64,000 bases of DNA from Trichosphaerium sp. ATCC 40318. Lineage: Eukaryota; Protista; Tubulinea. A program made the translations under genes and the position numbers. Where the stretch lies: contig JALMLS010000577.1 of assembly GCA_038496445.1 (NCBI GenBank), forward strand, positions 372,001 to 436,000. The letters run 5' to 3'. Position 1 is the first letter of the stretch; each line of letters opens with the position of its first letter. Under the pieces are notes generated by a model. It searched no databases. It was not told where the DNA came from and saw nothing but the letters and a program-made list of their open reading frames with translations. Below are positions 1-64,000 of this stretch, one piece after another.

Positions 1-21
1 TGAATGTTGTTTTGTTGAAAG

Positions 22-359
22 CATACCTAGGACAAGCGCTTATTGATTTACATGAGAATGTCTTCATGGTTGAAGAAGCATCTGCAAAGACTAGTAAAAA
101 TGTAGACGAAGGATTACTCGCCTTTGTAGAGGAGATAATGAAGTCAAGTAAGAATGAACGTTTACTCTATCGAAATTTCTAATTAAGCAAAAAATAGTCA
201 TTGCCGACGAAGAAGAGGAAGGCGCCTTTGTTGACTTGGACGAAGACCAAGTACCGTTGTAAATACACGTTTCGGTTGTTGATATTTGACTCTTAGGGCA
301 GCGGAACGCTTGATATTGAAGATGACAGAGCAAATAAAAGCAAATCATGTAAATGTTAA
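22..359 (+). CDS. 3' end of a Rab-family small GTPase (partial, 3 exons visible)
   Basis: Spliced exons read ...VEEASAKTSKNVDEGLLAFVEEIMKS / IADEEEEGAFVDLDEDQ / GSGTLDIEDDRANKSKSCKC*. This gives a G5 SAK motif and a C-terminal CxC prenylation motif. Confidence 0.8.
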
Positions 360-917
360 AAAACCAATAATTTTATGAAGAAAAAACCTTTTCTTTTCCT
401 TCTCCTCCTTACATAGCCTTCTTATTATTTCTTAAAAACCGCTTTCATGGTGATAAAAGTGGATAGTACAAAACAAAACAACCTGGTATAGTTCCCGCAC
501 ACTATGAATACAGTCTTAACACGGTATTCATAAATCATTTGACAATGATAAATTACACATTGTCAAAGCAACAGCGAGGACAAATACCTCATCATTTTCT
601 TTACTGTTTATATACTTTAAAGGGATATCTAACTAATCTCGTAGGCTTTTACAACTCTCCTTGTAGCTGTGGATAGGCAAAAGGCCGACAGAATTTCAGT
701 GTAGTGCAGTACTTTTAGTTTGAAAAATATTTATTTTCATCCTTTATTCACAACACTCTCCTGGTAGTTTACCTTTCTTTTTTGTTTGATTAAGGCCGTT
801 AATCTCTTATCATACTTGTTGCAAAGGAAAATATGCGTATAACATGTGAATGAAACCAAGATTAGAGATAGAGTGTGCACAACAAAATATTTTCAGTTAT
901 TGGCTTTTTTTTTTCAG

Positions 918-3900
918 ACATTTCTTTCGAACGCCTTTACGGCATCTAAAGATCCTATTGGATGTGTACCAGAAAATCATCTTCAAAAGAAGGAAAATGC
1001 TTCGTCACTAGTAGTCACTAGTTCCTAACAATTTAACTTATTCTAAAAACAGTATTTCTGCGCTTGTGTGTCATATTTTTGTTTATTAGGAACTGTGTTC
1101 TAAAAATGGTAATCAACTCGATATCTAACAAAGCTAAGTGAATATCTAGATTACTATATTGACCAATTAATCGCGGTAGGAACAAGGATTGTCAATTGAC
1201 TTGATAAGCAATAATTTCGATCAGTGAAGAAGCCTCTCTTTGGGTACAACAATTCGAATATAATTGTGGTGCACAAATTACTTACCATCAACGAAAAACC
1301 GTTTCGGGGTAGTTCGTGTTTATGACGCTATTAAGCTTCCTGTCCCCTTACACTCGCTTACGACATAATATATTTTTCTCTTCACGTGTGCAGAAGTACG
1401 TACTAGCCAATCTCAACCAATAAATAAATACCCTATACTACCCCTTTCCTGTGTAGGGCAGCAGTGCTTACGAATAATAGGATACAAAGCCGCCAGAGTC
1501 CGCTACCCGCAAATCCCGCAAAAACTGTGTTATACAAGTACACACTATCTTAAGCCAACAAGATATTCAAAAAAAACCAAAAACCAACAAAGGTATCCAA
1601 CTGGTTCGATATTAATTGTTACCTTTGGTAAGTTTGCAAACTCAAATTTATCCGCTTAAGTGCGGAGAAAAAATACCAAAAAAATACAAGCTTACATTGC
1701 TTTACAGCACGTCATGACGCACCACATTTTTACGATAACCATCGTTATGTCTGGTACAATAGCCAAAACCGATTTCGTACTAAATCCTCCGAATAGCTTT
1801 ATTTATGCTCACAAACAGTCATGTACATAGTACAGAGTCAGGAGGTATGTTTTATAGCAAAAAGATCTGAAGCAAACACAAAAAAAAGCTGCACAGTATT
1901 TTCCTAAAAACAGTTTTTTCTATTGCCGTGCTGTATTGCTCACGCGTGAGGATTCATTGTAAGGTGGTAACAAAATAATAGGTTTCGATTGTGCGAATGT
2001 AATACACACGTACACGACAACAATATACCCCGAGCTACCACCATCAGCAATGAAAAGAGACATGTCCAAGAGGTACAAAGAAATAACAGAAAAGTCTGAA
2101 GTATTTTCCGAAAATGGAAATACGCCTTTTTTACTAAGTTCAACTAACACGTTATCTAGGTCAGCTTCATCGTGTGTTAACTTTAACTTTATTTTTGGGA
2201 GTGTAATATCAGAGGTACCGAAAAGAGGAAAAAACAACGCAAAAAGTCATCTAAGTGCTTTCTTTAGCCTGGTAATGCCGACTGGTTACAAACTATTCAA
2301 TTGGCTGGAGATATATGGGTACGCTAGACGTTTTATTTCCTAATACCTAATTTAGACTTTCCTTTACTGCTCAGCTGCATTCTCACTTTTTTTAGTCGTC
2401 GGTGCTACAAAACGATATAACAGTTGATTTTGCTTTTGAAATTGGCACACTAAATGGAGGCACTATCGCATCAGCATCAACTGGACTCAGTGCTACTGTT
2501 AACAACGCTGGCGCAATATTGTACGCCGATCTATTTGAAAAACAAAAAAAAAAAGAGTTGCAAACAATTCCAACCTGTTAAACATGGGATCCTCTAACGT
2601 TTACTTAACAGAGCAGCACTTAACGATAATTATCCTGGAACATACCCTTCAACAGTTTTGGGAATGAACTCTAATTTCCCAACAGTACGTACCTCCTGTT
2701 ACTCTGGTTCAATTTTTTTTTTTCTATTTTCTTGGATAACATTCCATTCAGGGTTTTTCGTATCAGCAAGAAGTTATTTTCTTTACAGAAGCGAACGGTA
2801 AAGCATTGATAGATGGCTTCTCACTAGCTGCCGACGATACTTCAATCATTTTTAATTCAGCATTTAATTTCGATGTTGATCTTACAGATGGTTTGGATAA
2901 TGTACGTTGAACTTGGCAAGTTTAGTTTTTTTTTTGGACCCAACGTCGACGTCTCGGAAACTGTCTTTATCTCGCCACACAATGTGAATATGGAAAACCT
3001 CTTGAGAAACGTAGTATTACAATATTTTGTTTGTGTACAAAAACAGTTTTAGTGGAGGGAAACAGACTTGGTTTTTTTTTTAAAGAGAGAAAATTTAAAG
3101 AACTTTTTTGTAATGTTCCTGTAGGGTAAGACAAACTTATTGGGTGTTGTATTACATGAGATGGGTCACGCTCTAGGTTACGTTTCGCAGGTGGAAAAAA
3201 GTACGTTTTACAACAACAACAAAAAGTGTTTACTTGAAGAAGATCCTTACGTTTGATTAGTCGACTTTGAAATGAACAGAAATAATCCAGTAACAATAAT
3301 AATGGCTGTACAAGATATGTTTAGAGTAGATGCCACTTCTAGTGGTGACACTTTTGAATTAGCAGACAGACAATATACTCCAGGTATTTGATTTTTCTTG
3401 TTAAAAAAACGTGTTAAAGAAAACTTCAGTTACCTCTTGTCTAAACCGTTTCTTTCAGGTCAAACTGCATTTTTTTATGCTCCTGATGGATTAACGACTA
3501 GTACGTTTTCTACTGGAACCACACAAGGAGATGGAAGGCAGGCTCCACATTGGAAAGTACGAAGACAAACCAAAAACAATTGTAGAGTTTTACTTGTCTT
3601 AACTCTACCGTTTAGGATAGCTTAAATATTGGTATCATGGACCCTACTTTTGCAGTCGGTGAAATATCTGGTATATCAGAAGCTGATTTAACAGGCATGA
3701 GAGCTTTTGGATACAACGTGAACAGTACGTAATGAAAAAACAACAGCAAAAAAAAAACTAAGCATTAAAAATAGTGAGCTCAGTCAAACCTTTTATTGTG
3801 CACTTATCAGCAACTTCTGGTACTGGTGGAGATGTTTTTACTATCCTTGGATTCTTCTTCTATGGTACAGTAATGTGTAACTTCGGCCAAGCGGGCATGA

Positions 3901-4980
3901 CAGCTGCAGTAAAGTTACCTAATCATGGTGAAATTGTACGTCAACAAAGTAGTCTATTCCTTCGGCTGACTTAAATTTTAGAGATGTACTGTGCCAAGTT
4001 CTTCATACAGTACAACCACAATGACAGTTATAGGCAATGCCGAATCTGATCCTGTAGATTTTGCACTAACTGCAGACATCCTTACGCCTCCTCCTACAAC
4101 GCTTCCACCAACTACACTGCCTCCTACTACGCTTCCACCTACCACACTACCACCAACAACGTTACCTCCAACAACACTTCCGCCTACAACGCTTCCACCA
4201 ACTACTTTACCTCCTACTACGCTTCCACCTACCACACTACCACCAACTACGTTACCTCCAACAACACTTCCGCCTACAACACTTCCACCAACAACGCTGC
4301 CTCCAACTACGCTACCACCAACCACACTTCCACCAACTACGTTACCTCCAACAACACTTCCACCTACAACGCTTCCACCAACTACTTTACCTCCAACTAC
4401 ACTTCCTCCAACTACGCTTCCTCCTACAACATTACCACCAACAACGTTACCTCCAACAACACTTCCTCCAACAACACTTCCACCAACTACGTTACCTCCA
4501 ACAACACTTCCTCCAACAACACTTCCACCAACAACGCTGCCTCCAACTACGCTACCACCAACCACACTTCCACCAACTACGTTACCTCCAACTACACTTC
4601 CACCCACAACGCTGCCACCATCAACGCAACCACCTACAACCGTACCTCCAACAACCCCGCCTCCAATGACTGTTGCACCAACTACTATGCCTCCAACTCG
4701 AGGTCCTACAGCTCCTACAGCTCCAGTTATACCAACAACAGTGGCACCAACAACACTACCTCCAACTCAGCCTACAGCTCCAATTGTACCAACACAAGCA
4801 CCAACAGCTACACCTACGGCACCTATTGCGCCTACTACTGTGTCCCCAACTTCCGTGATATCTACAGAACCAGGACAACCTATTGCGCCTACTGATTCCC
4901 CGAAACAAACATCGGCTGGCGTGTCTTTACACAGCATTGTAACATGCTTTCTAGTATTGTTTGCAATTTTGCTATTGTAG
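918..4980 (+). CDS. Multi-exon surface glycoprotein with (PPTTL)35 mucin-like stalk and hydrophobic GPI-type C-terminus; 5' start uncertain
   Basis: In-frame GT-AG exons can be chained from about 1980 (FDCANVIHT..., PGNADWLQ..., SSVLQNDITVDFAFE...) into the last exon (ORF 3991-4980), which ends SLHSIVTCFLVLFAILLL. Confidence 0.7.
4090..4614 (+). repeat. Coding 15-bp tandem repeat, 35 units of PPTTL
   Basis: 525 bp = 35 x 15 bp. The protein unit is invariant while codons vary; a codon-variant block recurs at about 90 bp (4120 and 4210). Confidence 0.95.
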
Positions 4981-5065
4981 GTTTTCATTGTAAAAAGAAA
5001 ATAAAACAAACTTACTAGCTCCCACGCTGTATGTTGAACATAAAATTTATTCATCCATATCGTAG

Positions 5066-5415
5066 GCAACTATTACACTGTTTATACTAACACCACAACA
5101 CCTACAATAGTACCGACCACAACTGCACCACCTACTACTGAGGTGTCTACAGAACCACTTACAACAACGTCTCTTACAACCGTAGCTCCCACTACAAAAC
5201 CTCCAACAACGCTTTTCCAACATTGCCCACCACGACTGCTCCACTACCTTCAATAAGTGTGGCTTCTTCACTACACCAACTATAGCACCAACTATTCCGC
5301 CTACTCCAACACTTCCCAACCGAACAGCACTTCACCAACGAATCCTGTAGGCCTTCACGAGGGGAGAGTGTATACACAGTGACGCTTTTGTTAGTATTTT
5401 AGCACTTGCTTGTAG
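5066..5415 (+). pseudogene. Degenerate duplicate of a Pro/Thr stalk plus GPI-signal terminal exon
   Basis: Reads TTTPTIVPTTTAPPTTEVSTEP..., then frameshifts near 5213. The tail (tacacagtgacgcttttgttagtattttagcacttgcttgtag) resembles the end of the upstream gene. Confidence 0.55.
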
Positions 5416-5874
5416 TTTATACAAAAGGATTACTAATAGAACCGGTAAAATAGATGGAGTAAATCTAAACTATCCTAATCACTTGTTTATCACCGTGTAT
5501 GACATTTGATCTTACATTATACTGGCGCTAGTACACGACAATGATCGTTGTTTCTGGTTCACACATTGCGACACGTTATAAGTCGAATTTTTTTAACAAT
5601 AGTGTTTCTATTGCAGTAAAGAACTGCAATTTCGATGCACAGGTATTTTATTTTTAAACTACAATGTTACTACCAAAAGCGTATGAACACATTCACTGTC
5701 GGAGAGCGGTGGAACCTTTTCCGACACAACTGATGCTTTACTTGAAACAGTGCACGTGATCTAACATCAACAAAAAAAAAAGAGAGAAATTAGGAAAGTT
5801 TTCACGTGAAATTCAAAAAAGCTTCAAACTCAACAACCTCTCACTGGATCTAAATATTACAATAACCAAAATAC

Positions 5875-7208
5875 ATGTGGAATGCAGCAAATCGTACGGG
5901 TTTAATAGCACGTTTAGAAATCTTAAAAACACGTGATAGCAAACGCGCCGTCTAATAAGAAAAAAAAGTCAAAAAAATCATGTAAAGATAAAGAAACAAC
6001 ATCTTTAGCACGCTCCCGCAATTCGTACGAAATATCTTCGCGTAGTTATAACTAACCGTTCGTCATATACTCAGTTATGACATTAAAAATAGCCCTTCAC
6101 CACTTCATACTGCTCTTGGGACAAGTACGGTGACAGATTATTTAGCTCTTATTTTGCTTATTTGAAAACCGGCAGGTAATTTAAACGACGCGTGGCAAAT
6201 ACTTAACAACGGCACATCTGCTGAGTCTGTGATTGATTCAAAGACTGGTGATAATGAAATGCACCTTCTATTGCGTATATGCAGCTCTTCTGGTATCATA
6301 TGGGATATTTTCCAGTTACTTATGGCTCAGGGTAAAACGTTTTTCGAAAAGGTTTTGTTGTACTAGCGTTATTGACAAGTTGTGTTACAAAAGGGGTCAA
6401 CCATAGCCTTGAGAACAACGCTGGACAGACGCCATTATTGATATGCTTATACAATAGAGACTATGTACGATTTAAGTGGTTGATACGAGTAGGAGCTCAA
6501 TATGAACAGCAGAACAAGTAAGCGATGGTTTTTTTTAACTTCCACTAATGAAATGTTTGATAGAAAAGGCGTGTCAGCTCTAAAATATATTCTGATGAAG
6601 GGAGACAGCCAAGCCCTTGCTGAACTACCTACAGGTACGTTATAATAGTATGCTTTTAAGGTGTTAACTGTATAAGAAAAGGGTACACCAGTTACCTATC
6701 AGAGTCCGAAATATATGAACTTGCAACAACAGCAATCATGCATGGTACTATTAACAACACATTAAAATCACGTGATTTAGACTAATTCATTTTAGGCCAT
6801 GATAATATGATAAAATATGCGTTTACAGTTCTTGGTATTGATATTAACAATAACGAATTTGGGCATACTCTTATCGAACATGCTGCACTTCTCTTGGCCA
6901 AACACAAAAAAAATCAAGATTCACTTTTGGAAACACTCAAAGTTCTTACTGCCCACAAACGTTTGAATTGCGCTGGTGTAGGGAATTCTATAAGTATTTT
7001 GGCTAGATATAAACCTTCTACTGACCCTCAAAGAAGAGCGATGGTCCATCTTTTCAAAGCTTTATTCAGAGGTAAGTCTTGTTTTTTTTCAAGCTTGCTT
7101 TGCACTTACTTCTCCTCAAAAGTTTGTCCTGGGGTGTTTCGTGTCTCAAAAAGGAAGCGAAGGATGGACGACTCGGTAATATTATCTTACGGCTATACCC
7201 TTTTTTAA
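5875..7208 (+). CDS. Ankyrin-repeat protein, short tandem paralog of the downstream gene
   Basis: Exons GNLNDAWQILNNG...TGDNEMHLLLRICSSSG and LENNAGQTPLLICL; exon order matches the N-terminal half of the 7683-10904 gene. Confidence 0.7.
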
Positions 7209-7682
7209 TACATGAAACTAGGACACGAATTTTGAAATAGCACTACAATGCCGAAAGGATATGGGATACGCACTATAGATTTTTTTTCGATAACTTTTTT
7301 TTCAACAAGCCTTAGAACTATGTGCGTTATTAATAAATACAAACTTTGCAGTAAAAGTATCTTCATCAAAGGTTTTAAGGCAAAAGTCCAATCGCCCAAA
7401 GTTCGCTAGCTAACATTCTTGCTTTACACTTTCAGAAAATCAGCTAAAATGATTACGTTCTTTCGTCGCGTTGGAAGTCACCATGCCCGTTCGATTGAGC
7501 AATCGTTGTAACACTTAAAGTTCACGTGTAACCAACCTTAACACTTGTGATTTCAGCGAATAGCCAACTAGCGTAATAACAAAAGTAGTGATCTGCGATC
7601 GCTAGAGGAAAAAAAAAGAATCAATGAACCTACTCGCATAAACGTACAACGTGTATAGCGAAGAAACACCAGCGAATTTGTT

Positions 7683-10600
7683 ATGGACACAAAAAAACAA
7701 GTCACTCGATGGAATGCAGCTAAACGTGCGTCTAATTAAAAATCACGTGTTTTGAAGCGTTTTTTGTTGACAACAGCTTCAGAACATTCGAAAAACGAAC
7801 AAAACTCAGCAAAAAGACGACCGATTTACCTTGCAAGAACCCGTATAGAGTAAGGGGCATTATGATTTACCGAAATTTACCTCTATTTTCTAGCCAAAAT
7901 CACGCTAAAGGCCCTACTGATCTTCACGACGCGTTACGTAAAGGTACAAAACAGAAAAAGTACAATTCGTGGCAATAATCAAAAAAAACCCAGGAGATTT
8001 GGACCAATCTTGGCAGCTTATAAACAATGGCATAATCACGTGCGTTGTAGACCCAAGCACGGGTAATAATGAACTACACCTTTTACTGCGAAGCGCATCT
8101 ACAAGTGGTGTTATATGGACGTTATTCCAACAGCTATTGGGACACGGTAGTACAAACATTAAAAAATATTTCACAATTTCGTATTTGCTAATGATTATTT
8201 TACAGGCGTCGATCACAGCTTGGAGAACAATGATGGAGATACTCCCGTACATTTATGTCTATATAATCAAGATTATGTGCATTTAAGGTGGTTGCTAAAG
8301 GCTGGAGCGAATTATCTTGCGGACAACAAGTGCGAGAAGCAATTACATAAACAACGCAAATAATTTTTTTCAAAAAGGCATGGTATGTCCCCTTACAAAT
8401 ATATCATAATGACTGGCGACTGTCAAGCGCTAAGAGAGCTTCCTAAAGGTGAGATAAATAATATTTACCGAATAAGGAACTAATAAGAATACAGAACACG
8501 TGGAAAAGATTTCACCGCGGAAAAGCTTAGCATAGCGAAAACAGCTGTTGAAAAAGGTTTTTGTGTTGGAAGCGTGACGTATTCTAAAACTCTTCGTGTA
8601 GGTCAAGCAAATATTCTTCAATACGCTTTTGAGGTTCTTAGAGTTGATGTTAATGATAAAATCGGTGATATATCTTTTTTGGATAAAGCTGTAAAGGTGT
8701 TATTAGAAACAAAGTCAATTCAAGATGAAATTCTCAAAGTGTTGATAATCATTGCGGCAAATATGAATCAAAATACGTCTAGGGAAAATGCTGCATTGTC
8801 GATGGTGAAATATAAACCACGTAGTCCTTCTCAGAAGATAGCTTTTACAACTGTATTCGATATGCTCCTTGCTGGTACCCTTTTTTTTTGCAGACTAGTA
8901 CCAAAACCTTAAATTTAAATTTTTTTGTTTGGACGTGTGATAAGATACAGACAACACAAATTTTTTTCTGTACAGTTTTCACAAGTGAGCAATATCCCTG
9001 AATATCAACTACAGCTTTATTTTTTTTCTTTCCACAAACTAGTACGAGCTATTGCTTGTACTCTTTTTTTTTTTTTTTTTCGAAACAAGAAAGAAATGTC
9101 GGTTTAACTTTATGTGCCAGGAACCTCAGATGTTATTGTTAAAGATTCTAAAGAGACTTTATTACATATCGCTGTATTGTTTAGTAATGTATTTGTTGTC
9201 AAATATTTACTTGATAAAGGACTAGACATTTCAGAACAAACAAAGTAAGCTACTCTCCAACACAACAAAAAACTAATTTTTTGCTTTAGAACAAACGAAA
9301 CAGCTCTGCACTATGTACAATCAAAAAGACTCCAAGCACCGCATCTAATAAGTCGTTTACCTCTAGGCTGCGAAGAGAGGCTCAAACAGTATTCTTAAAG
9401 TCTTACTAAACCATGTCAAAAAGAACAATATGGGATACCTCATTACTGATCAAGTTCGTCATTACAACTTTTTTCTTCCTCGCTTCTTGTTAACAAATAT
9501 TCAAGGGTCCAAATGGCACACCTCTAAGTATAGCTAAAAAAGAGAAGAATTTGAAAATGGTTGCACTACTACAGAAGCGGATGCCTAAAAAAATTCAATT
9601 CGATTCTCCTCTACCAACAGAACTTTGGGTTTCTGTACTATCTTTTTTCACATTATCTTCAGATCTTCTCGCTGTAGCTTGGACTTGTAGAACTTTTGCA
9701 TTATTAAGTGGTGGAAGAGTATCTACTATACGCGATCCACACGTTTTTAGGAGTACAAGTCATTGGCTTGACCCTGCTAAGAAGCAGCTTATAAATTTGG
9801 GTACGAAAGAAAAATCCGTTTTCAAGTTTACGCTTTTTTATGAGTTCCTGTCACGTGATATGATTAAACACGTGACAAATGGATTTTTTGGCCTGTTGAT
9901 GGTTCTTTTATTAATGGCATTATTCATTTAGAACGAAGACAAAAGAGGAAAACGCGAATGCTTGGTTCGTTTAGAAGTTCAATAAGAAGAAAATCACCGA
10001 AGCTGAGACGCACTATTTTGTCTAAATCAGAACCACGAATGATGCTGAAAGAAAACGTTCTAAACGCTCCTCTGAAAGTAGTATTATATGGAGAAACTGA
10101 CACAGGTACTAGACAATCCTCGCTGGTATAATTCTAAAACAACTTTTCCTCGCAGGCAAGACTCAACTAATTACGAGATTCTGTGATGGCATCTACAGTG
10201 ATATTTGTGGATCACCTTTCCAAGACTATGTACGCTACTTATGTTCTCATAACCAAGATTACACCATCCTCACAATTATATCTTTAGAAACCACGTGTTG
10301 TTTCCGTTGGAGAGAAGAGATTCATGCTTCACGTGGTACAAACTCATTGTTTAGAAAATCCAGTCATTTTTTGGATACTTTCTCCTTTTAATGTTGAATT
10401 TATTTAGTATGAGTCCGATACACGTCTTAATGGCAGATCAACAGAGAATAAACATAATGCAAATATAAGTGTCATTTGCTGTGATGTTAGTAAAAATTGG
10501 GGTAAGGAAGAAAACCCAATTTAGCGCTACTAACTTTGTTTTTTTACAGTTCAGAATAACGTACCAAAATGGTTACGTGAAGTTGGTTCAAGAGATACTG

Positions 10601-10904
10601 TAGTTGCACTTGCTTTATTGAAATGTGATATCACGGAAAGAAAAGTATCTAATGAGGATATTCAGGTAAACATAAGACTTTTAAAAAAACCGTTTCAACC
10701 ACGTGAATACATGAAAGAAAGAAGCGAAGTGAAATTTACTTTTTTTGTTAGGCTTTTTGTAGAAGCAACCCAAGCATTATAGCCGTTGAAGTAAGCGCTA
10801 AAAAAGATATGAATGTAGATAAGCTATTCACAGTAGCTGTCCGAGAAATTCAGAATAGGATAAAACCAAGTATTCGTAGAGTCTCATCATTAATGTCGAT
10901 GTAA
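7683..10904 (+). CDS. Ankyrin repeats + F-box + C-terminal Ras/Rab-like GTPase domain
   Basis: Ankyrin motifs (KETLLHIAV, NETALHY/AAKRG, GTPLSIA), F-box PLPTELWVSVLSFF (about 9608), then PLKVVLYGETDTGKTQLITRF (G1), LLKCD (G4) and EVSAK (G5). Stop at 10902-10904. Confidence 0.75.
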
Positions 10905-11031
10905 CCTAAATAACAAAAGAAAAAAAAAACAGTTGTGTTTGCATGAAAACTACTTTATTATAAAATAACCTTGTGTTCAATACGTGATACAATTACGTTG
11001 TGTATGACCTATACACCTTCAGAAAAAAAAA

Positions 11032-12290
11032 TTAGAGATCAAACAAGTCATGACCCGCTAAAAGTTTAGGTATCTCACTTTTTTGCACATAATCACCATT
11101 TGCCTTCCGTAATGGAAATGTCATTGCTTGGCGTTTTCCATTGATATAAAAATTCTCCACAAGCAATTGGCCATTGTCATACCATCTCTTGTACTGTCCT
11201 TCACGTATTCCATTGAAATAGTAGCTCTCTTCAAACAATTGACCATTGTTATGCCACTTCTTGTACTGCCCTTCAAGTAATCCACAGACATAATGTCTCT
11301 CTTCCCACAGCTGACCGCTACTGTACCATTTCCTTGCAACGCCTACATGTTTACCATTCTCGAATATATCATCTTCGTGCATTTGGCCGTCATAAGTACA
11401 CTCTCTTTCTAATCTTCCGTTGCGATGCCATTGCTTATAAGCTCCTTTAAGTTCATCGTCAACATAGTAAGATTGTGCCCTTAAGTGGCCATTATCCCAC
11501 CACTCTTTGTACTCTCCAATGCGTTTGCTATAGATTTTAAAAGAGCAGTTGGAGCTATAAATGAAATCAAAAGGCGTGATCAATCTACGTCTAGTATTAC
11601 TTTTGATCTCGGTTGTGAGAGGGGTGTAATAGCAAGATATTCTCATTTGGCCGTTTCTGTGCCACCACTTAAACGCTCCTTCTACAGAGCCTTTGGCGTA
11701 GTAGCACTGTATCGCCATCTGGCCTGTTTCAAACCATACATTGACTTCTCCTTCTTTAACACCGTTGACAAACTTAACTTTGTACATTAATTGTCCGTTG
11801 TCATGCCATTGTAGCCACACTCCATCTTCCTTACCATTGACAGTGCTACCTTTTAGGAACAGTTTGCCGTTGTCATACCAAGACTTGAACTCTCCATGAC
11901 GCTGACCATGATTCCAACATTCTTGGCATACAACCTGAGTACCTGCGGTTCTTATTTGGTGATCACTCACTTCTATTTCTGCTGATCCGTTGATGGTATC
12001 TCGTTCATAAACAGTTCTGTGTTTCAACCATTTTCCGTGCTTGTTCAAGTCATTATCGAATCTTGTGGTAGTTGCTGTAAACTTTGATAATAGAGACCAT
12101 TTTGAATACACTTCTGGATCAAGGTCGATAATATCAAGTTGTAATTCAAGTGGAAGATTGAGTAATCTGTTCATAGGCTCTTCTGTGTTATCGCTCTTTA
12201 TCTAATACGCTTGCATTAGAAATAAGCAACACCACAATGATATCGATTGTTTACCTTTTTCTCAGGTGATGGCTTCATTGGTACGTTCAT
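11032..12290 (-). CDS. F-box-like + MORN-variant (MORN_2/YwqK-like) repeat protein, copy A
   Basis: ORF 11032-12174 has LLNLPLELQLDII followed by many G.YK.W..NGQL repeats. A probable short first exon MNVPMKPSPEKK (12290-12255) precedes intron 12254-12202. Confidence 0.9.
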
Positions 12291-12907
12291 ATGCGTTGCT
12301 TAAGGTGCGTTGCTTGTTTATTCTAAAAATAATATTTCTATCTTCAATCAATGCAGATTGAAAACAATTTTAGGAATGAAAAAATACGAAACAAGCAAGA
12401 ACCAACACACAAAAGTAACACATCGGTGCACGACCGACCGTGTGCCCCAGAAATTACGGCTATAGCTGTACTAAACTACCACTTCATCAATGCGTTATGA
12501 TTATGAACATTACTCAACTAACAACTCAGGTACACCTTTGCCATTTTTTTGTGTTTCCTAACAACGTTCGCAAAGCGTTTCAACAAAATAGCAACGTGGC
12601 TATTCAAGACTCATACTACCACCTAAATACATTATAGCTGTAAAGCAGAACAAAAACTAAAACGGAAAGAAAGCACAAACAAAATAAAACAGCACCTTTT
12701 ATCACGTGATTTTTTTGTAGTTATCACGTGCGGTTGATATAAAATCGGGTTGCATAATAACACTCCGAGTGTAGTCAAAGGAACACTCACAATGTAGTCA
12801 ATCAATTTCGACCTCACATAAAAAAGAAGAACGCAGCAAAGCTTGAGTGCTAAAAAAGCGGGGTACAAAGGACCGAGCAGTTACACGTCTCCGTTTATAA
12901 TTACAGC

Positions 12908-15900
12908 ATGAGCGAGTTTTCATTTAACACATACACGTCTTCTCGTCCTCCTAGTAGGAAACCACCTAGCAGGGCGCCTCCACGATCATCAACACCACCT
13001 GGTAAAATGCCACCTATGCCTCCGCAGAGAACTGGTGGACTTGCGGTTGCTGATAATCAATTCGACTTTACTCAAGTGGATTCTGATACTAATATTGAAC
13101 TGGAAGACAGTGGTAAAATTAAAGCGGCTACATTTGAAAAACTGATAGAGAAACTAACATCACCAAAATTTTCAGGTACCGGATGGTTTAAAACAGTTAA
13201 AACTATGCTAAAGTTATAATAGATAACGACCTGTTATTTGATTTCCTATTAACATACAGAAGTTTCGCCACTCCGTTCGTTGTAGTCGATGCGATGATTC
13301 AAAGATATCCTTTCTACTTAATGAGCGAAAGAAAGCGCTCATTGTGCATTTTAACCGTTTATATCTATTGCGCATGCATTTTTAACCCTTTTTGCGTCTG
13401 TGCATTACCCTCTTATTTTAAAACGTATTTTCCTTAACCGTCCGTACAGTAACGACACTCATGGCTGCTGATGGTACACTTGGAAAGGAAGATAAAATTA
13501 CTGTATTCAAGTACGGTATTTTTTTTTCCTCTGTATAATAGTCTAGACGCGCTTTACAAGCAATGTAGATACAATTACGAGCGTGAATAGTCTTTTTGTT
13601 AAAAACTACGCGTTTGCGGTCAATTATATGTTGGACGTAGTTTGAGTGCTTCTCACTGCCTCTACTCACATATACGCTGACCGCCAAAATTATAAACAAA
13701 CTAGCTATTTTTCGCCGCTAGTAAACGCTTAACAAGACGATTTTTGAAGTTTACGCTTTGTTAGAGTATTTAATGTGTTTGTGCATTGGGTGGACAAGTT
13801 TTGGTTCGATTTCTCAAAAGATTGCCCAAAACTGAGCGATAAGCTAAAAGCATGGCTGAATGAGTGTAAAAAAAATGATGTCCTTGCTAATAGGCATGTA
13901 TACAACCCATTTCAACCCTAAACAAAGATCACCTTTAATTAATTTTACTTTAGCGCTAAGCGACTAGCAAATAAACTCAAGAGATGGGTACGAACATTGT
14001 CAATGTTTTAGCGCTGAACTTTTTTCGAAAAGAGAAAAAAAAACACGTGATTTTTGCGGTACAGATTGGGTCATTTATTTATTTCCGTTTAGGAAGAAGG
14101 TGAAGCTACACGTGTGCTTGAGACAGGACCTAAACCACCGAAGTCTAAAATGTTAAAAAACGCAAATTGTTTATGGTGGGAAGAGGATGCTACAGAAATC
14201 GCCAGACAATTGACTATAACTGATTGGAAGTTGTTTGAAAAAATAAGACCTTGGGAGCTACTAGGACAAGCATGGACGAAGGTAAAGACGCCAGCATTTA
14301 AGAAAAAACAGTGAATGACTTCCAACGCTTTATTATTTTTTTTTTCAAGATGGAAGCTTAGTGACTTTATAGGACAGAGAATTGGCTGCTAATGTAATAA
14401 AATGCACTGAACGGTTCAATTATGTTAGTGGGTTCATACAGACATCTATTCTCACTACAGAGAACCCAAGAAAGCGTGTTCGTGTTCTTGAAAAATGTAT
14501 TGAAGTAGGCGAGGTACGCAATGATTTTGAAGCACTTGAACCACCCTTCAGTACTCCAAAAAAACCAAGAAACCTAAACATACTTCTAGAAATGTTCTGA
14601 AATAAAGAATATCAATGCAGTCATGGAGATAGTCTCAGGTAATAAAATTACTACAAAAAAAATATGGAAAACCTTTTTACTGACATTTAAACAAAAAGGT
14701 CTTAATGCTGGTCCTGTATTTCGGTTGAAAGAAACTTTTGGTGCTATATCAAGACATCACAAAAAAGCTCTTAGTGAGCTCAATGAAATAGCAGATAGAT
14801 CTAGAAGTTATGCAAAAATGAGAGCACACCTTCAACGCCTCACTCCACCTTGTATGATTTTATATCAAATCTTTATTTCGAAAATCATTTTTTTAAACTC
14901 TGTTAAGTACTCAACGTTGTTTGTAGGTATCCCATTCTTAGGAATGTTTTTAACAGATTTAACTTTTATTGAAGAGGGAAATCCTGATACTATACGTGGA
15001 CTTGTTAACTTCTATAAACGCCGCCTTGTACGTCAATCTTTTTTCTCTGTTCTAATTGAAGGACCCATACACCACCTTAAGCATCTCTTGTGCTAATATA
15101 TGGTACTGATTACTTCTAGATTTCAGAAACAATTAGAATGATACAGCAATTCCAACAAGGAAACTATAACTTTAACCAGCAGCCACGTATACAAAAAAAG
15201 CTTAACAAGAAAAAAATACTAAAAGAAATGGATTTGTACGAGTGCTCCGAATATCTCGAAACGAGGCCTGGTAAAACGCCACCAGAGAAACCAGAGGCTC
15301 TTGGTGTACGTTATATACACTTCAAACAAGTAAGCATAACCGTTAAGCTTTATTTAGGGTAAAAAACGTCCACTATCTGAACGAGATCTTCATTTTGAGC
15401 TTCAACATGTTGAAGGTTATCCTTTCTATCCAAGAGACGGTCCTAGTAATATTTCAGTTTCTGATAACGGCATGGTTATGTATGCAACTCTACCCAAACT
15501 TGTACGATAACACTTAGCTATTCAACCGAATGTGAAGTAATTTTTTTCTTTTTAAAGGTTGAACGCGTTACACATCACATATCCTACGATTCTTCTCTCC
15601 TATCACCGTTTTTAGCAACATTTAGAACATTTACAACACCTTGTACGCTATCTTAAAACGTTAGTCTTTGCGTGTTTAACAATGAGTAGCAGAACTTCTG
15701 GAATTACTCAAGTGGAGATTTAATGTGCCTCCTTCAAAGAAAACTGATTCAGACACGCTTGAAAATTATCATAAACGGTTTAAACAACCAGTTCAGTTGA
15801 GGTTAGTTAAAATTACTCCCAACTAAAAACACAGCATGAAAATCACGTGATTTATTTTGGAGTTTAACTTCCTTTTTTTTTAAAATCAAATAGAGTAGTG

Positions 15901-18384
15901 AATTTAATGAAGGGATGGATTGATCGACATTACTATGACTTTGAAGACGATCCAAACTTGTTACAGCTTGTAAAAGCGTTTATCGACGGCGACATTGAAA
16001 ATGAAGCCGCCAATTACGCTAAGACGTTACGTTCGCTCTTAACAAAGCACGAGGATGTATGTCAAAGCATTGCTTATGTTATAATATCAATTTTAATTGT
16101 TTTAGGGTAACTCGATACAACTGGACTCTTGTCCAGCTCCGTACCTACCAACAGTACAAAAAGAAGTTAGCGACTATCAAGTACTCGATTTTAACCCTGA
16201 AGAAGTACGTTGTAGTTAATCTGAACTATCATTAACTAATACTTCTTTCTAGCTTGCTCGTCAACTCACACTACTTGACCATGAGCTATTTAATAAAATA
16301 CGACCTAGTGAACTCTATGCAAAGGCGTCTCAAGGCGCTTCTAAAACAAAAACAGCTCCTAACCTTGTGGGCTTAACTAAGCGGTATCAAAAGGTACTTC
16401 GGTTCTCAAAAGATAGGTTTCTTAAGTTTGTAGACAATGTCATGGGCTTCAGAGTTAATCAACAGGTCACGTAGCAGAGGTGAGATTACGCGTTTTGCAA
16501 TGCATTTTTAACTTTGATGTAGGAAACACACCACAGGTTTTAGACGCACTTGTGGCAACTGCAGAGGCAAGTAGATAGTGCTACATGGAAAGTAACTTTG
16601 ATTAACTAAAACTATAGCATTGTGAAAAGCTTAGCAATTGGCAAAGTATGAGAGCTATAACCAAGGCTCTAGATAAAGCATTTGTACTTGAAATGATGGA
16701 AGATTGGAAAAAAGTCAGCTTGAAAGTAAGTTAGTTCGTCTGGCGTTAGGCAACGATATACTGGTTGGTTTTTGACTTGTTTGGTAGGGCAGAAAGTATT
16801 TAAACGATAAAAAGGCTTTACTTGGCATGAAGCACCATGAAGAACTTGAAAAGATAATGCAGCGTTGCTTTGCACCTTGTGTACCTTACATGGCTGTTTT
16901 CCTTGAATCAATATCACAGCTTGAAGAGACCCATAATACAAAACCACCTAGTCCTGCACTTATACCAGTTGACCTTTACAGATCTTTTGGCAACATATTG
17001 GATCGCGTAAATAGGTACAAAATAAAAAAAAAGAAGAATCAAATTAGAATAGTCAAGTCAGGTAGTTAGTGAAGATTTTGTTTTGCGCACTTTTTTCCCT
17101 TGTATAGCCGATTCCAGGCATCTGGCCTTTTGTTTTTTATACTCTTGTAACCGAAATGATAGCATGCAACGAAAGCCTTATGCTTTACGGCCAGTACCAG
17201 TTATACAAGCTTACCTTAACCAACCTTGGAAGATTTCTCGTTCAGCTAGTTCAGACAGTTTAAGTGCCGTATCGCCAAGAGCATCTCCTAGAATGCAACG
17301 GGCTAATCAAGGTAATAGTGGTACGTACACGTCCGTCCTTTGAGCTGTAGGTTCGTTGCAAGTAAATAACGTTACTACATCGAACACAAGCTCCTGCATA
17401 ACGTTGCAGTCGCTTTGGTATGAATTATCGGTTGGTACTTACAAACACTCTAGCTTCTAATATGACAAGTATACAAGAGTTAAAACCAGTTATCATGGAT
17501 CTGCTACGTAATGATAACGAATTCAAGCAATCAATCGCTGGTGTGATCAAAGAAGTGTGGCAAGAGGAGCAAGAGAAGTTTCTACGCGAACTACGAAACA
17601 TGGAGCCACAGTACGTACATTTGCTCCTTTTAATTTACTTTGCGCCTAAAATAACCGTTTATGGCGCAAACTATGCTATTCTACGCATACTGCGCCCTTA
17701 GCGGTCGGTACTAGCGAATTTCACCTTACCAATTCTTTTTCCGACCACTGTATCTTAACGTTTATGTTGTAGGGTTGCACCGGCGACTAATGGACGAGCA
17801 ATGCCGATGGACTTTGGTTCGAGGTATACATTACAAGTTCTGGACGATTTGAAACTAATTCTTTTTTTTTAGAGCAAGACGCTTTCTGGAAGATGAGTTT
17901 TCTGGCGCACCTCTATCGACTTGGGAGTATTATGATGCTCGAGGTATAGTTAATGGAACCCCTGGTACCGTGTCAATTGATGTATTGAAGAATGGTATGC
18001 AGTGGACACTAATAACGAGGTCTCAAGACATTTGATTTGTTTACTTTTTTTTCTGCAGGTCATGATAATTACTTGTGTGGAATCGAAGAAAGATTGGACT
18101 CCAATGGTGTTAAGAGTATTATAGCGATTGGTAAAGCATATCGTGAGCATAATCCAAGCTTTAAACTCGCTTGTATTCTCATATCTCAGGATATATCTCC
18201 AGACGCATTGGCTCTTTGTCAAAGGTGTAAGATAAAGGTATGAATGCGATTACTATCGTTTTTTTTCGGTTAACAAAATGCGCGTAAAGGCAAACGTGTT
18301 TTTTGTTACATGTGATTTTTATTTGTTTATTTTGAGTAGGTATACAACACAGACGGTTCTGGACAGTTTGTTGGTGTCGCGTAG
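12908..18384 (+). CDS. RasGEF with Pro-rich N-terminus, two REM+CDC25 modules and a C-terminal DUF3782-like domain
   Basis: Module 1: [50 protein letters not shown]. Module 2: YATLPKLV, FLATFRTF, LARQLTLLD, PCVPYMAVFL. About 20 short introns. Confidence 0.9.
13305..13447 (+). other. U12-type (minor spliceosome) AT-AC intron
   Basis: 5' splice site ag|ATATCCTTT, branch site TTTTCCTTAAC at 13428-13438, AC acceptor at 13446-47 (alternative 13452-53). Splicing restores the REM frame; read-through hits a stop. Confidence 0.85.
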
Positions 18385-18791
18385 ATGACTTTAAATATTA
18401 ACAAAAACAAAAAAAAAACTGAGAAGTAAGATTGTAATGACCTTCAAGTACGCGTGTATGATAGTAATTAAAAGGAATGAAAAAAAAAAAAAAAAGAAGT
18501 CTGGTTACTTCTGGCTGTAAGTTTAGTGTGATGGCCATTCACCACAAAGGGGCCGTTTCCCAATGAATTCGTGGCTTGTTGTGAATGTCACGTTGTTTAC
18601 ACAAACCCTTGCAACCAGTCCTCTTTGATATCACTAGTTCTGATTCATTTTTCGCTTATTATAATACCTTTCTTTGTTATAGCCAATCAATAGATTCGCT
18701 CCATCCAATACAAGCTTGAATGCGCGTGTGGAATGTCAAAAGTAGTCAATACATTTTGTGTTGGAAAATTGCTTTTTGTTCAGCTTGAAGT

Positions 18792-20338
18792 ATGGAAACA
18801 GTTCCTCCAGAAATACTCTCGTTTGTCATTGATCATTTGCAGCTATCTGATGCCCGTTCATTGCGGTTGGTCAGTAAAGAGATAAATTACACTAGTAGTA
18901 TATCTAACCTATGGCTGGTACGCTAAAAATGACCGGAGGCGGCTTTTTGACAGCTTTTCGTTTTAGACGCTTTAAAACGAGCTTATAAATACATGTGTCG
19001 CGTCAAAACTTCGATTATAGCCGTTTTATTTGTTTGTGGCGTCGAAGGACTCTATTTTAAATCAAACCCATAAGGCTTGAAAATAAACGCCACCACCGCG
19101 TCCAAAACGACAAACCTCTATAAAAATTACCATTTTAAACGCCAACGTCACGTTTTCAAACCGAGAAAATTCTAAATATGTTCAAGGAATACACTACCCG
19201 CTATAAAGCTAATCTTGTGATTGGTGATGTTCTTAAATCATGTCCTCAAGGTCTTAAAAATAAACCTTACACAAACCTACATGATATCGCTACAGACAAT
19301 GACGGAAACGTACGAAACACACTCCGTAACCATTGAGAAAACAAACTGATTTTTTTTTTGTCAACAACCCTTTTCGTACACAAGTAGGAGGTTCTCAAAA
19401 AGTCTGCTACTCCTAGATTGAAAACAATAGCTTTTATCTACTTCGTATTGACAATTTCCTATTCTTCTGTTGGTCATTGCTAGAGACCTGTTTTTGATCC
19501 AAGACTTTTTTTTCTTGTTTTTTTCTGATCGATTTATTAGTTGCTCATCGCAACCTCACAGCGAGCAAATCTTGTTGGAAGTATGATAACAATTTCTAAA
19601 GTATTATTCAAAGAAAATAGATTAGAACCTCTATTCAGTTATGGAAAAGACCGTGACTGTCATATGCATGTTAATAGAAACACAAACACACTGTGGCTTG
19701 TATTTGCAAGAGAAGTAACGAGGATTGATCTCCATACTTGTACTCAAGCAGGACCTGTTATTAAGATGACAAGTCCAGAGATGATATCACCTTACAAAGA
19801 CTGGGCTATTGGTGCTTCATACACAAGAACCCGCACAAGAGATAGTTTTTATACACTTAAAATAAGACACATTGGCATTGATGCTGATGTTGTTGTTATA
19901 CCTCATCAGTTTACTTCAAAGTATGTTGGTAGTTGTAATCTTGTATCTATTGTATGTGATGGAGATGATCTTTATATAATAGATAGTTACGTTGGGTTAT
20001 ATATTATCGAAAATTGGGCAGATAAAAAAAGAGTTAAAGTAAAATTATTACTTGAACATAAAAGAAGGAATACTCCAAGTAAGAGGTTGAAGTATATGTA
20101 TAAGCTTACTGGTATGGCTATAAATGGCGCCTATTTATGGGTTGTTTCATCAGCTGGAGTGTTCAGGATATATAAACCTACTAAACGTGTTATCAAGTGT
20201 TGGCTTCGTCCTTCTGGATCAGAAAATTTGGTAATGCCTCAAAGACTTGTTTTTATTGATAAAGATATGTATGTTACTGCATGCTCTTTAGTCAATAATA
20301 CGTTATCTTATGTTTACCACGTAACTCCAGAACACTAG
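18792..20338 (+). CDS. F-box protein with beta-rich (propeller-like) C-terminus
   Basis: First exon METVPPEILSFVIDHLQLSDARSLRLVSK is an F-box; the last exon is ORF 19541-20338. Confidence 0.7.
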
Positions 20339-20656
20339 TAAAAAAAGAACAGATATTTACTTTGTAGCACAAATAAAGATAAACTTCACAAGGAACCCAA
20401 CTGTTTGAGGTGTACAATCATACTTAGGGGTAAGATCGTTCAATCTGTACACGGAAGCAACTACATTGGAACCACACAAAATTCTGACATACATAAACAC
20501 GTGATAATATCGTTATTTTCCGTAGTAAATAAAGATCCCGCTATTTAATTAAACTAAAAGTGTGAAGCCTTTAGGTTTTTATTGTTTTCTTTTGAAAAGT
20601 AGATTGTATTTTATTGATACTAGTGATGTTTTCTTTAGATGCTACTTATTTTGGTG

Positions 20657-22648
20657 CTACAATTGTTTGTCTTGATACTTGACAAACTTGAAACGCTCAA
20701 GTGTTGTGAATCCCATTTCTTTCATTACTTTTCCCGTCATATCTTTGAATTCAACAAACATACGGTTCATCACTGATCCAAGCTCTTGTGATCTTGAGTC
20801 ATCAAATCCCGCTGATTTCAATACTCTTACCCAATCTACGTCATCACTTTGTACATTGTTTGATGTTGTAGGTAGTATCCCCAATGAACCCTAAATAAAA
20901 TAAACAAACAAGATATTTAAACTAGGTTACTACATTGCCACGATTGAATGAGTCATGGTTGTCTATCAATGATTCCTTTGAAACAAGTTCTTTTGCATCA
21001 AATCGCACTTTGTCATAGTCTATTGAAGAAGGCTTGATGTACCAAGATTGTCTTGATACAAGGTTATCGGCCTCAATTGAAGAAAAGTGTTTTGAAGAGT
21101 TGGGATTGTTCTAAAAGCTATTAATCACAGAATGCGATGTGCAAGTGAACAAGGTATTACATACATTATCTCCAACATCTTGCTTTAGTTTAATTCCCAT
21201 TTTATTTTGTATGACGTCACCTATGTTTTCTAGTATCTGAATATCCTGTTTGGTTTGTCCAAACTTCTCTTGAACAATATCTTTTGACGAATTATCAGGT
21301 GGCCCAAGGTTGCATGAGTTAAAGGATTTGTATGATATTATTTCATCGGCGTCAAATTGCACTTTGCTGTGGTCTATTGAAGAAGGCTTGTTATACCATG
21401 ATTGCCTTGATACAAGGTTATCAGCCTCAATTGGTGAAATGTGTTTAGAAGAATTTTCCTAAAGATAAATTATGATGTGAAAGTCAATGTGATGTTACGT
21501 ACGTTATCTTTAACATCTTGTTTGATGTTAACATCCTCTTCATTTAGTATGTGGTCACATGCTTTTTCTAGTATCTGAAGATCTTGTTCAATTTGTCCAA
21601 ACTTCTGAGGAGCATCTTTCCCAATGTCTTTTAATATTAATGTCTCTTCAGATGCGTTCACTTTGAACATAGACTTTCTGATTGGTTTTGGAGCATCACG
21701 TATCTTCTTTTTGGCTTCTTTGTTTGATACTGTTAATAGTAGAAAGTTAAGCATTACTTATTAACTTACCATAAGTATCTGGTTTCATCATGTAAGCTAG
21801 ACAAGAATCGAATATTTCTGAAACATTATACATATTTTTAACAGAACACTCAATGTAATCAAAGGCTCCGATATCATTTGTCAATGCCTATTGGATTATT
21901 ATTTTATTTCACTGTTGGCAAAGGTTCTGAAGGTGTACAACAGCAAAAAGTCTGGTAATTTCAGTATTGTGTGCTGTGTGGAGTTTTACGGAACAAAATC
22001 GTTTAGACTTTAATTAGCACGTGTTTTGTACCTTGGTTACGAGTGATTGGTGATTGATTTTTTGCTGCTAGTTTGTTAATAGTTTCTGGGTTGTCTATTT
22101 ATTCTAACTGAGCACCAACAAGCAAATACTTAGCATCTGGACAAAAATGTTTGCTTTCTGGATACCACTATATGACCATGTTACGGCAGAGGATACAAAA
22201 GTTAAAAATGTACCAGTGTTTTTACAGCCTCAAAACTTTTGTGGTTAATAACAGAGAAAACAATGATAAACACTTCAGCTCCCTTTAAGATATTACAAAA
22301 ACAATAAGGGAGTATTTGATAAATTGTACAGCGTATCCTAGTAGTCTTAATTGATCAAAGTCTTCTTGACCAGTCTACCAATATTATAATTAGTTTCTGG
22401 TGGTTTAATTACAAGTCTTACAGTATCCCAAAGGTGCAGACACACTTTTTCACCATCGAATAAAAACTCTTCTAAAATAATGCATCAGAAAAAAAGCACG
22501 TGCATTATGTAGGCTACGCACTATTGTAATTTTTAAATACTGTGATACTTCCAGGGTATTTATTGTTGATGTATGTGAAGAGTAGTTTAGCTTTTATTCC
22601 GCGCAAATTATCACCTATAACAACGACCTTTATATTGCGTGCTGCCAT
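20657..22648 (-). CDS. Degenerate Rho/Rac-like GTPase with duplicated C-terminal module and SAM-like tail
   Basis: MAARNIKVVVIGDNLRGIKAKLL, LHLWDT/GQEDFDQLRLLGY, WYPESKHFCPDAKYLLVG, YIECSV; tail VDWVRVLKSAGF...MKEMGFTTLERFKF. Confidence 0.8.
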
Positions 22649-22872
22649 AGTAACAATACCGAGAACAGATTATCATAGGAGTTAAGGTATCTACACTTAA
22701 TCTTCATTTCTGACAGTGTTAGATCCATATCGTCCATTGGCTCCTACAAACAACAACACCAGATTGGAGAACCTATCTCTTGCCTTGATCGCTTGGTCAC
22801 AAAGCCTGATACCCTTGTTTTATTAAAAGTGGCACTCACACTAAAACAATCACTGAAAAAACCTTTTCTGAG

Positions 22873-22930
22873 TATCATTGTGGTGTTGTTTATTTCTAAT
22901 GAAAAGCGAAATAACACAGAAGAGCCTATG
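22873..22930 (+). pseudogene. Fragment of F-box-MORN gene 5' intron/exon
   Basis: tatcattgtggtgttgtttatttctaatgaaaagcga...ataacacagaagagcctatg matches 26693-26764 and the reverse complement of 12172-12241. Confidence 0.8.
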
Positions 22931-23583
22931 TAGAGATGGCAGAAATACCAGTCCGGACTGGTACGGCCCGAAACGCAAAAGACCAGTCTGTAAATGGTCC
23001 AAACGGTCCGCTGTCAAAGGGAGTACCCTTGGAAAATTGGAAAAAAATGCTGAAAATGGAATTTTGATTCAATAAATTAATGCCTTTTTTTTTTTTTGAG
23101 GTAAAGCTGGTTTATTAATAAAACCTCAGAATGCATTGGTACCCACTCCCGTGTGTTATTTCGTTTGTAGAACTTAAAACAACTTACACGTTTTATGTGA
23201 GATAAGAGATCCTCTCTTCTCAATTTTATTTATATCCTAGGAACCTAGCCTGCCAGGCTACGTGTGAATATCCACCTTTTTTTTTTTTTCACAAGCATAA
23301 AATAGTGTAGAAACTATAATGTCGCGTAAGTAATGCACTTGATGTATTTCTCTACGCGCACAAAGTGATAAAAAGACGTTTGGGTGAAAGTGTATGAAAG
23401 TAATAGAACAACACGTGATTTCTTCGGGGTAACAAGTTTTTGCGTAGAACCACCAATAAAATCCAGAAAAACTTGAATGAGTGAAGGATGTGATTCTTCT
23501 TTTTTTTCAGTGAAAGAGTCCGGCTTTTCAAACCATAGTAACGGATACAATACAGGTTTATCAACTACTTAGGCAACAAACCC

Positions 23584-26046
23584 ATGAGTGGCATTAGTAT
23601 TTATATTTTCATCTTGCTGGCTGTGTTACTAGGTAATGTTTGAGCCAGTTGTTTAAACTTCAAACGCTTACCATTGTAAAGCTTCATGTTACGCACAGGC
23701 TTGTGATGACTGCGTCCCTTGTGATTTTAGCTATTGTATGGAAAAAAGAATGGCAGGATATTGCTACCATGCTACGCGCAGCCATAGCCGAGGAGCAAGT
23801 ACGTCTTCCTTTTATTAAGTTTTTTTTTTCGAACTTTTTTTTGAAACCGACGGTAGCCATCCGAAATCAAGACTGTGTTATTGTTGATACAATAATACGC
23901 GGCATAATTGGAACTACTGGTACCAATTGCGTGTTTCTGGAACCTGGAAGCATAATAACACGTGACATTACATCGTTCAACGGAATTGATTATATTTTTG
24001 GCAATGGCGGTACTGTTCGTGATATCAAAACAGGTACGCCGTAATCGAACTCTTTTTTTTTTCTTGTGTGCTTGCTTATCAAAACATTTTATAGAGGGAG
24101 GCAATGATTGTGTTTATCTAAACAACACTCTTGCTAGAGGTAAGCTTTATTCAGCAATCGACTTTTTTTTTGCTTTAACTCACTTTTACAAAGATATACT
24201 CACTAGTGGAGGCGATGATTGGATAAAGTTGAGTGAATCTGAAGCGTACGGAGGTTATATTGTATTCTTTTTTTTTTGAAAAACTATCACGTGTTCTGGT
24301 TTCTCACCCGAACATTTTTGCTTTAGAAGAAATGTAAATTCTGGAGGCGGAGACGATTGTATTGATATCCTTGGAACGCCCCCAGCTGTTAAGCGTGAAG
24401 GTACAAGATTTTGAAGGCACAAAGTCCTTGAACAAACCAAGAAAACAAAGTTCTCTTTATCATCCTCTTCTGACTATCTTAGGTTCATACAACAAGAGGC
24501 AAATGAGCTCAATATACGAGTTAATTATTGGTGCAGGTGGAAACGATTGTATGAAACTAACTGATACTGCATTTGACGAAGCTACAGGTAGCGTAACAAA
24601 AAACAAAACTCAAACACAAATCAAAACAATCACCATCAAATGTTTGTTTTGAAGTTTTCTGGAAGTAAAATGGAAGTGCTTTTTCTCCCCACGACATCCA
24701 CAAATTGAGTCCTCAGTTACCAGACGTGGGTTATTACATCCCAGCCCTCAAGAGAGGAAGATTATGTGGTACATTTATTGATGATATGGTGAGAAAAAAA
24801 CACTTCCCGAATACTTCCAGATTTCTTCCAGATTTCCAAACTTCCCTTACGTATTTTTGTGCTTTTTCTATCTTTGTTATGACTATCTCAAAGGAAATGC
24901 TGGTTTCGATCATATGATTATGAACGATGTTATGTTTAACGCCGTAAACGCTGGTCCTGACAATGATGTCGTTGATATATGTAACTTTGATTCCTCAAGT
25001 GGTACGATTAATGGCGCAGGTGGAGACGACTGTATATCAGCCAAAGGAAGTATGCTGTTATCAATTCGAAAGCCAACGATTATAGGAGGTGGTGGCAATG
25101 ACTTGTATGGATTTTAGTCTTCTAGAAATTTAAACAAATAACTTGCTTTTTACCTAAAACTATTGACAGGTGCTGTTCTGAAGATGATTCCGCCAACATT
25201 CAGTGTGAGATAAATGACTGTACACCAATATTGAAGACGACTGAACCGCCAACAACACAGCCGCCAGTGCCACCTGGACATATTTCTTTGAATGATAAAG
25301 ACGGAGTACAAATCAATGATATGGTATCGCCTGGTACTGTTATAGACCTTATGGGTTCTCTGTGTGGTGCAGAGTTTGTAGCTGAGACAATGCAACCAGT
25401 TGTTGCCATGGAGTTTGTTGTTACCTTCCAAGGAGGAACCCCATACACATTGTAAGTCCTTTTGTATTTTGCTTTGGAAACAAAACATCTTTAACGTTCT
25501 TTGTTCTTTAGTGTTGATGAGACTGCTCCTTTTACTCTACCTGTTTCTGTTCTATACCCATCTTCAGAATGTGGATCTAATCATGATATTCTCGACGAGG
25601 TAGTCATTACAGCTACACCTTTTACAGATGTCTTCCCTGGTGGGAATAAGGGTATCCCTATATCTGTACCTGTTCAACTCAGCGGAGACACCACCGCAGC
25701 TGTTACTGGTTTTGAACTTTCCAAAGATCTCAGTGGAGGCGTTTGTAATGATCAAATCATACCAAGCTCTGCTGTTACAACAATAGAAGCCAAAATATCA
25801 GGTACTACAAACCAATAAAGTGTTGATCTATTTCTGACACTTTCTGCATTAGGTTCTGTTGGACCTGTTGACTTCTTCCTCGATTGTGAGTTCCTTCTTA
25901 CGGAGTTTGTTCTGGATTACTTCATCGCTCGTGGAGACAATGCTGCAAATTCGCTCCCATGGGATCTTCCTCCTATTGGAGAGCACATTGTCACGGTTAT
26001 TCCCAGAAATGGATTACCTCATGAGAGGCGTATTATTATCTCATAA
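23584..26046 (+). CDS. Secreted protein with Cys-rich N-terminus and RTX/hemolysin-like Gly-Asp Ca-binding repeats
   Basis: Signal exon MSGISIYIFILLAVLL; repeats GGNDCVYL, SGGDDWIKL, GGGDDCIDI, GAGGNDCMKL, GAGGDDCISA, GGGGNDL. Confidence 0.7.
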
Positions 26047-26761
26047 CTCATTACAACATTTGCTGTTAACATCTTGACACTATAAACAGACTTCAATGCT
26101 CAAAGTTGCTATTTAGTTTTTTATTATTGTGTTACAACTTCGATCTCCATTCTAGACACATAAGCGCCTATATTGAGACCAATGTTAGACCGCCCTTTAA
26201 CATTCAAATGCACTCTTTCTAGGAATAGCGTTCGTAGTTCCCATAGAATCCTATATTTTGCGCAATGGTTCTCATGAAAGGATCAAAAGTTTGAAACATT
26301 TGACACGTACTTCGCAGTTGTATGCCAACTGTCAGGTACCAATCTTAGCGTTAATCTAAAAATATAGCTTGTGAAGCACATGCTTGAACCTACAGCGCAC
26401 GTGCTGCCAGAGGGTAATTTCGAAGGCTATTATTTTGGCTTGAAAATACCCATGATCCACGACGCACTAAGTTTGTGCTGTACTCCTACACGTTCTATTT
26501 TCTACACTGGCAAGCCTTTCGACCGTGTTTGTAGAAATCTAGGTTTAATGCTTATAGGCTCTTTCGTTTGTATTGGTTGAAAATAATTCACAACGTGTTG
26601 TTTTCAATCTACATTGATTGAAATAGAAGTATCATTTTTAGACTAAAACACAGCCAACGAAGTCATCACCTGAGAAAAAGGTAAACAATCGATATCATTG
26701 TGGTGTTGTTTATTTCTAATGAAAAGCGAATTAGATAAAGAGCTATAACACAGAAGAGCCG

Positions 26762-27859
26762 ATGAACAGATTACTCAATCTTCCACTTGAACTACAACTT
26801 GATATTATCGACCTTGATCCAGAAGTGTATTCAAAATGGTCTCTATTATCAAAGTTTACAGCAACTACCACAAGATTCGATAATGACTTGAACAAGCACG
26901 GAAAATGGTTGAAACACAGAACTGTTTATGAACGAGATACCATCAACGGATCAGCAGAAATAGAAGTGAGTGATCACCAAATAAGAACCACAGGTTCTCA
27001 GGTTGTATGCCAAGAATGTTGGAGTCACGGTCAGCTTCACGGAGAGTGCAAGTCTTGGTACGAAAGTGGCCAATTACTAGAGCAAGGGTATATAATCAAT
27101 GGCAAGCTTCATGGTGAATTCAAAGACTGGCATGTCAATGGTCAACTGAGACAACAGTGCAATTACACTCATGGTAAAAAAGATGGCATGCTGTCGGTAT
27201 GGTATTCTAGTGTTCCAAATCGATTAAGGCTACAGTGCCACTTTGTCAATGAGAGAGTGGACGGAGAATTCAAGAGGTGGCATAAAAATGGGCAACTGCA
27301 ACTCCTTTGCTATTACAATAAAAGAGAACCAGAAGTCCCAGGAGCTGCGTATTTCGATGATTGTGGAGTTTATTTCGCTCTTCTCAGCAAGAAGATCGGA
27401 GAGCACAAAGAGTGGTACGATAACGGTCAGATGCAAAGTCATTGTCACTACATCCATGGTGAACTAAATGGAGAAGTAAAGCGATGGTATAAAAACGGCC
27501 AACTTTGTGATCACATGCATTATGTGAATGGTGTACTGGAAGGTGATTGTAAACGTTGGTGTCAAAATGGCCAGATCTATGTACATCAACTATATGAAGA
27601 CGGAAAACTAGAAGGGAAACGCAAAGAGTGGTACAACAATGGTCAATTATGTGAAGAGAGCTACTACTTAAATGGAATACGTGAAGGACAGTACAAGAAA
27701 TGGCATGATAATGGCCAATTGCTTGTAGAAATCTTTTACATCAATGGAATAACGCCAAAGTCCTATATAATGTGGTGGGCAAATGGCGAAATGGTGAGTC
27801 CAGACGATATGAGTCTGCTTTATTCACGTGCTGTATATGGGTATATTACTCAATATTGA
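26762..27859 (+). CDS. F-box-like + MORN-variant repeat protein, copy B (short upstream exon at about 26642-26680)
   Basis: 365-aa ORF; first 76 aa identical to copy A, followed by MORN-variant repeats. Confidence 0.9.
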   Translation: MNRLLNLPLELQLDIIDLDPEVYSKWSLLSKFTATTTRFDNDLNKHGKWLKHRTVYERDTINGSAEIEVSDHQIRTTGSQVVCQECWSHGQLHGECKSWYESGQLLEQGYIINGKLHGEFKDWHVNGQLRQQCNYTHGKKDGMLSVWYSSVPNRLRLQCHFVNERVDGEFKRWHKNGQLQLLCYYNKREPEVPGAAYFDDCGVYFALLSKKIGEHKEWYDNGQMQSHCHYIHGELNGEVKRWYKNGQLCDHMHYVNGVLEGDCKRWCQNGQIYVHQLYEDGKLEGKRKEWYNNGQLCEESYYLNGIREGQYKKWHDNGQLLVEIFYINGITPKSYIMWWANGEMVSPDDMSLLYSRAVYGYITQY

Positions 27860-28806
27860 ACTGCTTAAAACAATGTGCTAGTATCAAGGTTGGTGTCACA
27901 CTCAATTAAGAGGTATGTGTTTAACGGCTAAGTGGGTAGTTTTCAAAAAATAACCGACATTTGCTCAATTACCTTGCACTTAGTGAGTGTCCAAACATAA
28001 TAAAATAATTGATCAAGTATTTGAAATATGTAAATAGACCAGGCAGCACAAACTGGTCGACAAATTGTCAAAAAAAACTTAACGGAATTCCTTATCCAAC
28101 CATGCGTACTAATGAATAGCCGTATCACATTTGCAATCTTCATAATCCTCACTATTTTATTAAACGCTACGGCTTCTTTTAAAAGGCCACTGCGGATTGG
28201 TAGCATGCATGCGACTTTCGGTACTCCATAAGTATACACTAATGATAGCTTGCAGAATTGCATGAGGGCTACCTATGTTTGCAAGCCGTACCAAAAAATC
28301 AGGCTTGCGCTACAAAACAGCGTTATTTCGATTTGCTGCTGTTAATTTGAGTAAACGCAACAGCATTTGGAGTTGACCCGGATTAGAGTAACCAAATCCA
28401 TGTTTAGTGTTATCATTGTTCACCACTGTAAGCATGTACTTCATTTTAAAAACACCACAGTTTTAATTACCTACAAGTAACGCCACACCAAATGCAAGGC
28501 ATGGAGTTTGGAGTAACTACAGAATGGATAGTTAATCTTTTTACCCGTAAGCCAGGTCAACTCCCTTTGGTTAAAAATTAAGCCATATTTCGATCTTGTT
28601 AAACGATACTTGAATTTCTACCAGAATTTTCTTTCGGGAACCTCTGTGATGGGAGTACTTTTGGGGTTCTCAAAAGACTTTAAACCAAAAAAAGTAGAAA
28701 TCACATGGTTCAAAAAAAAAAGCACGTGACACAAGACAAAAAGACTCTAAAAGTTAACTGACTACAGTATAATGAAGGAGCCTTTAGACTTTATTGGTTG
28801 TTGGTG

Positions 28807-29562
28807 TTACTCTTTTCTGTAAGTGTCACCGATAGCGCCATAGGTGATTAAGTTACAAGTATTCATGTAGAACAAGTCACAGACAGTGCCATGGTAGCTT
28901 GCATAATAGTTACATCTTGAATCAGCTGAACACAGTTGTTCACATTCTTCTTGAGTCACAGATGTGTCTTTTGGGAACGTACACTCTCCAGCACCACCCA
29001 ACCATTCACAGTTGGTTATAGTTGATCCAGGGTGGTACCCATTGCAGTAGGCAAAGAGTCCAGAATTGACGGCTTTTCTACATCCTTGACAAGTGCGTGT
29101 TGAGTCAGAGATGACTACGCTGTAATTTCTCGGTGGGCCTGTTGCTTCAACCGTTGGTGGGTCCGCGGATGGTGCTGTAACTTTTTCGAAGGTATCTCCA
29201 GAGACACCGCCAGAAATGAGATTGCAGGAGGTCATGAAGAATAAGTTACAGGTTTCGTCGTTGTAAGTTGTATAGAATCCACATCTAAAGTCCTCGTCGC
29301 ACATTTGTTGGCACTCGGCTTTCGTTACAGAAGTATCTCTTGGGAAGGTACATTCTCCAGGACCTCCCAACCAGTCGCAGTGGGTTATAGTCGATCCAGG
29401 GTGGTATCCATTGCAATAGGCAAAGAGCCCAGAATTGACCGCTTTTCTACATCCTTCACAAGTGAGTGTTGATCCAGAGGCAAGAGTGTTGTAGGTGTTG
29501 GCATAGGAAATCGATAGGAAAGAAACGATACAGACGATAAGGGTTAGAGAAGTACGTGTCAT
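28807..29562 (-). CDS. Intronless secreted protein with two Cys-rich PAN/apple-like repeats
   Basis: Signal peptide MTRTSLTLIVCIVSFLSISYA, then two copies of TC.GCRKAVNSGLFAYCNGYHPGSTIT.C.WLGG.GECTFP.DTSVT..EC.Q.C..D.RC. Confidence 0.8.
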   Translation of the reverse strand: MTRTSLTLIVCIVSFLSISYANTYNTLASGSTLTCEGCRKAVNSGLFAYCNGYHPGSTITHCDWLGGPGECTFPRDTSVTKAECQQMCDEDFRCGFYTTYNDETCNLFFMTSCNLISGGVSGDTFEKVTAPSADPPTVEATGPPRNYSVVISDSTRTCQGCRKAVNSGLFAYCNGYHPGSTITNCEWLGGAGECTFPKDTSVTQEECEQLCSADSRCNYYASYHGTVCDLFYMNTCNLITYGAIGDTYRKE

Positions 29563-31322
29563 CTTGTTGAGAGTTATGGTCGATTGTCCTGTTTTTTTTA
29601 GGTAGCTTAACACATTTGTGTGCACTTGCTTTGTGACAAGAGATAAAACTGAGGTAATGTTTCACATTAACAAGAAAGAGTTAAAAATCCATTGGTAAGA
29701 ATAAGAGATAAACCTAGAGGAAGTAGGCAATGTGGGAACGCAAAAATTATCGGAAATCTGGAAAAACTTCTTACGCCAAAACCCCAAGGATTTTATCTAG
29801 AGTTCACATTTTTTTTAAAACAACCGAAAGACACTGCCACTAAGGACAATACCAAGTTATTTTCAAAGTAGACATGCGGGATTTTTAGGGCTTTGTGTAC
29901 TATTTTCTAGCGACCTTTAAAACATACACATAGTAGGTTAGATCTTTCATACACTAGATATATGTGCGTTATCCTTAAAAAGTGTTTAGACATCAAAGTC
30001 TCTCTTTGTGCTTCATTTTTAGACTTTGAATAAATTGTGATAGTGTTTACAACGGCCTGCAATAACACTACATACTGTTAGAGCGTAATACTGCAGACTG
30101 CGCTCTCGAAGTTCCGAATTGGTCCTGCCCGCTAGTTAACATCATTTCGCGAATGTATAAATAGCGCCATTCGCGAAAAGGTGAAAATGCTCTTTTTAAA
30201 AAATGTTAGTTGACCTGTAATAAAAGCCTGTTCAAAACCTTGACAGATATTCAGTTAATGGCCCGAGACTCATCGGGCTCCGTGAGAGACCGAGATATAA
30301 CGCTATAGCGACCTAAAACTTATGTGTATAGAATAGATAGGCCTAACTTACATATCACTCTTGTTATTCTCCATTTGTGTAATTTCAAAAGAGTGTACAG
30401 CTACCAAATAATGGAACGGTTACTTACACTCCTCTTATCAAACAAAAGAGTTTTGTCTATGTTTGAAAGTTGAAACTTGAAGAAAGTCGCCCGTGAAAGC
30501 AACGGGAAAGTTGTGTGAACCTTGAAGAATTATAAGATCCTAAAGTCAAAAAGTGACTTTACAATCGATAGATATGACAGAACTTCCAAACAAGCCTCAA
30601 AAATGTGATTCATAGCATTACACAGTTTGTCATAGTAATTGTTATGAAGTGTTTTATTTATTACAAGCACGTGATATTATAACCACGTCAAAAAAAAAAT
30701 TTAGTATCTATAGTGGCGCTTACAATATTGTGTTTCTTGCCTGTAATAAATTTGTGTCATTGTTAAAACTGCAAGTTATTTACATAAAAAAAAGAGAATG
30801 TTTCGATATCTAGATAAACTAGATACTTCGCAAGTATTTTTAAAAAACTGTTTCAAAACTCACCTCACATGGTTCAGCGTGATATATTATACCATATGAA
30901 GCTTGTCTTATTTTCGATTATCTAGACTTCGCAAAGCTTAGATAGTTCACAAATATCTAGATAATCTGGAATATCTCAGATATCTAAACACCTCTGTACG
31001 CGTTGAGTACCTACGTTTTGTCGTTTCTGTGTGGGTATACTCTTATCTTGTCAATACCATGAGCGCTACTGCTAGCAAGTGTAGGAAGTACCAGAATAAT
31101 GCATGTGCCCCTTTTTTCCACAGAAACAGCTAGCAAACATGTTTGAGTCAATGCTTTAGTGTTATGTAGTTTGCTGATAGCGTTGTATGATCACGTGAAG
31201 TAGCGCTAATACAAGACGAACATGATTTCTGTAACACACAAGGGTTGCTTGCTGGACCTCATTTATATGAACTATTGGCAATCTGTACAAAATCTAAACG
31301 AGCGTATATTGTCAAAGTTTCT

Positions 31323-33220
31323 CTATTGTAATACAATTGATAATAATGCTGCTGTTGCTGCAACACCATTTTCCATGTAAGGTATATCAAGGTTCTCATT
31401 TGGAGCATGATTCTTCTCGTCAGGTAATGCATAAGGAACAATTACACAAGGTATCTTTAATATCTCAGGAAAATAAAACGTAGGCAATGAGCCACCAAGG
31501 CTCAACTCTTTAAGTGGATCATTTTGGAAAGCACCAGTACAAGCTTTAAAAAAAAATCCTTTAGTGAGAAAAAAAAAGGAATATTGGAGTTTGGGAACTT
31601 ACCTCTTGTTACAAGATTAAACGCTTCTGTGCCAAATGAAGAAGGTGCTGGTTCCATTCCTGACTCAGTTGTTATTGAAACAGAGTTAGGAATTCCTTTA
31701 TCTGTAGCCCAGTCATTGATGAATTTTTCTACAAGCTCAAAAACAGCTTGACTTGAAAGTTTTGGTACAAGACGCATGTCCAAAGATGCCACTGCTTTTT
31801 TTGGTATGACTGTTCTGTAATCTTCACCAACATCACCAGCACGTATACCATTAACATTCATTGTTGGATACTTTTGATTTTGAAACGCATACCTAAGTAT
31901 AGAGTTCAGACTGTGAGTCATGTTATAAAAGAATATCAGCTTACTTTTCTGGCGGATTTATAAGTGGCGCTGGTTCTACTTTCTCTTGTTTAATTAACTC
32001 ATCATAAATAGGATCAAGTATATCTAACGCGGCCTGTTCAATTGGAGTAGGTGGTAAAACGGCATCATAAAAACCAGGACTAGTAAAACAAATGTTAAAT
32101 TGTAAAAAAGTACTGGCTTCGCACATGAGGACTTTGCCATTTGGATCAACCATATCGCTTATTAAAGCTATTAAATCTCGTGTGGCTGATCTAGCAACAC
32201 CTCCCCAGTTACCAGAATGAAGATCAACAGGGTTATGCTCAATTGTTACTTCTGCACCTTTGATACCCCGAGCACTAAGAAACATGTTTACAAAACTCCT
32301 GAGTTTACACTGTTGTTACCTTCCGAGGATACTAGCTGTCGTTGATATTGTAGAAGGGCCATCAGACAAGTATACAAAGTCACTCTTTAGCCTTTCTTTA
32401 TTTTCAGTAATGAACGATTCCATAGTTGGGCTTCCTAAAGATTGTTGTTGTTTGTTACAAAATAAGAAATAAACAAGATTTTTTACCTTTTTCTTCATCT
32501 CCATCAAGTACGAACTTGACGTTGATAGCATTGAATACTGCTGGCTCCTTATCTCTTAAATACCTCAAGGCAAGTAGATGAGCATAATGTTGGCCTTTGT
32601 TATCACCACTTCCACGTCCATACAACTTGTTTCCTTAGCTCATTGTTATTGTAGAAAGTCACTGTACTTACCTATTAGCGTTGCTTCAAAAGGAGGTGTA
32701 TTCCACTCAGAGAGGTTACCAGGAGGTTGAACATCATAGTGACCATACAACAGGACTGTCTTAGACGAAGAACCTAAAGGAAAAGGGAAGCGGTTAAAAG
32801 CACGTGACGAAAATAACCGCTTTGAAAGTACCTTTTTTCTCACCGTACAAAACTGGGTTGGCGGTTGTGTTATGTAGCTAACTAACGTTAAAAAATAAAT
32901 GATATAGTATCTATACGCTTGTACCTCTGTAACTAGCCCAGAATTTTCCATGAGTTGTTTTGCGAACAAAGCGCACTTGTAGACCTCATCACGTTCCAGT
33001 GTGATGCTTGGTAAGTTAATATAAGCTTTCAACTCGTCCAGGTATGGCTTTTCTTTTAAATAAGCCAACACGTTATCCCTTTGGCTTGGCAAATGGTAGG
33101 CAACTATTTTAGGCAGTAAGAAAAAAAAAACGACTATCCACGTTTCTTTGTGCCTTTTACATGTGCATACATGAGAACTATGACTACAACGCTTATACAG
33201 AAATGACAAGCTTTTGACAT
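31323..33220 (-). CDS. M20-family metallopeptidase (ArgE/DapE/dipeptidase-like); start approximate
   Basis: [34 protein letters not shown] and HAPNEN motifs across exons. Confidence 0.9.
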
Positions 33221-33345
33221 CGTATTGAGAGGTAAATAATAAAACTAAAAAACACGTGTCCTTAACAAAAATAGACTATTTATTGAACCAACAAGCCTTT
33301 TAGTCCAAAAGCTATGAAAGTAACTTGCGCTCGTAGGAAGGACAG

Positions 33346-33957
33346 TTACTCCCAATAGAATGGAATGAATAGAGATTTAGAGTCACGTCCTTGCGATGTT
33401 TCAGCGAGAGCAACACCTGTAGCTGCGAGTCTCTGCCCAAATTTTCCAAACACCGCTTGAGCAGTCGCTAAACAAGCTGTTAGTTAGGATGATGATTGGT
33501 CTGTTAGAACAGGCAGTGTACCTGGTGCGAGAGATTCCCATCCTCCGTCGCCCAGCAAGTGAAGTTCAAAGTGAAGCTTAGATTCAGAACAAACACAATT
33601 CGGAGATACTCCATCGTAGTAGTAGACTGTATTCATGATACAGTTATTGTAGTGCATTTTGCTTACTGTAATACTTTTCAACTGGTTCTTAGGATTTGGC
33701 AGCCCATTTACAAAGTCAACAATATGCTCTCCAGCTTGATGCCATGTGGTACTAGCTTCTACAAAGTGTTTTAAATATCGTACTATGTGCCTCTCATTAT
33801 TAGCTTTAGGCTAAAATGTACCTTCGTAGAACACTTTACAACATAGATCACGGTGCTCTGGAGCATCCACAACTGTGATTTTGTTTGCGTTGATTGTAAT
33901 GGTGTACGTTCCTGGCTTTTGTAAGACTAGGTTTGCTTTTGTTGTTGTTTCCTCCAT
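33346..33957 (-). CDS. Small hypothetical protein (3 exons)
   Basis: MEETTTKANLVLQKPGTYT... / ...GGWESLAP / ACLATAQAVFGKFG...IPFYWE*, joined by GT-AG introns. Confidence 0.55.
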
Positions 33958-34246
33958 TCGCAAAGGTTTATTGTGGTTTGTGTGCTGCTTTTGCAGTTCT
34001 CTTTGGTTTTTTCAGTTGCGAACAATGGTTCTCTTACTCAAATTAATGTCTGTTGAGTATTGTTCAGTGAAAAAAAGGCAAAAATCTTTCACTGTAAAGT
34101 TTACGTTTTAGCTAATTGTTTTGTCAAAACACAATTACTTGGTTGATGGGTGTGGTAATATGTCCACCTATCCGGTGGGTTATTTGTAAGTACGCACTTA
34201 GATAACTTTGTCTAACAATGATTTATTATGTGATCATTCCATTCAG

Positions 34247-36719
34247 CTACAAGAGTAGAAACAAGAGAGCTACGATTGCTGACACTGCAGCTTTATCATA
34301 TGTAAAACCACTTGTTGTTTGCGAACTTGGTGCTACTGGGTCCTGAGTAGTCGGAGCTGTTGGCGTTGCTGTGGTGGGGGAAATTGGAGCTGTTGGTGGA
34401 GCTGTTGTCGGAGGCACAGAAGGAGCTATTGTTGTTGGTGCCGTTGGTCCTACTGGGGCAGTTGGTTCTGCCGTAGTCGGAGATACAGTCGTTGGTGCGA
34501 CAGTGGGTGGTGGAGTCGGTGGGAAGTCAAGTAAAGCAGTTCTAGCACGAGATTGTCAATAACCAAGTTGACAATAAAATAAAACGCACTTTTCCCATTC
34601 TTCCAACGTCCTTGAGTATACTCTGAAATCATCGATACATGTACCATTACCACTCAAACCTGTAGCAGTTTCTATAGCAAGATAATAAGTTGTAACCAAT
34701 ATAAAAAGAAACACGTGATACCACGTATTTGAACTATAGTTTGTCGAGCTTTAAAAGCTTTCTAGATATTGTTTAATTCATATACCTCCTATAGTAGGTC
34801 TTCTAGATTGAGTGGTACCAAGTACAGGTGCAGTAACTTCAAAGACTTTTGCTACTTGATCATTGACATACAAAGTAACTTGATTATTAGTGTTAACTAT
34901 TTCAAGCACTATCAGATTCCATGTCCTTGCAGGGGTGTCATCTGTCCAGGCAGTACCACTACAGCTACTACTCACACACATAATCAGCTTGGTTTCGTCA
35001 AAACCGGAGTAAAGCTCCAAACCAACGCTGTTACGATTGTCACGAAAGGTGAGTATTCTTTGACGTTGGTTTTTTTCCCTGCTTAGCCAAAAAGCGATTG
35101 TTAGCGGTGCTGTTTTAATAGCAGTGAAGATATCTTCATCAGCTTTATAGCTTCCATTAGTGTATAAGAACAGACACCATAACCCTTTCGGGTACACTGT
35201 AGCGTACTTAATTCTAGTTGCTTTGCTCCGTCCTCGAAACAAAGTGCACTGTTTGGGTTTCCAAATCGATCAGCTTCAAACTCTGGATCAGTACCAGCGT
35301 TTGTATACATTCCTCCAATCTCGCCTATACCATCAAATGTAATATGAGCCTCTATAATAATAACTTATTAACCCCTTATCAAGTACATTGTAAAAACGTC
35401 TATATAAAAGACGTCTTCTTACCAGGTTCAAGTCCTTGATTAAAAGGTGCAAAAGGAGGATAAGTAAAGTCAAGTTGTGCCGATCTAGAGCGTATTAGTA
35501 TTAGTAACTAAAACAAAAAGAGTCGAGAACCTTTCTGTCGAGTCAAGTGCACTATCCCAGAATTTCATGTCATCTATCGCGTAGCCATTTCCACTTCGGA
35601 TTGCTATCAAAAATAAGAGAATGAAACGTACAAAAAAAAAAAATACAGTCCCTTGGTTACAAAATTTTTTCAACAAAGTCACGTGATCGTGTGTTTGAAA
35701 AACAAGGTCCAATTTGAATACACAATCTAATAGATAACGTACCATCTCCACCAATAATAGGTAAGAAATTAGACGTTGCAGATAATACAGGGCCTCCAGT
35801 AGCTTCAAAATCTTTTGCAAGAACGTTGTTGACGTAGAACTCGATGTTTGTGTTTGCAGATTGAACGACAAACGTCAATAAAAACCATGTTCCTGCAGGT
35901 AAATTATCCAGCCATGCTCTGCCACTGCAAGTGTTTGCTGAACACATTATAATTCCATCTCCATTCGCCCCAACGTAAGCTTCAAAGCCACCATTTTGTG
36001 GGATATCGCGAGTATCGAATATAGGCTGTGAGCGTCTGTATCTACGGCGCATCCAGAAGGAAAGAGTCATAGGAGCGCTTTTAAATAGGCTTTGTATTGT
36101 TGTACTACCTAAAAACGCACGTAAACGCGATGACCAACGTAGAAGAGTCGTTTTTAAAGCGTGTAGCGCGTTTTTTGCGGAAGCCCAATTATGTAGAATT
36201 TTGTCAAAAAAAAGTCAAAAATTCGGCACACTATTTATCCTATATTATGCCATAGGAACTATTTAGCAAGCCCCCTTTTAGGGGGTTTGGGAGAGCAGAG
36301 CCTAGCGGCGACTGAGCGCCATAACCCAGTTGTCTCCCTTTGTGGCGAACAGTTCAATATCACTTCGACATTTCTTCGACTTTTTTTTTTTGACAAGTAT
36401 TTTACCCGTTTTAGTAAAATATCCTTTTCTGTACTGCGTTACGTACTAATGCGAACTGGCTTTGATTCCTCTCCGAAGTATATAGCGCTGTTGGCATTTC
36501 CAAAGCGGTCCTCAACAAAAGTTGGATCTTCCGTTCCTGCCGTTGTTAACAAATCTCCTTCAAAGTCACCATCAAACTTCAAGTGAGCGATTGGATCTAT
36601 TTAACCATCAATACTCTGTTTGTAGTTTTCTTTGATCCCCAACCAGTACCTTGGGCTGTAGCAATAGCAAGCAGTACAAAACATACCAATAAACTGGATT
36701 TTATACCCTTACTGTCCAT
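34247..36719 (-). CDS. Surface protein with two LamG-like (ConA/Laminin_G_3) domains, Pro/Thr stalk and GPI-type tail
   Basis: Signal MDSKGIKSSLLVCFVLLAIATA; two repeats starting EDRFGNANSAIYF and ADRFGNPNSALCF, with T(L/I)(S/A)FW, YVN and IDD motifs; ends VSAIVALLFLLL*. Confidence 0.8.
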
Positions 36720-38399
36720 CTGTTAAGAGTGGAAGGTAAATAAAGTGAATAAATATTGAAATATTTACACGAAACCCGAAGCCCGAAAGCCAGCGAATTT
36801 TCTTATTTGAATGACATCATCCGATAACTGAATTTATGTGTACGCTTCCTAAAAATTTAGTCACTGATCTGTAAAGCAAGCCCACAAAAGAAGGCTACAG
36901 AGCGATCAAACGATTAAACGTTTCTTACGTTCTTGACAATTTGGTATCCGTTTATTGAACGAAAACCAGAAAGGATTAGGAGTGGATCCACTGCTTAATG
37001 CCCGTTAAGTTAAGAATAATATTTCAGTTGAAAAGTATGTGGAATGGGTCAGTTGTTGGGTATTTCACAGGTTCACTTACTGGCTCAGTTATTAATAGAT
37101 ATCAGAGAAATACAGCCAAGAACTTCACGTGATTAAGGTGCTAACTGATAGTAAATACGATGAGCACAATCCAACCAGTTGCCATTTTTTTTTTTGTTTT
37201 ATATGCACAAAAGAATATCGGCTTATCTTATGCGTGGAGTAGTAAGTTCCAACCAATGTACCAAATAACACGAAACGTATTTATTCACGTGTACTCTCTA
37301 CAAGTAGTTTGCTCCTTTGACGGAGGACGCTGTTAACTTTAGAGGCAAAACAAAACCAGCCAACCTGCATATTTACGACAAAACCTACAGACGCTACCAC
37401 ATGAACACCGTGTTAGTGAACTCGATACTACAACTTCGTTTAGTTTTTAAACCTAGAGAAATCGTATGTGAAGACTTAGAAAACTAGATGCTGACATAGC
37501 TGAAAGGGTTGACAGAAGCACTTTCTGATAGTCGAGCGTAGCAACAGCAAAAAATTTCAACACCAGGTACAAGAATAAGTACACCTGAAAGTACTGTAAT
37601 AGTGCTATTGATAACGTATGGACTTTTTAGCAGCAGTCGTACTTCCGTAGATAGTGATGTTACGAAAACGGTTCAACTTGTAATTTAAAAACCATTTTGT
37701 TTGGAATTGTCTTTGGTAAGCGCTTGTGGCATCACACCTACTGTGACCAAAGGACCCCATTGCTGGTTGTTGCCCAAAGACAGGACAAGTGTATTTAATG
37801 TCCTGGTAAGTGGTTAAAACTCTTCTCTCCATGGCTAATACATTACCAGCTGTACGCCTTTAGTGTTCTCGCTTGGGAGGTGGACGTGCGCTTTCACTCA
37901 TTTGTAAGAAATTACTGTACATGTGATTTTCGAGTCAAAAACGACTTCGACTTGAACCAATTTTTTTATTGTTTGCAAAGACCGTTTAAAAGTCGTTTTG
38001 GTAACATCTCTATGCAGATTGTGCAGTCCAATACTGACTATCATAGAAAAACAGAGGCTGTTAATCGCCAATAAATCAACATTTCAATAGAGCCGACATT
38101 ATGAGCAGTCGGTTTCTTATTTACTGTTGGGACACTTTTGGAATAAACTGTTTTTAGTTCGAAGGAGCATGCTTGATCGGTTTAGTAGCCATGGCTCCCG
38201 TAAGTTAAATATAATTCACAAGTCCACTGTCCAGTATTTACACTGTGGTGTGCGTTCGCTTTGGGTTAGTTAATTTATCTGTTTTTAGTTTGGTCTTTCT
38301 AAATTTAGACGTCCTCCAAGAAACAAAGTTACGACCAAACAGACACTGTCTTGATTTGGAATATTGTCACTAAGAGCAAAAAAAAAACTACAGACTTTA

Positions 38400-39565
38400 C
38401 CAATGTACAAAGTTTATAATGATGATTATGTACATGCCTTTTAGTAAAAAGCAGGGAAATACAAACTTTTTAGGCTTTTTATCCTTCTTTTTTTTTTTGT
38501 AGTTTACAATACACTGAGCGCCCGACTTTTCGTGCTTAAATAACCTTAAAATGACCACCACTACGCCGTATTATAAACTCCCAATACTTACACACCTCGT
38601 AGTGCAAGAGGGAGCAAATAATAAGAAAATTATCGAGCGCTTGTTCTTTTTTTTTTTTTGTCATTTCTTCCAAGCTTCCTGCTTTTGTTTTTTTTTTTTT
38701 GAAAGAAGGTGGTCCTTTGGTTGTTGTTTTTCTTTTACTGAACGAGGTTCTCTTCGAGAGCACTCACCAAATCAGATTGCGTGGGTGTATTATTTCGCTC
38801 TTCGTGCCCGTTTATTTGAGCCTCTGGGGGTGTATTTGGCGGGTTGTTGTTATTCCAATGTGTATTAGGGGCATTTGCTGTATTTGGCGCCATTTGTTGC
38901 TATAGAATAAAATAAACAACTAATATACGTGCATAAATCGAGTAATAGATATAAAATCGTCTGGCTGAATAGAAGAATTCAAGCAATAAAAAAAATAAAA
39001 TAAAATTGAAATAAAAATAACTCCATACCACTGGATATTGTCCAGGAGGCGAGTACGGTGGTGGAGCTCCTTGTGTTGTCTGATGCGGTTGACCAGGTTG
39101 CCCAGGCTGTACAGGCTGTGGTTGTCCAGGTGAGCCACCGCCATTATTATAGAATTGATAACCGTTAGGTCCGTAATTATATGGAGGATAAGCGTTTGGA
39201 TACGCGTATTGTGGTACAATATACTGATTAGGATAATATCCACCTTGTGGGTACCAAGTTGCGTTGTGATAAGGGTTAAAACCACTATAACTATAAGGTT
39301 ACAATTGAATACACTGTGAATTAACAAAAACAGGCAAATAAATAGTAAAAAGCTGTTTTTAGGCTTTTGGGAATAAAATAGAAAAATATTATCCAATAAA
39401 ACAGTTTTTATCCCAAAACGAAAGGCGCAATTTTCTTGTTTTAGTGTACCTTGGTACACCTCCTTGTGGATTATTGTACTGCATAACACGAGGTGGTACA
39501 CCTTGTGGCACGTAATGCTGTCTTGGAGCAACATCGGCCTTTCTATAAGCTGACGCCGCGTTCAT
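38400..39565 (-). CDS. Pro/Gln/Tyr-rich low-complexity protein; 3' end uncertain
   Basis: MNAASAYRKADVAPRQHYVPQGVPPRVMQYNNPQGGVP, then P/Q/Y-rich exons and a basic region. Confidence 0.55.
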
Positions 39566-40465
39566 CTAAACAAAATGTTTTTTTAATTTCTGGTGAAATT
39601 TCTGTTGTTGCGATTCGAAATTACCGTTTTACCGCAAAACGACAGTGATGGCGTATTTGTCGCGCTTTTGACCAAATCTGCATGTGCCATATCTGAAAAT
39701 GTGACAAAACCATACCTAGCGGTCGTTTTAAAAGAGTGGTTGTGTAGTTAATGCGCAAGAAAGGAAAACTTGTACAACCAAAGGCATTTTTATAGCAAAT
39801 AAAGCCCAAAACGTAAAAATAAGTTGCTTTTCTTTTTTCAGCGCTTCGTTTCTTTTCTGGAGGGCTGTACACCAGTTAAAAAAGCTACTGTGCATACTAT
39901 ACACTTAACAGTGCTGATCGCGAGTGCCGAAAACGCTTTTTGTGGTATTTTAGAGTTTTCGACAAAGAGAAATTTACAGAAGCCTGGACGTACCCTTTTG
40001 ATCTTCCAGTGTTATGGTCATATATTATTTTACATTCTAACACAGGTCCAAAATTATCTTCAAAAAAGGCTTTCAAGCTTGTTGCATCAGTCTAATAAAA
40101 TAAGCATGCATCTATTAAAGGCGCTACAGTATAGAAATTGTAAAAAAAAACGACTGTAGCAACGTAAATAGATCAAATCAAAAAAGGTTCGCTGTTTAGC
40201 AGTTATTTTTCGTTTTCAGTCCATCAGCTGCAAATACGCAGTTTAGGAAAGTGTTAATAAACGTTTACAACGGTTAGTAGTACCTTTGGGGATATACCAC
40301 CTACGAACACCTTGCGTGTGTCAACGTTAGCGTTCTTCATCGCTGGTTAGCCTGTATTTTGCTTAGAGTTAACGGTGGAACGTTTATTGTTGAAAAAGAT
40401 GGACTTGCTTAACTTCCCTAATACGTTCCTTAGGCTCAAGGCATTGCCCACGCGTGAATATACAC

Positions 40466-40966
40466 ATGGCTTTTCTCCAAGAGTGGATTGATCGTACGTA
40501 CTGACCGAAAATAAGGTCTAGTTTTTTGTTATTTGTTCTAGCACTTTCATTGTTAGCGTCAATGCTTACCTTTTAATCAAGAGACCGTGTGTGTAATAAC
40601 CAATGACGGGCGAAGTCTTGTTGTGCGTTTTTATATTAATTTCACTAACTGAGCGTACTGACACCTTGTTAAAGGGCAAATTAAAAGGTGTAGATCAGTA
40701 TATAAATTGCATTATAGAAGATTGCACTGAGCGAATCTTTAATGAGAATGGCTGCACTAGGGAGGTAGTAGGCTTATATATCGTTCGTGGTGACAACATG
40801 TACAGTTCTTAGCGTTGTTTTGTTTTTTTTTTTCTGAAAAAAATTCTGACAGTACAATACTGATGCTCGTATTAGCTGTGTAGTAGGCGAGATCGACTTA
40901 GATTTGGATTCAAAGATCAATTTTGCTGAAGTAAAAGGCGAACCTTTGCCTCCAGTTGTACATTAA
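40466..40966 (+). CDS. LSM8: U6 snRNA-associated Sm-like protein LSm8
   Basis: 4 exons give MAFLQEWIDQTVCVITNDGRSLVGKLKGVDQYINCIIEDCTERIF...GLYIVRGDNICVVGEIDLDLDSKINFAEVKGEPLPPVVH*. Confidence 0.92.
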
Positions 40967-41299
40967 ATTTACTCTTGTACCATTTCTACGCCACACAAAG
41001 CGGATAAGCTAGCTTTAGACAACAATTAAAAAACTCAAAAGTTTTTTTACTGTATCAAATAAAAGCCGCTTGGCGCTAATACGTGCGTAGCAATTATCAC
41101 TTCTACAATTGCATTTTGACAACTCCCGCTGTTTTATGATTTTTGCTCAAAAAACGAATCTTGTCGCCAAAAACGTGTTGTTTTTGTCTTAAAGAACCTG
41201 TTGAAGGCGTGAAAGGTACGTTGTTGGGTCAATTCAAGAAGAGAAGCAACACAAGATGCACGAAACGTTGATGACCATTATTAATTGAATCTACGAGCT

Positions 41300-43086
41300 T
41301 TATTGTTCAGCTGCTGCAATACACTCAGCCCATGCTTTAATACCTGCCCAGGTCTCTCTTATGGCATAGTCAATATAATCCTTATTGCTCAAGCTTCCTA
41401 TTATAGCATAAGTTAGCATTGTTTTTTTGGAAACTAAAATTCTGAGATTCTTACCTTGACTTCTGTTTTCAATTGAGTACGCATACTTTACGCCTTCGGC
41501 ACCATACATGTCATCGCTTGTGATGCCAGATGCTTGGTATATAACCGAACATGTATTACCCTCAGCCCATCTAGCGCCAGTCTCTCCTTGGATTGCATTC
41601 ACAGCCGCTGTTGAAAAAAAAAAAAGGTTAACTCAATACTGGTGCAAAAAAAAACTGGTAGGATTTGTCTGGTTTTCTGAGCATTGTTGAAAACCTTGTT
41701 AATGCGACAGTCTTTTATAGGAGTTTTTATTGTCTAGTACCTTGTCCACAAAGTCTTTGGGCGGCATTGTCAGGTGGTACATCATCACATTCATAACCCC
41801 AAGGATTCATCCACATGTTACCACAGCAATGGATATCAATATAGCCAACTAAGTTCTCAATAGAGCGACCATAATCACGAATAACAACTGATTCAGGTTC
41901 GCTGAAAGCTTCAGGTCCTAACACAAAACATTAATACAAATCCATTGAGATTGCATTACCTCTAAAGCTTCCAGAGCTTGGGTTTCCAGAACTACCGCCA
42001 CCACCGAAACCAACACCGAAATTTCTGTTAAGGTCAACGCCTCTGTAAGTAGACCCAGCATTAACACGTCTTAAGAACTACTATTAGAATGTACATCTCA
42101 AGTGCATAGAAAGGAATAGACTAACCTGTTCTTACGCCAGTTACGGTCAGTACTCCAAGTGTACAAAAATCCATCTGGATTGACAACAGGGAAAATATGC
42201 CACGTGAATTGTGCAAGAAGATGTGTGTTTGTTAAGAGTTGCTTGATCGCGTTATTACACTAACTGCATGTAAGTATAAATTCGGAAAGCAACAAACACG
42301 AGCTTCATACCACTGGTGTGTTAATCCACTAAACAACAAGTTAGCAAACGGTGGGTAAGATATAGAGTTTTAAGCCGTACTTCGCGGGCGTGAATAGTGC
42401 AAATGAAGTAAATACTCATATCTCCAGTTCCCATTACAACACCATTAATCTCATTACCTTCTAAACTCAAACCAGGTCTGACACGAGTTACCTAGCAACA
42501 TCTATGATTAGATGTCACAACAAATATGTTTGTTGTACCAGTGGACTAGCGTCAGCGACGCCATCAAGCCAAGAGTTAACTTCGTCAAGGGTCCTAAAAG
42601 TATCAAAGAACTCAGAGGCATGTCTGGCTTCTTCCTAGTGAAAGATTAAAGTCCAGTAAAGTATCGTATCTTTGGACTTACGATTTCTCTAGCTTCCTTG
42701 TCGAAAACTTCTTGGACATCTCTGCCGACAACAGCATCCAGTTCAGTGGTCATTAAAACGCCGACCATATCTGGTTCTACCTTAGTAAAAATGAGTTTAA
42801 CCGTTTTAGGACCGAAACGATTCGTCACGTGATATTTCCGAAAAAGAAGAAAGGTTTTGTTGTTTTTCTGTTTGTTTTGTTTTGTAAGGTGACCTACCAA
42901 TACAGTAACGGTATTTTCAACCGTGTTACGTTCCCATACATCTAGATTATACTTCTCGACGTATGTTTGGATCTTTGTAGCGCTTGTGATGTTGTTGATA
43001 TGAACAAACTTGTATCCATGGTAGCTGACACGGGAAAGTGCTAGGTGAGCACAAAATAAGAGCACAAGAGCTATTACAACCTTCAT
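41300..43086 (-). CDS. Secreted M14 zinc carboxypeptidase (A/B-like, with propeptide)
   Basis: Signal [10 protein letters not shown]; [35 protein letters not shown] and SIENR motifs. Confidence 0.92.
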
Positions 43087-43594
43087 TGTAGCTTTGGTGG
43101 TTAAGATCTTGTAGGTACTTAAAGCAATCAATTTTGAACGTTGCCTTGGGTCGTAGTTAAGGAACGAGGAGAAGATCAAGCATACCATGCGGGTTTCATA
43201 TAAACAGTGACATTTTTTGGACAGGCACAAAATGTTGAGTTTTCTAGGCCTACGATCACTAAACCCTTTTGTTGTAAGAAATGGTACGTATAAATAGTAC
43301 GTAATTGGCTGTTTTATAGGAAGTTGCTGCCTCGTCCCTAAGAAAACTGATAATTTTATTACATGAAACAATGAAAATTACGTTGTGTGGAAACGTTTCA
43401 TTAAAACAGTTGGTGACATAGACTTCCTCGAAACATATCAGGTTATCATTGTCAGACCGAAATATGTACATGGTGTGCCTGTTCCGGTATAGAAGGTTGT
43501 GCAACACAAGGCGTGTTTTGAATGTTGGCAGTACATTTACTTGATAGTGAATGATTGAAATGGAGTAGCAAGGTTGCAATAACTAACATTTATT

Positions 43595-44967
43595 CTACAG
43601 TACAAAAGCATACACAACCAATAAAGCAGCAAAGCTTAATTGTAACAAGCTTCCAGTTGAAGCGTCAACTGGTGCAGATGTGTCGACTGGAGCAGTAGTT
43701 GGAGAAGTAGGCTCTAAGGAACTAGGCACAAACTTGGAGACTTGGCGGCTATTAAGGGGTTGTACAGGCCTTGCATTTCCTTTCAGAACAGGAACTGTTT
43801 GAAGAGCATTGAATTGATCCACTGTGATTGCTCTAGCATCCTTCATTATGTAAAACTGTACGCTCTCAGAACATGGTGGTGTAGTCAATGAACCTGAGTA
43901 AGTGTAGTACTCTTTATCATTAACAGAGTCTCCAAGAGTAGCCAACTACAAACGCAGACGTCAGTCAAGATATGTTAGGTAATTCTGAAAAAGTGCAAGT
44001 GAAATCAATGCTATCTAAAAAAAGTATTATAAAGAGCGTACATTTAAAGTAACATTAGACGAATTTCCAGATAATAGAGGCAACATAGGTGTCAACTAAA
44101 CAATCATTAAAATACTTGATTTGTTTTCCAACAAAAAAGAAGCAATCGAACCGCTGCAATAAAAGGATCTTCTGTTATAACACTTGCATCAGCCTCAAAA
44201 GCAATACCAACAACGGTGATTTTTGAATCTAGAATATGAACCTACAAGGGCAGCTGTTAACAAATAGTGCGTATTGTAAGAAAGAAAGATGTTTTTGTAC
44301 CAAATGAACTTCAGCGGACTTTGATGCTCCTTCAAATGTATGCTCACTCAAAACGTGCAAATGAAATTGAATAAGAGGTAGTGATTCACCGCCGATTGTT
44401 GTTGACAATGATCTATCATCAACATCAACTAAAAAACAATTAAGTATTTATCGGACGTCAGTTTTCACGAAGTGTACTTTGAATGTTGTGCCCTGTATTC
44501 CTTAATTCATAGTCTACGCTAGCACCATACTGAGTGCTCTAATGTAGGTGTTTTTAGCCACAAAACGACTTATGAAAAGAAGCACTAACCAAAGCCATTA
44601 GATTTGAGTCTGCTACTGCGTCAGCATCCTTTATATCGATAGGAGATTGGCTTGAACCATCGCAATCTATCAATCAAATCAACATGGACGTTCGTAGCAA
44701 ATAAGAGGAAAAAGTAACGTAACACCACGAAGGTATCACGTGATAACACCAAAAAAAACCGTTACATTTTACCCAACTGACTGTTTTTAAACAAAATATG
44801 ATTTGTGAGCGTATGGGTAGCTGATCAAAGTTAGACGTACCTGGGTTTGAGCAATATGTTGCCCAGTTACTTGGTCCGCTAAGGGTGTTGTCGTATGTGT
44901 AATGGCAAGAAGCACCAAAAGTGTAAGAAATCAAAGAGATAAATGCGAGTAACTTGAGGAGATGCAT
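43595..44967 (-). CDS. Alpha carbonic anhydrase, secreted/GPI-type
   Basis: GPSNW, QSPIDI, QFHLH..SEH...EVH, YSGSLTTPPCSE and NARPVQPLNSR motifs; hydrophobic C-terminus. Confidence 0.92.
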
Positions 44968-46005
44968 TTGTTGTTGTTGTAATTGACAAGTTGTGTTTGT
45001 TTAGTAATAAAGAGCAAACGTAGGGTCAAAAGTGGTCATTCGTAGGTTTAACGCGTGAACCAACCCACCACCAGTCTCGACACTATATTTATTGCTCGAG
45101 TTTTTATGGGTTTTTTCGTGAAAATAAAAATACGGTTTAAAACCGCCCTATTGTTGGTGCTGATACTAGCGCTAGTTCTTCTCATTCCGCTAGTACTCAT
45201 CCGGTGCAGGATTATGTCGGGTTTCATTTAAAACAGACATAGTTTGGACAAGAGCATAAAATTACGAGTTTTCTTAGGGACGATTTGGTCGGCAATGTCG
45301 CTTAAAACAGCCAATAACGTACTATTTTTGTACTATTTATTAGTACAACAAAAGGGTTTAAGTGATTGTGGTTGGCTAGAAAACTCATAATTTTATGCTC
45401 TTGTACAAACTTTTCTTTTTAGCTAGCATTTGCTTTGTAGTTATCTGTGGGCGTAAGGTATTCAATACCAAAGTTTTTAACCAAACAAAAAATGTCCCAG
45501 TTTTAAATGCAAATCGACAAGTTAGTAGGGACAGATAACCAAAAACAAATATCACACATGATACTTGAAGATACATTCACTCTTCCACATACCTATCAGT
45601 ATCAAAGATTCTAATCTAACACAAACATATACTCTTCGAGGTCTTATTTTGATGGATATATGTCAACTGTGATAAACAATGGACTTGCAATGATAAAAAT
45701 AATAACTTTCAAAAAAACATGTACAATGCCAAAAACTAGAGATACATTTGGCACATTTCCGTCTTTCCGAATGATCCCCGCCTGTTGCTCATTGTTGGAG
45801 TAGGGATATCTGAAGTAGTGGTGATAACATCCTAAGTTGGAATGAAGAGCAACATATTCCTACCGAACTTTCCAGTGAAGTTGTAATGACCATGGTTCCT
45901 CGAACTCATTTTATTCTGAAAAAGGTACGACTTGGGAGAAGAATTCTTAACTTTTTCTGAAATTAAAACCAAGTTAAAACCAGCTTATTATATAACATCT
46001 ATTGA

Positions 46006-46848
46006 ATGCAAGACAACTCAGCCGCTCAAAAACAAACCAACAAGTACGTGTTATTAGCCACACATCTCAAAACGCTAAAAAACCATCCTGTTAAACACTT
46101 TGCTAAAGACATTTACTAGTAATGTGATTACAAGCGAAAAATCACGTTTAGTGCTTACAAACATACCAGTTGAACTGAAATTCATGATCTTCAGTCTAGA
46201 TGATGAGGTTTATTTAAAATGGCCTCTCATCTCAAAGAACCTCGCTTATACATCAAGATTTGATGATTTGATGCGTAAGAGTGGCGTGTGGAGAAAATGG
46301 AAGCAAACTAAAGCCGAAACCAGTAGCAGAATTCTTACACGCACTTGGGGAAGAAAGAAACGTTATGGTAAACAGGAAAAAGAACCCAAAAAAACCAAAA
46401 AAGAAAAGTTTGACTTTTCTAGACGAACGCTCTTCTCTGTGTCTAACTTTCGAGCTGGAAAACTACACGGGAAGCAGATAGAGTATTCTGGTAATCAACT
46501 AGTAGCTGAAAGGTATTACAAATATGGCAAGTTGGACGGTAATTTTCGTTCTTATCGATTTGGTAAAGTCAATGTAACATGCCGTTACAAGTCTAACAAG
46601 CTCCATGGAGAGCATAAAGAATACTATGACAATGGAGATATATATCGTATTATACACTATAAAGTACGTGATTTAATCATAATAGACACCAAACGTTGTT
46701 ATTACATTTGTTTTTATTGTGCAATGTAATCTTACTTTGATTGTAGTTTGGAAAAAAGAATGGAGATTGCAAAATTTGGAATTTGGATGGGCAATTATTA
46801 GAGAACAGCGTATATTCTGATGGCATATGGATGAAAAATAAGAAGTAA
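46006..46848 (+). CDS. F-box-like + MORN-variant repeat protein, divergent copy C
   Basis: LTNIPVELKFMIFSLDDEVYLKWPLISK...TSRFDD parallels copies A/B; GKLHGK and LHGEHKEYYDNG repeats; one intron near the 3' end. Confidence 0.8.
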
Positions 46849-47145
46849 AAATCTACAAATAACTAGACGGAGCTTCTGGGAACCAAATAAATCAATTTCA
46901 ATTGAATGTTGTTTTCAGTAGGATTTTCGAATTGTCTAGGCTAATCCTAGTATCATATTACTACCAAAGGGATGTTACTTCATTTAGTCTCAGCAATAAA
47001 TACTTTGCAAAACCGGACTGCGAATCTGTCGTTACTTCGCTGAGTTTGGTGTGCAAAACCAAGTGCTTCCAGTTTAGGTGAGCAAATCCAGTAAAATTAC
47101 TAAAACTTAACAGAATATTCTCAAACATTTTGAACTCAACACCGC

Positions 47146-49862
47146 ATGTCCGGTACGTTTAACTTGCTGACATAACGTTTTAGATCAATATTTTGCATTC
47201 TAATACGTTATAGACCTTGGAAGAGGGCGCAGAGTCGTCAAAAGGAGAGTAAATGTGAAAAACACCACACGGTCACGGGATAGCGATAAACTAGTCACAT
47301 ACTTGTCCAATAGCGTTACTAAACACGATTTAAAGGCTTATGCCAAACAAAACCTACTAATAAAGGCTACGCTTTCTCCTCGTGCAATGGCTGAGGCTAT
47401 CGCTGATTCTGTACCTGCTGGTACGTTTAACTTAAATCGCTCAACTATTTTTTTTTTCTTTTTTGGGGAAGCGATTTGTTTCTTTTTGTTAACACCTTGA
47501 TAGTTGAATTACTCAAACAAAGAGTATCCGAATTGAAGAATCAAACAAGGGACGCTTCTATTTCAGGTCTAAAATTAAAACACGAGTATGTCTGGGCTTT
47601 ACTTACATTCTGCGGTACGCACATTAATTCACTCAAAAATTGTGATTGATTGTTTTTTTTGGAAAAACCTAAAAACAGTAAGTCCAGAAATTCAAACGTG
47701 AAGAAATTTTAGATTAAAAAAACCTTGTAGTTAAATTGTAATCAATATTCAAAGAGTTTACTTTAAGAATTGTCTTACTAAGTATAGAGCCAAGACTTGT
47801 AAAGCAACAAAAAGGGAAACAACAAAAAAAATCAAAAGCAGAAAGGAAGAGGCAGAGATCCGATTCTTCGAACAGCACAGTCAGATACCAGTCTAAAAAT
47901 AAACGTGCCAAACTGAAGACCAAACCTGAGACTTTGAAGCATAAAAACCAACAAGATGAGCGGAGGGCGAAGACTGGAGACAATCTTCACAGAATAGATA
48001 AAGAAAAATCTAAAGGCATGCTACTAGCAATGGAAGAATTGCAAGAGAATTATGCAGCACAGTTTAGAGAGATTAAAGCAATAGCTAACAAGAACAGTGA
48101 ATCAATTACACGTTACTTCAATACAGAAGGACGGAATAAGCTTATCAGAACCCTCATCAGGACTGGTATGTAATCATTTTCCTTTCCTATTTTATTAACA
48201 TTTCAGATCTATCAATGCTTTGGGATCTTTTACATGAAGAGAAGAGGTATAAGAACACTAAAATGTTATGGTTCTTTGCCTTCATGGTATATACAAAATT
48301 CGTGGGTATGGGTAATAGTGACAAATCAGTATATCCAATGGAAGGTGGTATAATACAGTACCCCAAAAACATAGTTAAAAAAACGCTGTTAAGGAGACTA
48401 AACAATTCTGGCATGAAAGACCTGAAGTGTTGGAATACCTACCAGACACACGGAGACTGTAAAAGACCTGATATATTGTTTACTGCCAATCTAGACACCA
48501 TTGACATACCTAAGTCAATGTACGTTTGTATTTTTTGGGAGGTTAAGAAAGGTAACAGTACTTTTTCAAAGAACGATAGGATGCAAATGGTGTACGTTCT
48601 TTGTTTTTTTCTGGACAACCCTTTCTGCTTTTTGAGCTGTTTCTAACTTTTTTTGAATAGTAGGTATTTACCTCAAGGGTTTCTAGCACAGCCTACCCAA
48701 ACTAGAATCACTGGTGTCTTGTCAAACGCAAAATACATCATGTTCTTTCAGATGAAGTATATTGACGCAACTGGCGAATATGAGGTAGAAGCATCTCCTG
48801 AGTATGAGTATGACTGCTCTGACTCTATGGGTGTTAAGCTAGTAAATCATCTCTTGAGCTGTACACCAAGGTATCTTGGATGGCATATACCAATGTTCGA
48901 ATACAACAAGAAAACTATGTACCTGAGTGTATTCTTGGAACCGGATCAAGTGCTTCTGTGTATAAGCTTAATACAAGAATCCCTGCAGCAGTCAAGGTGT
49001 TTAAAAGCGGATATGAAGAATGGGGGAAAAGGGAGCGCAAAATGTTGGATATTTTATCCGATAATGGTGTATCAGGGACTCCTAAAGTTGTATGTAAATG
49101 TTTTTTCTTGGTTTAAACTAAACTTGTTTTGAGGTCTTTGCGGGTGCAACCATAGATGATGAACAGTTCTATTTTGCCATGACACCTGTCGGTGAGCGAT
49201 TACACTCTAGAATCAATGGAGAAGGACCTTCGTTTTCTCAAGTTGTAGATACTCTACAGCACTCGCACAAACTTGGATATGTTCATAGGTACTTTTTTCT
49301 ATCATTATTTTCATTGACTAATTACCTAACTTATTTAAAAAAAAGGGATGTAACTACAACTAATATTGTAGTCGTACAAGATAATCTTTACTTGATTGAC
49401 TGGAGTACAGCTGTAGAGGTTGATTCTGTACAACTTTACAATGGTACTATTGTGAATGCTTGCGAAGAAGTCCTGCTACAGAGAGCTATTAACAATACTG
49501 TTCAAAATAAGCCTTGGCATGATCTTGAAGCCCTCGTTAGAGGGTACATATTATTTACAATGAAAGATTTTCAAATCGTCAATGACATAATTGATGCGCA
49601 AGATGAAATAGGATGGAGAGGTGTTATTAATCGAGCAATATTTGGGAAGTTTATGAGTAACTGGAGAGCTCTTTGTGCAATTAAGGCGTATTCTAAGCCT
49701 CTATCATATGCACGCAATTGTAATTACAGCGCACTAAAAATGTGGTTTGATGATCACATGGTAGTTCTTAAGGTTGATATTGAGGAATACTCATTTCCCC
49801 AAACCTACCTAGAAAAGCTTGAAAAACAAGAACACGAACACAAAAAGAGAATCTTCAAGTGA
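47146..49862 (+). CDS. Crinkler-like PD-(D/E)xK REase + protein kinase (one apparent frameshift at about 48912)
   Basis: KRPDILFT...IFWEVKK; LGTGSSASVYK, AVKVFK, VHR/DVTTTNI (split by an intron), LIDWSTA, DLEAL. Confidence 0.75.
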
Positions 49863-50520
49863 CGTAATTTACAATTGTAATGGGGTTAATAGTTATGAGG
49901 ACTCGTAAAAATTTCATGTCAGTTGAATATGTTAAACAAATGTACAAAGCACCAAATGAAACGTTTTACCCCGTGTTATTTAGAAAACGAGCTACTTCTT
50001 ACTTGTAAAAAGAAGATGAGAGCGCTGACTAAAATAAAGATACAAGGAGAATAAACAAGAAGAAGAGTTAAACTGGCATTTATTTGTGTACCATTTAAGT
50101 TACCTGCACCAAGCCAGCATTCAGAGATAGACTCATATACAATAGTAGCATGATGATAGAAAACCGCAAAGTGTACCACCGTAGAAACAAGCCTCCAAAA
50201 TAGGACGGCCAGAAAACTTGCTGGTTTGATGTTGGTTGTATTACATACAAAGGACATGGAGTGTTTATTGATCACTCAGATAGAACAACTAAGGTAAATG
50301 TCAGAACGCATGTAAGCACCTAACCCCTCTTCTATATATTTGTATGAACAACTGAAGTGCTTAATTCCCTCATTTGAGATTCTGATAGCTGTTGCTAAAC
50401 TGTGACATCCTAAATTTGAAATGTGATCCAAGTGATTATTGTCGAGCCCAACAACTTTGATTAACAAACACAACAATTATCGTTTTCTTATTGGCGTCAA
50501 TAAACATATCACGCTATCTT

Positions 50521-52492
50521 ATGTATATGTTACAACTATGGCAATTATTGGTTTTCGTGGTAGTTTCTAGAGGTACGCTGTATATTGCATCATACCGCAC
50601 GTGTAGCTTGCTTTTGACAACTTTCCAAGGACAATCTTTTACGGCACAAGTTTCGTACGTGTTAGAGATAGACACGTGCGAGAACGTACTATTAGAACCT
50701 GGTACTTCAACTGAAAGCTTTGCATTGATCAAATACACTACTGAATTCATTATCTGTATGACCGGGTGGTTTGTTAACAGTATTTGTGCTCATGTTACTT
50801 CATTGTAGTTGATGTTTTGAATGCTCAAATCGTTTTAACCTCGTCGGGCTTTAACACAGCTGGTTCTATACATGAGATGATGACAGACTGGTCTAACTAT
50901 ACAAATTGGGCGTCATATCCAAATTCTAGCGGACCTGGTACTTTTTTTCGGGCATTTTGTATTTTATGCCGCATTTGGATTAAAGCAAATAGTTGCTGGA
51001 TTTGATTATGTCTCTGATGCTATTACAACGTACTCTACACTTTCTGATGGCCAAAGATTAAAAGTAAACGCTACAAATGCGAGGAAGGATAAATCTAATG
51101 GTTGGCTCATTAAAAGCAGTATGGCGTAGTTTACCAAACAAGCTAGTTTTTGAAATCACGTGTTTAGGTAGCGGCGACGTCCACAATCATTTCTATTGGT
51201 GTGATGCATCGTCTATACCATCCAGGCCAATATTTACAATTGAGAGTAGCTATCCGTATCCTATTGTGGTACATACATATGAAGATCCACGCACGTGCTT
51301 TGTAAATTAAGGGTTTTGTATTTCATGACAAACAGATTTTTAGTTGGTAAACAAGATTATCCTCCTCCGTATATTGCTTACACACGCCTTTGTGCGTTTA
51401 TTGAAGAAATGGGGTACATTCATCCAGATATCGAAGCGGAATTAAAGAAGGGTTCCATGGTAATTAATGGCCGCCGTGTTGAAACCGAACATGTCCCCGC
51501 TATAAACAACACAATACGCAAGTTGAGTATTGACTTTTATTCTAACGTTCACCGTTAGATGGCTTTTGTATGACTGTCCCTCCTGGACTAAATACAGAAA
51601 CAGTTGATCTTGGCCTTAGTCAGAGTACTGTAAATGTGATGTGGGAACCTCTAGGTTACACAAGGAAGCTTCCGGATGAAATTGGTATGTAACAATCATG
51701 AACCAAGTTGTTCCACATGTTAGATTCACGCGTTTTCTAGGTTGTCAAAGATTCGGCTGTGAAAATAGTACAGTTGTTATAAATGGTACTTTAGAGGGCG
51801 AAGTATTCGGATCTTCGACTGGTATTGTGATCATCAATGATGTCATAATTAATGGAAACTTCAGCGTTCAACAAGGTAAGTGGAATAGGATTTATCTTTA
51901 TGAAACTCAGCGCACGTATTAGGATCGATCACTATTGAATCAAACGAAACTATGGTGACAATAAACGGATGTATATCAGCTACTGAAGGTATCAAAGTAA
52001 GATTAAATAACAGAACATACGTAGATGGTGAAGTTGTGATCCAAGTTTTCACACAGTGTAAATCCCAAGTACGTAGATTAATGCATATCACAAAGTTATG
52101 TATTGGTAGAGCACAACTGTTGAGTTTATTGGTGGAACTACATCCGTACGTATTTCTGTCTTTAGCTGTTTCTTATCTAATACTATGATAGAATGCATGC
52201 GAGAGAATAGAAGCAGTAGAGAGTACTAACGCACGTGGTTTTGCAGTAGCAATATCCATCAATACAAATGATTGCAGAAAGGCAGATGTGAATTTGTATG
52301 TTGTCATACTCTCTGTAGTAGGAGTAGTTGTATTATTATCCCTTATCATTGCAGTGGCTTTATATGGTCATAGGTATGTAATATTATCTTAACTTCAGAT
52401 TGTATTAAACAGTCACTAGATTATACTACCGCAAAGGATTCTCATTTTCTGATGTTGTTATTGCCAGAAGTGACTCGACAAGCAGTGACTGA
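50521..52492 (+). CDS. Type I membrane protein of unknown function (multi-exon)
   Basis: Signal MLQLWQLLVFVVVS, beta-rich ectodomain exons, TM VVILSVVGVVVLLSLIIAVALY, short tail. Confidence 0.6.
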
Positions 52493-52872
52493 GTGTTTGG
52501 CATATCGCCTGAACTTATTGCTAGATACAGCGTGCATACATCAATAAACTTATATTCACTACTCCTTGTCACAACTACTTCACTATCTTAGTTTGATTCC
52601 ACGGGAACTTGCTTTGCAAGAAACACAAAAAGGATCCCCATAAACTTCATATTCAAGCTATTTTAAACAACTGAGTTGCCTTACTACTAGCTAAAACCTT
52701 GCAAGTTGTGTATTATGTACTCTAAGAGTTTCTGGGAACAGATTATTAAATTTATTTAGATAGCTAGAACCTTTGTACGATTGAGCAGAAATCAATCAAG
52801 TAGATTGAAAGTCGAAAAGCCACTTTTGAGCCACTGTTCGTATTTCACAACACATAACGCTAAGCGATTATT

Positions 52873-53205
52873 ATGGATCAAACATCGTATAAGGAGGTAA
52901 TAATAACGTGCTTGTTAAGTAAACTGATAAACAAATAGATAAAGAAGTCAGACACAGCTTTTTGGAACCCATTACTACTACGCCTTCCCCAAAAAATACA
53001 ACAGAAGATTATCAAGCTAGACTTTGAAGTCTATTTGAAGTGGCCTCTATTTTCTAGGTACTCGGCAATCACAACAAGGTTTGATGGATACTTGAGGAAA
53101 CAAGGCAGTTGGAAGCAACACGCTGTCAATCAAATAGATTCGGAGGTTGAAGGCGTTAGACAAGTTGTAATAACAAGCGATCACGTGGTTTGTCAACAAT
53201 TTTAG
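52873..53205 (+). pseudogene. Truncated F-box-only member of the F-box-MORN family (copy D)
   Basis: MDQTSYKE / IKKSDTAFWNPLLLRLPQKIQQKIIKLDFEVYLKWPLFSRYSAITTRFDGYLRKQGSWKQH...HVVCQQF*. The stop falls where copies A/B have W and the repeats begin. Not in the ORF track. Confidence 0.8.
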
Positions 53206-53642
53206 TAAGTCCGTTCGCGTGCCTTCTCTCACTGAACATCGCAAATCGATTCTGCTAAAAGAAGTACACTAGAAGTATTGTCATATCGATCGTCAAGATT
53301 TTCTCTGAATATTTCCACGCTTATTTCACTTCTTTTTTAATTCTACTTCAATACAAGAGACTAGTTTTCTAAGAGATTAATTCCACACAAGCTATACGTT
53401 GAAATTGGTAACGAGCGCTCTAGATTAGTACATTTAATAACCCGTACGAGAAACACTTTCTATATAGAGATGGTAACCTATCCTTGCAACTAACAGATTT
53501 AGCGCTCTTACAGCAACACGGGTACCGCTTAAACAAGGGACATTCATGACATACAATGCACCATTTTGGGTGGATTTGAACCCCAAATTAACTGTCTTGT
53601 GAAACCCCATTTTTTTGGACTTGACATAACAAATTAGAACAC

Positions 53643-54682
53643 ATGAGCGAGACAATAGCACCAGCCGCGCTATACACCCAAAACGTTGCTGAGAAATGGA
53701 GCAGAGTGTATGGAGGTAAAGGAAACTTTCTTAAACCTTACGTTCGCTCCCAAATATTCAAACTACTCGGAAACATAAAAAACAAGTCTATTCTAGACGC
53801 TGGATGCGGTACAGGTACAATTAAACGCGAATATACAAGATTCAGCTATAAAACAACCTTTAAAAGTCACAATACGCGCTTTTTCACTATATACGTTGTT
53901 AATTGGTTTCAAAACTAGGTGATTGGGTATTTGAAGCATCAAAGAGAGGCGCACGTGCTTCAGGGATCGATCAATCGAGTGATATGATTTCACAAGCGAA
54001 AAAAAGAGCCAAGTCTTTGGACATTGATGCATCGTGAGTCTTTTCTTTCTTCTTCAAAGTTTTTCTGTTAGTGGCATGCGATGAGTTCTATTGTTAACCT
54101 ATATCAAGGTTTGATACTGTTGCACTTGGAAGTACAACTGCTGCAGAAAAAGGAGAACAATTCGAACTTGTTTTATGCAACTATGTCCTTCAGTGTGCTC
54201 AGAGCGTTGAAGCCTTACAAACTATGATAAATAGTTTATTCGGTTATACAGCTGCTAATGGGAAATGCTATATTATTTTCCCGTTAAATAAAGCGTTGTT
54301 GAAGAAAGGTAACATGACTAACAGCGTGATGTTTTTTTTTGAAAACTTATTTTTTGTCTAAGATCAAAAAACACTAAAGGCTTATGGATGTATAACGCAA
54401 TTGGACTTATCTAAGATCCCACAAGAACCTACAGATGCTGTTGAATATAACTATACAGTAAGATTAGAAAGTGGAGAAGGTGTTAACCTAAAGGGATACG
54501 ACTACAAGGAGTCAACAGCAATCGATTGTCTAAAAAAAGCAGGGTTCTCAAAAATACGTAAATTGAATGCACTCAAGGAGTACGACAATGATGACTTGGG
54601 TAAAACTGGACTATCAAAGGAGTCTTTTGAAGAAATATTAAAGTGGTTTGACTACACTGTATTACTGGAAGCTACAAAGTAA
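53643..54682 (+). CDS. Class I SAM-dependent methyltransferase
   Basis: KSILDAGCGTG motif I and FELVLCNYVL motif; 4 exons. Confidence 0.88.
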
Positions 54683-54986
54683 GACTCTCACATTGTAAGG
54701 AATAAAAAAGTTTACACATGCTACTCTTTGTTACCATAACCTACTATGATGGCATAACTTATGCTCCCAGAATGGTCGCTAGAACCAATGACGTTCATCT
54801 CCAAGTTAGTCATTTTTCTTATCGACAAACTACTTAGTCAATACAAGTAGTAATTCACAATTCTGTCACAACAATACTTCCTGCCGACTGCTAAGGATTA
54901 CCTTTAGGTGTTTTGTTGTTGTAGGTGCACCATCAGAAGCTCAATACCTTGTTTAAGCCAATCGCTACTTAGTTTAAATTCTTACA

Positions 54987-55899
54987 ATGGCTGCAGCTTC
55001 AGAAAGCAATTCTGACGAGGAACTTCGTTCTCAAGGTCTAAGTATTACTGAGCGTGTCAAACACTCAGTACATCATAAAGTAAAAAAGATATTAAAACAA
55101 AGAAGACGAAATGCTTTAATTGTTATCATTGGCGGCTTAGTACTTGCTCTGGCATTCTCTGTTGTTGGTATGGTTCGTATAGAACATTTTACTCATGAAT
55201 TGGAGCACGTGGCGAATATATCGGTCACGTTCGAGGAGAAAATCTTTGTAGAAGAAGCAGAAGAGCTTATTTACTCTTCGCAATTGTTTTACATTCTACT
55301 ACTCGCTGAAACGGCGATTGTGTTCTTGGATGTTCTTACTGAAGCTATAGTATGGATTTCTCCATTCAAATGTTTAGGTACTTGATCACGTGATCCACAC
55401 AAAACCAAAAAAAAAATTCCAAAAAAAAACAACGCGTTTTCTCGTGTCTCTTGCTTAACTCTTCTCTTTAGGCGTGTTGTTCTTTTTCATTAACTTGGCC
55501 ATTGATACCATACCTCCTCTTATAGAATACGTATCTATATTCTTTCTCTTTGATTACATCAACAGTATTCGTATAATATCGCCTTCATTTGAACAGACAA
55601 GCAAAAATATCTTAAGTTTTTTGCAAATCGAAAACCTTGTTTACATCATTTTATGCATTCTCTACTTTTCCAACTATAAAAAGTTCCTACAAGACGAAGG
55701 CACTAATAGAGGGTCTTATTTTATGCAATTAATTTCGCCTGGATTTAAAAAACAAGTAAAAGAAGAAGCAGAAGAGCTAGAGAAGCATGAGAAGCTTGTT
55801 TATAATTTAAGTACTTTTGAAAACATGCTTTTCTTTTGGCCTTTGGATAAATGGGAGAACTATGTAAAGAAAAGTGGCAAGAAGCCATCAGAATTTTGA
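54987..55899 (+). CDS. Multi-pass membrane protein, unknown function
   Basis: ORFs 54987-55385 and 55474-55899 joined by one intron; about 4 hydrophobic segments. Confidence 0.7.
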
Positions 55900-56299
55900 T
55901 GCGCAAAAGGAGACTCAGTGGTATACTAGGTTAATAAAGTAATTTAAAGTAGACGTTTCATCTAAAAGACTGTTTTGTATTGTCGATAAAAAAGAACTCG
56001 GTTTTGTTCATCATTGTGAGCATAAAGTTTGTGCTAACAAGCAAAATGGTTTAGTTACATGCTAGCACCTATAACACAAACTATGAGGATGAAAAAGGTT
56101 TAGGTCATGAGTACGGACAAACTTAAAATTGGAGCGTTAATCTTTTTTATTGGTCACTTAGAAGAAGAGTTTTGTATCTTGACTAGAAAACGTTCAAAGC
56201 TACACTACCAACTGTTTTATTATAACGGATGTTTGTTATAAATTCAACGGTGTAAGAGCCGTATTCTTTCTTCATCAGAATCTATTGCTCGTTTCCTAA

Positions 56300-57473
56300 A
56301 TCAAATAAGGTTCAACAACAAACATTCTCAAAAAATACGCAAAAAACCAAGAATACAAAGGATCGTCTAGGACTTTATCTGACCTTGAAACACACGCTGG
56401 CAGAGGATTAAATCCAGGGTAGTAAACATAGGATGGAAAAGTAATTTGCCCGTATGTAGTTACAGCACCTCAAATAATTCAGTTAATCGTCAGTTTCTAC
56501 TACAAATGTAATTACCTGTCACTTTGTCTACTTGCGAAGTATCAAAACCAACACTAATTATGAGCCTATCATCATCTAGTATGTCTAAATTGGAAGTGGT
56601 GGGATACAAACCCTCTACAAATAATGTCATGGCATCCAACGTATATTCGCATGGGGCTCCAGAAAGTAATGTCGAAGTTGGAACCCGGTGTATTGTTGCT
56701 ATCCCAGAAGTATGTACTAACAAGTACATCACATCACCATCAATGGCAACTAGGTTCAGTCAGCTCTTTACACGCCGTTTATTGTCTGGGGTGACCCTCA
56801 GATCTTAGTTGTTCAACTCCACTTTTACGTACATTGTAAAATAAATTGCTGAGCCTCAAGCGCAAAAGTACAGGACGGTACCATTGAAATACATTCAGGT
56901 GAAGAAGGGTTAAGTGTGTATTCTATAAACTGGCTAGATGACTCGAGTACTACGAACTTGTTTTCAGAAACAAAGTTCCCATCATTGTAGATAGCAGTTA
57001 ATCTGTCCAATCCATTATCTCCTCTACATACTTCTACATCACTTTCTGTTTTTACTACAACTTCTTCTCCTTGGAACAACACTAAAAGAGACCCATCCAG
57101 AGAAGGTACTTAAAAAAAATTAACGCCAAACACGCATAATCCGAAAGGTTTTATCTTCTTGATTTTTGAAATGCAAACTACGTACTTAGTGCGGCAGATA
57201 TAGGTCTCACAGGTAAGGGAGTAAGATTTTCGAATGTAACACCGAATAATTCAGGGTCTACCTTTTATTAACGACACGTGTTGTATCCGGGAAACAAAGT
57301 AATGTAAATTAGGTATTAGCAGCAAATAGTTACGTACCACTGTTCAAGTCTATACTTTCGGAAACTACCTGGCTGATCATTCCATTTGGATTACTTACAA
57401 TAAAACTTGGAGGGCGCTGACAATAGCCTGTGCTTACAAAGGCCAAAAGAAGAGCGATAGCTATCTTGTACAT
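56300..57473 (-). CDS. Secreted beta-propeller-like protein; 3' end approximate
   Basis: Signal MYKIAIALLLAFVSTGYC, followed by beta-rich Cys-containing exons. Confidence 0.6.
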
Positions 57474-58915
57474 AGTTTTTTGACCTATTAAAACACAGTA
57501 AGGTATTTGTATCTCATTAGTTATTCCTTGCTGCCGTACAAGCTTTACTATTAACTTGTTTGCGTCTGTTTTGATGCCTTTGGTTGACTTTATGGTTTTA
57601 CGTTTTCGCACGTGATTTGAAACGTTATTTTTTTAGTTGAACTTGGAGGAAACATAGTTAGGCGAGAAAATACGTCATTATAAGTGCTTATAAGGTATGT
57701 ATGCAGTATACATCCTCGAGCTAAAACGAGAAAAATCGCGCTTTGTTGAGCTTATTCGTGTCACGTAGAGAACCAGTGAGACGCGTGAGAAACTATTTAT
57801 ACGGTTAATACCTTTAACAAAACACTTACGCTTAGTTTACTCGCGCAACACGTTAACTATACCAACATGGAGTATTCTATAAGGGCTATATGCTCCGAAG
57901 GCTAGTATGGAAAGGGTTTTAGTAATGTGCCGGATGGCACCACACTGAGATGTTCTCAACGTCTTACTTACAATTTACGTTACGCGTGTGTGATAAAACA
58001 AATACCATGGTATTGGATACGGTCACTAGTGTTCAGTTAATGATGTTAGCATCACGTGATGATATGATAAATTATTTTTAGTCATAAGTTCTGTACTTGT
58101 CATTAAACTAAGATCTAGTATTGTTAACCGTGTCAAGTAAAAATGCTTGCATTCGTACAACATAATAATACCGGCAAAACTTTTGTTCACTAGCAAAAAA
58201 TCGTACACAAAGTACCGGAAGAACGACCAGAAACAACAAACATCATCCAACATGTCACAACACATCTACTCTTTTTTGCTTGCGCTAAGAAAAGACGCCG
58301 CCCTCACAAAGTATAGAATACTTGAGCAAATACAAATTGTTTACAAACAAGTATTCTCACGCAGTAAACCAGAACCTAAAGTACGATATAACCTGTGTTC
58401 TGTATCTAAAGAAACCTCTAGGAACATAAGACAACAGCAGACCAAAGCCATCTACTAAGCCTTCCTATGGAGCTACAACTCGAGATTATTGATTCCGATC
58501 TGGAAGTGTATGTTAAGTGGGCACTACTATCGAAACACACTGCAAGGACGACAAGATTTGATAACGAGATGAAGAAACATGGAACTTGGCTTAAAATACA
58601 AACAACAAGTTCTCAAAGTCAGATAGTGGCACAAGAGTCCTGGGAACATGGGTCACGAAACGGCGATGCCAAGAAGTGGCATAATAATGGTGTGTTGAAG
58701 GAGTTGTATCACTTTATCAATGGTAACATTCATGGAGAGCATAAGAAGTGGTATAGTAACGGCCAAATAAAAAAACAATGTACTTTTGTCAATAGTATAA
58801 GAGAGGGTGAGTGCAGTACATGGTATGATAATGGACAATTACAAGAATTTTGTTGTTATATCAACGGAAGAATACACGGAGAGCATAAGGAGTGGTTTAC
58901 AAATGGTCAATTATC

Positions 58916-60492
58916 TTTTTTTTTTTAGAATAAGAGGCAGCGCGCTAGCGCCTACTTTATTACATAGGAATTTTTACATTGGATAACGACTTACAAATGT
59001 GTGTGTACAACAGGAAAAGCCAGAGTAACTAGGAGATTCGATCAAGCCAGCACAAAAGAACAGAGAAGCCAAATATATGGAACCCATGAGATAATAAAAC
59101 AGATCACTGAAAGCTATACCTGGTTAAGTTTTTTACGCTCTTCGTACCAACGAGCCCGTAGATTTTGGATGTTAGAGAGAGAGGTATCAACACGCTCACC
59201 AGCTACCACTTTTTTCCGCCAGTGTGCTTCCAATTCAGTGCGAAAAGCCGACTCCAAGTCGGGTTTGAGAATAGAACCAGAAGTTGAGACAGGTACCTTG
59301 GGAGCAGGTGAAGAAGAAGGAGAAGGCCTAACCGGTGGTGGGTGCGTACTTGGGCGCTGGTTAGAGATGGTAGGTCTAGGCAACACACGTGGTTTTTTGT
59401 TAGCTACTCGTTGGGGACCTACAAAGCTTCGCTTGCCCAACTTGAACTCATCGAGGCCAGACTCGTCCAAGAACTCAATACTTCTTGCCTTTTTTTGAGC
59501 TGCCAGATAAACTGCTTTGCCTTTGAAAATCTTAAAAACCAGATAATTTTTGTGACGCTTAATAACTTGGAACGTCTCCAACCCTTCTATCACCTTGGAG
59601 CACCAAAAAACGCACCCATTAGAAGCCAGTTTGTGTTTTTCTGTGAGCCAGCGACGGAAGAAAAGAAGCTTGACATCCATAACCTTACAGAACTCGGTGC
59701 ACAATAATAACATGTCATCGCCTGACTCAGTATTGCGGAAGCCCGAAATCACAATCTTGGTACAGTTGTGGGCAATAGTGTACATGTTGACGCCTCGGTT
59801 TTGAAATGAGCGTCTGATGTTTTGGATGCGATCATTGTCCAGCTTACTCATATACACAGCTACAGTTAGTCCAAATTCATACTCCCTGGCAGTCACGACT
59901 GTATTATCCTTGTTTTTGCAGATGTTTTTGACGATAATATCACTAGCCTCCTCGAACGCCTTTTGAACATCCACTGGAGCTTTGGACTCACCACTACCCT
60001 TAGTAATGAGGTCTGAATAGATCTCCACCTTAACGATCCAAAGAATAAGACCCTCTGTACCTTCTTGCTCTAGTCTCGCAGACTGTGCACTCTCGATCGT
60101 TTGGACCACATTAATAAGTGTGTCCTTAACAACACTAACAGTTTGTTGTTGTGGCAAACTATCGGCTAAATCTGCCATAGCACTGTCAATGGTGGAGTTG
60201 TTGGCCATGTTCCTGGTTTGGTGAATAGAGTGAGCAACACGTATACACTAGAATGACAGAATTTTCAATGAACATCGGAAAATTAGATTTAGCGAACATG
60301 AAAGTTAAGACAAATGGCCTACAGGCCCTAGCGACCTGCGGCAAACTTACTACAAACTCTTTGTGACACTTTGGGCTCAAAAGGCCCAAAGTGTTACCAA
60401 GACATACAGGGATACCCTAGGGCGTAAAATATGAGAAAGAAATAAAATAAGTTGAAGAGAAGCTGCAATCACCGGGCAGTTAAGCCGGCCTC
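58916..60492 (-). mobile_element. 1577-bp poly(A)-tailed retroposed element with 18-bp TSD
   Basis: tacaaatggtcaattatc is duplicated at 58898-58915 and 60493-60510; T11 at 58916-58926; minus-strand AATAAA about 30 nt before the A-tail. Confidence 0.93.
59114..60208 (-). CDS. Intact intronless 364-aa ORF of the retroposed element (possibly ORF1p/RRM-like)
   Basis: Single long ORF inside the element. Segment CTKIVISGFRNTESGDDMLLLCTEF resembles an RRM beta1-alpha1; basic/Pro-rich C-terminus. No RT or endonuclease motifs seen. Confidence 0.75.
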   Translation of the reverse strand: MANNSTIDSAMADLADSLPQQQTVSVVKDTLINVVQTIESAQSARLEQEGTEGLILWIVKVEIYSDLITKGSGESKAPVDVQKAFEEASDIIVKNICKNKDNTVVTAREYEFGLTVAVYMSKLDNDRIQNIRRSFQNRGVNMYTIAHNCTKIVISGFRNTESGDDMLLLCTEFCKVMDVKLLFFRRWLTEKHKLASNGCVFWCSKVIEGLETFQVIKRHKNYLVFKIFKGKAVYLAAQKKARSIEFLDESGLDEFKLGKRSFVGPQRVANKKPRVLPRPTISNQRPSTHPPPVRPSPSSSPAPKVPVSTSGSILKPDLESAFRTELEAHWRKKVVAGERVDTSLSNIQNLRARWYEERKKLNQV

Positions 60493-61058
60493 TACAAATG
60501 GTCAATTATCAGAACAGTATAGCTTCGTAGATGGGAAACAAGACGGAGAATATAAGATATTCTTTAGTGATGGAGAACTTTTTGAACAGGGTTATTACTT
60601 CAGTGGAAAAAGGAACAAGAAGTCTTACCCTCTATTTTTCAGCATGTTTCAATAGTATCAAGACAGAATAAATAATCTTTTCTGTAACAACCATCAGTAC
60701 ACAATTGCAAAGAAACGTTTCTACCTTTAAAGTGTTAAAGCTTTACCATAAGATACGTTGGCACTGCGGCAACCCGTTGTGCACAACCGATTCGTACTTT
60801 ATACTTTGTGCGAATATAGGAAGGAAATCAAACACTGTGAAAACACAAAAAACTACACACTTTTTTTCCCAGATAAGACTCGTTTTCTGCAAGAAGAAAT
60901 GAGCTCTGTATTTCCCAAAAAAGAAGACATAGAGTTTAGTTTTATGTTTTGTACACAAACAAGAATTGAAGTGTTCGCAGATATCACGACTGTTAAATTT
61001 GTTTCATTGAACGCTTAACACAAAAAAGATGTCCTTCGCGTACTTGAAAGCATCACAC

Positions 61059-63290
61059 ATGAATTGCTACATATTTATTCTCCTTGCCATCTTTTTTGTA
61101 TTTGCGAAAGCTCAGGCTCCAAACGCGTTTATCAACTCCGTTGACAACGGGTTCGAAATACGTTTTATAGCAGACGATAACACTGTTGTACATGGCACGT
61201 GGGGTTTATTGAGATTGCCTGTTATTTAATTCTTTATTGTAGAATGCTTAGACAGCATCCCCTCTGGAACGGTAATAAGATCAATGGCCTACTTAGCTTC
61301 AAAAAACTTGCTATTTATTGGGCTGAGTCTAGAATCACCAACTGCTCCAACGTTTATAATTATAGATCCTTATACATGCCAAGTCCAGGTACTTAAACAC
61401 GGAGGTCATACACTAGGCAGGCTGCTCAAATTTTGCTCGCCTTTCCAAAAACCGCTGGCAACTTGCTTTTGTGTGTCAATCTATGTGTTGCAGTTTGCTA
61501 TAATTAATTCAGTTTGTATCCAGACGAAATGCACTACGTTTGGTTTCAGTATTGCTGTTCATCCCACAACTGAGATACTTTATGGACTCAGTTGGTCAGA
61601 TAGCTCTGAAACTTTTCTTTCAACAATAGATTATTCAAATTGTAATATGACTCTTAAGCTTGCTTGTGAGGTCAATGTACGAATAGCAGAAGCAAGTACG
61701 AACAATTTTGTAGTTCAATTCATCTGTTTAACACACGTTCAAGTGTCAGCTAAAAATAGCTCACCACGTGCCAGTACTTTTCGCGTTTGAGAAACCTAGC
61801 TAATGTATCTTTTTTGTCTAGTGGCATTTAGTGGTACAACACTAGTAGCAGCTGGTTATAAAAGCATTGGAGTATTTCCCTCGTTTGATACAGACAATTG
61901 TACTGCATCAGCAACAGCTGCTTTTAACAGTACATATCCCACTAAATGTACGTTGGTAAAAATATTCTAAAAGTTCAAACTTTAGCCTATGTTTTTTTCC
62001 TCTCATAATGTATTTCTAGCGATGGCTTTCATTTCAGAAGATGAAGTAGTTGTAACAACACTATTAAGATGGTTTAAAATTAACATTAAAACACTTGAAG
62101 TATCAGATTTTGCTTCAAGTATACCATATGGAAGTATACTCTCATCAATGTTCTACGATGATATACCAAGAACTGTTGCCCCTATACCACCTACTCCTGA
62201 AGCCCCAGTAGCACCCACTAATATCCCTACACCAGCGCCTGACGGAGGCATTATAGACGTATTCATCATGGCAAAACGAGATGACGCACCGGGGTTTGAA
62301 TACAGACTGATTTCAAATACAAGTGACGTAGTAGGTTGTAAGTATTGTTGCTATTCTTTGATCAATTTTAATTCTTATATCAGCTTGTTCTACACCAAGT
62401 CTAGTTAGCGCTCCATTTGCAATAGAATACAGTAGTGCTATAGATAAGGTTATATACATCAATAATAATAGCAGGATTTTCACAGTTGATCCGTACACAT
62501 GTGAAATAGTATGTTGGTTTTGTTTCTTACACTGCTTCTATTTATAACCGAGTAACCCTTATACAAAGGAAAAAGTTTGTATTATGAGCCTTGGAGCCTT
62601 TGGTTTGATGGTAGATAAAGAAAGTGGTAGGATTTTTGGTGAGGCTAGCGGACCATACGTACTAGAGATTAATATGGAAAATTGTTTATTGTCTTTTCAT
62701 TGTGGTAATCAAACAACATCTGCAGCTAGTGGTACGTATTTTTGCCTTGTTTGAAGCCAGTTTTTATTATATTTTAACATCTCTCAGGCATGCTCATTAA
62801 TGATGTTCTCTACATTGGTGGTGCTAATAACCTGATAAGCAAAGCACCAAACTTTTTATCTGGATCATGTGTTCCAGACAGAGCAGCAACAATACCAGAT
62901 TGTAGAATGGCAGGTATGACAACTGTAAATACAGCTTCGAACTTAAACTGTTTTGCAACAAAAGGGTTGACAGCAATATCGAGTGATGTTCTTGTTGGTT
63001 CTTGTAGAAATGGTGACTTAGTTCATATCAATGCTACAACGCTTTCTTTTTTCCAAAGGGAGTTCGATGTAAGTGTTGGTGAGGGGATCTCTGCGTTCAA
63101 ATACAACCCTCCTACAGAAGCGCCAACAACTGCCGCCCCAACTGCATCTCCTTCTACCGAAGCGCCAGTACCTACGCAAGTCCCATCAATTTCACCAACT
63201 GCAACAGTTGCGCCAACTTCAAGTTCAAGAACGGTTGTGTTACGCTTCGGTTTGATTACACTTGGTTTATTCTTCTTGTTCCACTTATAA
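61059..63290 (+). CDS. Secreted/GPI-type surface protein with two beta-propeller-like halves and Pro/Thr linkers
   Basis: Signal MNCYIFILLAIFFVFAKA; the (I/V)DPYTC motif occurs twice; PT stalks; ends FGLITLGLFFLFHL*. Confidence 0.7.
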
Positions 63291-63379
63291 TAAAAAAAGT
63301 AGTTCTTGTTTGGTTTCGAGCTTCTTTTTTCACAGTTGCAACATCTATTGAGTATCACGCATCGCTAATAAATCGTCCT

Positions 63380-64000
63380 AGGTGATGTATAGTAGCCCAA
63401 AATAATCGACCTGGGTACGATACACGCTAACTCGAAGTAGAATGTAACCTCTTCAACATTTATAAAATACAATTACAAAATGAGTACATGTTTTCTATGT
63501 TTTACTTGTTGCTATTGATCCGCTTATTTGAGATTTTGACTTATTCCTCGCTGTAGAAATGGTATCTCCAAGTTTAGAAGATGTGGCTGAAATACGTTTA
63601 CGAAAGTACCAAACACAATCAGGGAATCTTAGAAATCATTAACCACTAAATAGGAAAAAAAGTGCAAAGTACCCCAAAAAGAAAATAACTGTTAAAATCA
63701 ATGGAAGCTCCAGAGTGCTCCATACCCAAACCTTAATGGGGAAACCTCTGTTATGTCCGTATCCTGAAATAACTTGTACTATTAGAGATAATAAGTAGAA
63801 TAATCCAAGAAGGCATTCTATAACAAGGAAGCAGGACATCTAAAGTGTTGTTAGTAAGTCATGTTCTTATAAATTTTTTTCGAAACGGTTCCTTGCCCTT
63901 ATTAATAGTTCTTCGTATCGTTGCGATCTTCCAGCATCTGTTATCATTTTCCTTACATTACAAACAAGCATCGATCCCGTTATCTAAGTAATGAGTGAGA
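63380..64000 (-). CDS. 3' part of a multi-pass membrane protein (partial)
   Basis: Hydrophobic exon 63639-63839 followed by a Ser/Lys-rich cytoplasmic exon. Confidence 0.5.

Follow-up and report, generated by a model that had tools for sequence, protein, structure and literature searches.

A tandem RasGEF gene of an amoeba with a putative pseudo-nuclease tail of DUF3782/PDDEXK_10 descent

Known relatives of the tail and of its host protein

DUF3782 segments are described as the coiled-coil stalks of a PD-(D/E)XK endonuclease family (PMC4786415). The prokaryotic DUF3782 + PDDEXK_10 proteins used for comparison, cyanobacterial ORFs of 224–380 amino acids (L125–L138), are standalone proteins with long repetitive coiled coils and, carrying an invariant E-x-D...E-x-K signature, are predicted nucleases. 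The window (the whole stretch of 64,000 nucleotides analyzed here) encodes a protein whose C-terminal tail resembles them in the order of its elements, an N-terminal helix, a linker, and the succession α1-β1-β2-β3-α2-β4-α3-β5. Common to both are also the motif D..G.V.G.P before β2, h-x-I-D in β2, and the C-terminal I/V-x-V-Y strand. In contrast to the prokaryotic proteins, the tail has a stalk of about 43 residues, is fused to a tandem RasGEF, and reads S-I-D...G-I-E at the catalytic positions.

Among solved structures, PD-(D/E)xK folds top the VIA-align list obtained with the tail. The best match is the C-terminal domain of NucS/EndoMS (PDB 2vld, 5gke; Z 11.9, 99 residues, rmsd 2.7 Å), followed by AF1548 (Z 10.5) and Can2 (Z 9.1). 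Residues 126–233 of NucS alone align with the tail; the two share the same core at a sequence identity of 8–14%, and no match was found at the sequence level. In NucS, this core follows an N-terminal DNA-binding domain and has its active site intact, whereas the tail starts with a long helix and has lost the catalytic residues. In Can2/Card1 of type III CRISPR systems (PDB 8bao, 7bdv, 6wxw; Z 8.2–9.1), the same fold is likewise located at the C-terminus of a larger signaling protein. There, the nuclease domain is active and under the control of a CARF sensor, whereas the protein encoded in the window has no CARF domain, lacks the catalytic residues, and has RasGEF units as partners. Rpb5-like subunits were also among the fold matches (7eu0_E, 8hil_E).

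Inactive, domesticated PD-(D/E)xK folds of eukaryotes include the endonuclease-like domain of Prp8, the EME1/ERCC1 partners, and the Rpb5-type domain. As in these cases, the fold of the tail would have outlived the loss of catalytic residues in a structural or interaction role, but these examples belong to other PD-(D/E)xK families and other host proteins, and to our knowledge none of them is tied to Ras signaling.

The host protein shares its RasGEF_N and RasGEF units with the amoebozoan RasGEFs (Dictyostelium Gef family) and the SOS/CDC25 family and differs from them in having two complete GEF units in tandem and the nuclease-fold tail. LisH, F-box, and DH/RhoGEF are named as accessory domains of Dictyostelium Gef proteins in the part of the source considered here, where tandem GEF units and nuclease-fold tails are not mentioned (PMC1273635). 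The literature searched contained no RasGEF + PDDEXK architecture, no papers on PDDEXK_10 or on PDDEXK together with RasGEF, and no biochemical data for any member of the family, prokaryotic or eukaryotic.

Gene structure and transcripts

The gene is located on the forward strand (CDS 12908–18384) of Trichosphaerium sp. ATCC 40318, a marine amoeba, and encodes a protein of 1091 amino acids whose two complete RasGEF_N-RasGEF units are separated by a Ser/Pro linker from a C-terminal module of approximately 185 residues. The tail is encoded by the last five exons (17454–18384, forward strand). The features, with the evidence for each, are as follows:

12908..17320, + strand: upstream exons, [RasGEF_N-RasGEF] x2 and Ser/Pro-rich linker (P0040 aa 1–907)
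17321..17453, + strand: phase-1 intron between the RasGEF part and the tail (depth-bin/record arithmetic, 3392-nt X1 contig)
17454..17610, + strand: tail exon E1, conserved amphipathic helix (P0040 aa ~908–960, entered in phase 1)
17773..17823, + strand: tail exon E2, low-complexity linker VAPATNGRAMPMDFGS (splice joints; low AF2 pLDDT of 66–70)
17873..17994, + strand: tail exon E3, α1, β1, and β2 of the PD-(D/E)xK fold (Pfam DUF3782, hhalign mapping)
17973–17975, + strand: S1011, replacing the Glu of E-x-D (hhalign mapping)
17979–17981, + strand: D1013, the retained Asp (hhalign mapping)
18059..18237, + strand: tail exon E4, β3, α2 (IGKAY), β4 (LAC), α3, and β5 (CKIK) (hhalign mapping, Atlas features, profile search)
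18079–18087, + strand: G1025-I-E1027 in the (D/E)xK slot, β3 (hhalign mapping)
18340..18384, + strand: tail exon E5, last 14 residues and stop TAG (stop at 18382–18384)

All tail introns have GT..AG borders, and the exon preceding the tail (17163–17320) ends at the donor G/GTACGT. The joints 17610/17773, 17823/17873, and 17994/18059 were seen in spliced contigs of three runs; 17014/17163, 17320/17454, and 18237/18340 are consistent with depth-bin and record arithmetic. A loose end in X5 at position 18241 runs on into E5. Two ORFs of MMETSP0405 represent the gene: P0040 (1091 aa), which is spliced, maps collinearly to the gene at 100% identity, and P0001 (1078 aa) retains the intron 18238–18339 and ends with ...KIKV*. 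For the interval 16057–16787, an enumeration of exons based on depth bins gave no solution and was dropped because P0040 confirms the gene model. Exons were searched singly; later searches started from the database entries P0001 and P0040, which are identical to the spliced model.

Pfam matches on P0001 were above the cut-off in two stretches each for RasGEF (E 2.9e-90, 301.5 bits) and RasGEF_N (E 6.8e-47, 158.5 bits); the tandem units are predicted Ras exchange factors. A double RasGEF fused to the tail had been proposed from the genomic sequence before, and both transcript sources span the two parts. The spliced X1 contig (3392 nt) extends from 12902 to about 18388, and record 9 of X5, a run that carries the SMART template-switch oligo and therefore consists of cDNA, leads from the end of the RasGEF part into E1. 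In P0040 and P0001, [RasGEF_N-RasGEF]x2 and the tail are joined in frame, and P0040 reads ...QGNSASNMTSIQ... across the joint. The fusion is thus transcribed and spliced in frame. The exon placement given in the original prediction needed small corrections (E1 starts at 17454, and the part left out there is E2, 17773–17823), and the translation given there is identical to residues 909–1091 of P0040.

That the tail is instead a separate gene, i.e., a standalone protein starting from the ATG at 17462, or an artefact of assembly across two neighboring genes, is extremely unlikely. An ATG does occur 8 nt into E1, standalone homologues of 160–230 aa exist in other eukaryotes (e.g., P0044, adjoining an INO80-like gene), and a contig across two genes is, taken alone, no proof of a single transcript. 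A cDNA 5′ end marked by the template-switch oligo is also found in X5 at 17586, but this position follows the ATG and falls within the part that codes for the helix, and therefore indicates a truncated cDNA. Against two genes, MMETSP contains a complete ORF with both parts fused, and the phase-1 entry intron occupies the same position in a second Trichosphaerium gene, the C33 paralog, with the reading frame continuous in both; this paralog is collinear with P0040 aa 78–1078 and has a single exon across the position of the E3/E4 junction. Furthermore, the domain is C-terminal in at least eight other proteins of 1000–1500 aa. One relative with the identical architecture is encoded by an uninterrupted ORF of 1157 aa on a multi-gene contig of 24.5 kb. 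The separate-gene reading was rejected, and the reality of the RasGEF-tail fusion is virtually beyond doubt.

Descent, fold, and active site of the tail

The similarity of the tail to DUF3782-type proteins, noticed first from the genomic sequence, was recovered by several routes. For E3 alone, Pfam DUF3782 was the sole match (E 0.048, profile positions 51–78 of 78), and for E4 alone, the nearest clusters by language-model features were cyanobacterial DUF8196, DUF3782, and PDDEXK_10. The profile of the eukaryotic family aligned with the cyanobacterial DUF3782 + PDDEXK_10 proteins over 112 gapless columns (hhalign, probability 98.1%, E 1.3e-13). Conversely, an HMM built from eukaryotic cores alone recovered PF07788 genes in 8 of 201 genomes of Cyanobacteriota (best E 3e-12) and 3 of 201 of Chloroflexota, and found no match among 201 sampled genomes of Myxococcota. 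At E ≤ 0.1, PF07788 was matched by 17 of 30 family tails (best E 4.6e-7) and PF12644 by six; the relative P0006 exceeded the PF07788 cut-off (24.9 bits, cut-off 21.2). The tail of the window protein itself stayed below every Pfam cut-off, with no PF07788 match at E ≤ 0.1 and 13.7–14.3 bits for PF12644 (cut-off 24.4). In sequence terms, the resemblance is far above chance; the tail is almost certainly homologous to the prokaryotic DUF3782/PDDEXK_10 proteins, and the module descends from that family. The Pfam DUF3782 match covers only the last ~28 positions of the model, which correspond to α1 and β1 of the nuclease fold and not to the coiled-coil stalk.

NCBIfam yielded nothing for the exons, PF12644 had no match in the organism's own genome in six frames, and tblastn of plasmids with E3, E4, and the P0006 tail gave chance matches or none. 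PDB sequence searches with E4 and the family profile returned nothing or spurious coiled-coil matches, word-index protein searches returned the query itself or P0032 only, and no relatives were found in the viral contigs scanned. Chance resemblance and contamination were rejected because spliceosomal introns, including one of the U12 type, and a paralog are present.

The AF2 model of the tail (pLDDT 90.8) displays a helix of 43 residues, a linker, and a restriction-endonuclease-like core in α-β-β-β-α-β order. The nearest shapes in the ESM Atlas are archaeal DUF3782/PDDEXK_10 clusters (PF12644 + PF07788; 112 residues, rmsd 2.1). The prokaryote-type PD-(D/E)xK fold that had been predicted for the C-terminus is therefore borne out by the AF2 model, VIA-align, the Atlas shapes, and hhalign in agreement. 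Metallo-β-lactamase entries returned by Foldseek are low-TM sandwich matches absent from the VIA-align ranking and were discarded. In front of the core, AF2 places helices at tail residues 10–23 and 25–52 (pLDDT about 95). In the alignment of 30 tails, most of the 17 gap-poor rows share the conserved helix motif hLxLhxxDxEF+xEh..., with a hydrophobic period of 3.6–3.67. The match of this helix to cyanobacterial N-termini is weak (hhalign E 0.039, probability 1.3%).

In the prokaryotic proteins, the four catalytic residues are strictly kept: E147, D149, E161, and K163 are invariant in a 12-sequence cyanobacterial alignment (A3), and E-x-D...E-x-K is present in 15 of 15 cores extracted from Cyanobacteriota and Chloroflexota. 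The E-D-E-K tetrad corresponds to S1011-D1013-G1025-E1027 in the window copy, so that three of the four residues, including the Lys, are replaced. The G-I-E in the E-x-K slot had been recognized earlier; the Ser at the upstream Glu of E-x-D is an additional loss. With S-I-D...G-I-E, metal-dependent phosphodiester cleavage would be very unlikely, and judged by these residues, the window copy is in all likelihood catalytically dead.

A bifunctional GEF-nuclease, in which the tail is an active nuclease of unorthodox type or activity is confined to the paralog or to relatives with E-D-D-R/K, is very improbable. Its basis is the retained D1013 together with the acidic E1027 and E1028 in β3, which give unorthodox catalysis a small chance, and the presence of E-D-D-R in P0008, P0009, P0011, and the C33 paralog and of Q-D-D-K in P0006. 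As E-D-D-R persists in some of the relatives, among them the second Trichosphaerium copy, the family may not be uniformly inactive. However, three of four residues invariant in the sampled prokaryotic members are replaced in the window copy, and the tetrad positions, which drift across the whole eukaryotic family, are among its least conserved, whereas other columns are 83–100% conserved. E-D-E-K occurs in none of the 30 eukaryotic tails.

The eukaryotic family and the putative role of the tail

The architecture recurs in amoebae as a conserved family, of which the Trichosphaerium genome has two copies. The profile search returned 39 relatives, and at least 30 eukaryotic relatives were identified, mostly on tandem RasGEFs (Pyxidicula, Nolandella, metagenomes, and the second Trichosphaerium gene). 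The assertion that no such architecture was known is correct for the literature searched, but the arrangement is not unique to the gene in the window; a search of other protist RasGEFs had been suggested as a check, and others with the tail exist. In place of the prokaryotic tetrad, the eukaryotic family retains FPG, W, IGKLYK-NP, LAC, and CKIKV in addition to the N-terminal amphipathic helix. A basic residue occupies the Lys position in 20 of 30 members, and the mean charge of the core is +2 in eukaryotes versus −4.3 in prokaryotes; the window copy has a net charge of −1.

The best overall explanation, which we consider fairly probable, is a single RasGEF gene with a domesticated pseudo-nuclease tail, derived from DUF3782/PDDEXK_10, that serves as an interaction or oligomerization module. 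A prokaryotic nuclease module would have been joined to a tandem RasGEF and domesticated, and would work by binding instead of cutting. Most likely, the tail would self-associate, as is presumed for its prokaryotic relatives, through its helix together with the nuclease-like core; alternatively, it might dock a conserved partner. In either way it would cluster, localize, or gate the tandem GEF. For self-association or protein docking as the specific role, the chance is a little short of even. The N-terminal helix is much shorter than the prokaryotic stalks, which was counted against this explanation, and the prediction of a tail homodimer (score 0.02) counts neither for nor against self-association.

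The original prediction had also considered a sensor. A pseudo-nuclease that has kept the ability to bind nucleic acid, or a ligand derived from nucleotides, could link Ras activation to cytosolic DNA or RNA, whose sources might be, e.g., prey, giant viruses, or damage. This is rather unlikely, even though the fold is a DNA-binding scaffold, the solved structures nearest to it in shape are nucleases acting on DNA or RNA, and the frequent basic residue at the Lys position, the conserved K-rich motifs IGKLYK and CKIKV, and the on average more basic eukaryotic cores are in accordance with it. Much giant virus-derived DNA is reported for Trichosphaerium in the part of the source considered here (PMC10521059), which would suit such a sensor. 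The window copy itself, however, is slightly acidic with Glu at the Lys position, the likeness to Can2/Card1 concerns their effector nuclease domains and not the CARF sensor domains, the viral contigs scanned held no relatives, and direct evidence for a sensor was not found. The stricter form, in which the dead fold of a horizontally acquired prokaryotic nuclease would serve as a receptor for nucleic acid or a nucleotide ligand and thereby turn on the tandem RasGEF, is improbable; if true, it would represent an amoebozoan pathway in which Ras signaling is wired directly to the sensing of DNA/RNA that is foreign or damaged.

With a domesticated interaction module as the preferred reading, the gene represents an undescribed, conserved amoebal architecture, in which a whole prokaryotic DUF3782-PDDEXK_10 module was placed on a tandem Ras exchange factor and its catalytic residues were then lost. 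It would add a clean case of nuclease-to-adaptor domestication and a new regulatory handle for amoebozoan Ras signaling. The functionally uncharacterized PDDEXK_10/DUF3782 family gains a eukaryotic branch with a conserved surface to probe. In public annotation, such genes are labeled merely "son of sevenless homolog," the name that one of the relatives carries at NCBI.

Structure and transcription of the fused gene

The region of the window is eukaryotic and intron-rich, with a G+C content of 35-40%. The tail of the RasGEF gene (12908-18384, +) is encoded by the last five exons (E1-E5), all with GT..AG borders:

17454-17610, +, tail exon E1
17773-17823, +, tail exon E2
17873-17994, +, tail exon E3
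18059-18237, +, tail exon E4
18340-18384, +, last tail exon E5, ending in TAG

The exon before E1 ends at 17320 (…AGT G/gtacgt) and the intron between the two is in phase 1, so that the tail frame continues from the Ser/Pro-rich end of the RasGEF gene. Pfam detected RasGEF_N and RasGEF twice each in the gene product; the double RasGEF of the original prediction is therefore real, and its fusion to the tail was confirmed by transcripts, a paralog and fused relatives. When contigs of public sequencing runs were mapped to positions 12800-18500, a single intron-free contig of run X1 (3392 nt) spanned 12902 to about 18388, and its joints 17610>17773, 17823>17873 and 17994>18059 matched the exon model exactly. 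The other joints (17014/17163, with an ATAG ambiguity, 17320/17454 and 18237/18340) were set by depth-bin and record arithmetic. The same joints were seen in X2 and X5, whose contigs come from two other studies. Run X5 contains the SMART template-switch oligo, which identifies it as cDNA; there, the oligo (…GTATCAACGCAGAGTACGGG) is attached to position 17586 (+) in E1 and marks a cDNA 5' end that is most simply explained as a truncated molecule.

A profile search seeded with E4 retrieved P0001 (1078 aa), and a cluster look-up P0040 (1091 aa); these are two transcript ORFs of Trichosphaerium sp. ATCC 40318 (Amoebozoa, Discosea; taxon id 498012) from MMETSP0405. P0040 is identical to the spliced model through the final residue and mapped back to the window with 100% identity. 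The two are isoforms of the last intron (18238-18339, +), which is spliced out in P0040 (ending ...KIKVYNTDGSGQFVGVA) and kept in P0001, where a stop follows after one codon (...KIKV*). The isoforms thus have different last beta strands.

A second copy of the gene was found on contig C33 (assembly searched, 70.3 Mb). Collinearity with P0040 extends over aa 78-1078, so this copy is likewise a tandem RasGEF with tail; both copies have a phase-1 intron ahead of the tail and a phase-0 intron preceding the last exon. A single C33 exon reads through the position of the E3/E4 junction, which independently supports reading E3 and E4 as one continuous coding stretch. In other organisms, proteins of 1000-1500 aa (P0006, P0008, P0010, P0014, P0018, P0024, P0035 and P0037) end in the same domain, and P0041 is one uninterrupted ORF of 1157 aa on a multi-gene contig of 24.5 kb. 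It is therefore very unlikely that the tail is a separate gene.

The RasGEF gene also contains a U12-type AT-AC intron (13305-13447, +; 5' end ATATCCTTT, branch site TTCCTTAAC at 13431-13439, terminal AC), which was spliced out in contigs of three runs. This textbook example shows that minor-spliceosome introns are present in Trichosphaerium. A GC-AG intron (13894-13953, +; GCATGT...AG) was confirmed by spliced contigs. In the C33 paralog, a GCACGT...AG intron (locus L002, about 1645-1712, -) is required to hold the frame, and its removal gives a gapless alignment to the window protein.

Relationship of the tail to DUF3782 and PDDEXK_10 proteins

The evidence from single exons for the identity of the tail is weak but consistent, and that from the family is strong. 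Database searches used the exons one at a time, and the complete protein was represented by P0001 and P0040. With E3, DUF3782 was the sole Pfam match (E 0.048, profile positions 51-78 of 78); with E4, the nearest clusters by language-model features were cyanobacterial DUF8196, "DUF3782 domain-containing" and PDDEXK_10. Among 30 aligned eukaryotic tails, PDDEXK_10 (PF07788) was matched by 17 (best 4.6e-7) and DUF3782 (PF12644) by six. P0006 scored past the PF07788 cut-off.

Prokaryotic reference members were collected by a PF07788 scan of a Cyanobacteriota sample (found in 9/201 genomes); in these proteins, DUF3782 is directly adjoined by PDDEXK_10. Alignment of the eukaryotic to the cyanobacterial family by hhalign gave 98.1% probability (E 1.3e-13) over 112 gap-free columns. 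In reverse, an HMM built from the 30 eukaryotic cores only recovered the same cyanobacterial genes (best 3e-12) as well as genes in 3/201 Chloroflexota genomes, with no match among 201 Myxococcota genomes. The DUF3782-type resemblance noticed originally is thereby upheld. DUF3782 collects coiled-coil stalks preceding a family of prokaryotic PD-(D/E)XK endonucleases (PMC4786415). The match in the window covers only the end of the model, where the nuclease fold of the cyanobacterial proteins has its first helix and first strand. The N-terminal helix of the tail is conserved and amphipathic (period 3.6-3.67) but bears only a faint resemblance to the cyanobacterial N-terminus.

In an AlphaFold2 model on the family alignment (pLDDT 90.8), tail residues 10-52 form a long helix, which a disordered linker connects to elements in the order alpha-beta-beta-beta-alpha-beta-alpha-beta. 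PD-(D/E)xK nucleases ranked first in VIA-align, as expected for the restriction-endonuclease-like fold proposed before.

VIA-align Z scores of the tail model
NucS 2vld, 11.9
AF1548, 10.5
Can2, 9.1
VC1899, 8.9
XisH-like, 8.4
Card1, 8.2

The closest ESM Atlas shapes were archaeal "DUF3782/PD-(D/E)XK" clusters (rmsd 2.1 A over 112 residues), and the predicted structure agrees with the sequence homology. The tail is homologous to the PDDEXK_10/DUF3782 proteins and has their fold, but the window protein stays below the Pfam cut-off and lacks the catalytic tetrad. It is best called a divergent, apparently inactivated eukaryotic branch of this family.

Loss of the catalytic tetrad and putative role of the tail

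In the alignment of 12 cyanobacterial sequences, E147, D149, E161 and K163 are invariant, and the motif …VEIDV…CEIKS…, or a close variant of it, is present in all 15 cores from Cyanobacteriota and Chloroflexota. In the hhalign register, these columns are occupied in P0040 by S1011, D1013, G1025 and E1027; three of the four residues, including the lysine, are lost, in line with the dead active site suspected earlier. Residual or unorthodox nuclease activity of the tail is improbable. E-D-E-K occurred in none of the 30 eukaryotic tails; the most frequent pattern was E-D-D-R (three tails), also found in the C33 copy, and Q/T/S-D-D-K was seen as well. The four columns rank among the most variable in these tails, whereas the G of IGK is the same in every tail and conservation is 63-97% at F, P, W, L-x-C, N-P and C-K-I-K; constraint has thus shifted away from the active site and onto other surfaces. 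Such a shift is the signature of a putative pseudo-enzyme kept for binding.

Probably, a tandem RasGEF acquired a whole prokaryotic module (helix, linker and nuclease fold) at its C-terminus, and this module then lost catalysis. As the most likely role, we tentatively infer that the tail associates with itself or with a conserved docking partner, and would thereby cluster, place or gate the GEF. A function as a nucleic-acid or ligand sensor is less likely, and other roles take the remaining weight. The literature searched contained no experiments on members of this family.

Distribution and genomic surroundings

Named sources of the family are Trichosphaerium (Discosea) and Nolandella sp. AFSM9 and Pyxidicula operculata (both Tubulinea). 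A further tandem RasGEF with PDDEXK_10 tail, XP_049850693.1, carries the NCBI label "son of sevenless homolog [Schistocerca gregaria]". Its gene (L157; GCA_023897955.2, scaffold JAKZLS010000521.1, 10001-13263) is very compact, encoding 1002 aa in 3263 bp with about 250 nt of introns, and the 248-kb scaffold is unplaced. This DNA is therefore unlikely to come from the insect and looks like that of an associated protist rather than the locust. Standalone short forms of the tail domain were present on eukaryotic metagenome contigs. In the bacterial phyla sampled, relatives have a patchy distribution and none stands out as closer than the rest (28-48 bits); viral relatives were not found with the limited method used.

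In one cyanobacterial genome (G072:C1:3607578-3614122; L137, L139-L143), seven DUF3782+PDDEXK_10 genes are arranged head-to-tail about 1 kb apart, with nearly identical nuclease domains (75.9-76.4 bits) and open frames of 256-324 aa, a variation presumably due to the number of coiled-coil repeats. Two further copies are located elsewhere in this genome.

In its catalytic units, the host protein is an ordinary RasGEF, unusual in having two. Neither a tandem GEF nor a nuclease-fold tail was found in the literature searched. On one side of the gene lies a MORN-repeat ORF of 380 aa whose N-terminus is F-box-like (11032-12174, -), and on the other a further F-box-like start (18792-18926, +; METVPPEILSFVIDHL...).

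What the first reader, a model, noticed from the sequence alone, without database searches (positions are those of the whole stretch)
58898..60510. Young RT-less retroposon carrying a single intact 364-aa ORF, inserted into an F-box-MORN gene
Seen: a perfect 18-bp TSD (tacaaatggtcaattatc), an 11-nt A-tail with upstream AATAAA, a 284-nt 5' UTR, one intact intronless ORF, and a host gene whose frame is restored exactly on removal. Established: a TSD plus poly(A) is the signature of target-primed reverse transcription. The element encodes no RT or endonuclease, so it was mobilised in trans. The target begins GATAATTG, unlike the mammalian L1 TT/AAAA site. Inference: it is either an ORF1-only non-autonomous LINE derivative (HAL1-like) or a retro-captured viral or cellular mRNA (analogous to bornavirus N insertions). 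I do not recognise the protein.
Basis: partly seen in the sequence, partly recalled or inferred. Interest (0 to 1): 0.85.

Follow-up and report, generated by a model that had tools for sequence, protein, structure and literature searches.

The report
Young enzyme-less retroposon with orphan protein
A 1.6-kb RNA-derived insertion with a poly(A) tail and an exact 18-base target duplication cuts short a MORN-repeat gene of a microbial eukaryote, and its single orphan gene likely encodes the RNA-packaging protein of a LINE, so it is probably a new example of a known kind of 'half-LINE' that would borrow another element's copying enzyme.

Summary
An exact 18-bp target-site duplication flanks a 1,577-nt minus-strand insert with an 11-nt A tail, AATAAA, a 284-nt leader and one intact 364-aa ORF without RT or endonuclease motifs. 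New evidence: one 263-nt cDNA contig from a public run spans the site without the insert and with one TSD copy, letter-perfect. None of 19 possible cut points is a canonical splice pair, so it most likely reads the empty allele of a young, polymorphic insertion. The protein is an orphan: 0 hits among 1.84 billion representatives. Folding failed (pLDDT 39-45). Only sub-threshold language-model neighbours (RRM_1, DUF4780, PRE_C2HC) point to a LINE ORF1-type RNA-binding protein; it has no CCHC knuckle. Best reading: an ORF1-only non-autonomous LINE derivative mobilised in trans (0.58), as HAL1, HeT-A, Ag-Sponge and Dictyostelium TRE5-A.2. Copy number and partner LINE could not be tested: no genome is held. 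'F-box' is not confirmed by Pfam. The scan has noted ORF1-only retroposons on other DNA in several genomes. Verdict: real, probably a new member of a known kind.

The parts
58898..58915 (.). Target-site duplication, copy next to the A tail (18 bp)
   Evidence: exact repeat of 60493-60510, not extendable; single copy in the empty form
58916..58926 (-). Poly(A) tail, 11 nt, uninterrupted
   Evidence: sequence
58956..58961 (-). AATAAA, ending 29 nt before the tail; the only AATAAA/ATTAAA in the insert
   Evidence: function as poly(A) signal inferred
58927..59113 (-). 3' untranslated region, U-rich, no ORF2 remnant seen; a small GC-rich hairpin before the tail is not significant
   Evidence: hairpin z -0.36, whole 3' UTR z +0.96
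59114..60208 (-). Intact intronless ORF, 364 aa (P0001), pI 9.45, orphan; likely LINE ORF1-type RNA-binding protein
   Evidence: no homologue; weak leads
60062..60208 (-). Residues 1-49: acidic, predicted helical N-terminal segment (possible oligomerisation helix; inferred)
   Evidence: low-confidence model helices 6-17, 20-49; pI 4.05, best heptad frame 0.54 hydrophobic at a/d
59459..60061 (-). Residues 50-250: alternating strand/helix core, read by eye as two RRM-like (beta-alpha-beta-beta-alpha-beta) units; not proven
   Evidence: Atlas neighbours 0.76-0.87; hydrophobic moments fit 8 of 11 hand-picked strand or helix segments; alpha/beta sandwich hits at Z 4.3-5.0 only; the two units do not align to each other
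59117..59458 (-). Residues 251-364: basic proline-rich linker (pI 12, 14 Pro) and two predicted C-terminal helices; no CCHC zinc knuckle
60209..60492 (-). 5' leader, 284 nt, starts with G; three upstream ATGs; closed in the ORF's frame; presumed internal promoter (untested)
   Evidence: no Rfam, tRNA or credible HDV-like ribozyme match
60358..60402 (-). Stable hairpin in the leader, 19-nt arms, 89% complementary
   Evidence: z -4.62, 0 of 200 shuffles as stable (window chosen after seeing the repeat)
60493..60510 (.). Target-site duplication, copy at the element's 5' end (18 bp)
58467..58915 (+). Host MORN-repeat gene, part before the insert; with the insert its frame stops at 58926-58928 (true start may lie upstream; frame open from 58422)
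   Evidence: MORN_2 E 1.2e-16
60511..60655 (+). Host MORN-repeat gene, last repeat and C-terminus, cut off by the insert
   Evidence: MORN_2 E 0.01; joined to the upstream part in a cDNA contig

Best explanation
This is a recent insertion made from a polyadenylated RNA, and it is likely an ORF1-only, non-autonomous LINE derivative whose protein would coat its own RNA while reverse transcriptase and endonuclease would be borrowed from an autonomous LINE elsewhere in the genome. Shown: TSD, A tail, one intact ORF, no RT or endonuclease motif, disruption of a MORN gene, and a cDNA of the same gene without the insert. From established knowledge: TSD plus A tail is the footprint of target-primed reverse transcription, so a LINE enzyme acted in trans. 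Inferred: (1) the 284-nt leader carries an internal Pol II promoter and AATAAA directs the tail; (2) the basic 364-aa protein, with a helical N-terminus and two RRM-like units, binds in cis the RNA that encodes it, which is why the ORF stays intact; (3) the partner ORF2 protein engages the 3' end or the tail, nicks 5'-TTATC/AGAA-3' and primes on the tail, with the second nick 18 bp away; (4) the element is a multi-copy family, not a one-off. The working model is TRE5-A.2 of Dictyostelium, where ORF1 in cis strongly raises mobilisation by trans ORF2.
For: TSD, tail, intact ORF. No YxDD, GDFN, SDH or PD-(D/E)xK motif in six frames (motifs recalled). Empty form in run X2: one 263-nt contig, depth 6.3, 118 + 145 nt on the two sides, 0 other letters, 0 gaps; the runs are spliced cDNA (13 of 15 joints shown read GT-AG on the minus strand); 0 of 19 cut positions are canonical splice pairs. 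Size and layout (leader, ORF, short 3' UTR, tail; no ORF2 remnant) match ORF1-present bipartite LINEs (PMC5786205 passage; PMC3159450 passages). For residues 48-262 the named Atlas neighbours include RRM_1 (18% of members, 0.85), DUF4780 (93%, 0.85), PRE_C2HC (77%, 0.83), zf-CCHC (12%, 0.79) and ZCCHC3 RNA-binding domains (0.76); PRE_C2HC is in the gag-like ORF1 of the LINE Helena (PMC3087515 passage); that DUF4780 and ZCCHC3 relate to LINE ORF1 is recalled. Basic protein, pI 9.45. An intronless ORF with no relative anywhere suits a fast-evolving ORF1 better than a conserved cellular RRM protein (inference). GC 43.6% against 37.6% for the window.
Against: No significant match to any ORF1 family: Pfam whole and in five pieces, PDB sequences. 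All Atlas scores are under 0.9, shared features 106-145 of 256 (true family members mostly share 170 or more), recognition 2162 is under the 2300 mark, and the tool itself notes that only 1 of the ten best named hits shares a family or clan with the best, which usually means that family is wrong; DUF4732 (0.82) is among the neighbours with no ORF1 link known to me. No CCHC knuckle, which type I ORF1s have. Both models are unreliable (pLDDT 44.5 and 39.4) and no RRM or ORF1p structure is listed in the fold searches. Only one copy is known: none in the 64-kb window, no genome to search. No partner LINE was seen. The empty form rests on one contig from one sample.
Confidence: 0.58

Rival explanations
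1. A one-off processed retrocopy of a fast-evolving cellular mRNA, inserted in trans by a LINE that accepts any poly(A) RNA. The ORF is intact only because the event is recent.
For: Same TSD and tail footprint; AATAAA 29 nt before the tail as in an mRNA; intronless ORF in a genome with many 42-338-nt introns; relaxed L1-type recognition mobilises cytosolic mRNA (PMC3747384 passages); only one copy known.
Against: No cellular relative among 1.84 billion representatives or in the 90% clusters searched, whereas a neighbouring host gene finds a 75% identical relative. A 284-nt leader with three upstream ATGs and a strong hairpin is long for a gene-dense protist (inference). The Atlas neighbours lean to retroelement-type families (weak).
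Confidence: 0.17
2. A prematurely polyadenylated transcript of an autonomous two-ORF LINE: the RNA was cut at the AATAAA after ORF1 and inserted once. The protein is ORF1p, but there is no separate half-LINE family.
For: All ORF1 leads above apply equally; a canonical AATAAA follows the ORF; only one copy known.
Against: The 187 nt after the stop hold no endonuclease start and are U-rich like a terminal UTR; longest ATG-led frame there is 37 codons. No longer or fused relative found.
Confidence: 0.13
3. A viral mRNA (RNA virus nucleocapsid or giant-virus gene) captured by LINE machinery, as for endogenous bornavirus-like N elements (analogy recalled).
For: Orphan, basic, about 40 kDa, intronless, GC above the window mean.
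Against: 0 of 20 candidate stretches confirmed in 2.9 million viral contigs; no PHROG; no BFVD match at E<=0.001, though from a poor model; the core has clear strand segments, unlike the mainly helical bornavirus N (recalled).
Confidence: 0.06
4. The insert is fixed, not polymorphic, and the empty cDNA is a reverse-transcriptase template switch across the 18-nt repeat; or the filled form is a misassembly.
For: The empty form is one cDNA contig at depth 6.3 whose joint lies exactly in an 18-nt direct repeat; such switches are a known artefact (PMC2923612, PMC8240250, search listing and start of abstract only). No read evidence for the filled junctions was available.
Against: A switch needs filled transcripts, and no laid contig carries either filled junction (contigs drop rare forms). 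A misassembly would not build a TSD, a tail, AATAAA and an intact ORF in register. Even if the cDNA is an artefact, the element remains a retroposed insertion.
Confidence: 0.06

Closest known systems
TRE5-A.2 of Dictyostelium discoideum (PMC3159450, passages)
   Same: Protist non-LTR element with ORF1 but without a working ORF2, mobilised in trans; ORF1 acts with strong cis preference, which explains an intact ORF.
   Different: TRE5-A.2 has a known autonomous parent with shared modules and targets about 50 bp upstream of tRNA genes; this insert sits in a coding exon, no tRNA gene lies in the window, no parent is known and no sequence relationship was found.
HAL1 (half-L1) of mammals (PMC5753468, passages; Bao and Jurka 2010 not held)
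   Same: Encodes one protein only, poly(A) tail and TSD, depends on a LINE enzyme.
   Different: HAL1 encodes recognisable L1 ORF1p (Transposase_22); this protein matches neither that family nor solved L1 ORF1p sequences, so it is not filed as HAL1.
HeT-A (Jockey clade) and Ag-Sponge (CR1 clade), ORF1-present bipartite non-autonomous LINEs (PMC5786205, passage)
   Same: Same design: 5' part with ORF1, 3' end, no RT.
   Different: HeT-A is telomeric (recalled); Jockey-lineage ORF1s carry CCHC knuckles after the RRMs, absent here; clade of the partner unknown.
Processed retrocopies made by L1-type LINEs (PMC3747384, passages)
   Same: TSD, tail, intronless ORF.
   Different: No parent gene or cellular relative found; parent could not be sought in this genome.

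Membership tests
Retroposed (TPRT) insertion | Target-site duplication of about 7-20 bp | tested here: met
   18 of 18 bp, not extendable; single copy in the empty form
Retroposed (TPRT) insertion | 3' poly(A) or simple-repeat tail abutting the TSD; no LTRs or terminal inverted repeats | tested here: met
   A11 next to the TSD; no terminal direct or inverted repeats listed
Retroposed (TPRT) insertion | Empty site exists | tested here: met
   one cDNA contig, 263 nt, 0 differences; not canonical splicing; template-switch caveat
ORF1-only non-autonomous LINE (HAL1, HeT-A, Ag-Sponge, TRE5-A.2 type) | No RT or endonuclease encoded | tested here: met
   one long sense ORF, no motif in six frames, no Pfam hit
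ORF1-only non-autonomous LINE (HAL1, HeT-A, Ag-Sponge, TRE5-A.2 type) | Single ORF homologous to a LINE ORF1p | tested here: inconclusive
   sub-threshold Atlas leads only; no sequence hit; models unreliable
ORF1-only non-autonomous LINE (HAL1, HeT-A, Ag-Sponge, TRE5-A.2 type) | Multiple copies with shared ends and their own TSDs | not testable with these tools
   no genome held; no second copy in 64 kb
ORF1-only non-autonomous LINE (HAL1, HeT-A, Ag-Sponge, TRE5-A.2 type) | 5' and 3' ends shared with an autonomous LINE of the same genome | not testable with these tools
   no genome held; a 20-base 3' pattern gave 2 chance matches in GC-rich metagenome contigs
HAL1 proper (L1 clade) | L1 ORF1p: coiled coil, RRM, CTD (PF02994) | tested here: not met
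   no PF02994 hit for the whole protein at E<=1 or for pieces at E<=10; no L1 ORF1p chain at E<=10
Type I LINE ORF1p (PMC4120745) | CCHC zinc knuckle directly after the RRM(s) | tested here: not met
   no CX2CX4HX4C and no CxxC in the protein
Type I LINE ORF1p (PMC4120745) | One or two RRM domains | tested here: inconclusive
SINE (Pol III, small-RNA head) | Head from tRNA, 5S or 7SL RNA; no protein | tested here: not met
   no Rfam match near a gathering score, no tRNA, and a 364-aa ORF is present
Processed retrocopy | Parent gene with introns elsewhere in the genome | not testable with these tools
   no genome held
Retro-captured viral mRNA | Homology to a viral protein | tested here: inconclusive
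   no sequence hit; fold search run on a pLDDT 44.5 model

The most novel reading that the evidence does not exclude
An active family of protein-coding retroposons whose gene is not derived from any LINE ORF1 but from an unrelated cellular or viral RNA-binding protein, kept intact because it gives its own mRNA a cis advantage in capturing a LINE reverse transcriptase: a parasite of LINEs with an independently recruited packaging protein, possibly with a new knuckle-free fold.
Probability: 0.1. Interest if true: 0.75.

Novelty: new member of a known kind. Interest (0 to 1): 0.36.

Why it matters
If the best reading is right, it extends ORF1-only non-autonomous LINEs to another microbial eukaryote, shows that target-primed retrotransposition is active there now (intact ORF, perfect TSD, an empty allele still transcribed), and supplies an ORF1-like protein with no relative in 1.84 billion representatives and no zinc knuckle. 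That is useful for transposon specialists and for annotating this genome, but it does not overturn anything: the design is described in mammals, insects and Dictyostelium. It would matter more if the protein proved unrelated to ORF1p while the element proved multi-copy.

Tried and rejected
Homologue searches, all blank: 0 of 1,703 candidates of 200-637 aa at E<=0.001; 0 of 353 candidates of 638-2,000 aa at E<=10 for residues 48-262 (shorter proteins not searched with that tool); 0 of 1.84 billion representatives; 0 of 20, 0 of 171 and 0 of 124 pattern hits confirmed in viral, metagenome and prokaryote contigs; Pfam, PHROGs, NCBIfam only chance-level rows (DUF4590 E 0.007-0.065, BimA E 0.034 on the proline linker); PDB sequences best E 0.27; no look-alike in the scan's own notes by protein or DNA. 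Folding: two single-sequence AlphaFold2 models, pLDDT 44.5 and 39.4; fold searches best Z 6.0 and 6.7, none at 8, no Foldseek hit at E<=0.001; no RRM or ORF1p entry listed, which with such models says nothing. RNA features: Rfam 5 rows, all far under gathering scores; own HDV-like ribozyme descriptor (recalled) gave 2 AT-rich hits needing bases outside the element, rejected; 3' hairpin not better than shuffles; whole leader z -2.17. A possible 103-nt intron in the leader (60350-60248) that would remove two upstream ATGs scores 6.4 and 6.8, at the low end of 13 host introns scored in-sample; 5 donors in the element score 6.4 or more, so chance level. Splicing as the cause of the empty cDNA: 0 of 19 cut positions canonical. 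The 165-codon antisense ORF 59001-59498 is treated as a shadow frame (Pfam E 0.018 under cut-off). Runs: no RNA holder listed on record, 2 runs of one sample, each with 0.06 of the words; their contigs do not cover the insert, which is no evidence on expression or copy number. Host clade: not resolved; the RasGEF exon's best relative is a 75% identical unnamed MMETSP transcript. Literature: 9 searches; none names this element, but an orphan sequence cannot be searched by words. PMC5203782 had no passage on ORF1-only elements. No supplements were read.
Full report
Setting. The window is from a microbial eukaryote with short GT-AG introns (13 of 13 joints checked, 42-338 nt), a RasGEF exon, a peptidase and four MORN-repeat genes. 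Its clade was not resolved. No whole genome is held, which leaves copy number and the partner element open.

Observation. The 18-bp repeat at 58898-58915 and 60493-60510 is exact and cannot be extended. An order-0 estimate expects 0.027 such repeats within 10 kb in the whole window, and a scan for A tail plus TSD on both strands gave 3 candidates, of which only this has a TSD of 14 or more. Between the copies lie 1,577 nt on the minus strand: a 284-nt leader, a 364-aa ORF (60208-59114), 187 nt of U-rich 3' UTR with the only AATAAA ending 29 nt before an 11-nt A tail. None of 5,000 shuffles gives so long an open frame; no RT, APE or restriction-like motif occurs in six frames; the leader is closed in the ORF's frame, so the ORF is not the tail of a longer one (motifs recalled). 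With the insert the host frame stops after 153 aa; without it and with one TSD copy it runs 197 aa. Because 18 is a multiple of 3, frame alone does not test the TSD, but only the one-copy form keeps the 24-residue MORN spacing. Pfam gives MORN_2 on both sides and no F-box.

Empty allele. Two public runs of one sample hold a small share of the region. Laid on a neighbouring 20 kb they skip introns (13 of 15 joints shown are GT-AG on the minus strand; 23 more not shown) and carry what I recognise from memory as a template-switch adapter, so they are cDNA. One contig of run X2, 263 nt at depth 6.3, matches 58780-58897 and 60493-60637 with no difference and skips exactly 1,595 nt, the insert plus one TSD copy. 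None of the 19 equivalent cut positions is GT-AG, GC-AG or AT-AC on either strand. The simplest reading is a transcript of the uninterrupted allele, so the insertion is polymorphic and young. A reverse-transcriptase switch across the 18-nt repeat is a known artefact (PMC2923612, PMC8240250; listing and start of abstract only) and is not excluded, but no laid contig carries a filled junction. The lack of cover over the insert is not used as evidence on expression.

The protein. It is an orphan in every sequence collection tried. It is basic (pI 9.45), with an acidic helical N-terminus, an alpha/beta core (residues 50-250), a basic proline-rich linker and two C-terminal helices; it has no CCHC knuckle. 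By eye the core reads as two beta-alpha-beta-beta-alpha-beta units; hydrophobic moments fit 8 of 11 segments that I picked by hand as strand or helix, with the last strands of the second unit not fitting, and the two units do not align to each other. The ESM Atlas gave DUF4780 at 0.84 for the whole protein and, for residues 48-262, clusters with RRM_1, DUF4780, PRE_C2HC, DUF4732, zf-CCHC and ZCCHC3 RNA-binding domains at 0.76-0.85. PRE_C2HC occurs in the gag-like ORF1 of the LINE Helena (PMC3087515, passages), and RRMs followed by CCHC define type I ORF1 (PMC4120745, passages); the link of DUF4780 and ZCCHC3 to ORF1 is recalled. These are leads only: every score is under 0.9, shared features are under 170, recognition is under the 2300 mark, and the tool flags that the named hits do not agree on one family or clan. 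Single-sequence folding failed (pLDDT 44.5 and 39.4). In the second model, residues about 113-205 drew alpha/beta sandwich chains at Z 4.3-5.0 (S6 permutant, a GcvR repressor, EpsL/PulL/XcpY; that these are ferredoxin-like, the fold class of RRMs, is recalled) and a designed protein at Z 6.7, rmsd 3.5 over 88 residues, all below what the tool calls meaningful. So 'ORF1p-like RNA-binding protein' is the most likely identity, not a result.

Mechanism. Shown: footprint, intact single ORF, no enzyme, empty form. Established: TSD plus tail means target-primed reverse transcription by a LINE protein. The predicted first nick is 5'-TTATC/AGAA-3', a pyrimidine/purine step loosely like the L1 site, and 18 bp is within the range of APE-type LINEs (both recalled). 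Inferred: an internal promoter in the leader, which holds a strong hairpin (z -4.62) but no Rfam, tRNA or credible ribozyme match; cis binding of the protein to its RNA; trans supply of ORF2. No significant 3' stem-loop was found, so I cannot say whether the partner uses stringent 3' recognition or the tail alone (terms from PMC3747384, passages). The experimental precedent is Dictyostelium TRE5-A: the non-autonomous TRE5-A.2 has the structure AB-ORF1-BC and is mobilised in trans; in tagged elements, deleting ORF1 cut activity to 0.5% and a stop codon to 12% (PMC3159450, passages). That gives a reason for an enzyme-less element to keep one ORF intact.

Rivals. A one-off retrocopy of a cellular orphan gene (0.17), a prematurely polyadenylated LINE transcript (0.13), a viral mRNA (0.06) and a fixed insert or artefact (0.06) remain; the first two can be separated from the best reading (0.58) only with the genome.

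Comparison with what is known. It works like ORF1-present non-autonomous LINEs: HAL1 (PMC5753468, passages), HeT-A, HAL1 and Ag-Sponge (PMC5786205, passage) and TRE5-A.2. It is not filed as HAL1 (no L1 ORF1p match) nor as a type I ORF1 element (no knuckle). Membership of the broad kind is met for footprint and lack of enzyme, inconclusive for ORF1 homology and untestable for copy number and partner. Bao and Jurka 2010 was not held; no supplements were read. The scan's own notes list ORF1-only retroposons in mushrooms, octopus, a ray, comb jellies, mussels and another protist; these are unchecked AI notes, used as leads, and none resembles this sequence.

Verdict. Real, young and most likely polymorphic; probably a new member of a known kind, with an orphan protein as its one unusual feature. 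Interest 0.36. The boldest reading left open, a retroposon family that recruited a non-ORF1 protein, gets probability 0.10 and interest 0.75.

Noticed in passing
window 11032-12201 (-), 26735-27859 (+), 46079-46729 (+), 58467-60655 (+): Four MORN_2-repeat genes in 64 kb, at least two as long single open frames in an otherwise intron-rich genome; several share an N-terminal F-box-like motif that Pfam does not call. The cDNA runs hold more paralogues, so the family is expanded.
   Followed up: partly
window 47742-49862 (+): A run of ORFs with a PD-(D/E)xK-like stretch followed by a kinase-like stretch, by eye resembling the nuclease-plus-kinase architecture of Crinkler/RHS-type mobile genes (recalled); Pfam gives nothing above cut-off.
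   Followed up: partly
window 60248-60350 (-): Possible 103-nt GT-AG intron in the element's leader that would remove two of three upstream ATGs; scores are at chance level.
   Followed up: partly
window 59001-59498 (+): 165-codon ORF antisense to the 3' half of the element's ORF; treated as a shadow frame.
   Followed up: partly
window 3982-4980 (+): Long near-perfect PPTTL pentapeptide tandem repeat in a mucin-like, probably surface-anchored protein; similar Pro/Thr tails end genes near 62000-63300.
   Followed up: no
window 34210-36600 (-): cDNA contigs differ from the window by about 5-8% with small indels over a two-domain Laminin_G_3 gene, while other genes match at 99-100%: a close paralogue or a second, related organism in the runs.
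   Followed up: no
window 54987-55899 (+): Two adjacent membrane-protein-like ORFs share a 16-nt exact repeat (55250, 55761); no Pfam family.
   Followed up: no
window 21018-21580: Tandem duplication with a period of about 340-354 nt (exact 16-mers at 21018/21372, 21052/21406, 21226/21564).
   Followed up: no
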